64,000 nt of DNA from Scenedesmus sp. PABB004 (GCA_014905635.1 JABVCE010000031.1:1-64000), one strand, 5' to 3'. Positions 1 to 64,000 are shown, counted from the stretch's first letter. Made by a program: numbers and translations. Notes: generated from the letters alone by a model not told the origin.

Positions 1-227
1 GCGGAGCGGAGGTGCGCGGCTCCAACATGCTTGCCAGGCACTGGTTGCAGCGCCCCCACACATGGATCGATGCAAAGCGGCGCGGATCTTGCAGCGGAGC
101 TCAGAGGCGTTGACACGGGCGGGCGGCGTGGCCGCAAGAGGTTACAAGGCCACAAGGCCACACGGCGCGCGGCCGGGCAGAGCGCGCCGATACAGCCGGC
201 CACCTATCGACACCGAGGCGCGTGCGG

Positions 228-3200
228 CTAGCGCATGACCTGGCGCTTGGGGTTGTTGGCCGCGTAAAACGACGGCCACAGGTCGCCCCACTGCGCGTCG
301 GACGCGAGGTCGTACACGGCGGCGCCCATCCAGCCCTTGGCGTCGGAGCGAGCGACGACGTGCCGCTCCAGCTGGCCGTCGCCGCCGCGTTCGGCGCGCC
401 CCGCAGCCGCACACGTCCAGGATGACGTGCCGCCCCGCCGGCGCGGCGGGCGGATGATCCTGCGGCGGCGGCGGCGGCGCGCGCGCGGTCGGCTTGCAGG
501 AGGCGGGCGGTGCACGCGCTGCGCGCGTCGCGCGCGCCGTGGCTGCCCGCAACGGCGGCCGCTGGCGCGCGCCGCACCGCGCCCACGACGTGCTCGCAGC
601 GGCGGCGAGCTCAACCTCGTCGGGCGGCGCCGCGGCGCGCTGCCGCCCCTGCGGCCCAAGCCGCCGCGCATCCTCCTCCTCGTGTTGCTGCTGGCGCCTG
701 CGCTGCGCGCAGAGCTGGCTCACCGCCGGGCGCCGCTCGCCGCCCGCGCGGCGGCGGGCTCGGCCGCTGCGGCCGCGTCGCGCGCCGCGCCGCCGCTGCT
801 GGCGAGCTCGGGCGGCGGCGGACACGGCCGCCGCGGCCGCCGCGGCCGCCTGCGCCGCGACCGCTGGCGGCAGCGCGTCCCCGCCGCCCGCCGCCCAGTC
901 CACGCCCGCGTCCTCGAGAGCGACGAGCCGGGTCACCAGGCCCTCGCCAAACGCGCCCAGCCGGGCGTTCACACGCGCATAGTGCGCCGCGCCCTCCGCC
1001 TCGCCCGGCGCGCAGCGGCCGCGCGCGGGGCTGCCGCGGCGGCGGCGCCACCGCCGCCGCCGCCGAGGAGTGCCGACAGGCGCTCGAGCTCGTCGCTGGT
1101 GAGCAGCGAGTCGCTGGCGAGCAGCGAGCCGCCGCCCTCGCGCTCGCCGCCGCCGCCTCCGCGCTCGCCGCCGCCCGGCGCCGGTTGTCCGCGATCTGCT
1201 GCTGCACCTGCTGCTCGCTGAAGCCGCGCAGCTCCTGCGACGCCGCACCGCCCTCGTACTCGCTGCTGCCCTCGGCGTTGTCGCCGCTGCCCTCGGCCTC
1301 GTCGCCCGTCGCTGAGCCCAGCGGAGAGGCTGCCGGCCTGCAGCGCCAGCACCTGCACGCCCGGCACCTGCTCCAGCTCCGTGCTGACCCCACCGCCGCC
1401 ACCGTCGCCGCCGGGGCCCTCCGCCACGCGCTGCGCCGCCGCGCCGCCTGGCTGGAAGCTGCGGCTGATCACGAGCTGCCCGCCGGCCGCCGGCCGCGCG
1501 CCGCGCCTGCGCAGCGCGGCGCGCCGCGCGCGGGCTCAGCGGCGGGCACGCAGGGCTCGGCGCTCTGCGCGGCGCGCGTGGCTGCGGTGCGCGGCGCGGG
1601 TGCAGGCGCGGATGCGGGCGCGGGTGCGGCCGGCGCTCACCGCAGCACCACGTAGGCGTAGCGCTCGTCCTGGTGGTCCGCGTGGTGCACGTGCTCGCCC
1701 CGCCCCGCCTTGGCGGCCTGCATGAAGCGCGGGCGCTGGAAACGCGTGCCAAAGTGGCACCACGCGCGCGCGCCCGGCGCCGATAGCGGGCAGGGCCCGT
1801 CGTGCGGGCACGGCGCGGCGACGTGCGCGCCGCCAAACCACTTGCTGTCGAGCTTGCGCGCCAGGTTGGGGTCGGCCGGCGCGCCGCCGCCCTCGGCCGA
1901 CGCCGCGGCCTCGGCGGCGCGGCGCGCGAGCTTGGCCGCGCGGCGCTGCTCGTGCTCCAGCACCAGGCGCCGCGCGTCCTGGATGGTGTCGGCGCCCGCG
2001 GGCGTGCCCGGCTCGATCAGCACCAGGGTGTCGCCGGTCAGGTCTGCGCGGCGGCGCGGCGGCGGCGCGGGCGGCGGCGCGGCGTGGGGCGCGCGGCCGG
2101 GGCGGCGGCGCCGTGCCGCGCCGCGCGGCTGGGCTCACCCCAGAGGTGCCGCACGAGTGCGGCGCGGTCGTGTGGGTCGGGGAGCTCGTTGAGCACGTAG
2201 GCGGCGACCACCATGTCGTGCACGCCACCCGCGCCGCGCGCCGACCCCGCCGCCGCAGCCTGGTGCTTGCGCGCGTTGCGCGGCGCCGGCGGCAGGTCGG
2301 CGCGCCAGCGCACCTGCGCGGCGGGGCCCGCGCCGGCCGCGGCGGCGGCGGCACGTGACGGGGCAGGGCGGCAGGGCGGGCGCGGCGCACCCGCCCTGCC
2401 GCAGCTCCAGCTGCTGCGCCCGGCGCCTCACCAGCGGGTGCTGCGGGTCGGAAAAGCGCCGCGCCGCCTCCACGCGCTCCCCCAGGCGGCGCATGTGGTG
2501 GGAGGGCTCCACTGCGGTCACGCGCGACAGCCGGCCCGGCCACGCCTGCGCGGTGTGCAGCGTGCGCGAGGTGCGGGCTCGGCGCGGCGCGGCGACGCCG
2601 GGCAGCCACGCCGGCAGCGTGCGGCCGCCGCCCGTCGCCGCCCCGTCCGCGAGGAGCTCGCCGCGCACGCGCCTCGATCGCGGCCCACGCGGCGGTGCCG
2701 GGCCCGGCGCCGAAGTCGAGCAGGCTGCGCGGCGCCACGCCCGGCGCCGCGCGCGGCGAGCTCCCTGAACACGCGCGCCGCCGCGGCGTAGCAGGCGGGG
2801 AGGCGCGCGAGCGCGTACGCGAGCGCCTGCCCGGGGCTGTAGCGCGGCGTCGCCGCCGCGAGCGCGGCGTTGGCGGCGGGGCTCGACAGGCTGGCCGAGG
2901 GCGGCAGGCCGAGCGCGGCGCGCACGTGCTCGTGCGGCAGGTCCAGCACCCCATGCGCCTCAATGTGGGTCAGCAGCGCCGCCACCGCCTGCGCGCGCGC
3001 GGACGAACGGGGAGGCAAGGGCGCGGCCGCCTGGCGCGTCAGCGCCGGGGCTGCGCGCGGCGCCGGCTGCGCCCCCGCGCGCCGCGCCGCCCACCGAGGA
3101 CTTCAGCCGGCCGCTCTTGGTGCGCGGCAGCGGCAGCGCCGCCGCGGCCGCCGCCGTCGCGCGCCGCCGGCGGTGCTCCAACAGCGCCTCCGGGCCGACC

Positions 3201-4036
3201 GCGGCCGCGACCTGCGGGGTGCGGGCGCGGCGTGCCGGGGTCGGCGCGCTCGGGGCGGCGCGCGCCGACGCAGCAACAGCAAGCGCCGCCGCTCGCCCGC
3301 CCGCCCGCCGCCCGCCCGCCCGCCCCGCGCGCCCCGCCCGCCCGCGCCGCCGCCCGCCCGCCGCGCGCCGCGCCCGCGCGCCACCGCCTCCAGCTCCGCC
3401 TCCATGCCCGCCTCCTCTGCCAGCTGCTCCCGCGTCATGCCGCCGCCGGCGGCGCCGCCGGGGCCGGCAGCGTGCCGGCGGCGGGGCCGGGCGCGGCGCG
3501 GCGCTGCAGCCCGCCGCGCGCCTGGCTGCGCGTGAGGGACTTGAGCTGCTCCGTCAGCGCGCGGCTGCGCAGCTTGGCGGCGCGCCCCGTGAGCCCCGAG
3601 TCTGCGGCGGCGGCCGAGCGCGTCGGCCGCGGGGGAGTGGAGGGGGGGGGGCGAGGGGAGCGAGGGCGGGCGGGCGCAGCCATGACCACGGGCGGCGGCG
3701 GCCCACCGCGCGGGCGCACCCTTGAAGTAGCCCTCCAGCGTGGCCACCATGTCGCCGGGGAGCTTCTCCAGACCGCGGCCGTATTGGGACACGGCCTGCG
3801 CCGCCTCGGCGGAGACCACGTGCTGCGGGCGGGCCGTGGCGCAGCGGCAGCGGCGGCGGCAGCAGCGGCGGCGGCGGCGGCTGCTGAGCGGCGGCGGGCG
3901 GCAAACACCTGAGACCCAGAGCATGCGCGTGACCCACGCCGCGGCTGCTCACCGCGGAGAGCGCGCGCGCGGCGGCCCAGCAGCGCCACTGCTGCTGGCC
4001 GCCGCCCGCCCGCGACAGCGCCGCGAGCAGCAGCAT
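228..4036 (-). CDS. RSM22: Mitochondrial small-subunit assembly methyltransferase-like protein, Rsm22/METTL17 family (multi-exon)
   Basis: Exon peptides LLDFGAGPGT (SAM motif I), VTAVEPS, DMVVAAYVLNEL, LIEPGTPAG, HVAAPCPHDGPCPL..WCHF, DERYAYVVLR, GHVILDVC, WGDLWP. ATG at 4036 starts an Arg/Ala-rich presequence; stop at 228; TGTAA at 142-146. Contains apparent frameshifts. Confidence 0.9.
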
Positions 4037-4362
4037 CGCCGCGCGGCAGCCGTCACAAGCGAGAGCGCTGCGTCCACGGCGCGGCGGGCCAGGGCCGCCC
4101 GGGCGGCAGCGGCGGCCGACGGCAGCAGCGGCGGCGGCGGAGGCGGAGCGAGCCGCAGCGAGCGCGGCGCGAGCGGACACTCTGTGATGAGCGAGCTAGC
4201 ACAGACACAGGAACGGAGCGCTCGCTGGAACTACACGCCGTAACGCGTGTCATCACGCGCACCTCGGGCCGTCGGCGCGCGCTGCCGCCCCCCCCCCCGC
4301 CCCCCCCCCCGCACACCCGTGCCGCGCGCCCGCAGCCCGCGCCACCAGCCCGCGCCGTCGCC

Positions 4363-5546
4363 ATGCTCGCAGCCGCCCGCGCCCGCGCCGCCGCCTGCGC
4401 GCCCGCGCCGCGCCGCGCGCCGTGCGCCGCGGGCGCCGCGTGGCGGCGCGCTTCATGGAGGGCGCCAAGGAGGTGCAGGACCTCTACAACAATGGTCAGC
4501 CACGCGCGCGCCGCCGCCGCCGCCGCACGCGCGCGGCCTGCTGCCGGCGCCCGCCACCGCGCCCCGCCTGCTGCCGCCGCCCGCCGCCGCGCGCGCGCTC
4601 TGCTCTGCGCGTCCGCGCTGGTGCGACGCTGCCCGCGCCCGCGCCCGCGCCCGGCGCCGCGGCTGCGCAGGCGTGTTTGACTTCAAGCAGTCGCGCCGCA
4701 TCGCGGTCGGCGACGCGCTGCCGGCCGACGCGGAGTTGCTCGTGCTGGGCGACGACGGCGCGCCGCGCAGCGTGCGCCTCGGCGACGTGACGAGTGGCCG
4801 GCGCGTCGTACTCTTCGGCCTGCCCGGCGCCTTCACGAGCGTATGCTCCTCCAAGCACGTCCCCGAGTTTGCCAGCCGCGCCGCCGAGCTGCGCGACGCG
4901 GGCGTGTCGCACATCGCCTGCCTCTCAGTGAACGACCCCTGGGTCATGGCCGACTGGGCGGACCGCCTCGGAGTGGACACACGCTCAGTCGCTATGCTTG
5001 CCGACGGGGAGGGTGCGGCGCGGCGCGGCGCGCAGCTGCGCGCCTGCCTGCCCGTGCGCGCCGACGCCGGCCCGCGCGCCCCGCCCGCCCGCCCGCCGCT
5101 GACGCAGGCCTTGTGCACAGCCGCATGGGTGCGCGTCGGCGCGGCGCGCTTGCACACGGGCGGGGCGCAAACTGCGCGCGGGCCGCAAACCACACGCGCA
5201 CGCGCCGCCCGCGCAGGCCTGCTGCAGCACATGCCCGGCCTGGGCGTGCGCGCGCTGCGCTACAGCATCCTGGCGGACGACGGCAAGGTGGGCCGGCGGG
5301 CACGGCGCCCGCCGCCGCGCGGCAAGCGCGCGGCCAGCGCGCGGCGCGGCGCGGCGCGGCGCGGCGCGGCGCGCGCGCCGACGCTGCCGCCGTCGGGGCG
5401 CTGAGCAGGTGGTGATGCTCAACGTGGAGGAGCCTGGCGGCAAGAGCTACAAGATCAGCGGCCCGGGCCACATGCTGGCCGACATCGCCAACCTGAAGCA
5501 GCAGGGCGGCGAGGGCGGCGGCGAGGGCGGCCAGGGCGGCGCCTAG
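4363..5546 (+). CDS. Type II (Prx5-like) peroxiredoxin, probably organelle-targeted
   Basis: VVLFGLPGAFTSVCSSKHVPEF, CLSVNDPWVM..W, MLADGEG, GLGVRALRYSILADDGK, VVMLNVEEPGG. Includes a 21-nt exon at 5108-5128. Start uncertain: ATG 4363 is out of frame with MEGAKEVQ at 4455. Confidence 0.92.
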
Positions 5547-5837
5547 GCGTGACGCCGGCGAGGGCGGCCAGGGCGGCGCCGAGGCGTGAGGCCGCGGGCG
5601 GGCCGCGTGCTGGTGGCGGCAGTTGGTGGTGGGCCAGAGTCGGCGGGGGCAGAGTTGCAACCGTTGCGCCGCCCGGCCGGGGTGCACCTGCAGCAAAACC
5701 GCCGCGTCAACGACGCCGGGTCGCGTCTACGGCGCTGTGCTGCTCGCACGGCCGCCGCCCGCGCCCAGATCGCGCTCCGCCACCCACCCCGCACGTCGGA
5801 AGCCAGCGCCAGCGCCGCCGCAGCGCGGGCAGCAAGC

Positions 5838-8153
5838 ATGGCGGCGGAGGCAGCGGGCGGCGGCGACGCGTTCGAGCCCCGGCCTTTCACCATCGCCGTT
5901 CCCGATGAGGAGCTCTTATTCCTGGTGCGCGCGAGCGGCAGGAGCGGCGGGAGCAGCGCCAGGAGCAGCGGCGAGCGGGGGTGCTGCTTGACAGCAGCTG
6001 CTGCTGTCGCTCCGCAGGCTTCGCGGCTGGAGAGCGCGCGCTTCCCGGACCAGCTCGAGGGGATCGCACCATGGGAGGACGGCACGGACCTGCACTATTT
6101 CAAGGTCCGGCGAGCACGGGGGGCTGCGGCGACCGGCGCGGCGCGGCTGCGCGCGGCAGCGCGCCGGGAGCGGCGGCGACTACCGCGCCGGCGCCGCTGC
6201 GCGCCGCGCCGCGCGCAGGGTTTCGTGGAGCACTGGCGCACGCGCTACGACTGGCGCGCGTGGGAGGCGAGGCTCAACGCGCTGCCGCAGTTCACCGCGG
6301 CCGTGCGCGGCGTCGACCTCCACTTTGTGCACCAGCGCAGCCCCCGGCCCGACGCGACGCCGCTGCTGCTGCTCCACGGCTGGCCGGGCAGCTACTTCGA
6401 GTGCGCGCAGCTGGCTGGCCGCCGCACGGCGCGGCCGCCGCACGGCGTGGCCGCCGCACGGCGTGGCGCGTCGCCGCGCGCGCTGGGCCCTGTGCGGGGC
6501 GCGTGATGAGCCCTGCGATGTGCCGCCGCCGCCGGCCCGCAGGTTCATAAAGCTCATCCCGCTGCTGGGTGACGCCTTCCACATCGTCGCGCCCTCGCTG
6601 CCGGGTGGGTCGCGGTCGCGTCCGCGGCGCGGCTGCGGCTGCGGCGCGGCGCGGTCGCAACGGCAGCGCCGACGCAGCCCCGCCCCGCGCGCGGCTGAGC
6701 CGTCGCGGCGCCGGCGCGCAGGCTACGGCTGGTCCTCGGCCCCCAAGCAGCGCGGCTTCGGCTCGACCGCCATCGCGGCGACGGTGGACAGGCGCGGCGG
6801 CGCGCGTGCGCGCGCGCGCGCGCCGCCGGGCCCCTGTTGTCACTTGCCGGCCGCGCCCGGCGCCGGCGGGGCCGCCGCGCCGCGCCCGGCTCGCCCAGCC
6901 GGCCCGTCGCTCGCTCGCGCCCGCGCGCCGCGCCGTGCGCAGCCTGATGGCGCGCCTGGGCTACGCCCGCTACATCGCCCAGGGCGGCGACTGGGGCGCG
7001 ATCATCTGCCGCGCGCTCGCCAAGTGCGCGCGCTCGCGCGCGCCCCCGCCGCGGGCCAGCGCGCCGCCGGCCCGGCGCCGCGCCGGCGCCGGCCTGCACG
7101 TGCGTGCGCGCGCAGACCGCCCGCCCCCGGCCCGCCCCGCGCCCCCTCGCGCGCCAGGTACCACCAGACCTCCTGCGCCGCGGTGCACCTAAACATGGTC
7201 GTGGCGAGCCCGCGGCTCACCAGCCCGCGCCACCTCCTGCAGCTCGCCAACGTCGCGGTCGCGCCGGGGCTGCCCATCTTCCTCTCCGCGGGCGAGCTCG
7301 CCGGCCTCAAGGTGCCGGCGGGGCGCGCCGCCACACGGCGGCAGCGCGCGAGGCAGCGCGACGGGCGGCGCCGCGGGGCGTGCGCGCCGGCGCGTGGGGC
7401 GCGGCGCCCAACCCCCCACCGCGCCGCGGCGCCGCGCAGGAGCTGGGCCACTTCCGGGAGGCTGAGTCCGGTGCGACTCGCGCGCGCGCGCGCGCGTGCG
7501 GTCGGGGCGCGGAGCGCGGCCACTCTCACGCCGCGGCCGCCCGCCGCCGCCGCGTGCTGCCGAATTCATGAATTCGATCAGCCTACCAGAAGATCCAGGG
7601 CACCAAGCCGCAGACGCTCGCATACGCGCTGCAGGCGCGGCCGCGCGCGCCGGCGCCTCCCGGCAGCGCCTGAGCCGGCGGCCCGCACTGCCGCCCGCGC
7701 GAGCGCCGCGCGGCGCGGCGCGGCAGCGACGCCCGCCCGCCGCCGCGCGCAGGACAGCCCCGTGGGCCTCGCCGCCTGGATCCTGGAGAAGTTCCGCACC
7801 TGGAGCGACTGGTGCGCCCGCCATCGGCCGCGCACGGGGCCCCTCGGCGGACGCCCCCTCGGTGCCCGCCGCGCCGCGCCGCGCGCGTCCGCGCCGCGCC
7901 GCACGGCCGCGCCGCGCCGCACGACTGCGCGACCGCGCGCCCGCCACCGCGCGCCCGCGCGCTCATCGCCGCGCGCAGCGGCGGCGACCCCGACGCCGCG
8001 CTGAGCAAGGACGAGATGCTGACCAACATCTGCATCTACTGGTTTGGCGGCCGCATCGCGTCCAGCATGCGGCTGTACAAGGAAACACTCTCCAACAAGT
8101 GAGGCCTGCCTCCCCGCCTCCGCGCAGACAGGGGCCCGCGCAGACACGCGGCC

Positions 8154-8203
<50 letters not shown>

Positions 8204-8647
8204 CGCGGCGGCGGCGGCGGCCCAGACCTGCCTCGCCGCGCCGCGCAGGGCGGAGCTGGGCGCGCTGTTTGGGGGCTACACCCCCACGCCCACCGGCGCC
8301 GCGATCTTCCCTCGTGCGCAGCGCCGCGCGCGGCGCGCGCGCCACGGCCGCCGCGCCCCGACGCGCGCCCGGCGCCTTGACGCGCGCCCGGCGCCCCGAC
8401 GCGCGCCCGCCGCGCGCCCTAGCCCGCCCGGCGCCCCGACGCGCGCCCTGCGCCCCCCGCCGCGCGTCCGCGCCGCGCAGGCGAGCTGGTCAAGCCGCCG
8501 CGCAGCTGGGCGCAGGCGGCTTACAACATCCAGGCGTGGACGGAGATGCCGCGCGGCGGGCACTTTGCCGCCCTGGAGCAGCCGGAGCTGCTGGCGCGCG
8601 AGGTGCTGGCGTTTGGCCAGCTCGCGGCGAGCAAGGGCTGGCTGTGA
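5838..8647 (+). CDS. Microsomal/juvenile-hormone-type epoxide hydrolase (EHN + alpha/beta hydrolase), many exons
   Basis: PFTIAVPDEEL, WRTRYDWRAWEARLN, LLLHGWPGSYFEF, APSLPGYGWS, QGGDWG (nucleophile Asp), [44 protein letters not shown]. Confidence 0.95.
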
Positions 8648-9311
8648 GGGGAGCGGCGGGCCTGGCGCTGACGCCCGCCCCTGCGCGCGGCGGTCGAGGC
8701 GGCGTGGCGCGGGAGCTGGCGCGGGCTGCGAGGCAGCGGGGCGCGGCCGCGGCTGTTGTTGTTGTTGATGTTGTTGATGTTGCCAAGGGTGGTGGTGGTG
8801 GCGGGGCGTGCGATTGAGCGTGTGAGAGGGAGAGAGAGACGGCGGGCAGGCCGCCGGAGCCTGCCACAGAAACTAAAACGGTCATACGAGCTCCCCTTCC
8901 CCCACGCTGAACTCCCTCCGACGACGCGCCTTCCCGCCTTGCCGCCGACAGCCTCCGGAGGTCGCAGTCGCAGCGCTGGCGCCGTCAACGTGCGTGCAGC
9001 GCTAGCGCGTGGCACGGGCGGGCGGCGGGCGGCGGGGGCGGGCGGCGCGCGTCGCGAGGGACGCGGGCGGGGAGGGCCGCCCGGCCGCGGTGCCGCCGCG
9101 CGGGGCGGCCTGTGCTGGCGCGGTCAAGGCGGCGCCGCCGCGCCGCCGACCCCACGCCGCCGCGCCGCCGCCGGCCCCGGGCGAGCCGCTCCCGCGCGCC
9201 CGTGCCGCACCTGCACCGGGCCAGGAGCGGCGCCTTGCGCCTCAGCGTGCCGTAGGGGCGGCCATCCATGCTGCCCACGCAGGGGAGGGCGCCGCCGCGT
9301 GTTGCGGCGCC

Positions 9312-10622
9312 TCAGGCCGCGCGGCCCCGCCGCCTCGGTCCGCTCCCCGCGCCGCCGTCGCCGCCGCGGGCGTCGCTTGCGCTCGTGGCGTCCGCCGCCG
9401 CTGCACGCGCCGCGGCCTCGAGCTCGTCCGCCTCCCTGTCCAGCCGGGACAGGTCGGCGGCCGTGTTGCGCACGCTGCGCTGCGAGTCGGAGGGCGTGCA
9501 CGAGAGCATCATCGTCTGCACCACGCCGCTCAGCGGGAGCGTGCGGCGCAGCTTGAAGTGCGTCCCCCCGCCGCCGTCGCCTGCGTCGCGCGGCAGCGGG
9601 GCGGCGGGCGCTCGCTGCCGCGTGCGCCGCCCGCCGAGCTCCGCCGCCAGCGCGCTGCTGCACACCTTTGCCGACCGGGTGCCAGCCGTGCGCCTGCGCC
9701 GAGGCAAAGAGCCCGCGCCATGAGTAGCCGACGCGCGCCTTGGCGCCGACGCCGGCGGGGCCGAGGCCGGCGGGCTCGCCGTCCTGCGCCGCGCCGTCGG
9801 GCGCGCCGCCGCCGCCGCCGCCGTCCAGCATGCGGCGCACGGCGTCCTGGGTCGGGGCTGCGCCGCCGGCGCGGTTGCCGCCGCCGCCGCCGACCCCTGC
9901 CAGCGACGCCTCGACCGCGGCCTGCTGCGCCAGCAGCTCGCGCGTCGCGGCCGCCGCGTGCTGGTCAGCCAGCAGCGTGCCGCCGCCCAGCGGCCCGCCG
10001 CCGCGCGGAGAGGCCTGCTCCACCCAGAGCACCTCGTCCTGCTTCAGCACCAGCCCATCCAGCGCCAGGTCCGCGGCCAGGTCGAGCCCGCTGGGCCGCA
10101 CCACCGCCGCGCCGCCGCCGCCGCCGCGCGCGGCGCTGCTGATGAGCTTGACGCCGCCGCGCGCCTGCCGCCCCGGCCTGGCTGCGCGGCCGCCCTTCCA
10201 GCCGCGGGGCACCGCGTGGGGCGAGGGCCTGACCTGCTGCCAGCCGTCGCCGCCGTCTGGCGCCGCAAGCGGCGGGAAGGCATCGTCCGCGCCGCAGGGC
10301 GGCGGCGGCGCCGCTGCGCCGCGCACGCCGGCCCCCGCCTGCCATGCCGCAGCGGTGGCGGCGGCAAAGCTCGGCGGCGGCGAGCTCCCGCGCTGCTGCG
10401 CGGCCAGCTCCTGCAGCAACGCCGCCTGCCGCGCCGCCAGCAGCTCCTCCACGCCCAGCCCAGCCGCTGCTGCCGCGGCCGCCACGTCGGGCTGCACCAG
10501 CGCGCCCAGCGCGCCAAACGCGGCGGCGTCGGCGGCCGCATCGGCGTCGCCCGCCGCGCGCGCCTCCTCCGCGAACGCCTCGGCGAATGTGGCCCAGTCT
10601 ATGGACGACGCGGGGCTGTCCG

Positions 10623-10654
<32 letters not shown>

Positions 10655-10666
10655 TGCTGTGCCTGC

Positions 10667-10702
<36 letters not shown>

Positions 10703-11155
10703 GCCTGCTGCTGCTGCCGCTGCTGCTGCTGCCGGGCCGGCGAGGCCAGGTGCTGGGCCGGGGGGAATACGCAGTCGGCGGGCGGGCAGGCCGGCCGGTT
10801 GCTGCCGATGCTGCCGCCGCTGTCGCTGCCGCGCGCCAGGCGCTCCGCGGCCTCTGCTGCCTGGATGGCTGCCAGCGCTGACGCCAGGCCGGGGCTACCT
10901 GGGGGCTCGCCATCGCTCCCCGGGCCGCCATCCTGCTGCTGCTGCTGCTGCCGCCGGTGCTGCTGGCGCGCCTGCGCCGGCGAGGCCAGGTGCTGGACCG
11001 GGGGAAAGATCCAGTCTGCTGGCGGGCTGGCAGGCCGGTTGCTGTCGCCACAGCCGCGCGCGAGGCGCTCCGCCGCCTCTGCCGCCTGGATGGCTGCCAG
11101 CGCTGACGCCAGGCCGGGGCTGCCGGGGGGTTCGTCATCGCTGGCCTGGCCACCA

Positions 11156-11209
<54 letters not shown>

Positions 11210-11423
11210 TGCTGCCATCGTGGGAGGGCCGCGCCGCCGGCTCTGGGGGTGGCAGCGGCGAGTCGGCAAGCGTTTGTTCGCGAGCAGCAGCGACGCGACG
11301 CAGCACAAGCAAACTCTGCGCCGCGGCCTCGCGCCCGTCCGCTCACCGGTTGTTCTTCCTGGCGGCCAGCTGCCGGGGGTTGCTGCTGTCGCTGTCGGCG
11401 AGCGCAGCAAACGGGTTGGACAT
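9312..11423 (-). CDS. Q-rich low-complexity protein with C-terminal HicA-like (dsRBD-fold) domain; 3 exons
   Basis: Exons 11423-11347, 11242-9666 and 9580-9312 join in frame over GT-AG introns. Spliced C-terminus: YSWRGLFASAQAHGWHPVGKGDGGGGTHFKLRRTLPLSGVVQTMMLSCTPSDSQRSVRNTAADLSRLDRE. Domain call is by pattern only. Confidence 0.65.
10620..11215 (-). repeat. Internal duplication (2 copies, ~225-240 bp) separated by CAG/polyQ tracts within the coding exon
   Basis: DGG..SD.EPPGSPGLASALAAIQAAEAAERLARG..SNRPA.PPAD..FPP.QHLASPA occurs twice; (CTG)n runs on the + strand at about 10625-10730, 10935-10950 and 11158-11206. Confidence 0.9.
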
Positions 11424-11709
11424 CGCGAGCAGCAGCAGCAGCGCGAGCAGCCGCCGCCGCCGGCCCGCCGGGCTTTTCTTCACGCCGGCCCCGCCCGACA
11501 GACGACGTGCGCGTGGCGCAGCTGTCACCGCAGGCGGAGCGTGCGGCGGCTTCGGTGCGGCGCGCCGGCGGCGGTTGCGCCCGCGGCCGCTGCCGGGCTG
11601 CTGCTGGCGCTGGGGGAACACGAAAACGGCAAGCTGGGAGCGGGCTATCAGCTGAATCGGCGGATGGCGGGGCAGCGAGAGCGCAGCAGCCTGCGAGGGT
11701 TCACCGCGC

Positions 11710-13296
11710 TCAGCCGCCGACGAGGCGCTCGAGCGTGCCCGCGAACGCCGCGGCCGCGGCGCGTCGCCGCAGCTTGCCCGTGGGCGTGAGCAGGTCGCCG
11801 CCAAACGGCTCGGCGACGAGCGCGACCGCGGCGGGCAGCTCGTAGCCCGCCAGCCCGGCGGCGCGGCCGACGGCCGCCATGCTGCAGCGCACGGCCTCGG
11901 CCGCGGCGGGGCAGGCGCACAGCGCGTCGTGCGCGCGCGGCAGCGGCGGCCGCTGCTCCGCGGCCCACGCGGCCAGCGCGGCGCGGTCGGGCGCGACGAC
12001 CGCGACCACCACGCCGCGCCGGGCGTCGGCGTGCACAAACACGCTGCCGCCCTCGCCGACGAGCGGGCTGCGGGCGAGCACGGCCTCCAGCCGCTCCGGC
12101 GCCACAAACTCGCCCTGCGGGAGCTTGACCGCGGACCCGAGCCGCCCCAGCAGCGCGAGGCGCCCGCCCGGGAGCCAGCACCCCGCGTCGCCGGTGTGCA
12201 GCCAGCCGTCGGCGTCGAGCGCCGCCGCCGTCGCGGCCGCGTCGCCGAGGTACCCCCGGAACACGCTCGGCCCGCGCACGCACACCTCGCCGCTGCGCGC
12301 GCGCCGGCGGCCGGGCGGGGCGCGGCGTGAGCGGTTGCGCGGGCGCGCGGTGCGTGAGCGGCGGCGTGCGCGCGGGCGGGCACCGTGTGCGCGGCGGCGG
12401 CGGCGGCGCGCGCTGCGTGCGCGGCGGCGCGCACCGCGGGTAGGGCGCGTCGTCGGGGGAGAGGCCGCGCTGCGGCGCTGGGACGAGCTTCACCTCGCAG
12501 CACGGCAGCGGCGCGCCGACGTGGCCCGCGCTCGCGTCGCCCGGGCGGCCGATGGTGATGCTGCACCCCGCCTCGGTCTGGCCGTATCCCTCCACCACGT
12601 CGGCGCCCAGCACGCAGCGCAGCAGCGTCAGCACCGCGGGACTGGCCGGCGCCGCGCCGCAGCTGAGGTAGCGCACGCGGCCGCCCAGCGCCTCGGCGGC
12701 GAGCGGCCGGAACATCGCGGCGTCCGCGAGCGGCACGAGCCAGCCGCTGCTGGCGGCGGGCGGGCCTGCACGGGCGCGGCGCGGCGGCGCGGCGGCGCGT
12801 GAGCAGCAGCGCACAAACGCCGCGCCTGCGCCCGCGCCGCGCCTGCACCGCGCGTGCGCCCGCATACCTGCGCCGAGCGCGGCCGCCTTGGCCGCCAGCG
12901 CCGCCTCCCACAGCGCCGCGCCCCAGCGCCGCCGGCCCTCGCTGTCGAGCGCCCCGGCCACGCGCGCGGCAAGGCGCGGCACCGCCATGAACAGCGCGGG
13001 GCGCAGCTCCGCCGCGTCGGCGAGCGCGGCGTCCGCGCCCGCGCCGCTGGCGACCCCGATGCTCAGCCCCAGGTGCACCGCGAGCGTCACGTTGCGCCGC
13101 TCAAAGATGTGCGCCAGCGGCAGGTAGCACAGGTGCCGCTCGCCCGGCGCCCACGGCCGCGTGCCGCCGGCGCCGCCGCCGCCGCAGCTGCCGGTGAGCA
13201 GCGCCGCGCTGCCGGCGGCATTGGCGATGATGTTGGCGTGGCTCAGCACCACGCCTGCGCGCAGCGGCGCCGGGGCGGCGGCCGCCGCGTCGGGAG

Positions 13297-13329
<33 letters not shown>

Positions 13330-14374
13330 TGCGCGACCGCGGCGCGGCGCGCACCCTTGGGGAGCGGGCCGGACGTGCCGCTGGTGAAGTAAATCGTCGC
13401 AACGTCGCCCGGCCGCGGCGGCACGTGCGGGCGCGGCGCGGCGCGGCCGAGCGCCTCCAGCTGCTCAAACGTCACAACGCGCGCGCCGCACCCCGGCGGC
13501 GGCTGCGGCAGGCCCGCCGCCGACGCGCCGGCGCCCCAGACCACCAGCAGCCGCACGGCGGGGCAGCGCGGCAGCACGGCGAGCAGGCGCGGCAGCGCGC
13601 ACGCCGACACGCCGACCGCCGCGAGCTGCGCGTGCCGCGCCGCGTGCTCCAGGCCGTCGGGCCGCAGCGCCGCGAACAGCGGCACGGTGGCCATGCTCAC
13701 GGCGTGCGCCGCCGCGTCGAGCAGGAGCCACGCCGCCGCGTTGGGGCCAAACAGCCCCACGTGCGCGCCCGGCGCCAGGCCGAGCTGCAGCAGCCCCGAC
13801 GCGAGCGCGTCGCGCGCCTCGGCAACCTGCGGAGCGGCGCGGCGCGGCGCGTCGCGCGTTGGGAGCGGCCGCCGCGCTGCTTTAACCGCCGCCGCCGCGC
13901 CGCCGCCGCCGCCCGCACCTCTGCGTAGGTCATCCACTCGTACGGCCCGAGCCGCCCCGCCGCGTCGCGGCGGCGCCAGCCGAGCGCGGGCACGGCCGGC
14001 CAGCGGGCGGCCGCCTCCTGCCAGTTGTCGTGGAGCGTCGCGACGTGGCTGGCCGGCGGGGGGAAGTGGGACAAGAGCGCCGCGGGGCACTCGGCGGCGC
14101 GGTGCACGCGCCACGCCGCGGCGGCGTCCCGCTGCTGCCAGTCGAGGCGCTCGGGCAGCACGACCGACAGCCGCGCGCGCCGCGCGCCCGGCTGCCAGGC
14201 CGCCGCGGGGTCGGCGCCGGCGTCGGGCTGCGCGGGCGCGGGCGGCGCCGCGCGGCGCAGCAGCTGCCCCGCCAGCACCGCGAGCCGGCCGGCCGCCGCC
14301 TCGCCGGCCGGGGTGGTGGTGGGCGCCCCGCCGCCGCCCGAGTCGCCCGGCGGCGGCGCGGCGGGCTCGTCCAT
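11710..14374 (-). CDS. Long-chain acyl-CoA synthetase, peroxisomal LACS6/7-like, with PTS2
   Basis: YEWMTYAE, IYFTSGTSGPLPKG, CYLPLAHIFER, EGYGQTEAG, GHVGAPLPCCEVKL, GWLHTGDAG, KLPQGEFVAPERLE, LLTPTGKLRR; N-terminal RLAVLAGQL. Confidence 0.93.
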
Positions 14375-14802
14375 GCCCGCCAGGCGCTGCTGGCTGGTGG
14401 TGCTGTTCGCCTGTCCGCCGCTGCCGCCGCTGCCGCTGCTGCCGCTGCTGCGCGGGGCGGCCGCCGATCCAGGCGCGCTGCGTTGCCGGTCAGTGAGGAG
14501 GGGAGCACTGTGGGCGGGGAGCGGCGAGCGGTGTTACTCGGCCTTGTGCCGCGTGGCAGCAGCGCGGGTGCTGGGGTCCCGGCGGATGGCGCAGCGGCCA
14601 CCACTGCCGCGCTCCGCCCGCGCCCGATACAACGACCGCCCGGACGTCCGTTCAGGAGACACAGCGGCGCCCCTCGGCAGCGCAGCAGCAGACTCGGGAG
14701 GTGCGGCGCTGGCTGGGCGCGCCTGGCTGTCGGAGCCCTTTCCTCAGCCCCGGCTGGATCCCATTGCGCGTCCTGCACGCGCGCAGGGCGTTTCGCATCG
14801 CC

Positions 14803-16526
14803 ATGGCGAGCCGCTTCGCCATCGCCGCGCCCGCCCGGCCTGCGCCGGTTGCGGCCGCCCGGCTGGCGCGCCCCGCGATCCAGGTCCGTCCGCCGCGTGT
14901 CGCGCGCGGCGTGACGGTCGCTGCTGCGGCGGCCGCCCAGGCGGTCAAGATCACCATCCAGGGCCGCCGCCTGCCGGTGAGCCTGGCGTCCCGGGCGCCC
15001 TGGCGGGCGCCCTGAGCGACACAGCGGCAGGCGGGCCGCCGGGTCCGCGCCGCTGCGGCGCGGCGGGCCCGCCGGCAGCATCGGGCGCCCGCTGCCGCCG
15101 GCGGCTGCTGCTGCCGCGCCCGCCGCGCCGCCGCTGATCGCGCGCGCGCGGGGCCGGGCGCAGGTCACGGACGCGATCAAGACGTACGTGGAGGAGAAGA
15201 TCAGCAAGTCGGTGGCCAACTACGCGCACGCGATCAAAAAGGTCGACGTCACGCTCTCCGCGCGCGGCGGCGACACCGGCACGCACGGCGCCAAGTGCGG
15301 CCCGCCGCGCTCCCCGCCCGCGCGGCGGGGCGCCGCTGCGGCGCCGCCGCGACCCGCCCGCCCGCGCGGGACCCGCCGCCCGAGCGCCGCGCCGCGCCGC
15401 GCCGCGCCGCGCGCAGGCAGCAGAAGGTCGACGTCACGATCACGACGCTGCGCGCGGGCGTGGTGCGCGTGGAGGACGCGGAGGAGAGCCTGTACGCCTC
15501 GATCGACGTCGTGTGCGACAAGGTCTCGCGCAAGCTGCGCAAGGTGCGCAAGCTCCGCGGCACCGCAGCGCAGGGCTCGCGCGGGGGCCGGGCGCGGGCG
15601 GCGGCGCAGCCGCAGCCGCGGTCGCCGCGGCGCGGCGGCGGCCGAGCGCCGCGCGCGCCGCGCGTCGCGTCGCGTCGCGTCGCAGGTGAAGGAGCGGCTG
15701 ATGGCGCAGGGGACGTGGCCGGGGCGCGGCGGGCCGCGGCTCAACACGGAGGAGGAGGAGTTCAAGGTGTGTGTGTGTGCGGGGGGAGGGGTGGGGGGCT
15801 TGGCGGGCGGGCGGGCGGGCTGTGTGCGTGCTGTGTGTGCTGTGTGAGTTCTATGTGTGCTGTGCGTGCTGTGTGTGCGTGTGGGCTGTCCCCGACAGCC
15901 GCGCCGCAGCGGCCGCCGGCGCGACTCACCCATCACCCCCCTCCCCCCCCCCCCCCCGTCACCCTCCCCCAGGAGTACATGGACGCGCTGATCGTGGAGA
16001 CGCTGGTCATGCCGCCTGACGACGCGCCCGCCGACGGCCCTGGCGCCAAGGCCATGCCGCCGGCCGTCATGCGCACCAAGGCGCGCCCACCGCCGGGGCG
16101 CGGGCCGGGGCGGGGGCCGCCCCCGCCGCCGCGCCGCCGCGCCGCCGCGCCGCCGCGCCGCGCGCCGGGCCCCACCGCCCCTGCCGCGGGCGCGCAGGTG
16201 ATCAGCTGCGACCCGGCCATGTCGGCGGGCGACGCGATCGAGGCGCTCGAGGCGGTGGGGCACGACTTTTACGTTTTCAAGAACAGCGGCGCGGGCAACC
16301 AGATCCAGGTGGGGGCCGCGGGCGCCGGCCGGGCCCTGGCTGCGCGCTGCGCGCTGGGCCAGCGGGTCTGGGGGGCGCGCGCGGCGCGGGCGCGCGCGCG
16401 CGGCGCGGCGCGGCGCGGCGCGGCGCAGCACAACGCGGCCCGCCGACGGCTCTGCTCTCGCGCCGGTTGCCGCAGATTGTGTACAAGCGCGAGAGCGGCG
16501 GGTACGGCGTGCTCGTGCCGCAGTGA
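14803..16526 (+). CDS. PSRP1: Plastid ribosome hibernation factor PSRP1 (long HPF/S30AE family)
   Basis: Transit-like N-terminus, then KITIQGRRLP|VTDAIKTYVEEKI, VDVTLSARGG, QKVDVT, VVRVEDAEESLYASIDVVCDKVSRKLRK|VKER, MRTK, AIEALEAVGHDFYVFKN, IVYKRESGGYGVLVP. Confidence 0.93.
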
Positions 16527-16805
16527 GGCGCACGCTGCTGCGGCCCCGTGCGCTCGGGAGCTGGCGCGCCCCCGCGCGGGCGCAGGCGCGCCGGCGGCGC
16601 ACGGCCAGCCGGCGCGCGCAGGCGCGCGAGGCGCGCGGCGGCGGCTCCCGGCGTGTGCCCGCGCCGCGCCCGCGCCCGCGCCCGCGCGCGGCTCGGTCTC
16701 TTCCGTTCCTTGGGCGCTGCCGCGCACGGCAGCGGCAGCACTTGTTGGTGGGGCGCGGCTGCCCCCTCTCTCCTGCGGGTGGGCCGCTGGGACGAGCAGC
16801 AGCCC

Positions 16806-16810
16806 TGTAA
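16806..16810 (+). terminator. TGTAA polyadenylation signal (chlorophyte type) downstream of PSRP1
   Basis: The same motif lies sense-downstream of other genes: 142-146(-), 27636-27640(-), 44652-44656(+), 62553-62557(-). Confidence 0.65.
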
Positions 16811-17470
16811 CAAGCCAGTCTGTCAAGGAGCAGCAGCAGGAAGGCGGCCGGCTGGCACCGTCATCCTGGCGGCGGCGGCCGCGCGGGCCTTCCCGCGCCA
16901 CACTCGACCGGGAAGACGCCACACCCGCACACATCCCACAGCGACCAGCGCCCCCGCTCGCGTGAGCGCCTCGCGACACACCAGCCGCGCGCGCGCAGCC
17001 GAGCCATCAGCCGGCGTGCACGTCACAGCGGCCCCAGCGAGCTCGGAGTAGACTAGGGCGACCTATTAGGAGCTCTGAGCGTGGCGCGTTTGCGTCTGCA
17101 GGTGCGCAGGATCGCCCCAGCGCGGGCGGAGATGCCGGCAACTGCGGCCTCCTCCGGCTGCGCGCCACGGGCCAGCCAGGCCGGTGCAGTCCGCAGGCCG
17201 CGAAAATTGCAGCTTCCTAACCTCTCGCAGCTTGCGCAGCCAGACCGGACGCCGGCGGTGCGCACGCCGCCCCAGGCTGGCAGCCCGGTCAGCGACGGCA
17301 GCTCGCAGCACGGGTGGCGGCCAGCAGCACCGTCCGCGTCTCCCCCGAGTCGGGCGCGCTCCCCATCAGCTTTCCGGTGCCCGCGCGCGCCGCCACCGCT
17401 CACACAAGGCTCACGCCGCCGCGCGCGCCCGCAGGACCGCCGCAGCGCACGCGCCGGCAGTGCAGTCGCG

Positions 17471-17722
17471 ATGGCGCCGGGGCTCACGTACGAGGCGCTC
17501 GAGGCGCTGGAGGAGGTGCCGCCTGTCATGGACCAGGGGCGGCCCAGGTCCAGGCTCCTGGAGCGCGTGGTGTCGATGGAGCAGGTGCAGCGCTGCCCGC
17601 GCGAGGCGGGCGAGGCGCGCAGCGTGCAGCAGCTCGCGGGCGTCGCGGACAAGCTGCGCCACGCGCTGCGCTCCTCAAGCACCCTGGCGGACGACGGCGC
17701 CGTCGGCCAGAAGCGCATCTGA
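17471..17722 (+). CDS. Small hypothetical protein (83 aa)
   Basis: MAPGLTYEALEALEEVPPV...GQKRI with coding-like codon usage; an upstream gcag acceptor at ~17434 suggests a 5'-UTR intron. No recognisable family. Confidence 0.45.
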   Translation: MAPGLTYEALEALEEVPPVMDQGRPRSRLLERVVSMEQVQRCPREAGEARSVQQLAGVADKLRHALRSSSTLADDGAVGQKRI

Positions 17723-18666
17723 CGCTGCGCGCGGCGCGCGAGCGCGAGCGGCGCCGCTTCACCCGGACGGGCGGTGCGCAGCCGCACCCGCCTCCTGCAG
17801 CACAAACCCCCCACGCCACGCGTCACCCATGCACGCGCCAGCCGCCCACCCACCCACCAGCAGCGCCCCGCCCGGGCCTGCCGCCCCTGTGCGCGGCGGC
17901 CCGCGGCCGCGCCAACCCTTGACCGGGGCGCAGACGCCCCGCCTGACGTTGCGCCGCGGCCTTGCACGTGCCGCCGCCGCACGCCGCGATTTTATGCGAC
18001 CATCGCAGGGTGCGTTTGTGTGTGAGCGCTGCGCGCTGCAGCGCCGCCGCCTGCAGACAGGCGGCGGCGCCGCCGCAGCACGGGCGCCGGGCCAGGCTCT
18101 GTTGGCGCCGCGGCCGCGCCAGCGTGCGGCCGCGGCGTACGCCGCGCCCTGAGGACTGCTGGTCAGCTCCCCTGCTTGCAAAGCAGCTGCTTGTTGGTGG
18201 GGCGGGGTTAATCCTGAATAAGGCGGTGGCCATCGCCGCCGCTCGCGGGCGCGGTGCGCACCTGCGGTGCGCGCTTGTGTGCACCTGTACAGATGTGTGG
18301 GCGCAGCGCGGGAGCACTCTCAGCGAGCGAGCGAGCGAGCTGGTTTTGGCTTGTGGGGCTGACGGGGCCGCCCAGTGCACATGAGCGGGGCGGCTGGCTC
18401 GTGGCAACTGTGTTCGCGACCGAGCGGCGCAGGCGCAGGGCGCAGCGGCACAGCGACGCAGCGGCGCAGCGGCGCCGGCACCACAGCCCACGCCAGCCGC
18501 TCAAGGCCAGCGGCGCTGCCGCCAGCAGCCGCGCGCGCCGCAGCCGCCGCAGTCGCCGCTGCCGCAGCCGCTCCTGCCGCCAGCGCTCGAGCAGCGGCGC
18601 GCCCTCAGCCCTGCGGGCCGCCTTCCGGGGTGGCCGGTGTGGGGTTCGGGGTTCGGGCCAGCAGCC

Positions 18667-21661
18667 ATGCGCTGCCTCTACGAGGTGCTCGGGCTGGAGC
18701 GCGGCGCCGACGAGAGCGCCATCAAGAAGGCCTACCGCAAGCAGGCGCTCATCTGGCACCCCGGTGCGTGGCGCGGTGGACTCGCACACAAGCTCTGGCG
18801 TGTTCCAGATCGCGCCGGCGCAGCGCACAGCCCACGCGCACCGCGGGCGCCTCCGCTGCTGCCGCCGACCTCCGCGGCGCCGCGCCTTGCAGACAAGAAC
18901 CAGCACCGCCTGGAGGAGGCGGACGCGGCGTTCAAGGAGCTGCAGAACGCGTATGAGGTGCTCAGCGACAAGCACGAGCGCGCGTGGTGAGGCGGCGCGC
19001 GGACGAGCGCGGCACTCGGGCAGGGGGGGGGGGGGGGGGGCGGCGCGGCGCCCCACCCCGCTGCGCCCACCCCCCTGCGCCCCGCTCCCGCAGGTACGAC
19101 AGCCACCGTGACCAGATCCTGCGCTCCGGCGAGCGGCACCAGGCGGGCGGCGGCGGCGGGTTCGAGCCGGGCGCGCGCCCCGACGACGAGCCAGACCTGT
19201 ACACCTACTTCACCTCCAGCTGCTATTCGGGCTTCGGCGACGGACCCAAGGCGCGGCACAGGACGCGCGCCGCCGCGGCACGCCCGCCCCCAGCGCCCGC
19301 CCGCGCACCCCTCACCCGCCCGCCCGCCCGCGCCCCTCCCCGCCCCTCACCCGCCACCCCCCTACACACACGCAGGGCTTCTACGCCGTCTACCGCGAGC
19401 TCTTTGCCACGCTGGCCACGCAGGAGGCGGCCGCGTGGGAGGGCAGCGACGCGGCGGGCCCGCGCAGCGCGGCCGCGCCGGCCTTCCCCGGCTTTGGCGG
19501 CCCCGAGTCGCCCTCGGCCGAGGTGTTTGCCTTTTACTCGGCCTGGGGCAGCTTCGTCACGGCCAAGGACTTTGCCTGGGCCGACCCCTACCACCCCGCG
19601 TCGGCGCCCAACCGCCAGGCGCGCGCGCGTTGCGCAGCCGCCGCCCGTCCTCCCCCTGCCCGCCCTCGTCCGTCCCCTCCCCTCCCGCTCGCCCTCGCGC
19701 GCACACGCCAACCAACCCGCCCGCGCGCCACACACACACACACCGCCGGCCCGCAGGTGCGCCGCAAGATGGAGGACGAGAACCGCAAGGCCCGCCGCGC
19801 GGCGCGGCGCGACTACGTCGACGGCGTGCGGGAGCTCGTCGCGTTCGTCAAGAAGCGAGACAAGCGCGTCGCGCGCTTCCAGGCGCGCACCGCAGCCCCG
19901 CGCGCACCGCCCGCCGCACACAGCCGCGCGCACGCACCACGCGGCGCGCCGGGGCCCCGCGCGCGCGCGGGCCCGGGCGCGCGGGCCAACCCCGCGCCGC
20001 GCCGCGCCGCGCGCCCAGGCGGAGGAGGCGGCACGGCGGGCGGAGCGCGAGGCCGCCGAGGCGGCGCGGCGCGCGGCGGAGCGCGAGGAGCGGCTGCGCC
20101 GCGCGGCAGAGTACGAGGAGCCGGAGTGGGTGCGGGCGAGCGAGGCGGCGGCGGCGGACGAGACGGACAGCGAGGTGCGCCGCGCGCTGCTGGCTGGGCG
20201 CCGCCGCGGCACGCGCGGCGCGCCGTTGGCGCTGCTGCGCGAGCGCCGCCGTGTTTGTGCCGCGCAGGAGGAGGAAGTGGAGGTGCGGAGCCACGACTGC
20301 ATCGTGTGCGAGAAGCGCTTCCGCTCGGCGGGGCAGCTGGCCAACCACGAGCGCAGCAAGGCGCACCGCGAGGCGGTCGCCGCGCTGATGGAGGTGCTGC
20401 AGGAGGAGGAGGCCTGGCTGCTGGTGCGGCGGCACGGGGCGGCGCGCCGCGGTGGCGCTGCTGCCGCTGCTTGCGGGCCGCGCGGCGCGCCGAGGCCGCG
20501 TGCGCCCGCTCCCGCCGACCGCGCGCGCAGGACGAGCAGGCAGGCTCCGACGGCCCGGCCGCAGCAGCGGACGGCGCCCAGCAGCAGCAGCAGGAGGAGC
20601 AGCAGCAGCAGCAACCGCCGGCGTCGGCCGGGCAGGGCAAGAAAGGCAAGCGCAAGCAGCAGCAGCGCTGGGCGGCGCAGCAGCAGCGCCTGGCCGGCAG
20701 CAGCTCGGATGAGGGCGGGGCGCAGCGGGCGCAGAGCAGCAGGGCGGCCGCGGCTGCCGGCGCCGCGGACGGCCACAGCAGCGGTGAGGAGGGCAGCAGC
20801 GGCAGCAGCGGCAGCGGCAGCGGCAGCAGCAGCGGCAGCAGCAGTGAAGTGGAGGAAGAGGAGGAGGAAGAGGAGGAGCTGGACGAGGATGAGCTGCTGG
20901 CGCGGCTGGTGCAGGGCCAGCAGAGCAGGGCGAGCAGCAGCCGCGGCGGCGGCCGCCAAGCCGCGCGCGCCGCAGCGCCTCCGCCTGCGCCGGCCGCGGG
21001 CGGCGACGGCGACGGCGAGGCAGGCAGCAGCGACGACGGCGGCAGCGAAAGCAGCGCCAGCAGCAGCGGCAGCAGCAGCGCCGGCAGCAGCAGCAGCAGC
21101 AGCAGCAGCGAGGATGCGGCAGAGGAGTCGGAGGAGGACGAGGAGGCGATGCTGGCGCGCCTCGCGGCAGCGGCCAGCAGCAGCCGGCCTGGCCGGGGCG
21201 GCAAGGCCCGCTCGCGGCAGCGACCGCCGCCGCCGCCGCCGCAGCCGCCGAGCGCGGCCGAGGAGGGCGCGCGCGGGGAGCAGGAGTCGGTCGGGCAGGC
21301 GGCGGAGCAGCTGGAAGACCTGGAGCTCCCTGGCAGCAGCAGCGGCAAGCGCGGCGGGCGCCGGGCAGCGCAGAGGCGCGGCGGCAAGCCCGCGCCGGCG
21401 CCGGCGCAGGCGCAGGCGCAAGGCGGCGACGCCAGCAGCAGCAGCGACGACGGCGGCGACGGCGACGGCGCCCCGCTGCGCGGCCGCGGCAGCAAGGCCG
21501 CCGCGGCGGCCAGCAAGCGGGCGGCGCGGCAGGCGAAGAAGGCGTCGGCCGCCGCGGAGGCGGCGGGGCTCAACTGCAAGGTCTGCGGCTACGTCGCGCC
21601 GTCGCGCACCAAGCTGTTCCAGCACATCGAGGCCACCGGCCACGCGGCGCCCAAGCAGTGA
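18667..21661 (+). CDS. DNAJC21: DnaJ protein with C2H2 zinc fingers, DNAJC21/Jjj1 family
   Basis: CLYEVLG..IKKAYRKQALIWHP|DKN (HPD), AYEVLSDKHERAW|YDSHR, FYSAWGSFVTAKDFAWAD, MEDENRK, FVKKRDKR, CIVCEKRF..HERSKAH, CKVCG..SRTKLFQHIEATGH. Confidence 0.95.
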
Positions 21662-21988
21662 GACCGGCGGCGCCGGCGCGGTGCAACGTTTCTCCTTGTA
21701 CCCCGACCGCGCGGGTACCCAACCGCGCGGCGCGACCTCCCACCTGCGCCCTTGCCGGCCGTGGCTGCACACACCACCACCGCAGTCAGCCAGCATCGCC
21801 GCCCGCCGCCCGCGCGCAAACGCTGCTCCCGCCCGCGCGCCGCCGCTCCGTTCGCGCGCGTGCCGCGGCGGCGCACGATCTTGCGGCTCGGCTGGCCATT
21901 ACTGTGGGCAGCATGGCCTGAGCGTTCCGCGCAGGGGGGACCTGCCTGTGGCCTTCCAGGCGTTGGGTGCAGCGCCGAGCCGGGCGGG

Positions 21989-24900
21989 ATGGCGGGCCTT
22001 GCGCAGCTCCTGGCCTCCCTGGGCGCGGCCGCGGAGGTGTGGCCGCACGTTCTCCTGCTGGCGCTCTGCGGAGATGGCCCCGCGCGGCCCCTGAGCAGCA
22101 GACCCGGCGCCGCTGCCCGCCGCTGCCCGCTGCTGCTGCTGCGCCGCCGCGCGCAGGGCGCCGCCGGCGCCGATGCGGTGCAGGTTGAGGCGTCGCTGCT
22201 GCTGGGAGCGCTGGAGGAGCTGAAGCAGCAGGCGACGCTGCGGAAGGAGCTGGAGATGGTGCGCGCGCGCTTTGAACGCAGCAATCGACGCCGTGCGCCT
22301 GCGGTGCGCCGCCGAGCCCCCCGCGCCCGCACCGCGCCGCGCCGGCGCCGCCGCCGCCGCCGCCAGGCGCGCGACGAGGCGAGCATGCGGCCGAGCGTCG
22401 CGCGCAAGCTGAATGAGCGCATCCGGGGGCTCGAGGCCGAGGTGGAGCAGCTGCGCAGCGACAAGAAGGTGAAGGAGCTGGAGAAGAAGGTGGCCTTCCT
22501 AGAGCACGAGCTCAAGGCTAGCTACACGACCAAGAACTTCACACTCAAGTCGGGCCTGCTCGACCTCGAAAAGTCGTACCGGTGCGCGGCGGCGGCCGCG
22601 GGTGGGCGCTGAACGTTGGGGGCGCTGCGCGCCCTGTGCACCGCGCAGCGCTTCACCCCGCCGCGCGTGCCGTGCCGCCGCCGTGCGTTTTGATGCGGGT
22701 CACGGCCAGGGCGCACATCAACGTCGACCCCGCCATGGCCGCCTTCTGGGCGGACGTCACCGTGCTGCTGGTGCGCGCGCGGCGCCGGCGCGGCGCAGCA
22801 GCAGCGGCGCGCCGCCCCCGCGACGCGCCCGCTGCCCCGCCGCGCCTGCAGGATGACAAGAAGGACAAGGACGCGCCGCTGGTGTTCAAGGGCCCCCGCC
22901 GGCGGCGGCGGCGGCAGCGGCGGCTTCGGCGGCCGGCGCGAGCGGCGGCGGCGCGCCGCCGCGCAGCGGCAGCCCGCGCGGCGACGCCGGCGCGCAGCCC
23001 GACGGCGCCGCCGGCGCCGGGCCGCCGCAGCAGCCGCGCGGCGCGGGCCCCGCGAGCCACCCAGGGAGCGGCGTGGCGGAGGCGGTGGAGAGCTTCACCG
23101 CCATCATCGACGAGGAGGCGGCCAGCGCGGCGGCGGCGCTGCCCGAGGGCGCCACGAGCGCCGCCGCTGCGGCCGCGGGCGCGGAGCTCGTGGTGCGGCA
23201 GGCGGGCTCGTTCCGCATCGTGCGTGGCGGCGGCGGCGGCAGCGGCGGCACGCCGCGCGCGAGCGGCAGCGGCAGCGAGCCCGGCGGCGGCGCGACGGTG
23301 GTGGAGGAGCGGCAGCAGCCCGTCGCGGTGGTCAGGGGCGCGTTCAGCAGCCAGGTGGGCGCCGGAGGAGGCCGGGGAGGCCGGAGGAGAGGGGAGGGGC
23401 TCGACCGGCCCGCGTGGGTGCTGGCGGGGGGCTGCCGCGGCGCGCCGCCGCTCTGCGCCCGCACCCTGGGCCCAGCGTGCTGCCGCCGCCGCGACCCCCG
23501 CCGCTGCTGCGGTCGCGCGCAGGACGTGAACTTCAACCCGCTGCCACGCAGCATCGGCGACAGCTTGGGGGCGCCCGGCGCGGCGGCGGGGGGCACGGAG
23601 CTGCCACCGGTGGCGGTGGACGCCGCTGCCCTGGAGGCCCAGCGCGCCAGCACGTGCGCTGCGGTCGCAGCGCTGGCGGAAGCGCTGGGGGCGGTGGCAG
23701 GCGGCGGCGGAGCTGTTCTGCAGCAGCAGGCGCAGCAGCTGCTGGCCGGAGCGCGGGCGCCGCAGTCGGCGCAGCAGGCAGAGGCGCTGCTGGGCGGCGT
23801 GCAGCAGCTGCTGGCCGAGTGCGCGGCGAGCGGGGCGGGTGCGGCCGCGGCCGGCCCGCTGGCGGACGCGCAGGCTGCGGCGGCGCAGCTGGCAGCCCTG
23901 CAGCGCCGCGCCGCGGGCGAGGCGCGCAGCCAGGCGCTGCTGGTGCAGGTGCTCGGCGATTTCGTGGACCAGCTCGAGCAGCAGGGCGTGCTGGACGCGC
24001 CTGCGGGCAGCGGATCAGGGCAGCAGCACGTGCTGCAGGAGCTGCTGCAGCGCTTCCTGGCGGTCAACCCCCACGTGCCCCACCTCCTCGCGGCGCAGCT
24101 GGCGGGCCCGGCGCCGCCGCAGCAGACCGCGGCGCCGGCGGCTGACGCGGGCACGCAGGCGACGCCGCCGGGCAGCCCGCGGCACGCGGAGGCGCAGACG
24201 GCGCCGCCGAGCCCCGTGCACGCGGGCACGCAGGCGACGCCGCCGGGCAGCCCGCGGCACGCGGAGGCGCAGACGGCGCCGCCGAGCCCCGTGCACGCGG
24301 GCACGCAGGCGACGCCGCCGGGCAGCCCGCGGCACGCGGAGGCGCAGACGGCGCCGCCGAGCCCCTTGCACGCGGGCACGCAGGCGACGCCGCCGGGCAG
24401 CCCGCGGCACGCGGAGGCGCAGACGGCGCCGCCGAGCCCCGTGCACAGGGGCACGCAGGCGACGCCGCCGGGCAGCCCGCGGCACGCGGAGGCGCAGACG
24501 GCGCCGCCGAGCCCCGTGCACAGGGGCACGCAGGCGACGCCGCCGGGCAGCCCGCGGCACGCGGAGGCGCAGATGGCGCCGCCGAGTCCCGTGCACGCAG
24601 GCACGCAGGCGACGCCGCCGGGCAGCCCGCGGCACGCGGAGGCGCAGGTGGAGCTGCAGGCAGAGGCATCAGAGCAGGCCCCGCAATGCGAGCCCTCTCC
24701 GGTTGAGGAGCCAGCTGCAGCGGCAGCCCAAGCGGACGGGGCGGACGAGACCTCAGCGCTGGCCGCGGGTGCGTGCGCGCAGGGGGGAGTGCCTGTGTGC
24801 GCTTGCGGCTCCGGGCTCCGGGAGCTCAGATACGCTCGCTGCCGCCCGCCGCAGAGCTGGAGGCGCTGCACGCTGAAAAGAGCGAGCTGGCCGCCAGCCT

Positions 24901-25654
24901 GGCAGCAGCGCAGGGCCTGGTTGAGCACCTAAACGGCGCCGCAAAGCAGGCCCTGGACAAGGCAGACGACGCAGAGGCTGACGCGGCGCACGCACGCGAG
25001 CAGGTGGGCCGGCCGCCTGCCGCACGCTGCGGCGGCGGCGCGGCCCGTGCCGCAGCGTGCGCGCACGCGCCCGGCCGCGGGGCTGGCCTCACACACGCGC
25101 CCCCGCGCCGCAGCTTGAGGCGGCCAGCGCAGCGCTGGCGACGCTGCAGGGCGAGCACGCCGAGCTGACCACGCTGCTGATCGAGGCGAAGGTGGACCTG
25201 GCGGAGAAGAAGGGTGCGGCGCGCTCGCACGCCGCGCGCGCTGGGGAGGGGGGGGGGGCGCACGTCGCGGCACGCGCGTCCGGGCGCGCGCCTCGCCCGC
25301 GCTGGGGCACGCCCGACTCGCCGCCCGCCGCCGGCAGGCGAGCTGCTGGAGCTGGTGCGCGGCCTGCGCCGCGCTGTGGAGAGCCCCGCCAGCGGCGGCG
25401 CAGTGGAGGAGCTGGCAGCTATTCTTGAAAAGCTGCCTGCCGACACTGCCGCAGGCGGCGGCGGCGGCGGCGGCGAGGCGCCGGTGGCGCGCCTCGCGAG
25501 CGCCGGCGCGTCGCTCGCGGGCCTCGCGGCAAACCTGGGCCGCTTTGGCAGCCGCGCGCGGCGCCCGCCCAGCGACAGCGGCGCCCAGGCGGCGGACGGC
25601 GGGGGCGGGGGCGCGCCAGCTAGGGGCGGCGCCGCGTGGGCGGGCGAGCGCTGA
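21989..25654 (+). CDS. Hypothetical coiled-coil protein with central 25-aa tandem repeats
   Basis: Heptad-rich exons (ERIRGLEAEVEQLRSDKKVKELEKKVAFLEHELK; ELEALHAEKSELAASL; LTTLLIEAKVDLAEKK) linked by GT-AG introns; likely frameshift near 22900-23070. Confidence 0.65.
24147..24648 (+). repeat. Coding tandem repeat, 75-bp unit, 6 full copies plus 1 partial
   Basis: gcacgcaggcgacgccgccgggcagc recurs at 24151, 24226, 24301, 24376, 24451, 24526 and 24601; peptide AGTQATPPGSPRHAEAQTAPPSPVH. Confidence 0.97.
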
Positions 25655-26106
25655 GCGCTGAGCGGCTGCGACAGTTCTGCCCTGAGCGGCTGTGGCGATC
25701 GCGTGGGCCGAACCACCGGGCGGGGCCGTTGTTGCGCGGGCGAGAGAGAGAGAGAGCGGGCCGCGCCGCGGGTCCCGCGTGTGACACCTGAACGGAGCAG
25801 TCACCCGTGCGCCGGCAGCGCGGCCGACGCGCGCCGCGGGTCGCAGCGGCGGTCGGGCCGCCACCGGGCTGACGCACACAGACGTGCAAGTCGCAGCTCG
25901 CTCTCCCGCCGCGCGCGCGCTCGGCGCGCGCCGCCTGCCGCCGTCGCCCCTTGCGCAGGGGCCGGGGCCGGGCGCCGCCGCGCGCGCGGGCGCCGTCAAT
26001 GCAGGGCTTATTGCTGCTGCGCTGGCCGCCCCCACGATGGTGGTGGGCTTCTTTATTCACTGCTGCGCTGGCCGCAGACACACTCCTGGCACGCCCCGGG
26101 GCCGCA

Positions 26107-27314
26107 TCACAGCAGGACGGCCAGCAGGGCGGGCACCGCCAGCAGGGCGGCACCCACCGCGGCGCCACCCGCAGAGTTGCCGGTCGCGGCGAGCACGCGC
26201 GCCGTGGGCTCCTCGACCGCCACGCTGCTGCCGCCGCCGCTGCTGCCGCTGCTGCTGCCAGACGCCAGCGCCGCAGTGTCGGCGGGCGTCGCCGCGGTGT
26301 TGGCGGGCGTCGACGGCGTCGCCGCCGCCGGCGCCGGCGCCGCCGCCGGCGTGGCCGCCGGCAGGGCGTCGCCGGCGCGGTCGAGCGTGGGCGCCGCGGC
26401 GCCGCTGGCGGGGGCGAGGGTGTCCAGCATGTCCTGGTACTCCGGCGGCACCACGAGGCTGGACATCTCGTGGATGACCGCCTTGCCCGCGGCAATGTTG
26501 CCGGCCGCGATGCGCGCAGAGTTAATGAAGTACGCCGGCCCGCCCGCGGCGCTGGCGCGGCGGGCGGGATGGCGCGGCGGGCGGCGGTGAGGTGGCGGCG
26601 CGGCGGGCGGCCGGCACGGCGCCGCCAGGCTGGCGCGCCGCGCGCTCACTTGACGACCTTGACCGTCACGGTGTTGCCGTTGAGCGTGGTGAGCGTCTGG
26701 CCGTCCTTGAGGTCGGCCAGGCGCAGCGCGGCGCCGGGGATGACGCTCGTGCTGAACACGTCGTTCACCTGCGCCGGGTCGCCCAGCGCGCTGGTCAGGT
26801 CGCCCCCGACCGCATCCGCCAGCGGCTGCAGCGCCTGCGCGGCGGCGAGCGAGGGGGAGGGGCGGCGGCGGGGCGCGGGCGAGGGCGTGGGCGGCCGCCG
26901 CGCTGCGCGCGCCGGGCGAGCAGCAGTACGTGCGCGCTGCTGCGCGGCCGCCGCCGGCGGAGCGCCGCGCGGCCACGGCAGCGCTCTGGCGGGCTGGAGA
27001 GGCCCGCACCGCGTCGGTGGGCGCGAACACGGTGCCGACAAAGCCCGCGTCGCGCAGCTTGTCGGCGAGCGGGATGCTGGCGGTGTTCTGGTTGAGCATG
27101 GAGAGCTCGGGCAGGCTGGCCACGGCGTCCTGAACGCTGGGGAAGCCCTGGCCGGCGACGGCGCCTGTGGGGCGGCGCGGGGGGTGCAGCTGCTGCTCGC
27201 GGGCGCGCCCCCGGCGCCAGCGCCGCGCGCGGGGCCCGCGGGCTGCGCTCCGGCTCGCGGCCGCGCCTCACCGAGCAGGGCCAGCAGCGCCAGAGCGAGC
27301 GCGGGAGCCTTCAT
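26107..27314 (-). CDS. Secreted fasciclin (FAS1) domain protein with probable GPI anchor
   Basis: Signal peptide MKAPALALALLALLG; GTVFAPTDA (H1), LKDGQTLTTLNGNTVTV, AGKAVIHEMSSLVVP (H2); Ala/Pro/Thr-rich stalk; hydrophobic tail NSAGGAAVGAALLAVPALLAVLL. Confidence 0.88.
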
Positions 27315-27679
27315 GGCTGCGGGACCGGGCAACAGGGCGGGAAAAGCTTCAGCGCCGGTAGCGCGCTGCCGGGGGGCCAGCGGCGCGTCTCAGCGCTTCC
27401 GGCGCCACCCACAGCGCCGGACACACCCCGTGGGAGGCCGCGCAGGCAGCGCGCGCACCTGGTGGCGCTGGTGGGGGCGCCCGGGATGTTCGGCCTTTGC
27501 GCGCTGGGCGAGCGGGATGGCGAGGAGGCTGGTGCGGCGCCTGGCTTGAGCTGGAGCAATGGACGGCAGGAGGCGCGAGGGCGGCCCCTTGAGGCGGCGG
27601 CGGCGCAGGGTTGAGCGACGGCACGCGCGCGGCGCTTACAGCTGCTAGCTCGGGAGCCCCGGAGCGCGCTGTGCTTCAA

Positions 27680-28318
27680 TCACTCCTGCTCCGCGCCACT
27701 GGCTGCCGCGCCGGGGCCCGCCCTGCCCGCCGCCGCTCCAGGTCCGCGCGTGAAGAGCTTGTCGAGGTCCTCCGTGACCACGTTGCTCCTGCGAGAGTGC
27801 GCAGCTTGCAGGACGGGCGACGCGCGCGCGTGCGTGCGCGCCGGCAGCACGCCGCGCCCGCGCGCACCTGCCGGCGAGCTGCGGCGGCACAAACCCGCCG
27901 CGCGCGCGGCCGCCGCCGGGCTTGGCCGCGGGGCCCGGCTTGGCCGCCTTGCTCGCGGCGGCCCCCGCGGGCAGGCTGTGCCCCACCACTGCCTTGAACG
28001 GCCGCTTGCCGGGCGGGGACGGCCTGCGCGGCCGCGCGCAGATGGGCGGGCGAGGGCGGCGCTGGGCGTGGCGAGGAGTGCGCCAGGCCGCGCCGGCGGG
28101 CGCGCGTGCGCGCGCGGCACCCGCGCCGCGCACCCGCCGGCCCTGGCACCACCAGCAGCCGGCTCGTCGTCCGCAAACGGGTTGGGCAGTCGCTGCGCCG
28201 GCGGCGCTGCTGCCGGCGGCGCCGCGGCCCGCTGCTGATGCTGCTGCGCCGCCGACGGCGGCGCGCCCTCCTCGCTGTCCGACTCGGAGCCCGAGCCGTA
28301 GCCCGCCAGCAGGTCCAT
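27680..28318 (-). CDS. Small protein of unknown function (3 exons), probably conserved in green plants
   Basis: MDLLAGYGSGSESDSEE start; spliced FVPPQLAG|RSNVVTEDLDKLF resembles a motif recalled from plant uncharacterised proteins; TGTAA at 27636-27640 on the - strand. Confidence 0.7.
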   Translation of the reverse strand: MDLLAGYGSGSESDSEEGAPPSAAQQHQQRAAAPPAAAPPAQRLPNPFADDEPAAGGARAGGCAARVPRAHARPPARPGALLATPSAALARPSARGRAGRPRPASGRSRQWWGTACPRGPPRARRPSRAPRPSPAAAARAAGLCRRSSPAGARGRGVLPARTHARASPVLQAAHSRRSNVVTEDLDKLFTRGPGAAAGRAGPGAAASGAEQE

Positions 28319-29060
28319 GAGCGCGGTATCACTCCGCCATGCGCGGCGCGCGTCGGCCGGCAGCAGCAGCAGCGGCCTGCGCGGCCTGCGGGCGGGCGGG
28401 CGAGCTGCGGCGTGCGAGCTGCGGCGGGGGCTGGACTGCTGATCCCGGAGTGGCGCTGGCGGGGAGGGGGGCACGCGAGCTTTCAGCGCGCCGGCTCAGC
28501 GCGGCGGCGCGGGCGCAAAACCGCCGCCCCGGCCCAGCGTTTGTGTTTCAACAGCATTTCACGGCCACGGGCGCCATCAACCACCAAACAAACAAACAAC
28601 ACAGCGCGGCCCACGCGGACCGAGGAACAGCGATTGCGGCGAAGGGTTGGGCGCGCGTTCAGCGCGGGTGGGTGTTCGTGTGCGACAGCTCGCCCGGCGG
28701 CGGCCGCGCTCTCGCGGCCGCCGCCGGCAGCCAACCGGTTCAAAACCAATCCCGCGCGCTGCGGAGCGCGCGCTGCGGAGCGCGTTCAGCGCTCACGTCC
28801 GTCGCGCGCGCAGCGTTGGGGTGACGGCCCGCCAGCCAGTGCGCGGCTCAGCCAGCCAGGCAGTGCAGCCAATGCAGGGGCGCGGCACGCCGCCGCATGA
28901 GCAGCTTGTGCGGTGGTGAGCGCGTGCGTTTGAGCAACCAAAAAACACGGGGCTGCCCGCACATAACAGTCATCGGCCGCCGCGGCGGCGCGTGGCGGGG
29001 CCGCCCGCGCCGCGGCAGCCATGGGCGCGCCGCGCCGCCCCCCAGCTGCCGCGGCGGGGC

Positions 29061-30499
29061 TCAGCCGCGCGGCGGCGGCGGCGGCGCGCGCCGGCCGTAG
29101 CCGCGCTCCAGATACCATGGCAGGTATTCAGCCGCCGAGTGGGGCTGCGGGTTGTAGCCCAGGTCGCGGCGCGCCTTGTCGCAGCTGAACCAGTGCGTGA
29201 CACCCGCCTTGCGCACCTCGCTGCGCGTGAGCAGCAGCACGCCGGGGCGCAGCGGCGCGGGCAGGCGCGTGTGCGCCAGCTCCATGCACCACGCCAGAAA
29301 GTACATCTGACCGGGCGCCAGGGGCGGCGCGGCGCGGCGGGGTGGGCGGGCGGGCGTGCTGTGGCGGCGCGGGGCTGGCGCGCCAGCTGCGGCGGCCGCC
29401 GGCGTGCCCCGGCGGGCGCTGCGTCTGCGCACCAGCCAGTACGGCAGCGTGAGGCTGGGCATGGAGTAGCCCAGACCCTCCAGCAGCGGCCTCAGCAGGT
29501 CCTGGCTGCTCGTCGGCGAGGGGTCCACGATGAAGTACGCCTGCCCCGCCGCCGCGCCGCCGCCCGGCGCGCGCAGCGCCGCCGCGGCCAGCACCTGCCC
29601 GCGAGCGCGCGGGAGGTCGGCGCGCGGCGCCGGCGCGCGTGCGCGCGGGCGCGCTCCCTGCACCGCCGCGGGGCGCGGCCGTGCGCATTGCAGCCCCCCC
29701 CCCCACACACACACGCGCGCGCACACACCTGGGCGTCGACGAGGTTGCCAATGTGCGTCCAGTCCTGCACCGCGGCGGGGTCGCCGAAGCGCGCGACCAG
29801 GCCGCCCGCCTGGGCGAGGCGCACCAGCCGCATGCTGTGCTGCGTCTCGCCGGCGCCGTAGATGCCGTTGGGGCGCAACGCGCACGTGCGCAGCGCGCCG
29901 CCCGCGGGCAGGGGCGTGCCGTTGGCGGACAGGACGGCCATCTCGGCGAGGGTCTTGGTCGAGCTGTACGCGTCGACCTGGCGCTGCGGCGGGAAGTACG
30001 GCAGCGACGCCTCGGTGCTGCCTTCGATGCGCTGCCCGCCAAAGACGACGTTGCACGTGCTCGTGAAGAGCAGGCGCGGCACGCTGCACGCGACGCACGC
30101 GTCGATCACGGCGCGCGTGCCCTCGACGTTGACCGCCCACGTGCGCGCCGCGTCGAGCGAGGCCGCCCCCGACATGCCATGCGCGGCGACGTGGAACAGG
30201 GCGCCCACGGGCGCGTGGCGCGCGAGGCAGGCCGCGACGGCGCCGGGCGCCTGCGTCGCGCCGCGCTCGTGCACCTCGCCGGGCAGCAGCGGCGCCGCCG
30301 GGCCGGCGACGTCGAAGAGTACGACCTTGGAGGCGAGGCCGTCGGCCAGCAGCCGCGCCGACAGGCTGCGCGGCGCGGCGCGGTGGGCTGCTGCCGCCGC
30401 TGCTGCCCGCCGTGTCGCCCCCACCCCACGCCGCGCCTCTCACCTGCGTCCCACGAAGCCGCAGCCACCCGTTATCACGGCCACCTCCTCAGACGGCAT
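29061..30499 (-). CDS. 3-beta-hydroxysteroid dehydrogenase-like extended SDR (SDR42E1-like)
   Basis: VITGGCGFVG, FHVAAHGMSG, VNVEGT, FTSTCNVVFGG, YSSTK (YxxxK), TCALRPNGIYGAGE, DWTHIGNLVDA, LLTRSEVRKAGVTHWFSCDKARRDLGYNP. Confidence 0.93.
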
Positions 30500-31124
30500 C
30501 GCGCGGCGCCCCCGCGGGCCTGGCCGCTACGGGATGGCTCGCATCCCCTCCCGCCCGCCTGCTGCGCACTGCGGCGAGGAGGCAGGGGTCGGGGCGTCCT
30601 AAGACTGGCAGAGACTGGCGCGACGGACCTCCAGGGTGGGAACGAGAGCACCGGCGGTGCCGCCCTGAGCAGCAGATGCAGCGGCCGCTGCTGCCGCTGC
30701 TGCTGCCGCCGGTGCTGTTGCGCGGTTGTCGCGGATTTATTCACTGCGAGGGCAGAACTGTCGTGCTGGAGCTCGTGCCCTGGCGGTCAAGCAGCGAGCT
30801 GCGGTTCAGCCGCCGCCGCGCGCGGTTCGCGGGTGACGCCGCGCGCGGGTGACGACGACGACGATGGCGCGCGCTCGAGTGTTGGCCGCCGTGTTGCCGC
30901 GCCAACGCCGTCCGCGCAAAATGAATGAGCAACGCACTCCATGAACCCATTTGCAATGACCACGTCGCGAGAGTGCATTGCCGCCCCTCAAGTCCGCGGG
31001 CGCGGACTCCCGCCCATCACCAGCGCTCGCGCGCTGCGTGTTATCGTCAGCAGCAGCAGTCCGCGAGCAGCGAAGCCCCCCCCCCCTTGCAAGGTCAACA
31101 CGTGTGAGCTGGAAGCCATTCCAT

Positions 31125-31264
31125 AACGTTAAAACGCCCCCGCGTGCCCGCCGTCGAGGCATGAATGTTGAACGCCCCCGCGCGCCCGGCCTCTTCGAAG
31201 CAGGAACGTTGGAACGCCCCCGCGCGCCCGGCCGTCTTCGAAACAGGAACGTTGGAGCGCCCCG
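31125..31264. repeat. Imperfect tandem repeat, ~40-43 bp unit, ~3.4 copies, intergenic or 3'-UTR
   Basis: Unit approximately aacgttggaacgcccccgcgcgcccggccgtcttcgaaacagg, degrading leftwards. Confidence 0.85.
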
Positions 31265-31294
31265 ACCGAGGGAGCGTGCGGCGCCCCCCGGCGC

Positions 31295-34200
31295 TCACAC
31301 CCGCGGCAGGCGCTGCGCGTACAGGAAGCGCGGCGCCGCGTCGTCGCCCGGCACGCCGCGCGGCACCGCGTGCGCGGCGTGCGGGGCGTAGCCGCCCGCG
31401 TAGTCGGCGACACCCACGCCGGCGCCGGCGCCGTCGTCGCCGCCGAGCGCAAAGCTCTGCGCCGTGGCGTCAAAGCGCGGCGCGAGCACGCTCCACCCGA
31501 GCGCCAGCTCGTGCCCCGGCGGCAGCAGGTCGGTGCAGTCGGCGCGGTCGCCGTCGATGCAGACCAGCGTGAGCTCGTCCGGCCGCAGCGGCGGCGCGGC
31601 GGGGCCCGACGTCGCGTCGCCGGGGACGCGCGGCGGCACGTCGGGGTCGCGCCCCATGGCTGCCAGGCACGGGTTGAGGTAGATCGCGACCGTGGTGTTC
31701 TGCGGCGGCGCGCGCGCCGGCGGCGGCGGCGGCTCGCGGCGCGCGCCGCGGGCCCCGACCCGCGCCGCCCCGAACCGGCCCGGCGCGGCGCGCGCCCCCG
31801 GCCGCTGAGCCGCCGGCCGGCGCCCTGCCGGCCGCGCGCCGCGCCGTGGCGCACCCGGTCCATGGTGTGGCCCTCGGGGTTGTAGGTGTTGAACCCCGCG
31901 TTGCTGCCGCAGTACTCGGGCCAGCCGCGCAGCGCGTTGACGTCCACGCCGCCGCCGGGCTGGGCCGGCAGCGCGCGCGCGCCCGGCGCGGTGCGCGGCG
32001 AGGCAAGGAGGACATGCAGGGCGTACTTTCGGTCGCGCAGCGCCGCGGGGTTTAGGCGCGAGATGACCGCGCTCCAGCTGTAGCCGGCGTAGCCGCCGGT
32101 CAGCGCCGAGACGTAGCGCGCGAGGTAGGCGCGCGCCGCGGGCGACCCGGGGTCGCCCGACGCGGTGCCGTCGTCGAGCGCCGCGGCCGCCGTCGCGGCC
32201 GCCGCGTCCGCGCTGCGCAGCCGCCGCGCCGCGCCCGTGGCAGCACTCGCGCCCGCGCCCGCGCCCGCGCCGCGGCGGCCGCCGCCGAGCGGCGGCAGGC
32301 GGGGGATGTTGTCGAGGCTGTGCCGCCCCGCCACGGCGGGCCCGCCCGCGCCGTACGCGTACCCGCAGTCCGCCACGACCTCGCCGCACGCGTCCGCCGA
32401 CCCAAACGGCGCGTACCAGGAGGTCCCCAGGTACTGCGCGCTGCTGCTCTGAAAGAGGAAGAGCAGGCGGTCAACGTTCACGTGGTGCAGCCTGGGCGTG
32501 CGTGCGTGCGTGGGTGTTCACGCGGCGCGGCGGTCGGCGGCGCGGCGGTCGGCGGTCGGCGGTCGGTGGGGCGGCTCGGCGCCGCGCTGCCGTCTTGTCT
32601 GCCGTGCCGCGCGGCACGCCGTGGTGGGAGGGGCGGCACGCGCGCGCACCAGAAGAGCGGGTCCCAGCCGGCCAGCGAGAGCGTGGCCATGTCGCCGCCG
32701 ACGCTGTTGTGGACGTTGTTATGGAAGCTGCAGGGGCGCATGGGGCGGGGGCAGGGGTCAGGGCACGGGGCGCGGCGGCGGGCCCTTGGCGCGCACGCGC
32801 CACCCGCGGCGCGCGCGCGCGCCGCACAGCTCGAGGTTGCCCGCGCAGCCGCCGCGGCCGCCGAGGTTGGTGCACGACCAGCTCCAGCTGGAGAGGAACG
32901 CGCTGACCTGGCCGCCAAACGCGGCGGCCTGGCTGCTCACGCCGCTGTCCCACCCAAAGTCGCGCGAGACGCAGTCCCCGACCGACTTGCTGCCGCGCCC
33001 CGTGGCGGCGGGCGCCTGCGGCGCGGCGCGGCGCGGGCTCGGCGCGGCGGCCGCGGCGGCAGCGGCGGCGCGCCGTCCGCGCGTGCGTGCGTGCCCGGGC
33101 GCGCCGTCGGCGGCGGCGGACGCGGCGCGCGCAGGGGCATGACGTCACCCACCCTGAAGCAGTAGCCCCGCAGCGGGTTGCGCGCCGTCGTGAGCGCGGC
33201 GCCGTCGGGCGTGAGCACGGTCACGGTCTCGTCGATCAGCAGGCCTGGCAGCGGCGCCGCCGCGGCGTCCCAGTAGGGCGCGCGCAGCATGCCGCACGTG
33301 TAGAGCGCGGCGGCGCGGCGCTCGGGCGCCGCGAAGCGCCCCGCGACGGTGCGGCACGCGGCCTGCAGGTTGCGCTCAAAGAGGCGGCAGTAGGGGCGGT
33401 GCCAGGGGCCGAACGCCTCGGAGTTGTGCCGGCAGAAGCCGGCGCCGGGCGGGGACTGGCCGTTGTAGGGCGACAGCGCGCCGTGGATGCCGGCGACGCC
33501 GTGGTAGCTGTCGTCCCCGGTCACGGGGCCGGAGGTCATGAACTCGTCCAGGGCCATGAGGTACAGCATCTAAACCCCGACCCCAGGCGCGCGGGGGCCG
33601 GCGCGGGGGAGGCAGGCAGGCGGGGAGGCGGCGGGGGTGGATTGGAGGAGGCCGGCGGGCGGGCTGGGCCCGGCGGCGCTTGGGCGCGCGGCCGCGGGCG
33701 CGCTTGCGGGCGGCGGCGGGCGTGGCGGCGTCTGCCGGGCCGCGGGGCTCTCACCCGGTAGAGGTTGTCATCGTCCAGGGCGGAGATAATCGCCACGTCA
33801 AGCCGCGGCTGCACGCCTGCGTGTGGTGGTGGTGGCGGCCGAGGCGCGCGCGGTGGGCGGGTGCTGTGCGTGAGCGGGTCCCCGCAGCGGGGCGCGGCGA
33901 GGCGCGGCAGCGGCCCGCAGCGGCCGACTCACGGTCGGCGGCGGGCGGCGGTGGCGGCGGCGGCGGCGGGCTGGGCGGACGCGGCGCGGGCGGCCGGGGC
34001 GGGCGCGGCGGGCGCCCAAACTGGCGCGGCCCGCGCGGCGCCCTGCGTGGCGCGCGGCGCGGCAGCACGCTTGGTGAGTTACGGCCGCAAGCAGCTGCAG
34101 CCGGGCGGGCCAGCGGCGCCCCGTGCGCGCACCTGGGCGGCGCGGGCGGCATCGGCGGCGGCGGCGCCTCCTTGCCAGCCCGGGGCTGCTGCGCCGGCGG

Positions 34201-34951
34201 CCTCGCGGCCGCGCTTGATGGCGCGGAGACCTGCTCGGCCACAGCTGCCGCGTGAGGGGCCGCCAGCCCGCTCGGCTGCCGCTCAGCCACAGCCGCCTGC
34301 CCTGCAGGCGGCTGCTCAGCTGCCGGTCGCTCCGGCGCCGCCGCTGGCTCCGTAGGCAGCCGCTCTGCCACCGGCGCCGGCACTGCCGCCGCCTGCTCCA
34401 CCACTGGCAGCTCGGGCGCCACTGCCAGCTCCTCGCCTGCAGGATGCCCCGGTGCTGCAGGCGCCTCGGCAGCTGCCGGCGGCGCTACCGCAGGCTCTGC
34501 AGCTGCTGACGCCGGCTCCGCGGCGGCTGGCGTCAGCTCCAGCGCCGCCGGCTCGGGCGCCGCCAGGCCCTCCTTCATCAGCCGGCGCTGGCCCCCGCCG
34601 TCGGGCGTGTGCAGCTGCTCGTCCGCCTCTGTGCACGCCCGCAGCACGTCAGCCTCCCGAATCCGCAGGCTGCCCGCCAGCTCGTGCGCCGCAGCCTCCA
34701 GCGATGCCCGCTCCCCGGCGCCTGCGCGTGCAGCGGCGGCGGCGGCGAGCCCTGAGTCGATGCCCCGGCAGCACGCTGCCCCAGGCAAAGCTGCCAAGGC
34801 CGCCGCGCTCACCTGCGGGCCGCGACTGCAGCGCGCGCGAGCAGGCAGCGGCCAGCCAGGCTGGCGCCCGCGGCTCAGCGGCGGCGCCATGCAGCGCCCC
34901 GGCAGCGAGCAGGAGGAGCAGCGACAGTGATGCCTGCGTCCTGATCGCCAT
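31295..34951 (-). CDS. Secreted tyrosinase (type-3 copper protein) with N-terminal pro/low-complexity region and C-terminal domain
   Basis: CuA: AGIHG..GFCRHNSEAFGPWHRPY; PYWD; NPL. CuB: NLELFHNNVHNSVGGDM..WDPLFW|LHHVNVDRL. GYAY (YxY) motif; signal peptide MAIRTQASLSLLLLLAAGALHG. Exon structure at 33820-34200 is uncertain. Confidence 0.9.
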
Positions 34952-35496
34952 GGCGGTCACGCAGCGCGCCTGCGCACGCGGCCGCGGCCCTCCCGCGGAG
35001 CTTGCTGCACGGGCGCCCTGGCCCGCGCGCACGGGGCCCGAGAAGCTCCGCTGGCAGGCCAAAGCTGTACGTTGTCTCGTACGAAGCTGACACACAACTG
35101 CATGGCCCGTCTGAGGGCCAGCCGGCGCGACACGTCTCGGACTTGTCCGGAGCGGATTGCGCGCTGCTGCCGACGCGCCTGCGCTGCTCCGCCCAGCTCG
35201 GCGGGCTATCCAGAGCCGAGAGCTGAGAGCGTGCGAGCAGCGGTAAGGCCCCACAGGCGCGGGAGTGGGCGGCCAGGGCCGAGGCGGTCGGCCAGCAGTT
35301 GCACTGCCGCGCCTGGCTCCGTCCCACGCGCAGTGATGGCTCAGGCTCAACAATCACTCCCGCATACGTCTGTAGCCGCGCGCGCCAGCCGCGCCGGCGA
35401 TCGCCGCCGCCGCCGCCGCGGCGCCGCCGCCGCAAGTGTCGCCGCTGCCCATCGCCACACAGTCTGCACAGCTCGCTCCCCCCAAGTTCAACGGTC

Positions 35497-36151
35497 TCAG
35501 GCCTGATCGCGCGCCTGCGGGCGGCGGCCGTGGGGTCAGCGCAGGCCAGCGCGCAGCGACTGAGTGGCCGGGTGTGAACGCACCTTGACCGGCGACTGCA
35601 GGACGTCGCAGCGCAGCGGCGCCGGCGCCTTGGCCTCCGGCGCCGCGTGCGCCGGCGTGGCGTCGCGCCCGCTCTCAAGCAGAACGCGGCGGCCGCCCTG
35701 CGGGCGCGGCGGCAGGCCGGCAGCGAACGCGTGAGCGCGCACACCCGAACCCCACGAGCAGGGACGGGCGGCGGGCGGCGGACGGCCGCCGCCGAGCGGG
35801 CCGCGCCGCGGCGCACCTGCGCCGCCGGCGCCGCCAGGCCTGGGGTCGTCTGCGTCGCGACCGACGCCAGGTGCGCCGGCAGCGGCGGCGTGGCCGCGCC
35901 GCCGCCGCCGCCGCCGCCCCGCACCACCGCCGCGGCCGGCCCCTCCTCGTCGTCCTCGTCCGAGGCCAGCAGCGCGAGGCGCTGCTCGAAGCTGGTCAGG
36001 CCGCTCGCGCTCGCCGCCGCCGCCGCCGCGAGCTGCGCGGTGGTGTCGTAGTCTGCGGCGGTGGGGGCATCGATGAAACCAAGGTCTGACAGCGTCGGGC
36101 TCACCAGCCGCACGCCAGCCGAGCGCAGCGCGGCGGGCGGCGAGGCCTCGG

Positions 36152-36183
<32 letters not shown>

Positions 36184-39100
36184 TGGGGCGCGGGGCGCCC
36201 CGCCCCGCCGCTCGTCGCTGCCACGGCGGCCGCGGGGCTGCGTGCGGGGCTGCTGCAGGCGGGGCTGGCCAGAAGCTGCTGGAGCAGGTCCGCCTGCTGC
36301 TCCCCCGCCGCCTCGGCGGCCGGCGGCGGCGCGTCAAAGCCCGCAAACGCCACGCCGCCGCTGGCCGCCTCGGCGGCGTCGCCACCGCGGGCCGCCGTGT
36401 GCTGCAGGCCGGTGAAAAAGGCGCTGCTGCCCGCCGCGCCGCTGCCGCCGGGCGAGGCAAAGGTGCCCTCGGGCGTGCGCCACTGGCTGCTGCCGCCGCT
36501 CGCGGCGGGCGCTGCCGGCTGCTGCTGCGGCGGCGGCGGCGCGCCGGCCGCGGCGCCGCCCTCGGCGCCCGCACAGCTGGCCGGCGAGTCGCCCAGCGCC
36601 ACGTGCGGCGCGGCCGCTGAGGTGGCGCAGCTGCTGGGCGTGGCGCTGCCGCTCGCCGCGCGCGAGCCGCCCGCCGCCGCCCCGGCGGCGGCGCTGGCAG
36701 CGCCGCCCGGCGTGGGCCTGGCGCTGGTCGGCGAGTCGCCCAGGCTGATGGCACGCGCCTGGCCCCCGCCGGGCGCGGCGCCCCGCGGGCCCGCCGCCGA
36801 GGACGCGCCGCAGCTGGCCGCCGGCGCGCCGCCCGCCGCCGCGGTGGCTGCGGACCCCGCCGCCGCCGCCCAGCTGCTCAGGGAGGGGTCGGCGGCGCTG
36901 CCGCTCTGCGTGCCGTCGCAGCTCACGCCGTCCGACGCGCCGCCGCCGCCGCCGCCGAGCGCCGTGCTGCTGCAGGTCACGGTGCCGGCCGGCACGTCAC
37001 TGAGCTGGTGGCCCCGCGGCGAGGCGGCCACGGGCGCCGCGCGCTGGCGCGCCTGGCCGCCGTCCGCCGCGGCCTCATCCTCCCCGCCATCATCAAAGAG
37101 CTCGTCCTCCCCGCCATCAAAGAGCTCGTCCGGCGCCACGCTCGGCGACAGCAACACCGACTCGGCGCCCGCGTTGAGCGCTGCGCCGGGCGTGACGGGG
37201 CTCCCGCCGGGCTCCTGCCCCGCGCCGCCGCCCGGCGCGCCGCCCGGCGTGGCCGGCGGCGCGGCCGCCTCGGCGTCCGCACCGCCCGTCGGCGCCTGCT
37301 GCGAGGCGGCGGCGGGCAGCGACGCGCTGCGGTCCAGGTGCCGCGCCAGTTGCTCCGCCAGCTGGCGCGCCGCCGCGCGGCTGTTGCCCAGCCCCGCCAG
37401 CAGCGCGACGTCGGGCGAGCCACGCCCCGAGCCGGCCTCGCTGCAGGCGCTGCCGGGCGTCGGGCAGTCGGGGCGCGGCGGCAGCGACGCGAGCACGCCC
37501 GACACGCTGCGCGGCGTGCCGCCCTGCCCCGCGCGCATATAGCTGGCCAGGCTGCCATCGCTGTCACTGCGCTCGAGCCCACCATCGTGGCCCCCCAGCG
37601 CCGCGAGTGCGGCGCCCAGCTCCGGCGACCCCTCGCCCGCCGCGCCGGCGGCCGCGGGCTGCAGGCCGGTGGCCGCGGGGCCCTCGCCCGCCGCCGCGCT
37701 CGCGGACGCGGCCGCCTGGGCGATGGCGCGCCGCCGCAGGCGGTCAATGCCGCCGCACGAGCTCGCTGCGCTCAGGCTGGCGGCGCGCCCGGCCGACGGC
37801 GCGCCGGCGGGCGAGCGCGCGCGCGCGGCCCCCTCGTCGGCCGCCGCCGCGGGCTCCCCCGCGGCGGCGGCCGGCTGCGCGTCGCCGCAGGGCGAGGGCG
37901 CCTCGGGCGTGGCCAGGCCCAGCTGGCGGCGCAGCTGCTGCACCTGCAGCGTGCCCGCCGCGCAGCGGCTGCGCAGCTCGCGCATCCACTCGGGCGTCAT
38001 CTGCCGCAGCGCCTCCGGCGGCAGCACCTCCCCCGGGCTCAGCACGCCGGCGGGGCCCAGGCTCGCGAGCAGCGCGGCCGCCGTCGCCGCCAGCTCCGCC
38101 GCGCCCTCGCCCTCGTCGCTGGCGCCGGCCGGCGGCGCGCTGCGCAACGCCGGCGGCGTGACCGTGTCGGCGGGCGGCGCCCAGCCGCCCGCTGCATCGC
38201 CCTCCTCCGGCCGCGCCTTGGATTCGCGCGATGTCGCGTCGTCGGCCGTCGCGGGGCTGACGAGCGCCGCCAGGCCCGCCGCCGCTGCGGCGAGCGCCTT
38301 TTGGTGCGCCACCAGCGTCGGCGTCGCGAACGACGGCGTCAGCAGCGACCGGCACTGCCCGGGCGCCGCGCCGGCGCCCGCATGCGGCGGCGGGCTGTCG
38401 CCGCCGATTGCGCCGCTGGGCTGCACCCAGTTGGACGCGCCGCCCTCGGCGCCCACGGGCGTGCCCGCCAGCTGCAGCGGCAGCGGGCTGACCTGCGCCG
38501 CGCCGGCCGCGCCGGGGCGCACCGCCGACTGCACGTCCGCGGTCGCCCGGAGCGGCGCAAAGCTGCTCCGCGTCGCGCCGCCGCCCGCGCCGGCCTGGAG
38601 CGCGGGCTGCTGGCGGTGCGGCGCGCCGCCCGCCGAAGACGCGGCGGAGCCGGGCGTGTCGGCCAGCGCCTCGGCGAGCCGCTCCCGCATGCGTGCCTCC
38701 TGCTCCGACAGCCAGGCGCGGCCCGCGTTGGGCGTCTCGCCGGTCGCCGGAGCGGCACAGCTGCCGGCCGCGCTGCCGGCGCTCGCGGCGCCGCCGTCGT
38801 CGTCCGCCGCCGCCGCCGCCGCCGGCGTGCCCGTGCCGGCCGTGTCTTCCGCCTGACTGCCGGCGTGCTGCTGGGCGGGGCTCATGCCGTATTCCAGGCT
38901 CACGCTCTCAGCGTCAGCGATGAGCTGATCCAGGCTGTACGTCTCCCGCGACCGCGACGAGCCGCGGCTCGCCGAGCCGGCCGCAGCGGCGGCGCCAGGC
39001 TCCGCGGTGGGGGCGGCACCGGCGGCGGCGCCGCCGCCGAACGCCGGCGGCTCCGCGCCGCCGGCGCCGCCCGCGCTCTCGCCTGGGCTGGCGGCCATCG

Positions 39101-41813
39101 CGGGCGGGCGCTCCTGCTCCTCCGCGCCGCCCGCGCCGAGGCACGGGAACGTGAACTCCGCGTGCGCTGCCGCTGCAGCCTTGGCCGCCGCGCCGCCTGC
39201 GGGCGCGCTGGTGGGCCGCGCGCGCGGCGGGCAGCTGCCCCCGGCGCTGCCCGCGCTGCCGGCGACGGGCGAGGCCCGCCCGCTGCCGCGGCTGCTCGAG
39301 CCGCGGCTGCCGCTGCCGCCCGGCTGCTGCAGGATCGAGCTGCCGGTGCCCAGCCGGCCCGCGCTGCCCAGGGCGTGCGCGCCGCGGCTCGCGCTGGCGG
39401 ACGCGGAGCGCGCGCCCGGCGGGGCGGCGGCGCCGCCCAGGCTCACGCGCAGCTGGCCAGCGATGTCGGCGAGGGCCGACTTTGCCCGGCTGATCTCCTC
39501 GCGCAGGCCCCGCTGCTCCGCCTGCACGTGCTGCAGCTCGCTGCTCGCCGCGCGCAGCTGGATCTGCTGCGCCGCCTGCTGCCCCGCGCAGGTGCTGAGC
39601 GCCGCCGCCGCGGCCGCCAGGATGGGCGACACCGGCTCCAGCGCCGCGCCGGCCGTGGCCGCGGCCGCGGCGCAGCCGCCAGGGCCCGCCGCAGAGGCGC
39701 CGCTCCCGGGCGTCGCGGGGAGGCCGGACCGCGAGCAGCCCTTGACCGGCGTCACAAAGCTGGCAGCCGGCTCGGGCGCCGCCGGCGCGCCCGCCGCAGG
39801 CGTGGGCCCGGGCGTCGCCGCGTCGCCGCCCGGCGCCAGCGCAGGCGTGTCCTGCGCGCCTGCCGGCGTGGCCCCGTCGGCGCGGCCGCGCTGCTGAAGG
39901 GCGGCAATGAACGCCTGCGCCTGCTCCAGGCGCTGCGCCAGCTGGCGCTTCTCCTGCGCCAGCGACTGCACGGCCTGCGGGCCGGGCGGCGGCGGCGGCA
40001 GCGGCGAGGCAGCGCTCGCTCGGCGCCGCCGGCCGCTGCTGCTCGCGTGCGCATCCACCCCTGCCCCCGTGAAACGCGCGCTGCGCACCTGCTCAGCGTC
40101 GGCCACGCGCGCGAGCAGCGCGCGCGCCTCGCGCCGCTTAGCGGGTGGCGTGGCCTGCACCGTCGCCTGCAGCTCGTACAGGGCCTCGTGCGCCTCGCGA
40201 AGCGCCGACGCCAGGGCCTCGTTGTCGCCCGCCAGCCGGCGGTAGCTGCGGCGGGCGGCGGCGTGTGGCCCGTGGACAGGCGCCGGCAGGCGCGGCCCCC
40301 CGCTGCGCTGCGGCGCGGCGCACGCGCGTGTCGCGCTCACCGGTCGCGCAGGGCGCCATAGTCGTCAGACAGCAGGCCGTAGCGGTGGCTCAGCCGCCCC
40401 GCGTGCTCCAGCAGCGAGCCCGTGAGGCGCTGCTGCGCCGCCTTCTCCTCCTGCAGCGCCGCGTGCGCGTCCTGCGCGCGGCGCCGCCGCGTGTGGGGCG
40501 GGCGGTTCGCAGCAACGCCGCGCGGCGCGCCCGCGGGCCGGCGCGCGCCGTGCCGCGACGCACCACCAGCCTGGCGCAGAGCTCCGCATGCCGCGCGCCC
40601 GCCGCGGGCGCCGCCTCCAGCTGCTGCCGGATGGCCGCCAGCTCGCTCTGCACGCGGCCCTTCTCCTGCAGCACCACCTCAAGCTTTTCGGTCGCGGTGC
40701 GCGCCGCCTCCGCGGCCGCCGCGACGCCCGCCTCGGCCGCCGCCAGGCGCTGCGCCTCCACCGCCCGCTCCGCGTCGCCTGCGTCTGGACGCGCCGCCTT
40801 GACGGCAGAGAGCTGCTCCTGCGCCTCGCCGAGCTGCCGGAACGCCGCGAGGTGTTGCTCCTGCGCCCCAGCGCGGCGGGCGGCCGCGTCGGCCCGGCAC
40901 GGCGCCGCGGCGGAGCGGGCGGAGCCCCAGCCTGCCCGCCCGCTGCGCGCTGGCCCGCTGCGCGCTGGCCTGCTGTGCTCTGGCCCGCTGCGCGCTGGTC
41001 CCGCGGCCCACCCGCACCTCGTACACGCCCGACAGGCGGCGCGTGTCGTCCGCGCGCTGCAGCGCGATGACCGCGCGCGCCTGCACGCCGTCGGTCCAGG
41101 GCCCGTCGCCGCCGCCGGGCGCCGCGCGCAGCGCCTCCAGCTCGGCGATCTGCTCCTGCATGCGCGCGTTGTCTGCCGCCAGGCTCAGGTTCTCCTCCTC
41201 CTGCGGCCGGCGGCGCGGCGCGGCGCATGCGGGCGGGCCGGCATCCGTGTGAGCGGGCGCGGCCGGCGGCGGGGGCGGCGGCGGCGCGGGGCGTGCTCGC
41301 GCGGCGCTCGTGCTGGTGCGCTGCTGCTGCGTCACCAGCATGGCGTAGGTGATCGCGTTCTCCTCTGCCTCGTGCGCGGCGAGCTCGAGCTCCGCCTCGC
41401 GCAGCGCGTCGAGCTGGCGGCGCAGGCGCTTGCTGTCCGCCGCCGCGGCCGCGAGCGCGGCGATGTCCTTTGCCGCCGGCGTGGGCAGCGCCACGCCGGA
41501 CGCCTCGAGCCAGGCGTGGAGGTTGGGCAGCGGCGCCGCCGCGGCGCCGCGCGAGTCTGCGGCGCGGCGGCGCGCGGGCTCAGCGCGCTGCTGCCGCAGC
41601 GCCCGCCGCACGGGCTGCTGCGCGCGGTCGCGTGTGGCCTAAACCTGGCGTGGCTTCGCCCGCCGCCTTCATCGCCTCCTCAACGGCGTGCACCATCGAC
41701 GCGCACTCGTGCGGCGTGCCAGGCGTTGTCGGCGGCGGCGTGCCGCCAGCGTGCGCGCCGCCCGGCCGCGCCGCCGCCGGCGTGGCCGTGCAGGGGGCGG
41801 CGGCGTCCCGCAT
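35497..41813 (-). CDS. Large hypothetical protein: N-terminal coiled coils plus very long S/P/A-rich disordered region
   Basis: Heptad exons at 40090-41520 and one ~4.2-kb exon at 35817-39974 rich in SP/TP sites. Predicted end VLQSPVK|ARDQA*; start codon uncertain. Confidence 0.6.
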
Positions 41814-42259
41814 CCCGCTCACGCCTGCGCGCGCCGCGGAGAGCGGCAGCGTCGGCGGGCGGCGTTGTGAGCAGCTCGCCGCGCCGAGCTCGCCGCGCCG
41901 CCTTTCGCCCCGTAGTCCATCCCCTGTCACGCCTGCAGCCCGTTGCTTGCCTGGAACGTCCACCGGGCGCCGCCCGGGGCTGTGCTGGGCGCCGCGCTCT
42001 GCGTCGTCGACCATGCGCCGTGGGACCGGCCTCCCTGCGCCGAGCTGCGGCCGCGCCAGACCACGCCCCGTCGCCAGCGCGCGCGCAGCCACGGATCTGC
42101 TGCCCGCGGGGGCAAGCATGGCCAGCGCTGGTGCGGCTGCGATTCAAGCGGCCGTCAGTGACACTTCTGCTCGGGCGTTCGCGTTCGCACCCCTCGCGCG
42201 TCGCACGTGAATAGCAGACGCGCGGCCTCGTCCCCACGCTCCAGCGAAGGCCTGCTGCC

Positions 42260-42959
42260 ATGCGCGTCGCCGCCGCGCTGCCGCCGCTGCTGCTGCTGCT
42301 CTGCGCTGCGGGCCTGGCCGCCGCCGTGCGGGAGGCGGAGCCGCAGATCATCCAGGACCAGGAGACGGTGGCCTTTGCATCGGCGGCGGCAGGCGCGTCG
42401 CCGCCGCGCGCCGCGCACGCGCACGCCCGCGGGAACAGCGGGCGCCGCTGGCTCCTCCTGCCGAGCGCGCCGCCGCGCCCGCCACGCGCCGCCGCCGCCG
42501 CCGCCGCCGCCGCCACAGAGATGGAAGCCTGCCCAGAGCAGCCGCTGGGTGTGGGGCGCGGCGGCGGCGCAGCAGCAGCCAGCAGCGCGGGCGGCGGCCG
42601 GGGCCAGGGCCCGGCCGGCCCCCGGCGAGGCGCGCCGCCAAGGCGCGCCGCCGCCGCACCCCGCGCCCGCAGTCGACGGCGTGCCGCGCAACGCCTGGCC
42701 GGAGCTGGTCGGCAAGACGCCCAAGGAGGCGCGCGCGGTGCTCGAGACGGACGCACCGGGCTTCGCAGTGCAGGGTGCGGCCGCCGTGGCGCGCAGCGTG
42801 CGGCGATGCGCGCGGGCCAGCGTGAGGCTGCCGCCGCTGCCGCCGCCGCGCGCAGTGATCCCGGCCGACCACATGGCGACCGCCGACTTCGTGTGCACGC
42901 GCATCCGGCTCTGGCTCGGCGAGGACGGCCGCGTGGCCCGCCCGCCGCGCATCGGCTGA
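42260..42959 (+). CDS. Secreted potato inhibitor I (I13) family serine-protease inhibitor
   Basis: Signal peptide; AWPELVGKT..EARAVL; spliced VQVIPADHMATADFVCTRIRLWLGEDGRVARPPRIG*. Apparent frameshift near 42480-42520. Confidence 0.88.
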
Positions 42960-43324
42960 GCCGGCGGCGTGGGGGAGCGCGCTCTTGCGGCCGCGGGGGG
43001 CTCGGACGCGCCCCGGCACGCGCGGCTGTTGCAACAACAGCGTCGTCGGCGGCGCAACGGTCGCCAGGCAGCTCGTGCATTCATCAGCAGCCCCGCCGCC
43101 CTGCCCAGCGATTCCACCGACACCGCCGTGGCGACGCATTCGCTCGCCAGCCTACGCCCCATCTCCGACAGCTCTCCCCCGCGCGCTCGTCCGCGCCTCT
43201 GGCAGCGCCAGCAGCTCACGCGCGCGCATTCCACCGGCGGAATCAGGCGGCGCATCAGCCGCCGCTCGCCGCTGCCCGCGCCGCCGCTGCCCGCGCCGCC
43301 GCTGCGGGCGTCGCCGCTGTCGCC

Positions 43325-44213
43325 ATGTCGAGCGAGGACCTCACCACCTACACCTTTGCGCTGCCGGACGGCCGCGCGATCGCGTACGCGGTGCACGGCC
43401 TGCCGCTCAACTCCCACGCGCCCGCGAGTGAGGTCGTCCTCTATCACCACGGCTGGCCGTCCTGCCGCTTCGAGGCCGCGGCGCTCAGCGGCGTCGCCCA
43501 GAACCTGGGCTGGCGCATCATCGCGCCTGACCGGCCCGGAATCGGCGGCAGCGCGTGGGCCGAGAGTGAGCGGCGCGTGGCGCGCGCCGCGCGCGCCGCG
43601 CGCCGCCGCACGCGCGCCGCCCCTCGAGCCCCGCGCCGCCCCTCGCGCCCTGACGCGCCGCACCCGTCAGTCACGTACGAGTCGTGGGCGGCCGACGTGG
43701 CCGCGCTCATGGACAGCCTCGGCGTGGGCGCGGCGGTCCAGATGGGCACGAGCGGCGGCGCGCCGTTTGCCTGCGCCTGCGCGCGCTACCTCCCGCCCGC
43801 GCGCACGCGCGCGCTGGTCACCGTCGCGGGCATGACCGCGACCAACGGCGACCCCGAGGTCGCGCCGCTGGCGGCGCGCATGCACTGGATCGACCGCGCG
43901 CGGTCGGCGCTGCTCGACGCGAGCCCCGCCGCGCTGCGCGCGAGCCTCGTCGCGGCGTGGCCGCTCATGGCGCTCTGCCCGACGCCGATCGCGGCGCTCG
44001 GCGCGGTGCTGCCGCCGGGCGCGCGCGACGCGGTCGCGCGCGCCGCGCTGTCCGTGGGCTGGGCGCCGGCGGACCGCGCGCTGCTGCTGGGCAACCCGGA
44101 CCTCATGCTGCGCCTGCTGCCGGCGACGATGGGCGAGGCGGTCGCGCAGGGCGTGGCGGGGCTGCAGCGCGACATCACGATCACGAGCCGGCCGTGGGGC
44201 TTCGACCTCAGGC

Positions 44214-44256
<43 letters not shown>

Positions 44257-44511
44257 GGCGCGCGGGGGCTGCCCGGCCGGCGCTCACCCCGCACCGCGCC
44301 GTGCCACGCGCCGCGCAGCGACGTCAAGGCGCCGGTCGTGCTGGTGTTCCAGGGCACGGAGGACATCAACGTGCCGCGCGAGATGGCGGAGCACCTCGCG
44401 GCGCGGCTGCCCGGCGCGCGCGCGGTCTTTTACGACGGCGAGGCGCACCTCTCGCTGCTCTTCAACCGCGCCGGCGAGATGCTGACCACGCTCGCGGACG
44501 CGCTCAAGTGA
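43325..44511 (+). CDS. Alpha/beta-fold hydrolase (3 exons)
   Basis: LPDGRAIAY, HHGWPSCRFE, IIAPDRPGIGGS, GTSGG (nucleophile Ser), PWGFDL, QGTEDINVP (Asp), GEAHLS (His); TGTAA at 44652. Confidence 0.93.
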
Positions 44512-44739
44512 CGCGCTCGAGAGTGCGCCCGGCGCGCTCGCCGTTTTTGATGACGCCGACGGGGCTTGACTCGTTTGACCCGGGCGTTGACTCGGGGTTT
44601 GACTCGAACGCACGACGCAAACGCACGGCCGGCGCAGCGTGGGCACGGGCATGTAACACAACGGCACTCAGCAAGGGGCCCGCCGGCCCAAGCGCCGCGG
44701 CCGCGAACGGGCCGCGCGAGCAGCGGCGACGCAGCAGTC

Positions 44740-47659
44740 ATGGCGGCGCCGCCGCGCTCGTCGCTGGACGATTTCGTGCTACAGGAGCGCGTGGGGTCGG
44801 GCAGCTTTGGCTCCGTGTACAGGGCGCTCCGCAAGGTCGACAGGTGCGGCGCCGGGCGCGTGCCACGGCGAGGGAGCGGCGCAGCGACCGCCGCTGCCCG
44901 CGCGGCCCCTCGCGCTGCCCCTCCAGCTCGACGGCGCGGTCTGTACGTCGTGTGAGAGCCTGACGGCGCGCCGCACGAGCGCCCAGCGCCGTCCGGCGGG
45001 GCATCGGCCCGCGCCGCCGCGCTGACCGCCGCGGCTGCGCCGCCGCCGCCGCCGCTGCGCCGCCGCCGCCGCCGCTGCGCTCCCCTCTGACCGCAGGCAG
45101 ACCTACGCGCTCAAGGAGGTCGACCTGCACGGCATGAGCCGCAAGGCACGCGCCGCTGCACGCGGCGCCTGCGCACCCGGGCGCGGCAGCAGCTCGCGCG
45201 CGCCGAGCGCCGCGCCGCGTTCGACCGACCCGCCCCGCGCAGGAGCAGGAGGCGACGATCAAGGAGACCCAGATCCTTTCCCTGCTGGACAGCGAGCACA
45301 TCATCAAGTATTACGACTCCTTCCTCGAAAAGGTCGTGCGCCGCAGCCGCAAGCCGCCCGGCGCGCCGGTCGTGCATGCGCGCCGGCCGTGCGTCCGCGC
45401 ACGCGAACGCGCGCCATCGCCCTGACGCCCCGCCCCCTTGCGCGCAGGGCAAGCTGTACATCTGCATGGAATACGCCCCCGGTGCGGCGCCGGCGCCGCC
45501 TGCTGGCCAGCCCGCCGGCGGCCGGCGCGCGCGCCGCGAGCACGCCTCGGCCCCGCGTCCGCCGCCGCAGGCGGCAACCTGCACGCGTTTGTCAAGCGCC
45601 AGAAGGCCGCGCTGCCGGAGGAGATCGTCTGGCGCCTGTTCATCCAGGCGCGCGCACCGCCGGGCGCGGCGGGGCGCGGCGCGCCGCGCGCGGCGCTGCG
45701 GCGGCGGCAGAGCGTGCCGGCGCGCGCGCGCCGCCGCCGGCCCCGGCCTCGCCGCAGATGCTGCTGGGGCTCCACCACATGCACAGCAAAAAGGTCCTGC
45801 ACAGGTGTGCCGCGCGCGGCGCCCGCCGCGCCCGCTGTGCGGCGTGCGGCCATCGCCCCTGCCCCACAGCCGCCGCCGCCGCCGCGGCTGCACCGCGCCA
45901 GGGACTTCAAGTCCCTCAACGTCTTCCTGGACGACAAGCTCTGCGCCAAGCTCGGCGACGTCGGCGTGGCCAAGGCGCGGCGCGGCGTGCTGGGCGCGCG
46001 GCGCGCGCGTGCCGACGCGCCAGGCAGGGTGCCGACGCCGGCCGGCCGCGCCGCGCGCCGCGCACCGCAGATGCTGTCCACGCAGACCGCGTTCGCGCGC
46101 ACCGTGGTCGGCACGGTGCGCGCGCGCCGCGCCACCCGCGGCCGGCGCCGCGGCCGCGCTGCTGGCCGTCGACCCCGCGCTCGCGACGCCGCTGCTGCCC
46201 TGCCCCGCCCCGCCCCGCCCGCCCCAGCCCTACTACCTGAGCCCTGAGCTCTGCGAGGACAAGCCGTACAACGAGGCACGTGCGGCGCGCGGCGCAAGCA
46301 GCGCCGGCGCCAGCGGCCGCTGCCCAACGCACACAGCGCGCACAGCACGCACACAGCACAGCACGCACACAGCGCGCACAGCGCGCACACAGCAGCGCTC
46401 ACGGCGCCGACGCTGTGGTGCGGCGCGCGCAGAAGAGCGACGTGTGGGCGCTAGGCGTGTGCCTCTACGAGTGCCTCACGCAGCGGCACCCCTTTGACGC
46501 CGACAACCAGGTCCCACACACTGCGGCGCCGCGGCGCCGGGCCGCAGCCCCGCCCCGCCGCGCGCCCTCGGCTCACCGCGCCGCGCCGCGCCGCGCCGGG
46601 GCCGGCGCCAGGCGGCGCTGGTGCTCAAGATTCTGCGCGGCAAGTACCCGCCGCCGGCGGGCGCGAGCAAGGAGGCGGCGGACCTGGTCAAGGCGTGCCT
46701 CACGCTGGTGCGCGCGCGACGCGGCGGGCGCCCCGCAGCATTGGCGAGCCGCGGCGGGCGCGGCCCACGCGCGCCGTGCGCCGCGCCGCTCGCAGGACGC
46801 GCGCAAGCGGCCCGACACCGGCGCGCTGCTCGCGACGCCGGCGGTGCGGGCGCGCGCGGAGGAGCTGGGGCTCGCGCTGCCGCCAGCGCCCGCCCCGCCG
46901 CCGGGCGCGAAGCCGTTGCTGCTGGGCCTGCCGCCGCACGTCGCCGCTGCGGGCGGCCCGCCGGGCGCGCTGGCGGGCGGCAAGGCCGAGGCTGCCGCAG
47001 CCAGGCCGCCCGCGCCGCCGGGGGTGCGCGGCATCACCGCCAGCCGCAGCGTGCAGCGCCGGGCCACGCCGGAGCCTGCCGGCCCCGCAGGCGGCGGCGG
47101 CGGCGGCGGCGCGGCTGGCCCTGGCCCCGGCATCGGCGCCGTGGTGGGGGTGCTGATCAGCCCGCGCGAGCGGCCTGGCAGCAGCAGCGGCAGCAGGCGG
47201 GGGAGCGGCAGCGGCAGCGGCAGCGGCAGCGGCAGCGGCAGTGGGAGCGGGAGCGGCGGCAGCGGCCGGCCGCGCTCCGGCGGCAGCCCGCAGCCCGGCG
47301 CCGGCGACGAGAAGCCCGTCGGAGGCGCGGGCCGTGCCACGGCTGCGGGCGAGCCGCCCCAGCCGCTGTCGCTCGCGGGCCTGAGCCTCGGCGGCTCGAG
47401 CGGGCCGGGCGGCAGCGGCGGCGGCGGCAGCGGGCGCTCGCCGCGCAGCGCCGCAGCCGCGCTCAAGGCCAGCGTCGTCGAGCAGGTCGGCGGCCGCGCG
47501 TTTGAGGCGCTGTCACTGCTCGTCAACATGGCCGGCGACTGCCGCGACGTCGCGGCGCTGGCCGAGTCGGCCGCGCGCGTCGTGCCGCCGGCCAAGGCGG
47601 GCGCGGTGCTGCCGGCGATGCTGCAGCTCGCGCGACTCGAGGCGCAGCTGCCGGGGTGA
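44740..47659 (+). CDS. NIMA-related (NEK) Ser/Thr kinase, FA2/CNK4-like; 12 exons
   Basis: [88 protein letters not shown]. Confidence 0.95.
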
Positions 47660-47744
47660 GGCGTGCGCGGCGCTCTCACAGCGGGTCGGCCGGAGCGCGC
47701 TCGCTCGTAACACGCGCAGCAGCCCACGCGCTCTCACAGCGCTC

Positions 47745-50493
47745 TCACAGCGCCGGATAGGCATCCTTCAGGGAGATGCGCGCCTCGCCCGGGCCGGCGC
47801 CCCCGCCGAGCGCGGGCGCCGCGCTGCCGTGCGCCCGCGCGCCGCGGCCAGGCGGCGGCGTGGCCCCGTGCGCCGCCGCCGCCGGGCGCGGCGCTGGGCC
47901 GCCGCCGCCGCCGCCGCCGCCGCCCGGCTGCAGGCCGCCGCCGTCGCCCGAACCCGCGCTGAGCGTCGCCTGCCGCGCGCTGAGGCCGCTGCCCAGCTGC
48001 AGGCTGCCGCTCTCGGTCAGGCCGCCCTCCTGGACGGCCGGCGGCAAGAAGCCGGCCATCTGCCCCACCGTGCTCCAGAGCGTGCGCAGCCGCCCCGCAA
48101 ACGCCGCGCTGCCCCCCGCCGCCGCGCCCGGCCCGCCGCCCGCCTCCAGGTCCCCACCGCTGCTGCGGCGCGGCGTGCCGCCCGCGCGGCCGGGCGCGCC
48201 CGCCGGCGCCGCGGCGCCCGCGCGCTGCGCGTCGCTGTTTTTGAGCGCCGCGATGGCGGTGCTGATGTTGGCGAGCGCCGCGTCCACCGCTTGGCCCTGC
48301 GGGCGCGCCGCCGCGCGCAGCGCGGGCGGCGGGCTCGCGCGCGGGCGCGGCGGGCGGGGCGGAGCCCTCCTCCCTCCCGCATCCCTCCGTCCGCGCCGCA
48401 CCTCGGGTCCGTTCAGCGTCTCTGCCAGCGGCCGCGCCCCGGCCGCACAGCGCGCGGCGACCAGCGCCGCGACGAGCGCGAGTCCGAGGGCCGCGTTGGC
48501 GCCGACCGCGATGGCGAGCGCGGCCGGCAATCCCAGCCGCGCGCCGCGCACGAGCCCCGTCACCAGCGCCGCGTCGCCGAGCGCCACGCAGGTGGTCAGA
48601 AGGAAGCAGATGCTGCACAGCGACAGCACGCGCACGCTCGCCGCCGCGACGCCGCGCTGCACCGAGTCCATCACGCTGGCCGCGGTCGTGGTGATGGCTG
48701 TCGATGGCGCCGCACCGCCCGCCGGCGGCCCCGACGCGCCGGGCCCTGGCCCCGCGCCTGGCCGCGGCGGGGGCAGCTCGGGCGCCGCCGCGCCGTCGCC
48801 GGCGCCATGCTCGGCGGTGGCGCGCCGGAGCTTGGCGGCGAGCAGGCGGCCGGCCGCCACGCCCGACTCGGCCAGCCGCCGCTTGCTGCTGGCGGAGCGC
48901 AGCCGCTGCACCGGCTGCTGCGCCTGCGGCGCGCCGCCCTCGCCGCCGGCGCCGCCCGTCCCCGGCGGCGGGCCGGCGCCCTCGCCGGTGGACGACGGCA
49001 GCGGCGAGTAAAACTGCGCCGCCGCCACCTCGCTCGCCGTGGCGCTGTGCAGCTGCTGCAGCTGCACGCCCCGCTCCGAGAGCTGCCGCGTCAGGCTGCT
49101 GGCTGCGGCGGGGGCGGCGCGAGGGCGGGGCGGCGGCGGGGTGGGCGGCCCGCGCGTGACCGGCAGCGGGGCGCGCGCGCTGCGCTGCGAGGCCCCGCCC
49201 CTCCGCCTGCCCGTGCCCCTGCCAGCTCGCCCCACCTGGCGACAGCAGGCGCTGCGCCGCGTCGGGCCCCCCGTGCCGCTGCCACACACGCACGTCGCCG
49301 CCGGCGGCGGCGCCGCCGAACCAGCGCGGCGGCGGCCTCCCGGCCGCCGCCGCGGCTGCCGCGTCCTCGACGGAGGCAGTATAGAGCAACACACCGCCTG
49401 CCCCGTCCACCACGACCACGTCCGCCGTCGCCGCGCCCGGCGCGCCGCCCGCCGGGCCTTGCTGGTGGTGCTGCGGGTACGGCTGCTGCTGCTGCAGCGG
49501 CGGCGGCGGCCCCGCTGCCGCCCAGGGCGACGGCCGCGCGCCGCCGGCGCCGCCGTCGCTGCTGGCGCCGCTGCCGCCGTCGCTGCTGGCGCCGTCGTCG
49601 CTGCCGCTGCCGTCGCTGCCCGCGGCGCCGGCCGGCCCGGCGCCCCCCGCCGCGGGCTCCTCAGCGCTGACGAGCAGTGCCGTGAGCTGCGCGGCGACGC
49701 TGAACAGCAGCTGCTCCGCCTGCGGGCCGGGGTGCAACAGCCCCGTGGGCGTGCCGACGGCGTCGACGAAGCCCCGCCGCAGCACGCCCTCCAGCAGCTC
49801 CAGGCGGCGCGCCGCCGCCGCGGCCTCGCGCGGGCGCGCGCGACGCGCGGCGAGGCCGCCGGGCGTCGCCTGGCCGAGCAGCAGCGCCGCCGCGCGCGCG
49901 GCGAGCGGCAGCGCTCGCAGCAGCGCGAGCAGCTCGCCCAGGCTCAGCGCGCCGCTGCCGTCGCGGTCAAGCGCCCAGAACGCCCAGCGCAGCTTGTCCG
50001 CGGTGCCGCCGCCGGCGAGCAGGCACGCGACGCCGACGAGCGCGTCCAGCGAGGCGCCCTGCGCGCCGCCGGCCGCCCCGTCGGGCGCCAGTGCTGCCGC
50101 CACGTCGTGCGGCGCGACGCCCTGCGCGGGCGGCGGCGGGCGGCACGGGCCGGGGCGTGGGCGGCGCCGGCGCCGCAGCGCGCCTGCGCGCGTGCCCAGC
50201 GCGCGCGCTCACGGGCGGCGGCGCTTCGAAGAGCTGCAGGAGCGTCGCAGCCACGCCCAGCGGCACGAGCTCGGGCAGCGCGCCCCGCGCCACGCCGGGG
50301 GCGGCGCCTGCGCAGCGTTCGCAGCGGCCGCGGCGGTCGCGGCGGTCGCGGCGGCGGCGGCAGTCGCAGCGGCGGCACGCCGCTCCGCACCGAGCAGGCG
50401 CAGCAGGAACGCCGACGCCTGCGCAGCGCCTGGCGCGCCGTCAGCCGCCGCCGCGCCGAGCGCGACGAGCGCCGACGCCTCCTGCAGGCGCAT
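47745..50493 (-). CDS. EF-hand (NCS/calcineurin-B-like) protein with C-terminal hydrophobic, probably membrane, helices
   Basis: GGTADKLRWAFWALDRDGSGALSLGELLALL (EF loop); hydrophobic VLSLCSICFLLTTCVALG and LPAALAIAVGANAALGLALVAALVAA; apparent frameshift near 50280. Confidence 0.6.
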
Positions 50494-50852
50494 GGCGGCG
50501 CCGCCGCCGCGCGCCGGGAGCGCTCGGTGGCGGTTGCCGCCGCGCGCCGCGAGAGCAGCTGCTCTGACCGCCCGGTGGGCGACGCGCTGGAGCGCGCGCG
50601 GTGCGGCGGCACGTGAGCTTCGCTGACGGCGGGGAGCACCAACGTGTGCGGCGGCGTGGAACCGGCGGCGCGCAACAGCGGCGCAGGTCTCAACAGGCTG
50701 TTGCTCGCCACCAGCGGCGCAGCCTCTCCCGCGGGCGCCGGACAACCAGTGAGACCACGTCACACTCATAGAACGGCGCCTCGCGCGCGTACGGGCACGT
50801 CGGCGCGAGATGTGAGTGCGCATCAGCGCGCGGCAACGAGAGGCGTCTCGCC

Positions 50853-53438
50853 ATGCAGGAGATCACGGGTCACACCATCTCGCTTGCCCCGGAGCGCCCC
50901 TGCGCCCTGGGGCTGCGCCTGAGCGCGGAGCTGCGGCGAGCGCTGGAGCAGGCCGCCCGCAGCGGCCAGCGCGCGTCGCTGCGGTTGGTGCAGGGCGCCA
51001 GTGGCGTGCAGGTGAGCGCCGGCCGTCGGTGTGGGACGTGCGCCGGCGCCTGCGCGGCGCCTGGGGGCGGGGCGGGCCCCGCATCTGCGCTCCACCGGCC
51101 CCCCCGTCGCAGGCCACGCTCACGCTGGGCGCGGCGGAGCACACCTTTGTCGGCAACGTGGTGGCACACCAGCACCTGCTGCGCCTGACCACGGAGGAGG
51201 ACGAGAACGGCGCGGTGGTTGCGCCGGTCACACACAAGCTGCACCAGCGGGTGCGGCCGCGCCGGCCGCGCCAGGCCCGCCCAGGGCCGGCCAGCGGTGC
51301 CAGCAGCGGAGCCCCGCCGCACCCGCGGCGGCGCCGCGCACGAGCGTTGGCGCAGCGCTCTCCGCCGCTGCCCGACCCCGCTGCTGCCGCCGCTGCTGCT
51401 GCCGCCGCCGCCGCCGCGCAGAAGGACCTGACCACCAGCAACATCGGCGGCCGCCTGCGCGCGGCAGAGGCGGCGGAGCGGTCGCGCAGCCGGCAGACGC
51501 AGCTGCTGGAGCACCCCGTGCCGCCGCAGCAGCAGCAGCACGGTGCGGCGCGGCGCGGCGCGCTGGCGGCCTGCTGCGAGCGCGGCTGCCCCCCCCCCCC
51601 GCCCCGCCCCCGCGACTGCGCGCGCCCCACCATCCGCCCCGCGCCCGCCCCGCGCAGGCCGGCAGCGCCACCGCAGCGTCACGCCGCCGGCGGCCACCCG
51701 CCCGCCCGCTGGCGCGCACGCGGCGCTGCAGCAGCGGCGCTCCGCCACGCCGCCGCCGGGCCTGGCGCGCGGCAGCGCGGCCGGCGGCGGGCGCGGCGGC
51801 GCGGCGCAGGCGTCGCGGCTGGCAGGCAGGGCGCTGACGCCGCCCGCGTCGCGGCCCGCGACGCCGCCGCCGGCGCGGGCGCACAACGGCGCGGGCCCGC
51901 AGCAGCCGCAGGCGCGGCCGCAGCAGCAGGCGCGGCCCGCCGCCAGGGAGCCGCCCAAGCCCAAGTCGCTGCAGGGCGCGAAGCGCAGGACGCCGCCGCC
52001 GCCAGCCGCGGCGGGCAGGGCGGGCAGCGGCAGCAGCGCGGGCGGCGGCGGCAGGGCGGCGTCGCGCGGCGCGTCGCCGCTCGGCAGCGCCAAGGCGGCC
52101 GCGCCGGCGCGGTCGAGCATGCCCCTGTTCAGCGCGGAGCCCCTGCAGCAGTCGCAAGCGGCGCCCGCCCGCACGGAGCGACGCTCGCCGGCGCCCACGC
52201 CGCCGCCGGGCGCGGCGCCGGCGCCGCGGCGCCTGCAGCAGACGGGGCAGGCGCAGGCGGCGCCTCCCCTCGCGGCCGCGCCGCAGGGCGGCAAGCAGCA
52301 GCCTGCCGCCAAGCAGGCAGCGGCTGCGGCGCCGCGGGCGGCGACCGTGTCCGCCCAGGTGCAGCAGGCGCAGCAGCAGCAAGGGCAGCAGCAGCAGCAG
52401 GCGCCGGCAGGCAAGGCCGGCAAGCGCGTCGCGCGCGGAGGCGGCAGCATCCTGCCGGGCGCGCGGCCCGGCAAGGCGCGGCGCCTGGCCGACGGCACGC
52501 GGCCGGCCGCCTCCGCGGGCGGCGTGGCGCAGCAGCCCGGCGGGCGCAGGGCGCCGCCGCGGCAAAGCTCCGCGCCCGCGTCGCAGCGCGTCAGCCCCGA
52601 CTCCTCGGACGGCTCGCTCCCCGGCAGCCCCACGCAGCAGCGGCAGCACAGCAAGCACTGGTTCACCAGCAGCGACGAGTCCGGCGACGCCGGCTCACCG
52701 GGCGGCGGCGCCGGCGCGACGCACGCGCAGGCGGGGGCCAAGCGCAAGCGCGACGCGGCGGGCGCGGACGGCGGCGACGCGCCGCCCGCCGCGCCGAGCC
52801 TCGAGGACGCGCGGCAGAGCTGGGCGGCCGTGCTCGCGCGCAAGCCCGCGGTCGACCCGGCGGCGGCCAAGTCGTCGTGGCAGGCGGCGCTGCAGCGCGG
52901 CGCGGCCGCGGCCGCCACGCCGCCCGCAGCCGCCACGCCGCCGGCGGCCGCCACGCCGCCGGCGCCGGCTCGCGCGCCCATCGACCTGGGGCCGCCGGGC
53001 TACGGCGCGTACGTGGGGCGGCGCGCCGAGGCGTTTGCTCCCATCGCGAGCGAGCGCGAGGCGGCCGCGTACGCGGCCGCGTTCAGCGGTCGCTACGCCA
53101 TGTACATCAGCCTGCACAAGCTCATCCAGGCGGCCATCGCGTCGGTGCGCGCCGCGCACGCGGCGATGGCCGACGCGCCGCTCGGCAGCGACGAGCACGG
53201 CGCGCGCGCCGACGCGCTGCGCGACGTGCTGCGCGGCAAGGCCGGCCTCACGGCGCGCTGGGACGCGGCGCTGCGCACGCTGCACGGCGAGCTGGCGGGG
53301 CTCAAGGCCGCGCTCGGCGCGTGGGCGCGGCGCGGCGGCGGGCCCGGCGGCGCCGGCGGCGGCGGCGGCGGCGTGGAGGGCGCCGGCGGCAAGGGCCTCA
53401 TGTCGGCGGGCCTGCCGGCCGCCACGGTGGGGGCCTGA
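50853..53438 (+). CDS. ELL/occludin-homology domain protein (putative Pol II elongation factor ELL-like)
   Basis: C-terminal PIASEREAAAYAAAFSGRYAMYISLHKLI...LRTLHGELAGLKAALGAW fits the Occludin_ELL pattern; small beta-rich N-terminal domain; KRKR NLS-like motif. Confidence 0.72.
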
Positions 53439-53876
53439 TCCCCACGGCCGCTGCAGCAGGATGCGATCGATGCGTTCGCGCGCGGGGGAGAGCAGGCGGG
53501 CGGGCGGGCGGGCGCGGGGGCGCGGCGGCGCCGCCATTGCGCGTGCCGTTTTTTTTTGCGCGGGCGGGGGGCGCGGGTCTCTGTCATCTGTACCGGCGCG
53601 CGCCGCCGCACACGGCACTGCACTGCGCAGCGCAGCTCGGGCAGGCAGGTGCAGCGGGGAAGGCGTGGGGGTGTTGTTGTAGGCTGGCGGCGGTTCTGCG
53701 CTCGAGCGCCCCGCACAACCTGCGACAAGTGGCGGCGTGCGCGCAGGCTGGGCGAGAACGAAAGTCGCACAGGACTCCCTTGCAACGACGACGACCGCAC
53801 GTCCGCAGCGCACGCTCTTGAGCTCGGCGAGAGCAGCAGCAGCGAGGTGTCACCGCGGCCGCGATCGGCGGCGGCA

Positions 53877-54873
53877 ATGGAGCCGGCCGACAACCTCCTA
53901 TTCTTTCGCCCTGCGGGTCTATCGGACCTGGAGGCCATCCACGCGATCGAGGTGAGCAGCGGCGGCAGCGGCAGCAGCGGCAGCAGCGAGCACGCCGCCC
54001 CGCGCCGCCGCGCGGCCACGGCTGCGTTCCTCGCCTCACAAAGGCGCGCAGCTACCCGGCCGACGAGGCCGCATCGCTGGAGCGGCTGCGGTACCGCATA
54101 GAGCACGGTGCGCGGCCGCGGCGGCGGCAGCGGCGCAGAGCGCTGTCGAGGCGCGCGACCCGCTCACGCGCCGCCCGCTGCCGCGGCGCCGCCGCCCAGC
54201 TCCGGACCAGTTCCTGGTCGCTGTCCAAGCTGGTGACAGGGGCGACGAGCTCGTCGGGTGCGCCGCACCGGTGCTGCGGCCAGCGGGCCCGGGGCGGAGC
54301 ACGCGCCGAGGCGCCGCCCGCCCGCCGCCCGCCGCCCGCCCGCCGCTGCCAGCTACGCGTGCGGCACGCTGAGCAGCGCGGCCGCGCTGACGCACGAGAG
54401 CATGGCGATGCACGAGCCCGGCGGCCGCCTGCTGTGCGTGCACTCGGTCGCCGTGGCCGCTGCGCACCGGCGCCGCCGCGTCGCGAGCCGGCTGCTGCGA
54501 GCCTATCTGGTGTTTGTCGCGGGCACGACGCCGGGCCTGCAATCGGTGCGCCTCATCTGCAAGCAGCACCTGGTGCGGCGGCCTCGCGCGCACCACGCGC
54601 GCCGCGCCCGCCGCGCCCGCCGCGCCCGCCGCGCCGCGTCCGCCGGGGGGCTCGCGAGCGCCCCTTAGGGCTCTCACTGCAGGCTCAACCCGCCGCGCCG
54701 CGCCCGCGCCCGCGCCCCCGCCGCGCCGCACACAGACGGGGCTGTACGAGGGGGCGGGCTTTGTGCTGCTGGGGCCGTCGCCCGTCACGCACGGCGCAGA
54801 CCCGTGGCTGGAGATGGCGTGGGCGCCGGGCGGGGGCGGCGAGGACGGGGGCGGCAGCGAGCCGGCGCCGTGA
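53877..54873 (+). CDS. GNAT acetyltransferase, arylalkylamine/polyamine N-acetyltransferase (AANAT/Paa1-like)
   Basis: Spliced IE|ARSYPADEAASLERLRYRI, G|YACGT, ESMAMHEPGG, LCVHSVAV, LICKQHL|TGLYEGAGF, HGADPWLEM. Confidence 0.9.
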
Positions 54874-55008
54874 AGTGTCACAACCTGGAACGAGCGCGTG
54901 CTCGCATGCCGACCGCCGGCAGCGATCGCCGGCCGTCTGTCCTGCCCTGCCGCCGCCCGCGCCGGGCCAGCCCGGGGCCGCCGCGGCCCGCGCCCCGCCG
55001 CGAGCGGG

Positions 55009-55787
55009 TCACGCCGCCTGGACGTCATCGGGGCCCACAATGGAACCAGGGATGCTGCGTGGGCGGGTAGCGGGCGGGGGCGGGGGCGGTGAGGCGGGGC
55101 GGCCGCGCCGGGCGCGCCAGGCTGGCGCCGCCAGCGCCGGGGCGCCCAGCGGGCGCCAGTGCCCCGGGCCAGCCGCGCGCGCCGCGCCGGTTGGTGATGG
55201 GGTTGCTGCGCGGGCGGGGCGGGCGGGGCGGTCACGCCGGGCGCCTGCCACGCGCGCCGCGCCGCGCGCCGCGGACGGGGGCCCTCGGCCGCGCGCGCCA
55301 CGCACAGGAAGACGGGCGGCGCGTTTGTGCGCGTCGCGACGGGGCCGATGCGGCGCGCCGCCGCCTGGAACTCGGGCTCCATGCTGGTCGTCGTCGTGGA
55401 CAGCAGCTTGCGGTTGGACCACAGCAGCACTGCACTAGCCGTCCCTGCCACCGCCAGCGCCTTCATCCAGAAGCTGAAGGGTACCTCCAGGAAGCGCGAG
55501 GTCTGGGGGCCGCGAGCGCGGCGCGGCGGTGCACGGGCGCCGGCGCGGGGCGGCGGCGCGGGCGCGGCGGCGCCAGCAGCAGCGGCCGTGGTGGCTGAAG
55601 GCGCCCGGCCGGCGTCCAGGGCCCGCGGCTGGGGCGTGCGCGCGCGGCCGCGGGCGCCGCGGCGGCGCCCGAGGCCGCCGCTGCTCACGCGCGGCAGCCG
55701 CCCGCCCGCGTGCGCCAGGGCGTTGTTCGCGTTCAGCTTCTCGTGGGCCACGCGGTTGACGCCCACGGAGCCCATAGACCCGCTCAT
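55009..55787 (-). CDS. Small single-pass mitochondrial membrane protein, possibly cytochrome c oxidase subunit IV-like
   Basis: About 120 aa over 4 exons; one TM segment (FWMKALAVAGTASAVLLW), then TSMEPEFQAAA and FL|NPITNR, resembling the COX4/Cox5 C-terminal T-M-x-x-E-W...N-P pattern. Confidence 0.5.
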
Positions 55788-55964
55788 CGTGCGACGCGGG
55801 GGCGCGACAGCGCGCGGCGCGGCGTCGGGGGCGACCGACTCGCGGCGGCGGCGCGGGGGAAAGAGAGCGAGCGGAGTGGCGATCCGGGCAGTGCGTGCGA
55901 GGGGTGGGGCGGCCTGGGCGGACGCGGGCGAGCGCGCGTCGCGCGGTTCACATGACGCGGCGCG

Positions 55965-57990
55965 TCAGCCGCCGCCCGCGCCGCCGCCGCTCGCGCTGCC
56001 GCCGCCGCCGCGGCGCAGCAGGGCCACCGCCAGCGCGCCCAGGCCCGCCCCCGCCGCGCCCGCGCCGGCCGCCAGCGCCGCGAGCTGGCCGCGCCCGAGC
56101 TCGATCACGTGCGCGCCGCCGCGCCACTGCGCCAGCAGCCCGGGCCAGCCGGCCTCGCGCCCGCCCTGCTTCGCGCTGCCAGGCGCAGCCGCTGGCGGCC
56201 CGCCCGCTCGCCGCTCCCGCTGCTCAAGCTGCTGCGACGGCTGCTGCGCCGGCTGCGACGGCTGCTGCGCCGGCTGCGACGGCTGCTGCGCCGGCTGCTC
56301 GGCGGCGGCGCCGCTGCTGCTGCGCACCTGCGGACCGCCGTCCGCCAGCGGCGCGTGCTCGCCAGCGGCAGCCGCCGGCGCCGCAGCTGCTGCGAGCGCC
56401 GGCGCCGCCGCGCCGCCGCCGCGCAGCTGGCCCGCGGCGTGCTCCGCCGCCTGCCGCGCCGCGCGCCACCAGCCCTGCGCCGAGCGCCCCGCGGCCGACG
56501 CTTGCGCCGCGGCCCACGCGCCGCCGGGGACGCGCCAGCCCGTGCCGCCCGGCGCCTGCGCTGCCGCCGCGGCGCCGGCCGCGCCGCCCGCTGGCGCGTC
56601 GTGCAGCCGCTGCAGCTGCTGCCGCACCGCGCGCAGCTCCTGCAGCACCTGCGCTTGCAGCTCGCCGCCGCCGCTGACGCCCTGTCCCCCGCCGCCGCCC
56701 TGCCCGCCGCCGCCGCCGCCCTGCCCGCCGCCGCCGCCGCCCTGGCCCCCGCCACCGCCGCCGAGCGCGGCGAGGCGCGCGTCGAGGCGGTCCGCGTGGC
56801 CGGCGAGCATGTCGGCGACCGCCGCCTGCAGCGCCGCGCGCTTGCGCGGCTCCAGCACGGCGTAGACAGTGACAAAGGACCCAAAGTGCAGGCCCATGAG
56901 GCCCCACGTCCACCACGTGGACGCGCGGCGGATCTTGTCGCTCCACAGCTGCTCCTGCGGGGCGCGCGCGGCGCGCGGGCGCGGCCGCGGCGCGCGTCGG
57001 TCGCGGCGCGGCGCGGCGCGGCGCGGCGGCGGGGCGCGTGCGCGTGCGCGGGGGCGGGGCGCGCCTGCTGGTAGCGCTCCCGTATGAGGTCCACCAGCGC
57101 CTGCTGCCGCCGCTCCGCCTCGTCGCCCAGCGCGGCGTAGCGCGCCTTGGCCGCGCCGACCGCCGCCTCGGCCGCGTGCTCTGCGCGGCGCGGCGCGGGG
57201 TTGAGTGCCCCCGGCGCCCGCGGCGCAGAGCGCGCGCCGCGCTCGCCGCCCGCCCTCCCCTGGCCGTCCCCCAGCTCCCGCGCAAGCGCGGCAGCAGCGC
57301 GCGCACGCCCGACACCACCCCCACCCGCGGCATAGAGCTCGGTGAAGCGCGAGACGTCGGCGGGCACCCAGCTGCTCTTGCGCTGCAGCAGCGCGGTCAC
57401 CTCCCTGCGCGCGGCGTCGGCCGCGTCGGCGCGAGGGCCGCGCGAGGCCGCGCCCCGCGCGCGCCCGGGCGCGCGCGCCGCCGCCTGCGCGCGCGCGGCC
57501 CGGCGCGCCTGTGGAGCTGGCTCTGCGCCGCGAGCTGCTGCTCGTACTCTGCCTTGGCGCCCGCCAGCGCGCGCTTGCAGGACTGCAGCGCCGCGTCCGC
57601 CTCCCCGACCGCCGCCTTGACGGCGTCGATGCCCTCATAGCCGGTCAGGCGGTTCAGGGCGCCGCTGACCTGCGCCACCAGCGCCGCGCGCGCGGCCGCC
57701 GGGCCGGGCTCGCCGCCAGCGCCCGCGCCCCCGCCGGGCGCCGCGGCCGCGGTGCTGCCGGCCGCTGCTCCCGCCCGGCCGAGAGTCGGCCCGCCGGGGG
57801 CGTCGGGAGGCCGCGCGCCAGCGGCGGCGCTGCTGCACCACGCGCGCTGCTGCACCACCGCTGCCGCTGCCGCCGGCGCTCGTGGGGCGCTCGTGGGCTC
57901 ATGCGCCACAGCCCCGGCAAGCGTCCGCCAGGCGCCCCGTGCTCCTGCCAACGACGCCGTCAGCGCCGCGGCAGCGCGAGGGCCCTGCAT
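55965..57990 (-). CDS. SHE9: Mitochondrial inner-membrane She9/Mdm33 family protein
   Basis: LNRLTGYEGI, REVTALLQRKSSWVPADVSRFTELY, RYQQ|EQLWSDKIRRASTWWTWGLMGLH, LEPRKR. Confidence 0.92.
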
Positions 57991-59069
57991 CCTGGTGTGG
58001 CGCCGCTGCTGCTGCCGCTGCGCGGCGCCGGAGCAGCTGAGAGGCTTGCGCTGCTGCTGAGCGTGCTGGATAGGCCACAGTGAGGCCTGACGCGGAGCCA
58101 GATGGGCGCAGAGAGTGGCGTGGGCGCCGTGCCGGCGGCGCGGCGAGCGGTCACGCTTGCAGCGTCTGCGGTCGCTCGATCGAGCGGCACCGTGAGCGGC
58201 CGCACCGCTGAGCTGAGCTTGCGGAATTTGAAGCATGAGAAGGCAGGAGTGGCGGTCAGCGGTGGCGGCGCATGTTTGTTAAACCGCGCGCTGCGCAATA
58301 GGGCGCCAGACAGCTGCCAGCAGACTTTATCAGACAAAGAGAGACACCCCCTCGAGCGCGCGGCGGCTGCACTCGCAGCAGCACGCCCGCGCGCCCGCGC
58401 GCCCGCGCGCCCCGGACGCATTGCCTGCCCGCTGCGTCGTCGCAGCAGCGGCCACAAGCGCAGTGCTGCCTGCGCACAAAGCGGCAGCCAGCGGCCAGCC
58501 GACAGAGCCCCACGCGCCGGCACACTCAAACACCGGACACACCGCGCCCCCGGCGGCCGGCGGCACGCACGGCGGCACACATCATCCCTGCTCCCGCGCG
58601 CGGGGCCTGTGTCCTCCAGCAGCGCGCGCGCAGTGAGCACGCCGCTGTGTCGTCTCAGCGACGGCGCTGCGCTTATTCCCCGCGGTGGCCAGAGGGAGCT
58701 CTAAGAGATGAGGTTGATGGGGTGGCAGGACGGGATGGATGGAAATTTCGAAAGCGAGGAAGTGGAATGGCGGCAGAAGGATGGTAATGAAATGATGAAG
58801 TGCGCAGCATGGCACGCTGATGGGGGGTGGTTAGGACACATCAAACGAGGACGCGATGGGCTCAGGACAGGGCAAGGACGTGATGGGACTGCAGCTTGCC
58901 ATGAAATGATGTTATGCGGGATGTGGTGGCTGCAGCACCATGCGTGGCAGAGGAAAGTGATGGAACTTGTCATGACTGATGAAACGAGGAGGCCACAGAC
59001 AACCGCAGCTTGGCGCCCAGGTGCAGGCATGCCTGCACCTCCTCCCATGCTAACACAGCAGCTGCCGTC

Positions 59070-61988
59070 CTACCAGCCGCCGCTGCTCAGGCGGCTCGCG
59101 CGGCGGCCGCCGCCGCGGCGCCTGCCGGCCTGCTGCCACTGCTGCTCGGCCAGCGCCTGCTGCAGCGCCTGCCCCTCAAAGCGCCCGCCGGTGCCCGACG
59201 CCTGGCGGCTGGGCGTGCGCGGCGTGCCCGGCCGCGCCTCGCCGCTGTCCCTGTCGCGGTCGCTGGCCGCGCTGCAGCCCTTCGGCAGCGTCTGCACGCG
59301 CCCGAGGCTGCCCTGGCTGCCGCACGCCTCGGCCGGCTTGGCGTCGGCCGCGGTCAGCTTGGCCTCAGCCGCGGCCAGCTTGGCCTGCAGATCCGCCACC
59401 TGGTCTTCCATCTCCTCAAACTGCGCACACTTGGCCTGCGTGGATGGGGGGCGGGGCACGGCGCGGGGCAGGGTCAGCGCTGTGCTGGCATGTCGGCGCC
59501 CGCACGTGCAGCCCAGTGGCGCGCGCACTCACCCACAGGTCGCGCTGCGTGTGCGCGCAGGCCTCGCGGAAGGGCCGCTGGCGCTCCGCCTCGGCGCGCA
59601 GCTCGGCGACCTCGGCGGCCAGCGCCACGTTCTGCGCCTCGGCGTTGGCCGCCTTGGCCTTGGCCCGCGCCAGCGCGCCCTTGTGCGCCTTGAGCGCGGC
59701 CGCCTCCTCCGACGCCACGCGCGCCGCGTCGGCGGCCTGCATGGCGCGCACGGCGGCGGTCGCGTGAGCCAGCAAGCGCGGGCGCCAAGCTGGGGCTGCA
59801 CGGCGGCAGGGCCTGCCCAGCGCGTGCGCACAGACCGCAGCGCGCCGCACCTGGCTCGCGGCGTGCGCCTTCGCCTCCGCCGCCTCGGCCTCGGCCGCGA
59901 CGGCGCGCGCGTTGAGCGCGGCCATCTCCTCTGACGCCACGCGCGCCGCGTCGGCGGCCTGCATGGCGCGCACGGCGGCGGTCGCGTGAGCCAGCAAGCG
60001 CGGGCGCCAAGCTGGGGCTGCACGGCGGCAGGGCCTGCCCAGCGCGTGCGCACAGACCGCAGCGCGCCGCACCTGGCTCGCGGCGTGCGCCTTCGCCTCC
60101 GCCGCCTCGGCCTCGGCCGCGACGGCGCGCGCGTTGAGCGCGGCCATCTCCTCTGACGCCACGCGCGCCGCGTCGGCGGCCTGCATGGCGCGCACGGCGG
60201 CGGTCGCGTGAGCCAGCAAGCGCGGGCGCCAAGCTGGGGCTGCACGGCGGCAGGGCCTGCCCAGCGCGTGCGCACAGACCGCAGCGCGCCGCACCTGGCA
60301 CGCGGCGTGCGCCTTCGCCTCCGCCGCCTCGGCCTCGGCCGCGACGGCGCGCCCGTTGAGCGCGGCCATCTCCTCTGACGCCACGCGCGCCGCGTCGGCG
60401 GCCTGCAGGGCGCACGGCGGCGGTCGCGTGAGCCAGCAAGCGTGGGCGCCAAGCTGGGGCTGCACGGCGGCAGGGCCTGCCCAGCGCGTGCGCACAGACC
60501 GCAGCGCGCCGCACCTGGCTCGCGGCGTGCGCCTTCGCCTCCGCCGCCTCGGCCTCGGCCGCGACGGCGCGCGCGTTGAGCGCGGCCATCTCCTCTGACG
60601 CCACGCGCGCCGCGTCGGCGGCCTGCAGGGCGCGCACGGCAGCGGTCGCGTGAGCCAGCAAGCGCGGGCGCCGAAAGTGGGGGCTGCGCACGGCAGAGGG
60701 GGCTGCCTGGCCGCGCAGCGGCTTGGGCGCCCCGCTCGCCCCGCACCTCGCAGGCCTTGTCGTTGTTCGCCGCCGCCGCGGCCTTGGGCTCCGCCGCGGC
60801 GGGCATGGCCGGGCCCTGCGTGCGCGGGCAGCCCACGTCGGCAGCGGTGGTGCGTGAGGAGGGCCGCCGCGTGCGGTGGAGCGGCCGCGCGCAGCTGAGC
60901 GCACACGCCACACCTTGAGCGCCGCCGCGTAGGTCTTCTGGGGCGCGGCCTTGGGCGCGGGCGCGGCCTGGGGCGCGGGCGCGGCCTTGGGCGCGGCCTG
61001 GGGCGCCGGCGTGGCCTTGGGCGTGGCCTTGGGCACCGGCGCGGCCTTGGGCGTGGCCTTGGGCGCCGGCGCGGCCTTGGGCGTGGCCTTGGGCGCGGGC
61101 GCGGCCTTGGGCGCGGCCTTGGCCGCCGGCGCGGCCTTGGGCGCGGCCGTGGGCGCGGGCGCCGCCTTGAGCACCGCCGCGGCGGGCTTGGGCAGGGGCT
61201 GCGCGCGGCGGCGGCGACAGGCGGGTCAGCAGCAGCCGTGTGCAGAGGGGACCGTCAGGCCGGACGCGCCAAGCGGTCCGCCAGGCTGGCGTCCCGCGCC
61301 ACTCTCACGCCGCACCGCGCAGGGCACCGCCTCGCTCACCTTGGGCGCGGCCTGCGCCACCTCGGTCTTGGGCGCGGCCTGCGCCACGGCGGCGGCAGCC
61401 GGCGTGAGCAGCGGAGCGGAGCGCGGAGGGGGCTGCCGGGCGCGCGCGCGCAGCGGCAGCACGCGCGCACCCCCAGGACCGCCTCGAGGTAGCTCCTCTT
61501 GGCGGCGGGGGGCGCGACCGGCGCCGGCGCGCTGGTCATGGCCGTGGCCTGCGCGGCGGCAGTGGGCGTGGGCAGGGGGGCGCGGATGGGGCTGCAGCGC
61601 GGCGGCGGCCCTCTCGCGGCGCGGGGCGTCCCGCTCGCGCCGCACCTCGCTGGCCGCGTCGGCGCGCGCGACGGGCGCCGGCGCCGCCGTCTTGGTCGCC
61701 TGGGGCTCGGCGGGGCGGCCCTGGGGCAGCGGCGCGGCGCAGGCGGCGGCGTGGGCGTGGGGGCGCCATGCCGGCGCCCGGCCGCGCGCTGGCGCCGCGC
61801 GGCGGTGTCGGGCGCGCTCGCCCCGGACGGCGGCCGACCAGACACACCTCTGTCCGGGCGCACGCGGCGCGGCAGCGGCCCAGCTGCCCGGGCGGCAGCC
61901 CCGGAGCTCGCGGCCTCACCGTGGCCGCTCCGGCGCGCGCGGCGCCCGTCTGCTTGGCACGGTAGCCGTAGAACGACTTGGAAGCCAT
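59070..61988 (-). CDS. Hypothetical protein: PKAAP-rich N-terminal region plus coiled coil built from tandemly duplicated exons
   Basis: ATG 61988 (MASKSFYGYRAKQ) lies downstream of a TATAAA box; phase-0 GT-AG exons; C-terminal AKCAQFEEMEDQVADLQAKLAAAEAKL; stop at 59070. Confidence 0.65.
59690..60672 (-). repeat. Tandem exon+intron duplication, 222-bp unit (108-nt exon + 114-nt intron), ~4.4 copies
   Basis: gacgccacgc anchor at 59711, 59933, 60155, 60377 and 60597; exon peptide AADAARVASEEMAALNARAVAAEAEAAEAKAHAASQ. Confidence 0.97.
60945..61170 (-). repeat. Coding ~30-bp repeat (PKAAPAPKAT), histone-H1-tail-like composition
   Basis: ccttgggcgcggccttgggcg-type units repeated about 7 times on the + strand. 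Confidence 0.85.
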
Positions 61989-62160
61989 CTCAGCGAGGTG
62001 ACGCAGCTTGAAGGTGCCGGGACAGGCGGTCACCGGCGAGGGGAGTTCGACGACTGCTGGTGCGAGCGCGTGGCTGGCCGTAGAAGCAGCAGGGAGCGCT
62101 GTGGAAGCTTCAGCCGAGCTGGACAGGCGGTTGTGTGCTCGGCCAGGGGGCGCGCGTGAA

Positions 62161-62166
62161 TTTATA
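62161..62166 (-). promoter_or_regulatory. Probable TATA box (TATAAA) for the 61988 gene
   Basis: tttata on the + strand in a very GC-rich context, about 175 nt upstream of the ATG. Confidence 0.55.
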
Positions 62167-63937
62167 CCCCCCGGCAGCCCCACCCGGCAGCCAAGCGGCC
62201 GGGGTTTGCGAGCCGCCGCTGTTTTGCGCTCCTCGCTGACCGCGCTAGCGCCCTGGCCGCGCGCGCCGCGCGCCGGCCGCGCGGCGGGGGCACCCGCGGC
62301 CGCGGCGTCGGCGAGCGGCGCCGCCGCTGCTTTCGCGCGCGGGTGCCGGCGGCGGTGCGCCGCGTGCGGCCGCCCACGGTCCAGGCCCGGCGCCTGAGAC
62401 CTCACGCGCGCGGCGGCGCGGGCGCCGGGCCGCGGGGCGCCGCCGCCCGGCCGCCGAGTGCCGCCGCTGCGCGCCGCGCGTGCCGCCTGCGCGCGCCGCG
62501 GCGCGTGCGCGTGATGGAGCGCGCGATGCCAGCATCACTAAAAGCGATAGTGTTACACGCGCCTGTGCTCGCACAAGTGAGTTGCTGGCAAGCCCTCGAA
62601 CAGCAGTGCTGCTGCTGCCCTCCCCACTGCCCACGCCTGCCCTCGTCAACACGCTGGTCATCGATCATCGATCGAGGCGAGAGAGACCGCAGCAGAGCAG
62701 AGAAAGGGCGACCCCGCGTGGTGAGGCCTGCCTGCCCAGCCCCCGACGCGCGGGCGGCCCGCAGGCCAGGCCCACGCGCGCCCCGCGCGCGCGGCGCGCG
62801 GCGCGGGGTCAGAGCAGCACGCGACAGGGACGGCAGCAATGGCTGCGCCGCGGGCGGAGGCAAGCAAGCAGGCGGCGGGGCGCCGGCGGCGCCTGAGGCT
62901 GCAGGCGGCCGCCGCCCCCGCCGCGGCCCGGAGCGACAGTCCCACCCCCCGTGCCGCCAAGCAATGCACGCACGCACACACCCAGGAATACGCCCGCCGA
63001 CGTGCACTCCTGCCGCCGGCACACACGCACACACACACACACACACACCCGCCGGCGCGCGCGCAGCCGCCGCGGCCGCGCGCCCGCGCGCGACGGCGAG
63101 GGCGCGCCCACAGGAGGCGCCGCCGCCGCCGCCGCCGGGGCGCGCAGGGGCGGCGCGCTGCGTGCGCGTGGCTGCAGACGTACGTAAGGAGTCGTGAGGG
63201 CGCGCCCTCGCTTATGTGTGTGACTGCTACGCATGGCATGATGCTGTACACCCCGCCCGCCCCGCCCCGCCCCGCCCGCCCGCCCCGGCGCACCCGCGGC
63301 TGTGCCCGGGAGGCGTGGCGGCGCCGCGCGCGCTGCAGCCGGCGCGCGCGCGGCGCCTGCGCCCCCGCTGGCGGCGGCCCGTACAGTGGGTGCGGCACAC
63401 TGGTGGTACACGTGGGGAGAGAGAGAGGGGCCGCGCCGCCTGCTCCGGCGCAGCGCCGCACTCGTTTATGTGGCGGCGGCGGCCCTCGCGGGGGCCGGAG
63501 CGTCAGCGGCTGGCCGCCGCCCCCGTGGCCGCACGGGTGCGAATGAAATGGCGCCGCGCGCTGCAGCAACTGCCGGGGCGCCCCCCGGCTTGCGGCGCGG
63601 GGCGTGCCCGGTGGGCGCGCCGGCGTGCGTCAGTGGTTGGAGTGGTTGGTCGTCCCGCAGGGGCCGTGCAGCTGCCTTGAGGCCGCTGGGGCGCCGGCTG
63701 CAGCAAAGCGAGGTCTTGTGCTGAATGGAACCCTGGCGGCGCGCGCGGCGCCGACGGCCACGCCCGCCGTCGCCCTCCTGTCGAGTTCCCCCGCGCCGCC
63801 CCGCCCCGCCCCCTCCGTCCTCCGCCCTCCGCCGTTCCTTGCCGCCCGCCCGCCCGCCCGCCCGCCCGCCCGCCCGCGCGGCTCGCTGGCGCGCCCCGAC
63901 GCCGCGCGGCGCGGCGCGCCCGCGGCCGGCGCGGCGC

Positions 63938-64000
63938 TCAGCTCGTGGTGCTGCCGGCGGCGCTCGAGGGCGCCGCGTCGTCGTCGGCGCGCTTGACCGT
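63938..64000 (-). CDS. Possible 3' end of a gene entering from the right edge
   Basis: Reads TVKRADDDAAPSSAAGSTTS* on the - strand; followed by UTR-like low-complexity sequence and TGTAA at 62553-62557. Confidence 0.3.
   Translation of the reverse strand, partial: TVKRADDDAAPSSAAGSTTS

Follow-up and report, generated by a model that had tools for sequence, protein, structure and literature searches.

An Intron-Split HicA-Superfamily Domain Is Predicted at the C-Terminus of a Chlorophycean Algal Gene

We analyzed a 64,000-nucleotide stretch of DNA from Scenedesmus sp. PABB004 (GCA_014905635.1, JABVCE010000031.1:1-64000; hereafter the window), in which a three-exon nuclear gene is predicted on the minus strand (11423..9312). 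The gene model comprises 1923 nt, made up of 640 sense codons and the final stop, and places a HicA-like domain at the C-terminus of the predicted 640-aa protein. Its upstream neighbor on the same strand is an AMP-binding gene of the long-chain acyl-CoA synthetase (LACS) type (11648..13471, minus strand; PF00501, E = 9.6e-28), and its downstream neighbor is a convergent epoxide hydrolase gene on the plus strand, whose last exon lies at 8468..8647 (best E = 6.4e-8 to epoxide hydrolase chains) and whose identity is also backed by one of its upstream exons. The original prediction, made from the DNA alone, had named these two flanking genes and stated that no HicB-like partner adjoins the domain; both statements hold, as each neighbor is identified as another gene and no HicB-like gene is adjacent. 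The window has a G+C content of 72–83% throughout, and all six reading frames are typically open. Open frames alone therefore carry no weight, and the support for the gene comes from codon periodicity and homology.

Exon 1 (11347..11423, minus strand; 77 nt) is predicted from its open frame, GC3 periodicity, and GTGAGC donor, with the ATG at 11423-11421. The long upstream frame has no Met of its own, and the ATG was found in the frame of exon 1, which a putative 104-nt intron 1 (11243..11346, minus strand; GTGAGC...CCCCAG) joins in frame to the long frame. Exon 1 encodes a short N-terminal motif resembling the N-termini of the Chlamydomonas, Volvox, Edaphochlamys, and Gonium homologues (alignment A5). 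A further likeness of this motif to the start of Stm1/SERBP1-type ribosome-binding proteins was considered and dropped as unsupported, since Pfam gave no match for the 26 aa of exon 1 or for the Chlamydomonas or Volvox proteins.

Exon 2 (9666..11242, minus strand; 1577 nt) is supported by its frame, its periodicity, collinear tblastn matches, and conserved blocks. It is mostly low-complexity sequence (poly-Gln, Ala-rich, and Gly-rich) with short conserved blocks, and it contains a direct repeat of about 225–240 nt. The collinear matches align residues 135–316 of one homologue (P0009) with 10284-9673 and residues 222–329 of another (P0008) with 9969-9667. Upstream of the domain, all long homologues have in common three conserved blocks (10051-10098, 9922-9948, and 9820-9846, within 9820..10098 on the minus strand; alignments A4 and A5). 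These blocks include an M-M-x-x-A motif that is invariant in 18/18 homologues (A5) and partly divergent in the window copy. Pfam returned no family match for the exon 2 blocks or for any full-length homologue, and when the final 209 residues encoded by exon 2 were used in a word-based protein search, none of the 8000 candidates scored reached E ≤ 0.01. The HicA-like domain begins in the last 79 nt of exon 2 (9744-9666), from which its helix 1 and strand 1 are translated. Exon 3 (9312..9580, minus strand; 269 nt including the stop at 9314-9312), supported by its open frame, homology, and a match to phrog_2089, encodes the remainder: a Gly-rich loop, an invariant His (residue 559, codon 9560-9558), strands 2 and 3, a TPSD turn, helix 2, and an Ala-rich basic tail. 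The whole domain thus spans 9411..9744 on the minus strand, interrupted by intron 2, and corresponds to residues 526–608 of 640 (122 bits to the family HMM built from alignment A2, with further support from hhalign). The limits first proposed, 9432..9730, identified the right region and were slightly narrow, the family profile extending over 9744-9666 and 9580-9411.

Intron 2 (9581..9665, minus strand; 85 nt, GTGTGC...GCAG, phase 1) interrupts the domain after strand 1 and before the His-bearing Gly-rich loop. The last base of the upstream exon is 9666, reading AAG before the donor, and the first base of the downstream exon is 9580. Codon-position GC over 9720-10250 has its maximum at mod 3 = 1 and its minimum at mod 3 = 2, matching the long minus-strand frame, while over 9420-9569 the mod 3 = 0 position is at 100% (GC3 = 1.00) and the other two positions are at 53–63%. 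Between approximately 9660 and 9580, the coding frame therefore moves by one, as expected from an 85-nt intron (1 mod 3). When the spliced window peptide is aligned with 19 homologous proteins, no gap occurs across the junction. Moreover, tblastn of one homologue (P0007) against the window aligns residues 305–331 with 9747-9667 and residues 333–379 with 9578-9438, leaving a single residue between the two exon matches that corresponds to the split codon. We also scored against the family HMM all 21 GT-AG pairs of the region that yield an open frame: the 9665/9581 junction scored best (127.0 bits), compared with 115.9 bits for the runner-up and 98.0 bits for the unspliced frame. The periodicity, the gap-free alignment, and the junction scores bear out the 85-nt intron as originally drawn, as well as the remark that ORF-based annotation divides the domain over two frames, the frame change falling at intron 2 by codon-position GC. 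With splicing deduced from the DNA and from homology, we hold with high confidence that a real spliced gene would be found at this locus.

The original prediction proposed a search for chlorophyte homologues, and such homologues were found. Searched with phmmer, 1.84 billion representative proteins yielded 21 matches to 53 aa of exon 3 (9578-9420) at E ≤ 1e-3, eight of them at E ≤ 1e-10. Two of these (P0018 and P0022) were removed because they are repeat proteins whose matches are spread over several short segments; the 19 retained homologues carry the domain in one piece and are about 51–71% identical to exon 3 (57% for Chlamydomonas and 50% for Volvox over the 53 aa). The named members, from Tetradesmus obliquus, Chlamydomonas reinhardtii, Volvox africanus, V. 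reticuliferus, Edaphochlamys debaryana, and Gonium pectorale, all belong to the Chlorophyceae and are annotated as hypothetical or uncharacterized proteins with no Pfam domain on record. So far, the family has been found only in Chlorophyceae and relatives. Complete algal homologues are about 400–930 aa long. The Chlamydomonas protein CHLRE_09g395473v5 (XP_042921254.1, 585 aa), a gene name absent from the literature searched, resembles the window gene in both family and architecture, with an N-terminal motif, a low-complexity middle, the conserved blocks, and a C-terminal domain bearing all invariant residues. The His that the original prediction singled out as being of the catalytic type aligns with the catalytic His of HicA, is present in the window, and is invariant in 19/19 homologues and, in alignment A5, in 18/18. 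Five further residues are invariant in the algal family: Lys and Arg in strand 2, Gln in strand 3, Asp in the TPSD turn, and the subsequent Arg.

Direct searches connect this family to HicA through phage proteins and not through the curated HicA model. At the 27-bit cut-off of Pfam HicA_toxin (PF07927), none of three window pieces matched, and only one of the 19 homologues gave any match (12.5 bits, E = 0.17), so that membership by the curated model is not supported. Exon 3 (53 aa) found nothing at E ≤ 10 among PDB sequences or, by tblastn, among phages; the full-length family profile had no match among PDB sequences; one homologue (P0011) had no tblastn match in phages, and a scan of another (P0023) for viral relatives returned none. 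An NCBIfam scan of the domain set yielded scattered chance-level matches only, a profile search among short proteins recovered algal sequences and no bacterial HicA, a search of the ESM Atlas gave a best score of 0.83 and no family, and the algal profile compared with E. coli HicA alone was not significant (P = 0.055), the alignment placing His on His. By contrast with the Pfam result, phrog_2089, a PHROG entry without a function label, was matched by 15/18 algal domain sequences (best E = 1.4e-7) and, in a second PHROG scan, by 10/14 proteins, window exon 3 alone giving E = 8.6e-5. Weak tblastn matches of P0023 to phages involved eight records, with four matches on genes annotated as HicA toxin. 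Arthrobacter phage Ottawa gp35 matches both phrog_2089 (2e-12) and Pfam HicA_toxin (32.7 bits, above the 27-bit cut-off), and its relatives comprise 45 actinophage records, 2 viral contigs, and 3 Streptomyces loci in three genomes. When the algal profile was run against all six frames of three whole Streptomyces genomes, the best match was the HicA-like gene in 3/3, at E of about 2e-3 per genome over profile positions 7–74 of 84.

We employed profile-profile comparison (hhalign) to measure the relationship between the algal domain profile (A2), nine actinophage HicA-like relatives (A3; 5/9 match PF07927 at E ≤ 0.01), and 30 canonical HicAs. The canonical set consists of 28 sequences from 81 actinobacterial genomes with PF07927 above the cut-off, together with E. 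coli HicA and the HicA of Natrinema virus SNJ2; the unpublished genome G004 is included in the genome tally, and its locus was left out of the set. Expressed as pairwise P-values on a shallow alignment (Neff 2.6), the algal profile matched A3 with a probability of 96.1% (P = 3.1e-9, 62 columns) and the 30 canonical HicAs with a probability of 93.9% (P = 1.6e-7, 49 columns). Control comparisons gave P = 0.25 with the HicA template reversed, P = 0.039 with the A3 template reversed, and P = 0.0086 for the best of 20 column-shuffled HicA templates. In the A2-A3 alignment, His falls on His and TPSD on TPSD, and in the comparison with the canonical set the algal His likewise aligns with that of HicA. 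The spliced window domain on its own gave P = 3.2e-4 against A3 and P = 2.7e-4 against canonical HicA. The actinophage family scored against the same 30 HicAs much as the algal family did (probability 93.3%, P = 2.8e-7, 56 columns); thus, the algal domain is as HicA-like as proteins that are so annotated. Taken with the phrog_2089 matches, the best matches in the Streptomyces genomes, and the modeled fold described below, and with the Pfam score below threshold, these results make it very likely that the algal domain is homologous to the HicA superfamily. By the same sequence comparisons, it is closest within that superfamily to the TPSD-type subfamily of actinobacteriophages and Streptomyces. 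The TPSD..R..N ending that the original prediction ascribed to such proteins proved to be a hallmark of this subfamily, as seen in alignment A3 and in the quick tree described below.

AlphaFold models were built for a whole 105-aa homologue (P0005) with 19 sequences (pLDDT 79.0) and for the 84-aa domain with 18 sequences (pLDDT 81.2). Both display a helix, a short strand, a Gly-rich loop, two long strands, and a long helix, i.e., an alpha-beta-beta-beta-alpha arrangement. In Foldseek searches of the PDB, S. pneumoniae HicA was the top match for both models (E = 0.29 and 0.22, probability 0.51–0.54), and B. pseudomallei HicA ranked 9th and 5th. The structural check thus returned the anticipated order of elements with a HicA chain in first place, but not a significant score: nothing reached E = 0.001, the best values being 0.2–0.3 in the PDB and 0.09 among predicted viral structures (BFVD). 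The top rows in BFVD were small phage proteins (probability to 0.99, E of about 0.1), the HicA-like protein of Mufasa8 ranking 9th, and VIA-align placed four HicA-family entries within the top 50 of 48,161 representative chains. The weak Foldseek and VIA rows also include proteins with a domain that binds double-stranded RNA (dsRBD), such as DCL4, MLE, RDE-4, and Dicer-2.

How the algal domain relates to characterized systems can be judged from the published accounts of HicA cited here. There, HicA is reported from phages and plasmids as well as from bacteria and archaea, with fusions to other domains among the prokaryotic forms (PMC10865869, PMC11594946, PMC2701414), and the canonical form is a mono-domain protein of 50–100 aa encoded in hicAB operons of bacteria and archaea (PMC11594946, PMC10865869). 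Its one conserved His lies in the turn between strands 1 and 2, beside Gly and Ser, and is essential for RNase activity or toxicity in S. pneumoniae (His36), B. pseudomallei (His24), E. coli (His23), and phage Adephagia gp91 (His31); RNA cleavage is ribosome-independent (PMC6159526, PMC11594946). Canonical examples (PF07927, COG1724) such as those of E. coli K-12 (NP_415954.2/6HPB), S. pneumoniae (5YRZ), B. pseudomallei (6G26), and T. thermophilus (TTHA1913, 1WHZ) are free-standing and accompanied by HicB, whereas the algal domain is fused to the C-terminus of a predicted 640-aa protein, is interrupted by an intron, and lacks a partner gene in its vicinity. It is therefore neither a free-standing protein of 50–100 aa nor part of an operon with an adjacent hicB; what it has in common with HicA is remote homology and a single conserved His in a Gly-x-His turn.

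The likeness to TPSD-type proteins, exemplified by Arthrobacter phage Ottawa gp35 (WIC89267.1), Mufasa8 gp58, Microbacterium phage Brahms gp27, and Mycobacterium phage Prince gp84, is closer. The algal domain matches the phrog_2089 profile, carries the T-P-S-D / Arg / Asn motif after strand 3, and shares with the phage and Streptomyces proteins the domain length, the order of elements, the G-x-H turn, the T-P-S-D turn, and the Arg and Asn of the last helix. The TPSD-type proteins, which are annotated as HicA-like by similarity, are free-standing, 63–92 aa long, and intronless. In the algal domain, by contrast, the Gly-rich loop preceding the His is longer, a further loop is inserted between strands 2 and 3, the C-terminal helix is long, and the domain terminates a protein about 400–930 aa in length. 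None of ten ORFs adjoining TPSD-type genes in phages and Streptomyces matches a HicB family, and these relatives may thus not be classical toxins, or may work without a classical antitoxin. A prokaryotic parallel for the domain's position is the SMC-HicA "Class 14" (Gerdes 2024, PMC10865869), which is likewise a C-terminal HicA domain of a larger, monocistronically encoded protein with no separate HicB. There the fusion is to recognizable domains (SMC, NERD), whereas the partner region of the algal protein is eukaryotic low-complexity sequence matching no known domain. In sum, the sequence evidence supports a eukaryotic HicA-superfamily domain, previously unannotated, that lies outside the family model, size range, and operon organization of HicA and agrees with it in remote homology and in its catalytic-type His.

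A quick, unrooted maximum-likelihood tree of 60 rows and 80 columns, with a canonical sample almost all from one phylum, split 29 canonical HicAs from the 19 algal and 12 TPSD-type sequences (SH-aLRT 100) and placed the algal sequences in one group (SH-aLRT 99). Together with the narrow algal distribution, this tree suggests a single transfer, with a phage or an actinobacterium-like donor, after which the intron was gained and the fusion arose. The HicA-like domain would probably have entered an algal ancestor from a bacterium or phage and would then have gained its intron and the eukaryotic N-terminal extension; the direction of the transfer rests on the distribution and on the unrooted 80-column quick tree.

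Could the feature, or its likeness to HicA, be spurious? In DNA of such G+C content, with every frame open, a chance GT-AG pair, a pseudogene, or bacterial contamination would be a natural suspicion. Against it, GC3 reaches 1.00 in exon 3 with the frame switching exactly at the intron, exon 3 is 51–71% identical to 19 homologues whose contiguous residues back the junction, and the flanking genes are themselves intron-bearing eukaryotic genes; the intron inside the domain excludes a bacterial contaminant. We consider an artifact of this kind extremely improbable. A convergent origin, in which an unrelated small alpha/beta domain (LptE-like or of a lineage-specific fold) happens to share the G-x-H turn, is a further alternative. 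The structural matches to LptE are partial, covering only 61–81 of 129–172 residues and excluding helix 1 of the model, whereas HicA chains are covered whole. Nor does convergence account well for P-values of 3.1e-9 and 1.6e-7 when the 22 reversed or shuffled HicA controls give at least 0.0086 and the reversed A3 gives 0.039, or for PHROG matches down to 1e-7 to a family whose members pass the Pfam HicA model. Convergence therefore appears very unlikely.

A more serious question is whether the domain, granted its descent, still cleaves RNA. Since the aligned His and the other polar residues are invariant, we regard RNA cleavage that depends on the His as the most probable activity; its main rival is a domain that binds RNA but does not cut it. 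Under the latter, a HicA-superfamily homologue that is no longer a nuclease would serve as an RNA- or protein-binding, dsRBD-like module at the end of a scaffold protein. The fold class is that of domains binding double-stranded RNA (PMC10865869, PMC2701414), which would fit such a module, as would the weak structural rows with dsRBD proteins. An unrestrained RNase would, moreover, be costly in a gene that no antitoxin adjoins, and the closest prokaryotic relatives also have no recognizable HicB. Yet Pfam gave no significant match to any dsRBD family, and an active site accounts better than a general binding surface for the invariance of the HicA-essential His and five further polar residues. 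Loss of nuclease activity in this form seems to us rather unlikely. We would give about even odds that the algal domain is an active nuclease.

Our overall reading is that a HicA-superfamily domain ends this algal gene, most likely binds and cleaves RNA, would be targeted or restrained by the N-terminal part of the protein, and probably originated by transfer; we assign it a probability of about 0.72. On this overall reading, the domain would fold as a helix, three strands, and a helix, would most likely bind single-stranded RNA, and would cleave it in a metal-independent manner. Within the G-x-H turn that joins strands 1 and 2, the invariant His would play the role it has in bacterial HicA, and the surrounding invariant residues (Lys, Arg, Gln, Asp, and Arg) would assist in substrate binding. 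The low-complexity N-terminal part and its conserved blocks would target or restrain the domain, replacing a separate HicB, and the upstream conserved blocks are candidates for keeping the putative RNase in check. More speculatively, and in our estimate improbably, Chlorophycean algae may have acquired a HicA-like RNase of phage or actinobacterial origin and converted it into an endoribonuclease that lacks an antitoxin and restrains itself, with the upstream conserved helices as a built-in inhibitor or sensor; this enzyme would be released under viral attack or stress and would cut cellular or viral RNA. If true, this would be a eukaryotic counterpart of toxin-antitoxin-based abortive defense.

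A HicA-type domain in a eukaryote was not reported in the literature searched. Standard domain databases miss the algal domain because the Pfam model fails to match it and because the intron hides it from ORF-based scans; InterPro or SUPERFAMILY may already flag the family. The locus would offer a clear case of a prokaryotic toxin domain with an acquired intron and a eukaryotic extension. For the algae themselves, a blank set of green-algal hypothetical proteins, including one from Chlamydomonas, a model alga, gains a prediction: His-dependent RNA cleavage or binding.

The predicted first exon (11347-11423) of the minus-strand gene encodes a short N-terminal motif that resembles the N-termini of the homologues from Chlamydomonas, Volvox, Edaphochlamys, and Gonium. 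Pfam returned no match for this motif, which may also resemble the start of Stm1/SERBP1-type ribosome-associated proteins. The second exon is repetitive, with a direct repeat of two copies, each ∼225-240 nt long and 78-88% identical to one another, lying within 10693-11200 and giving rise to the repeated Ala-rich segment of the protein, and with long CAG/GCT runs at 10623-10732 and 11158-11215 that encode poly-Gln. G+C content is 72-83% across the entire window (1-64000), which is extreme for a eukaryotic nuclear genome, and reaches up to 100% at the third codon positions of exons.

The convergent neighbor on the plus strand (5992-8647) encodes a microsomal-type epoxide hydrolase in several exons, the last of which matches epoxide hydrolase chains with an E-value of 6e-8. 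Between the two genes lies a short microsatellite-like stretch of TTG/GTT and GGT units (8740-8830), presumably within 3′ untranslated sequence.

TPSD-type HicA-like genes, known from actinophages and Streptomyces, correspond to phrog_2089, a family with no assigned function although it includes members that pass the Pfam HicA_toxin model; the Streptomyces copy, at 25.4 bits, falls narrowly below the cut-off of 27. None of the 10 examined ORFs adjoining these genes (loci L005, L009-L016, and L020-L022) matched a HicB family.

Several short gene calls for homologous proteins (P0011, P0012, P0016, P0026, P0028, and P0029) start inside the HicA-like domain, one of them near the position at which intron 2 (9581-9665, minus strand) interrupts the domain in the window. 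Introns located in or close to this position in other algae may account for these domain-internal starts.
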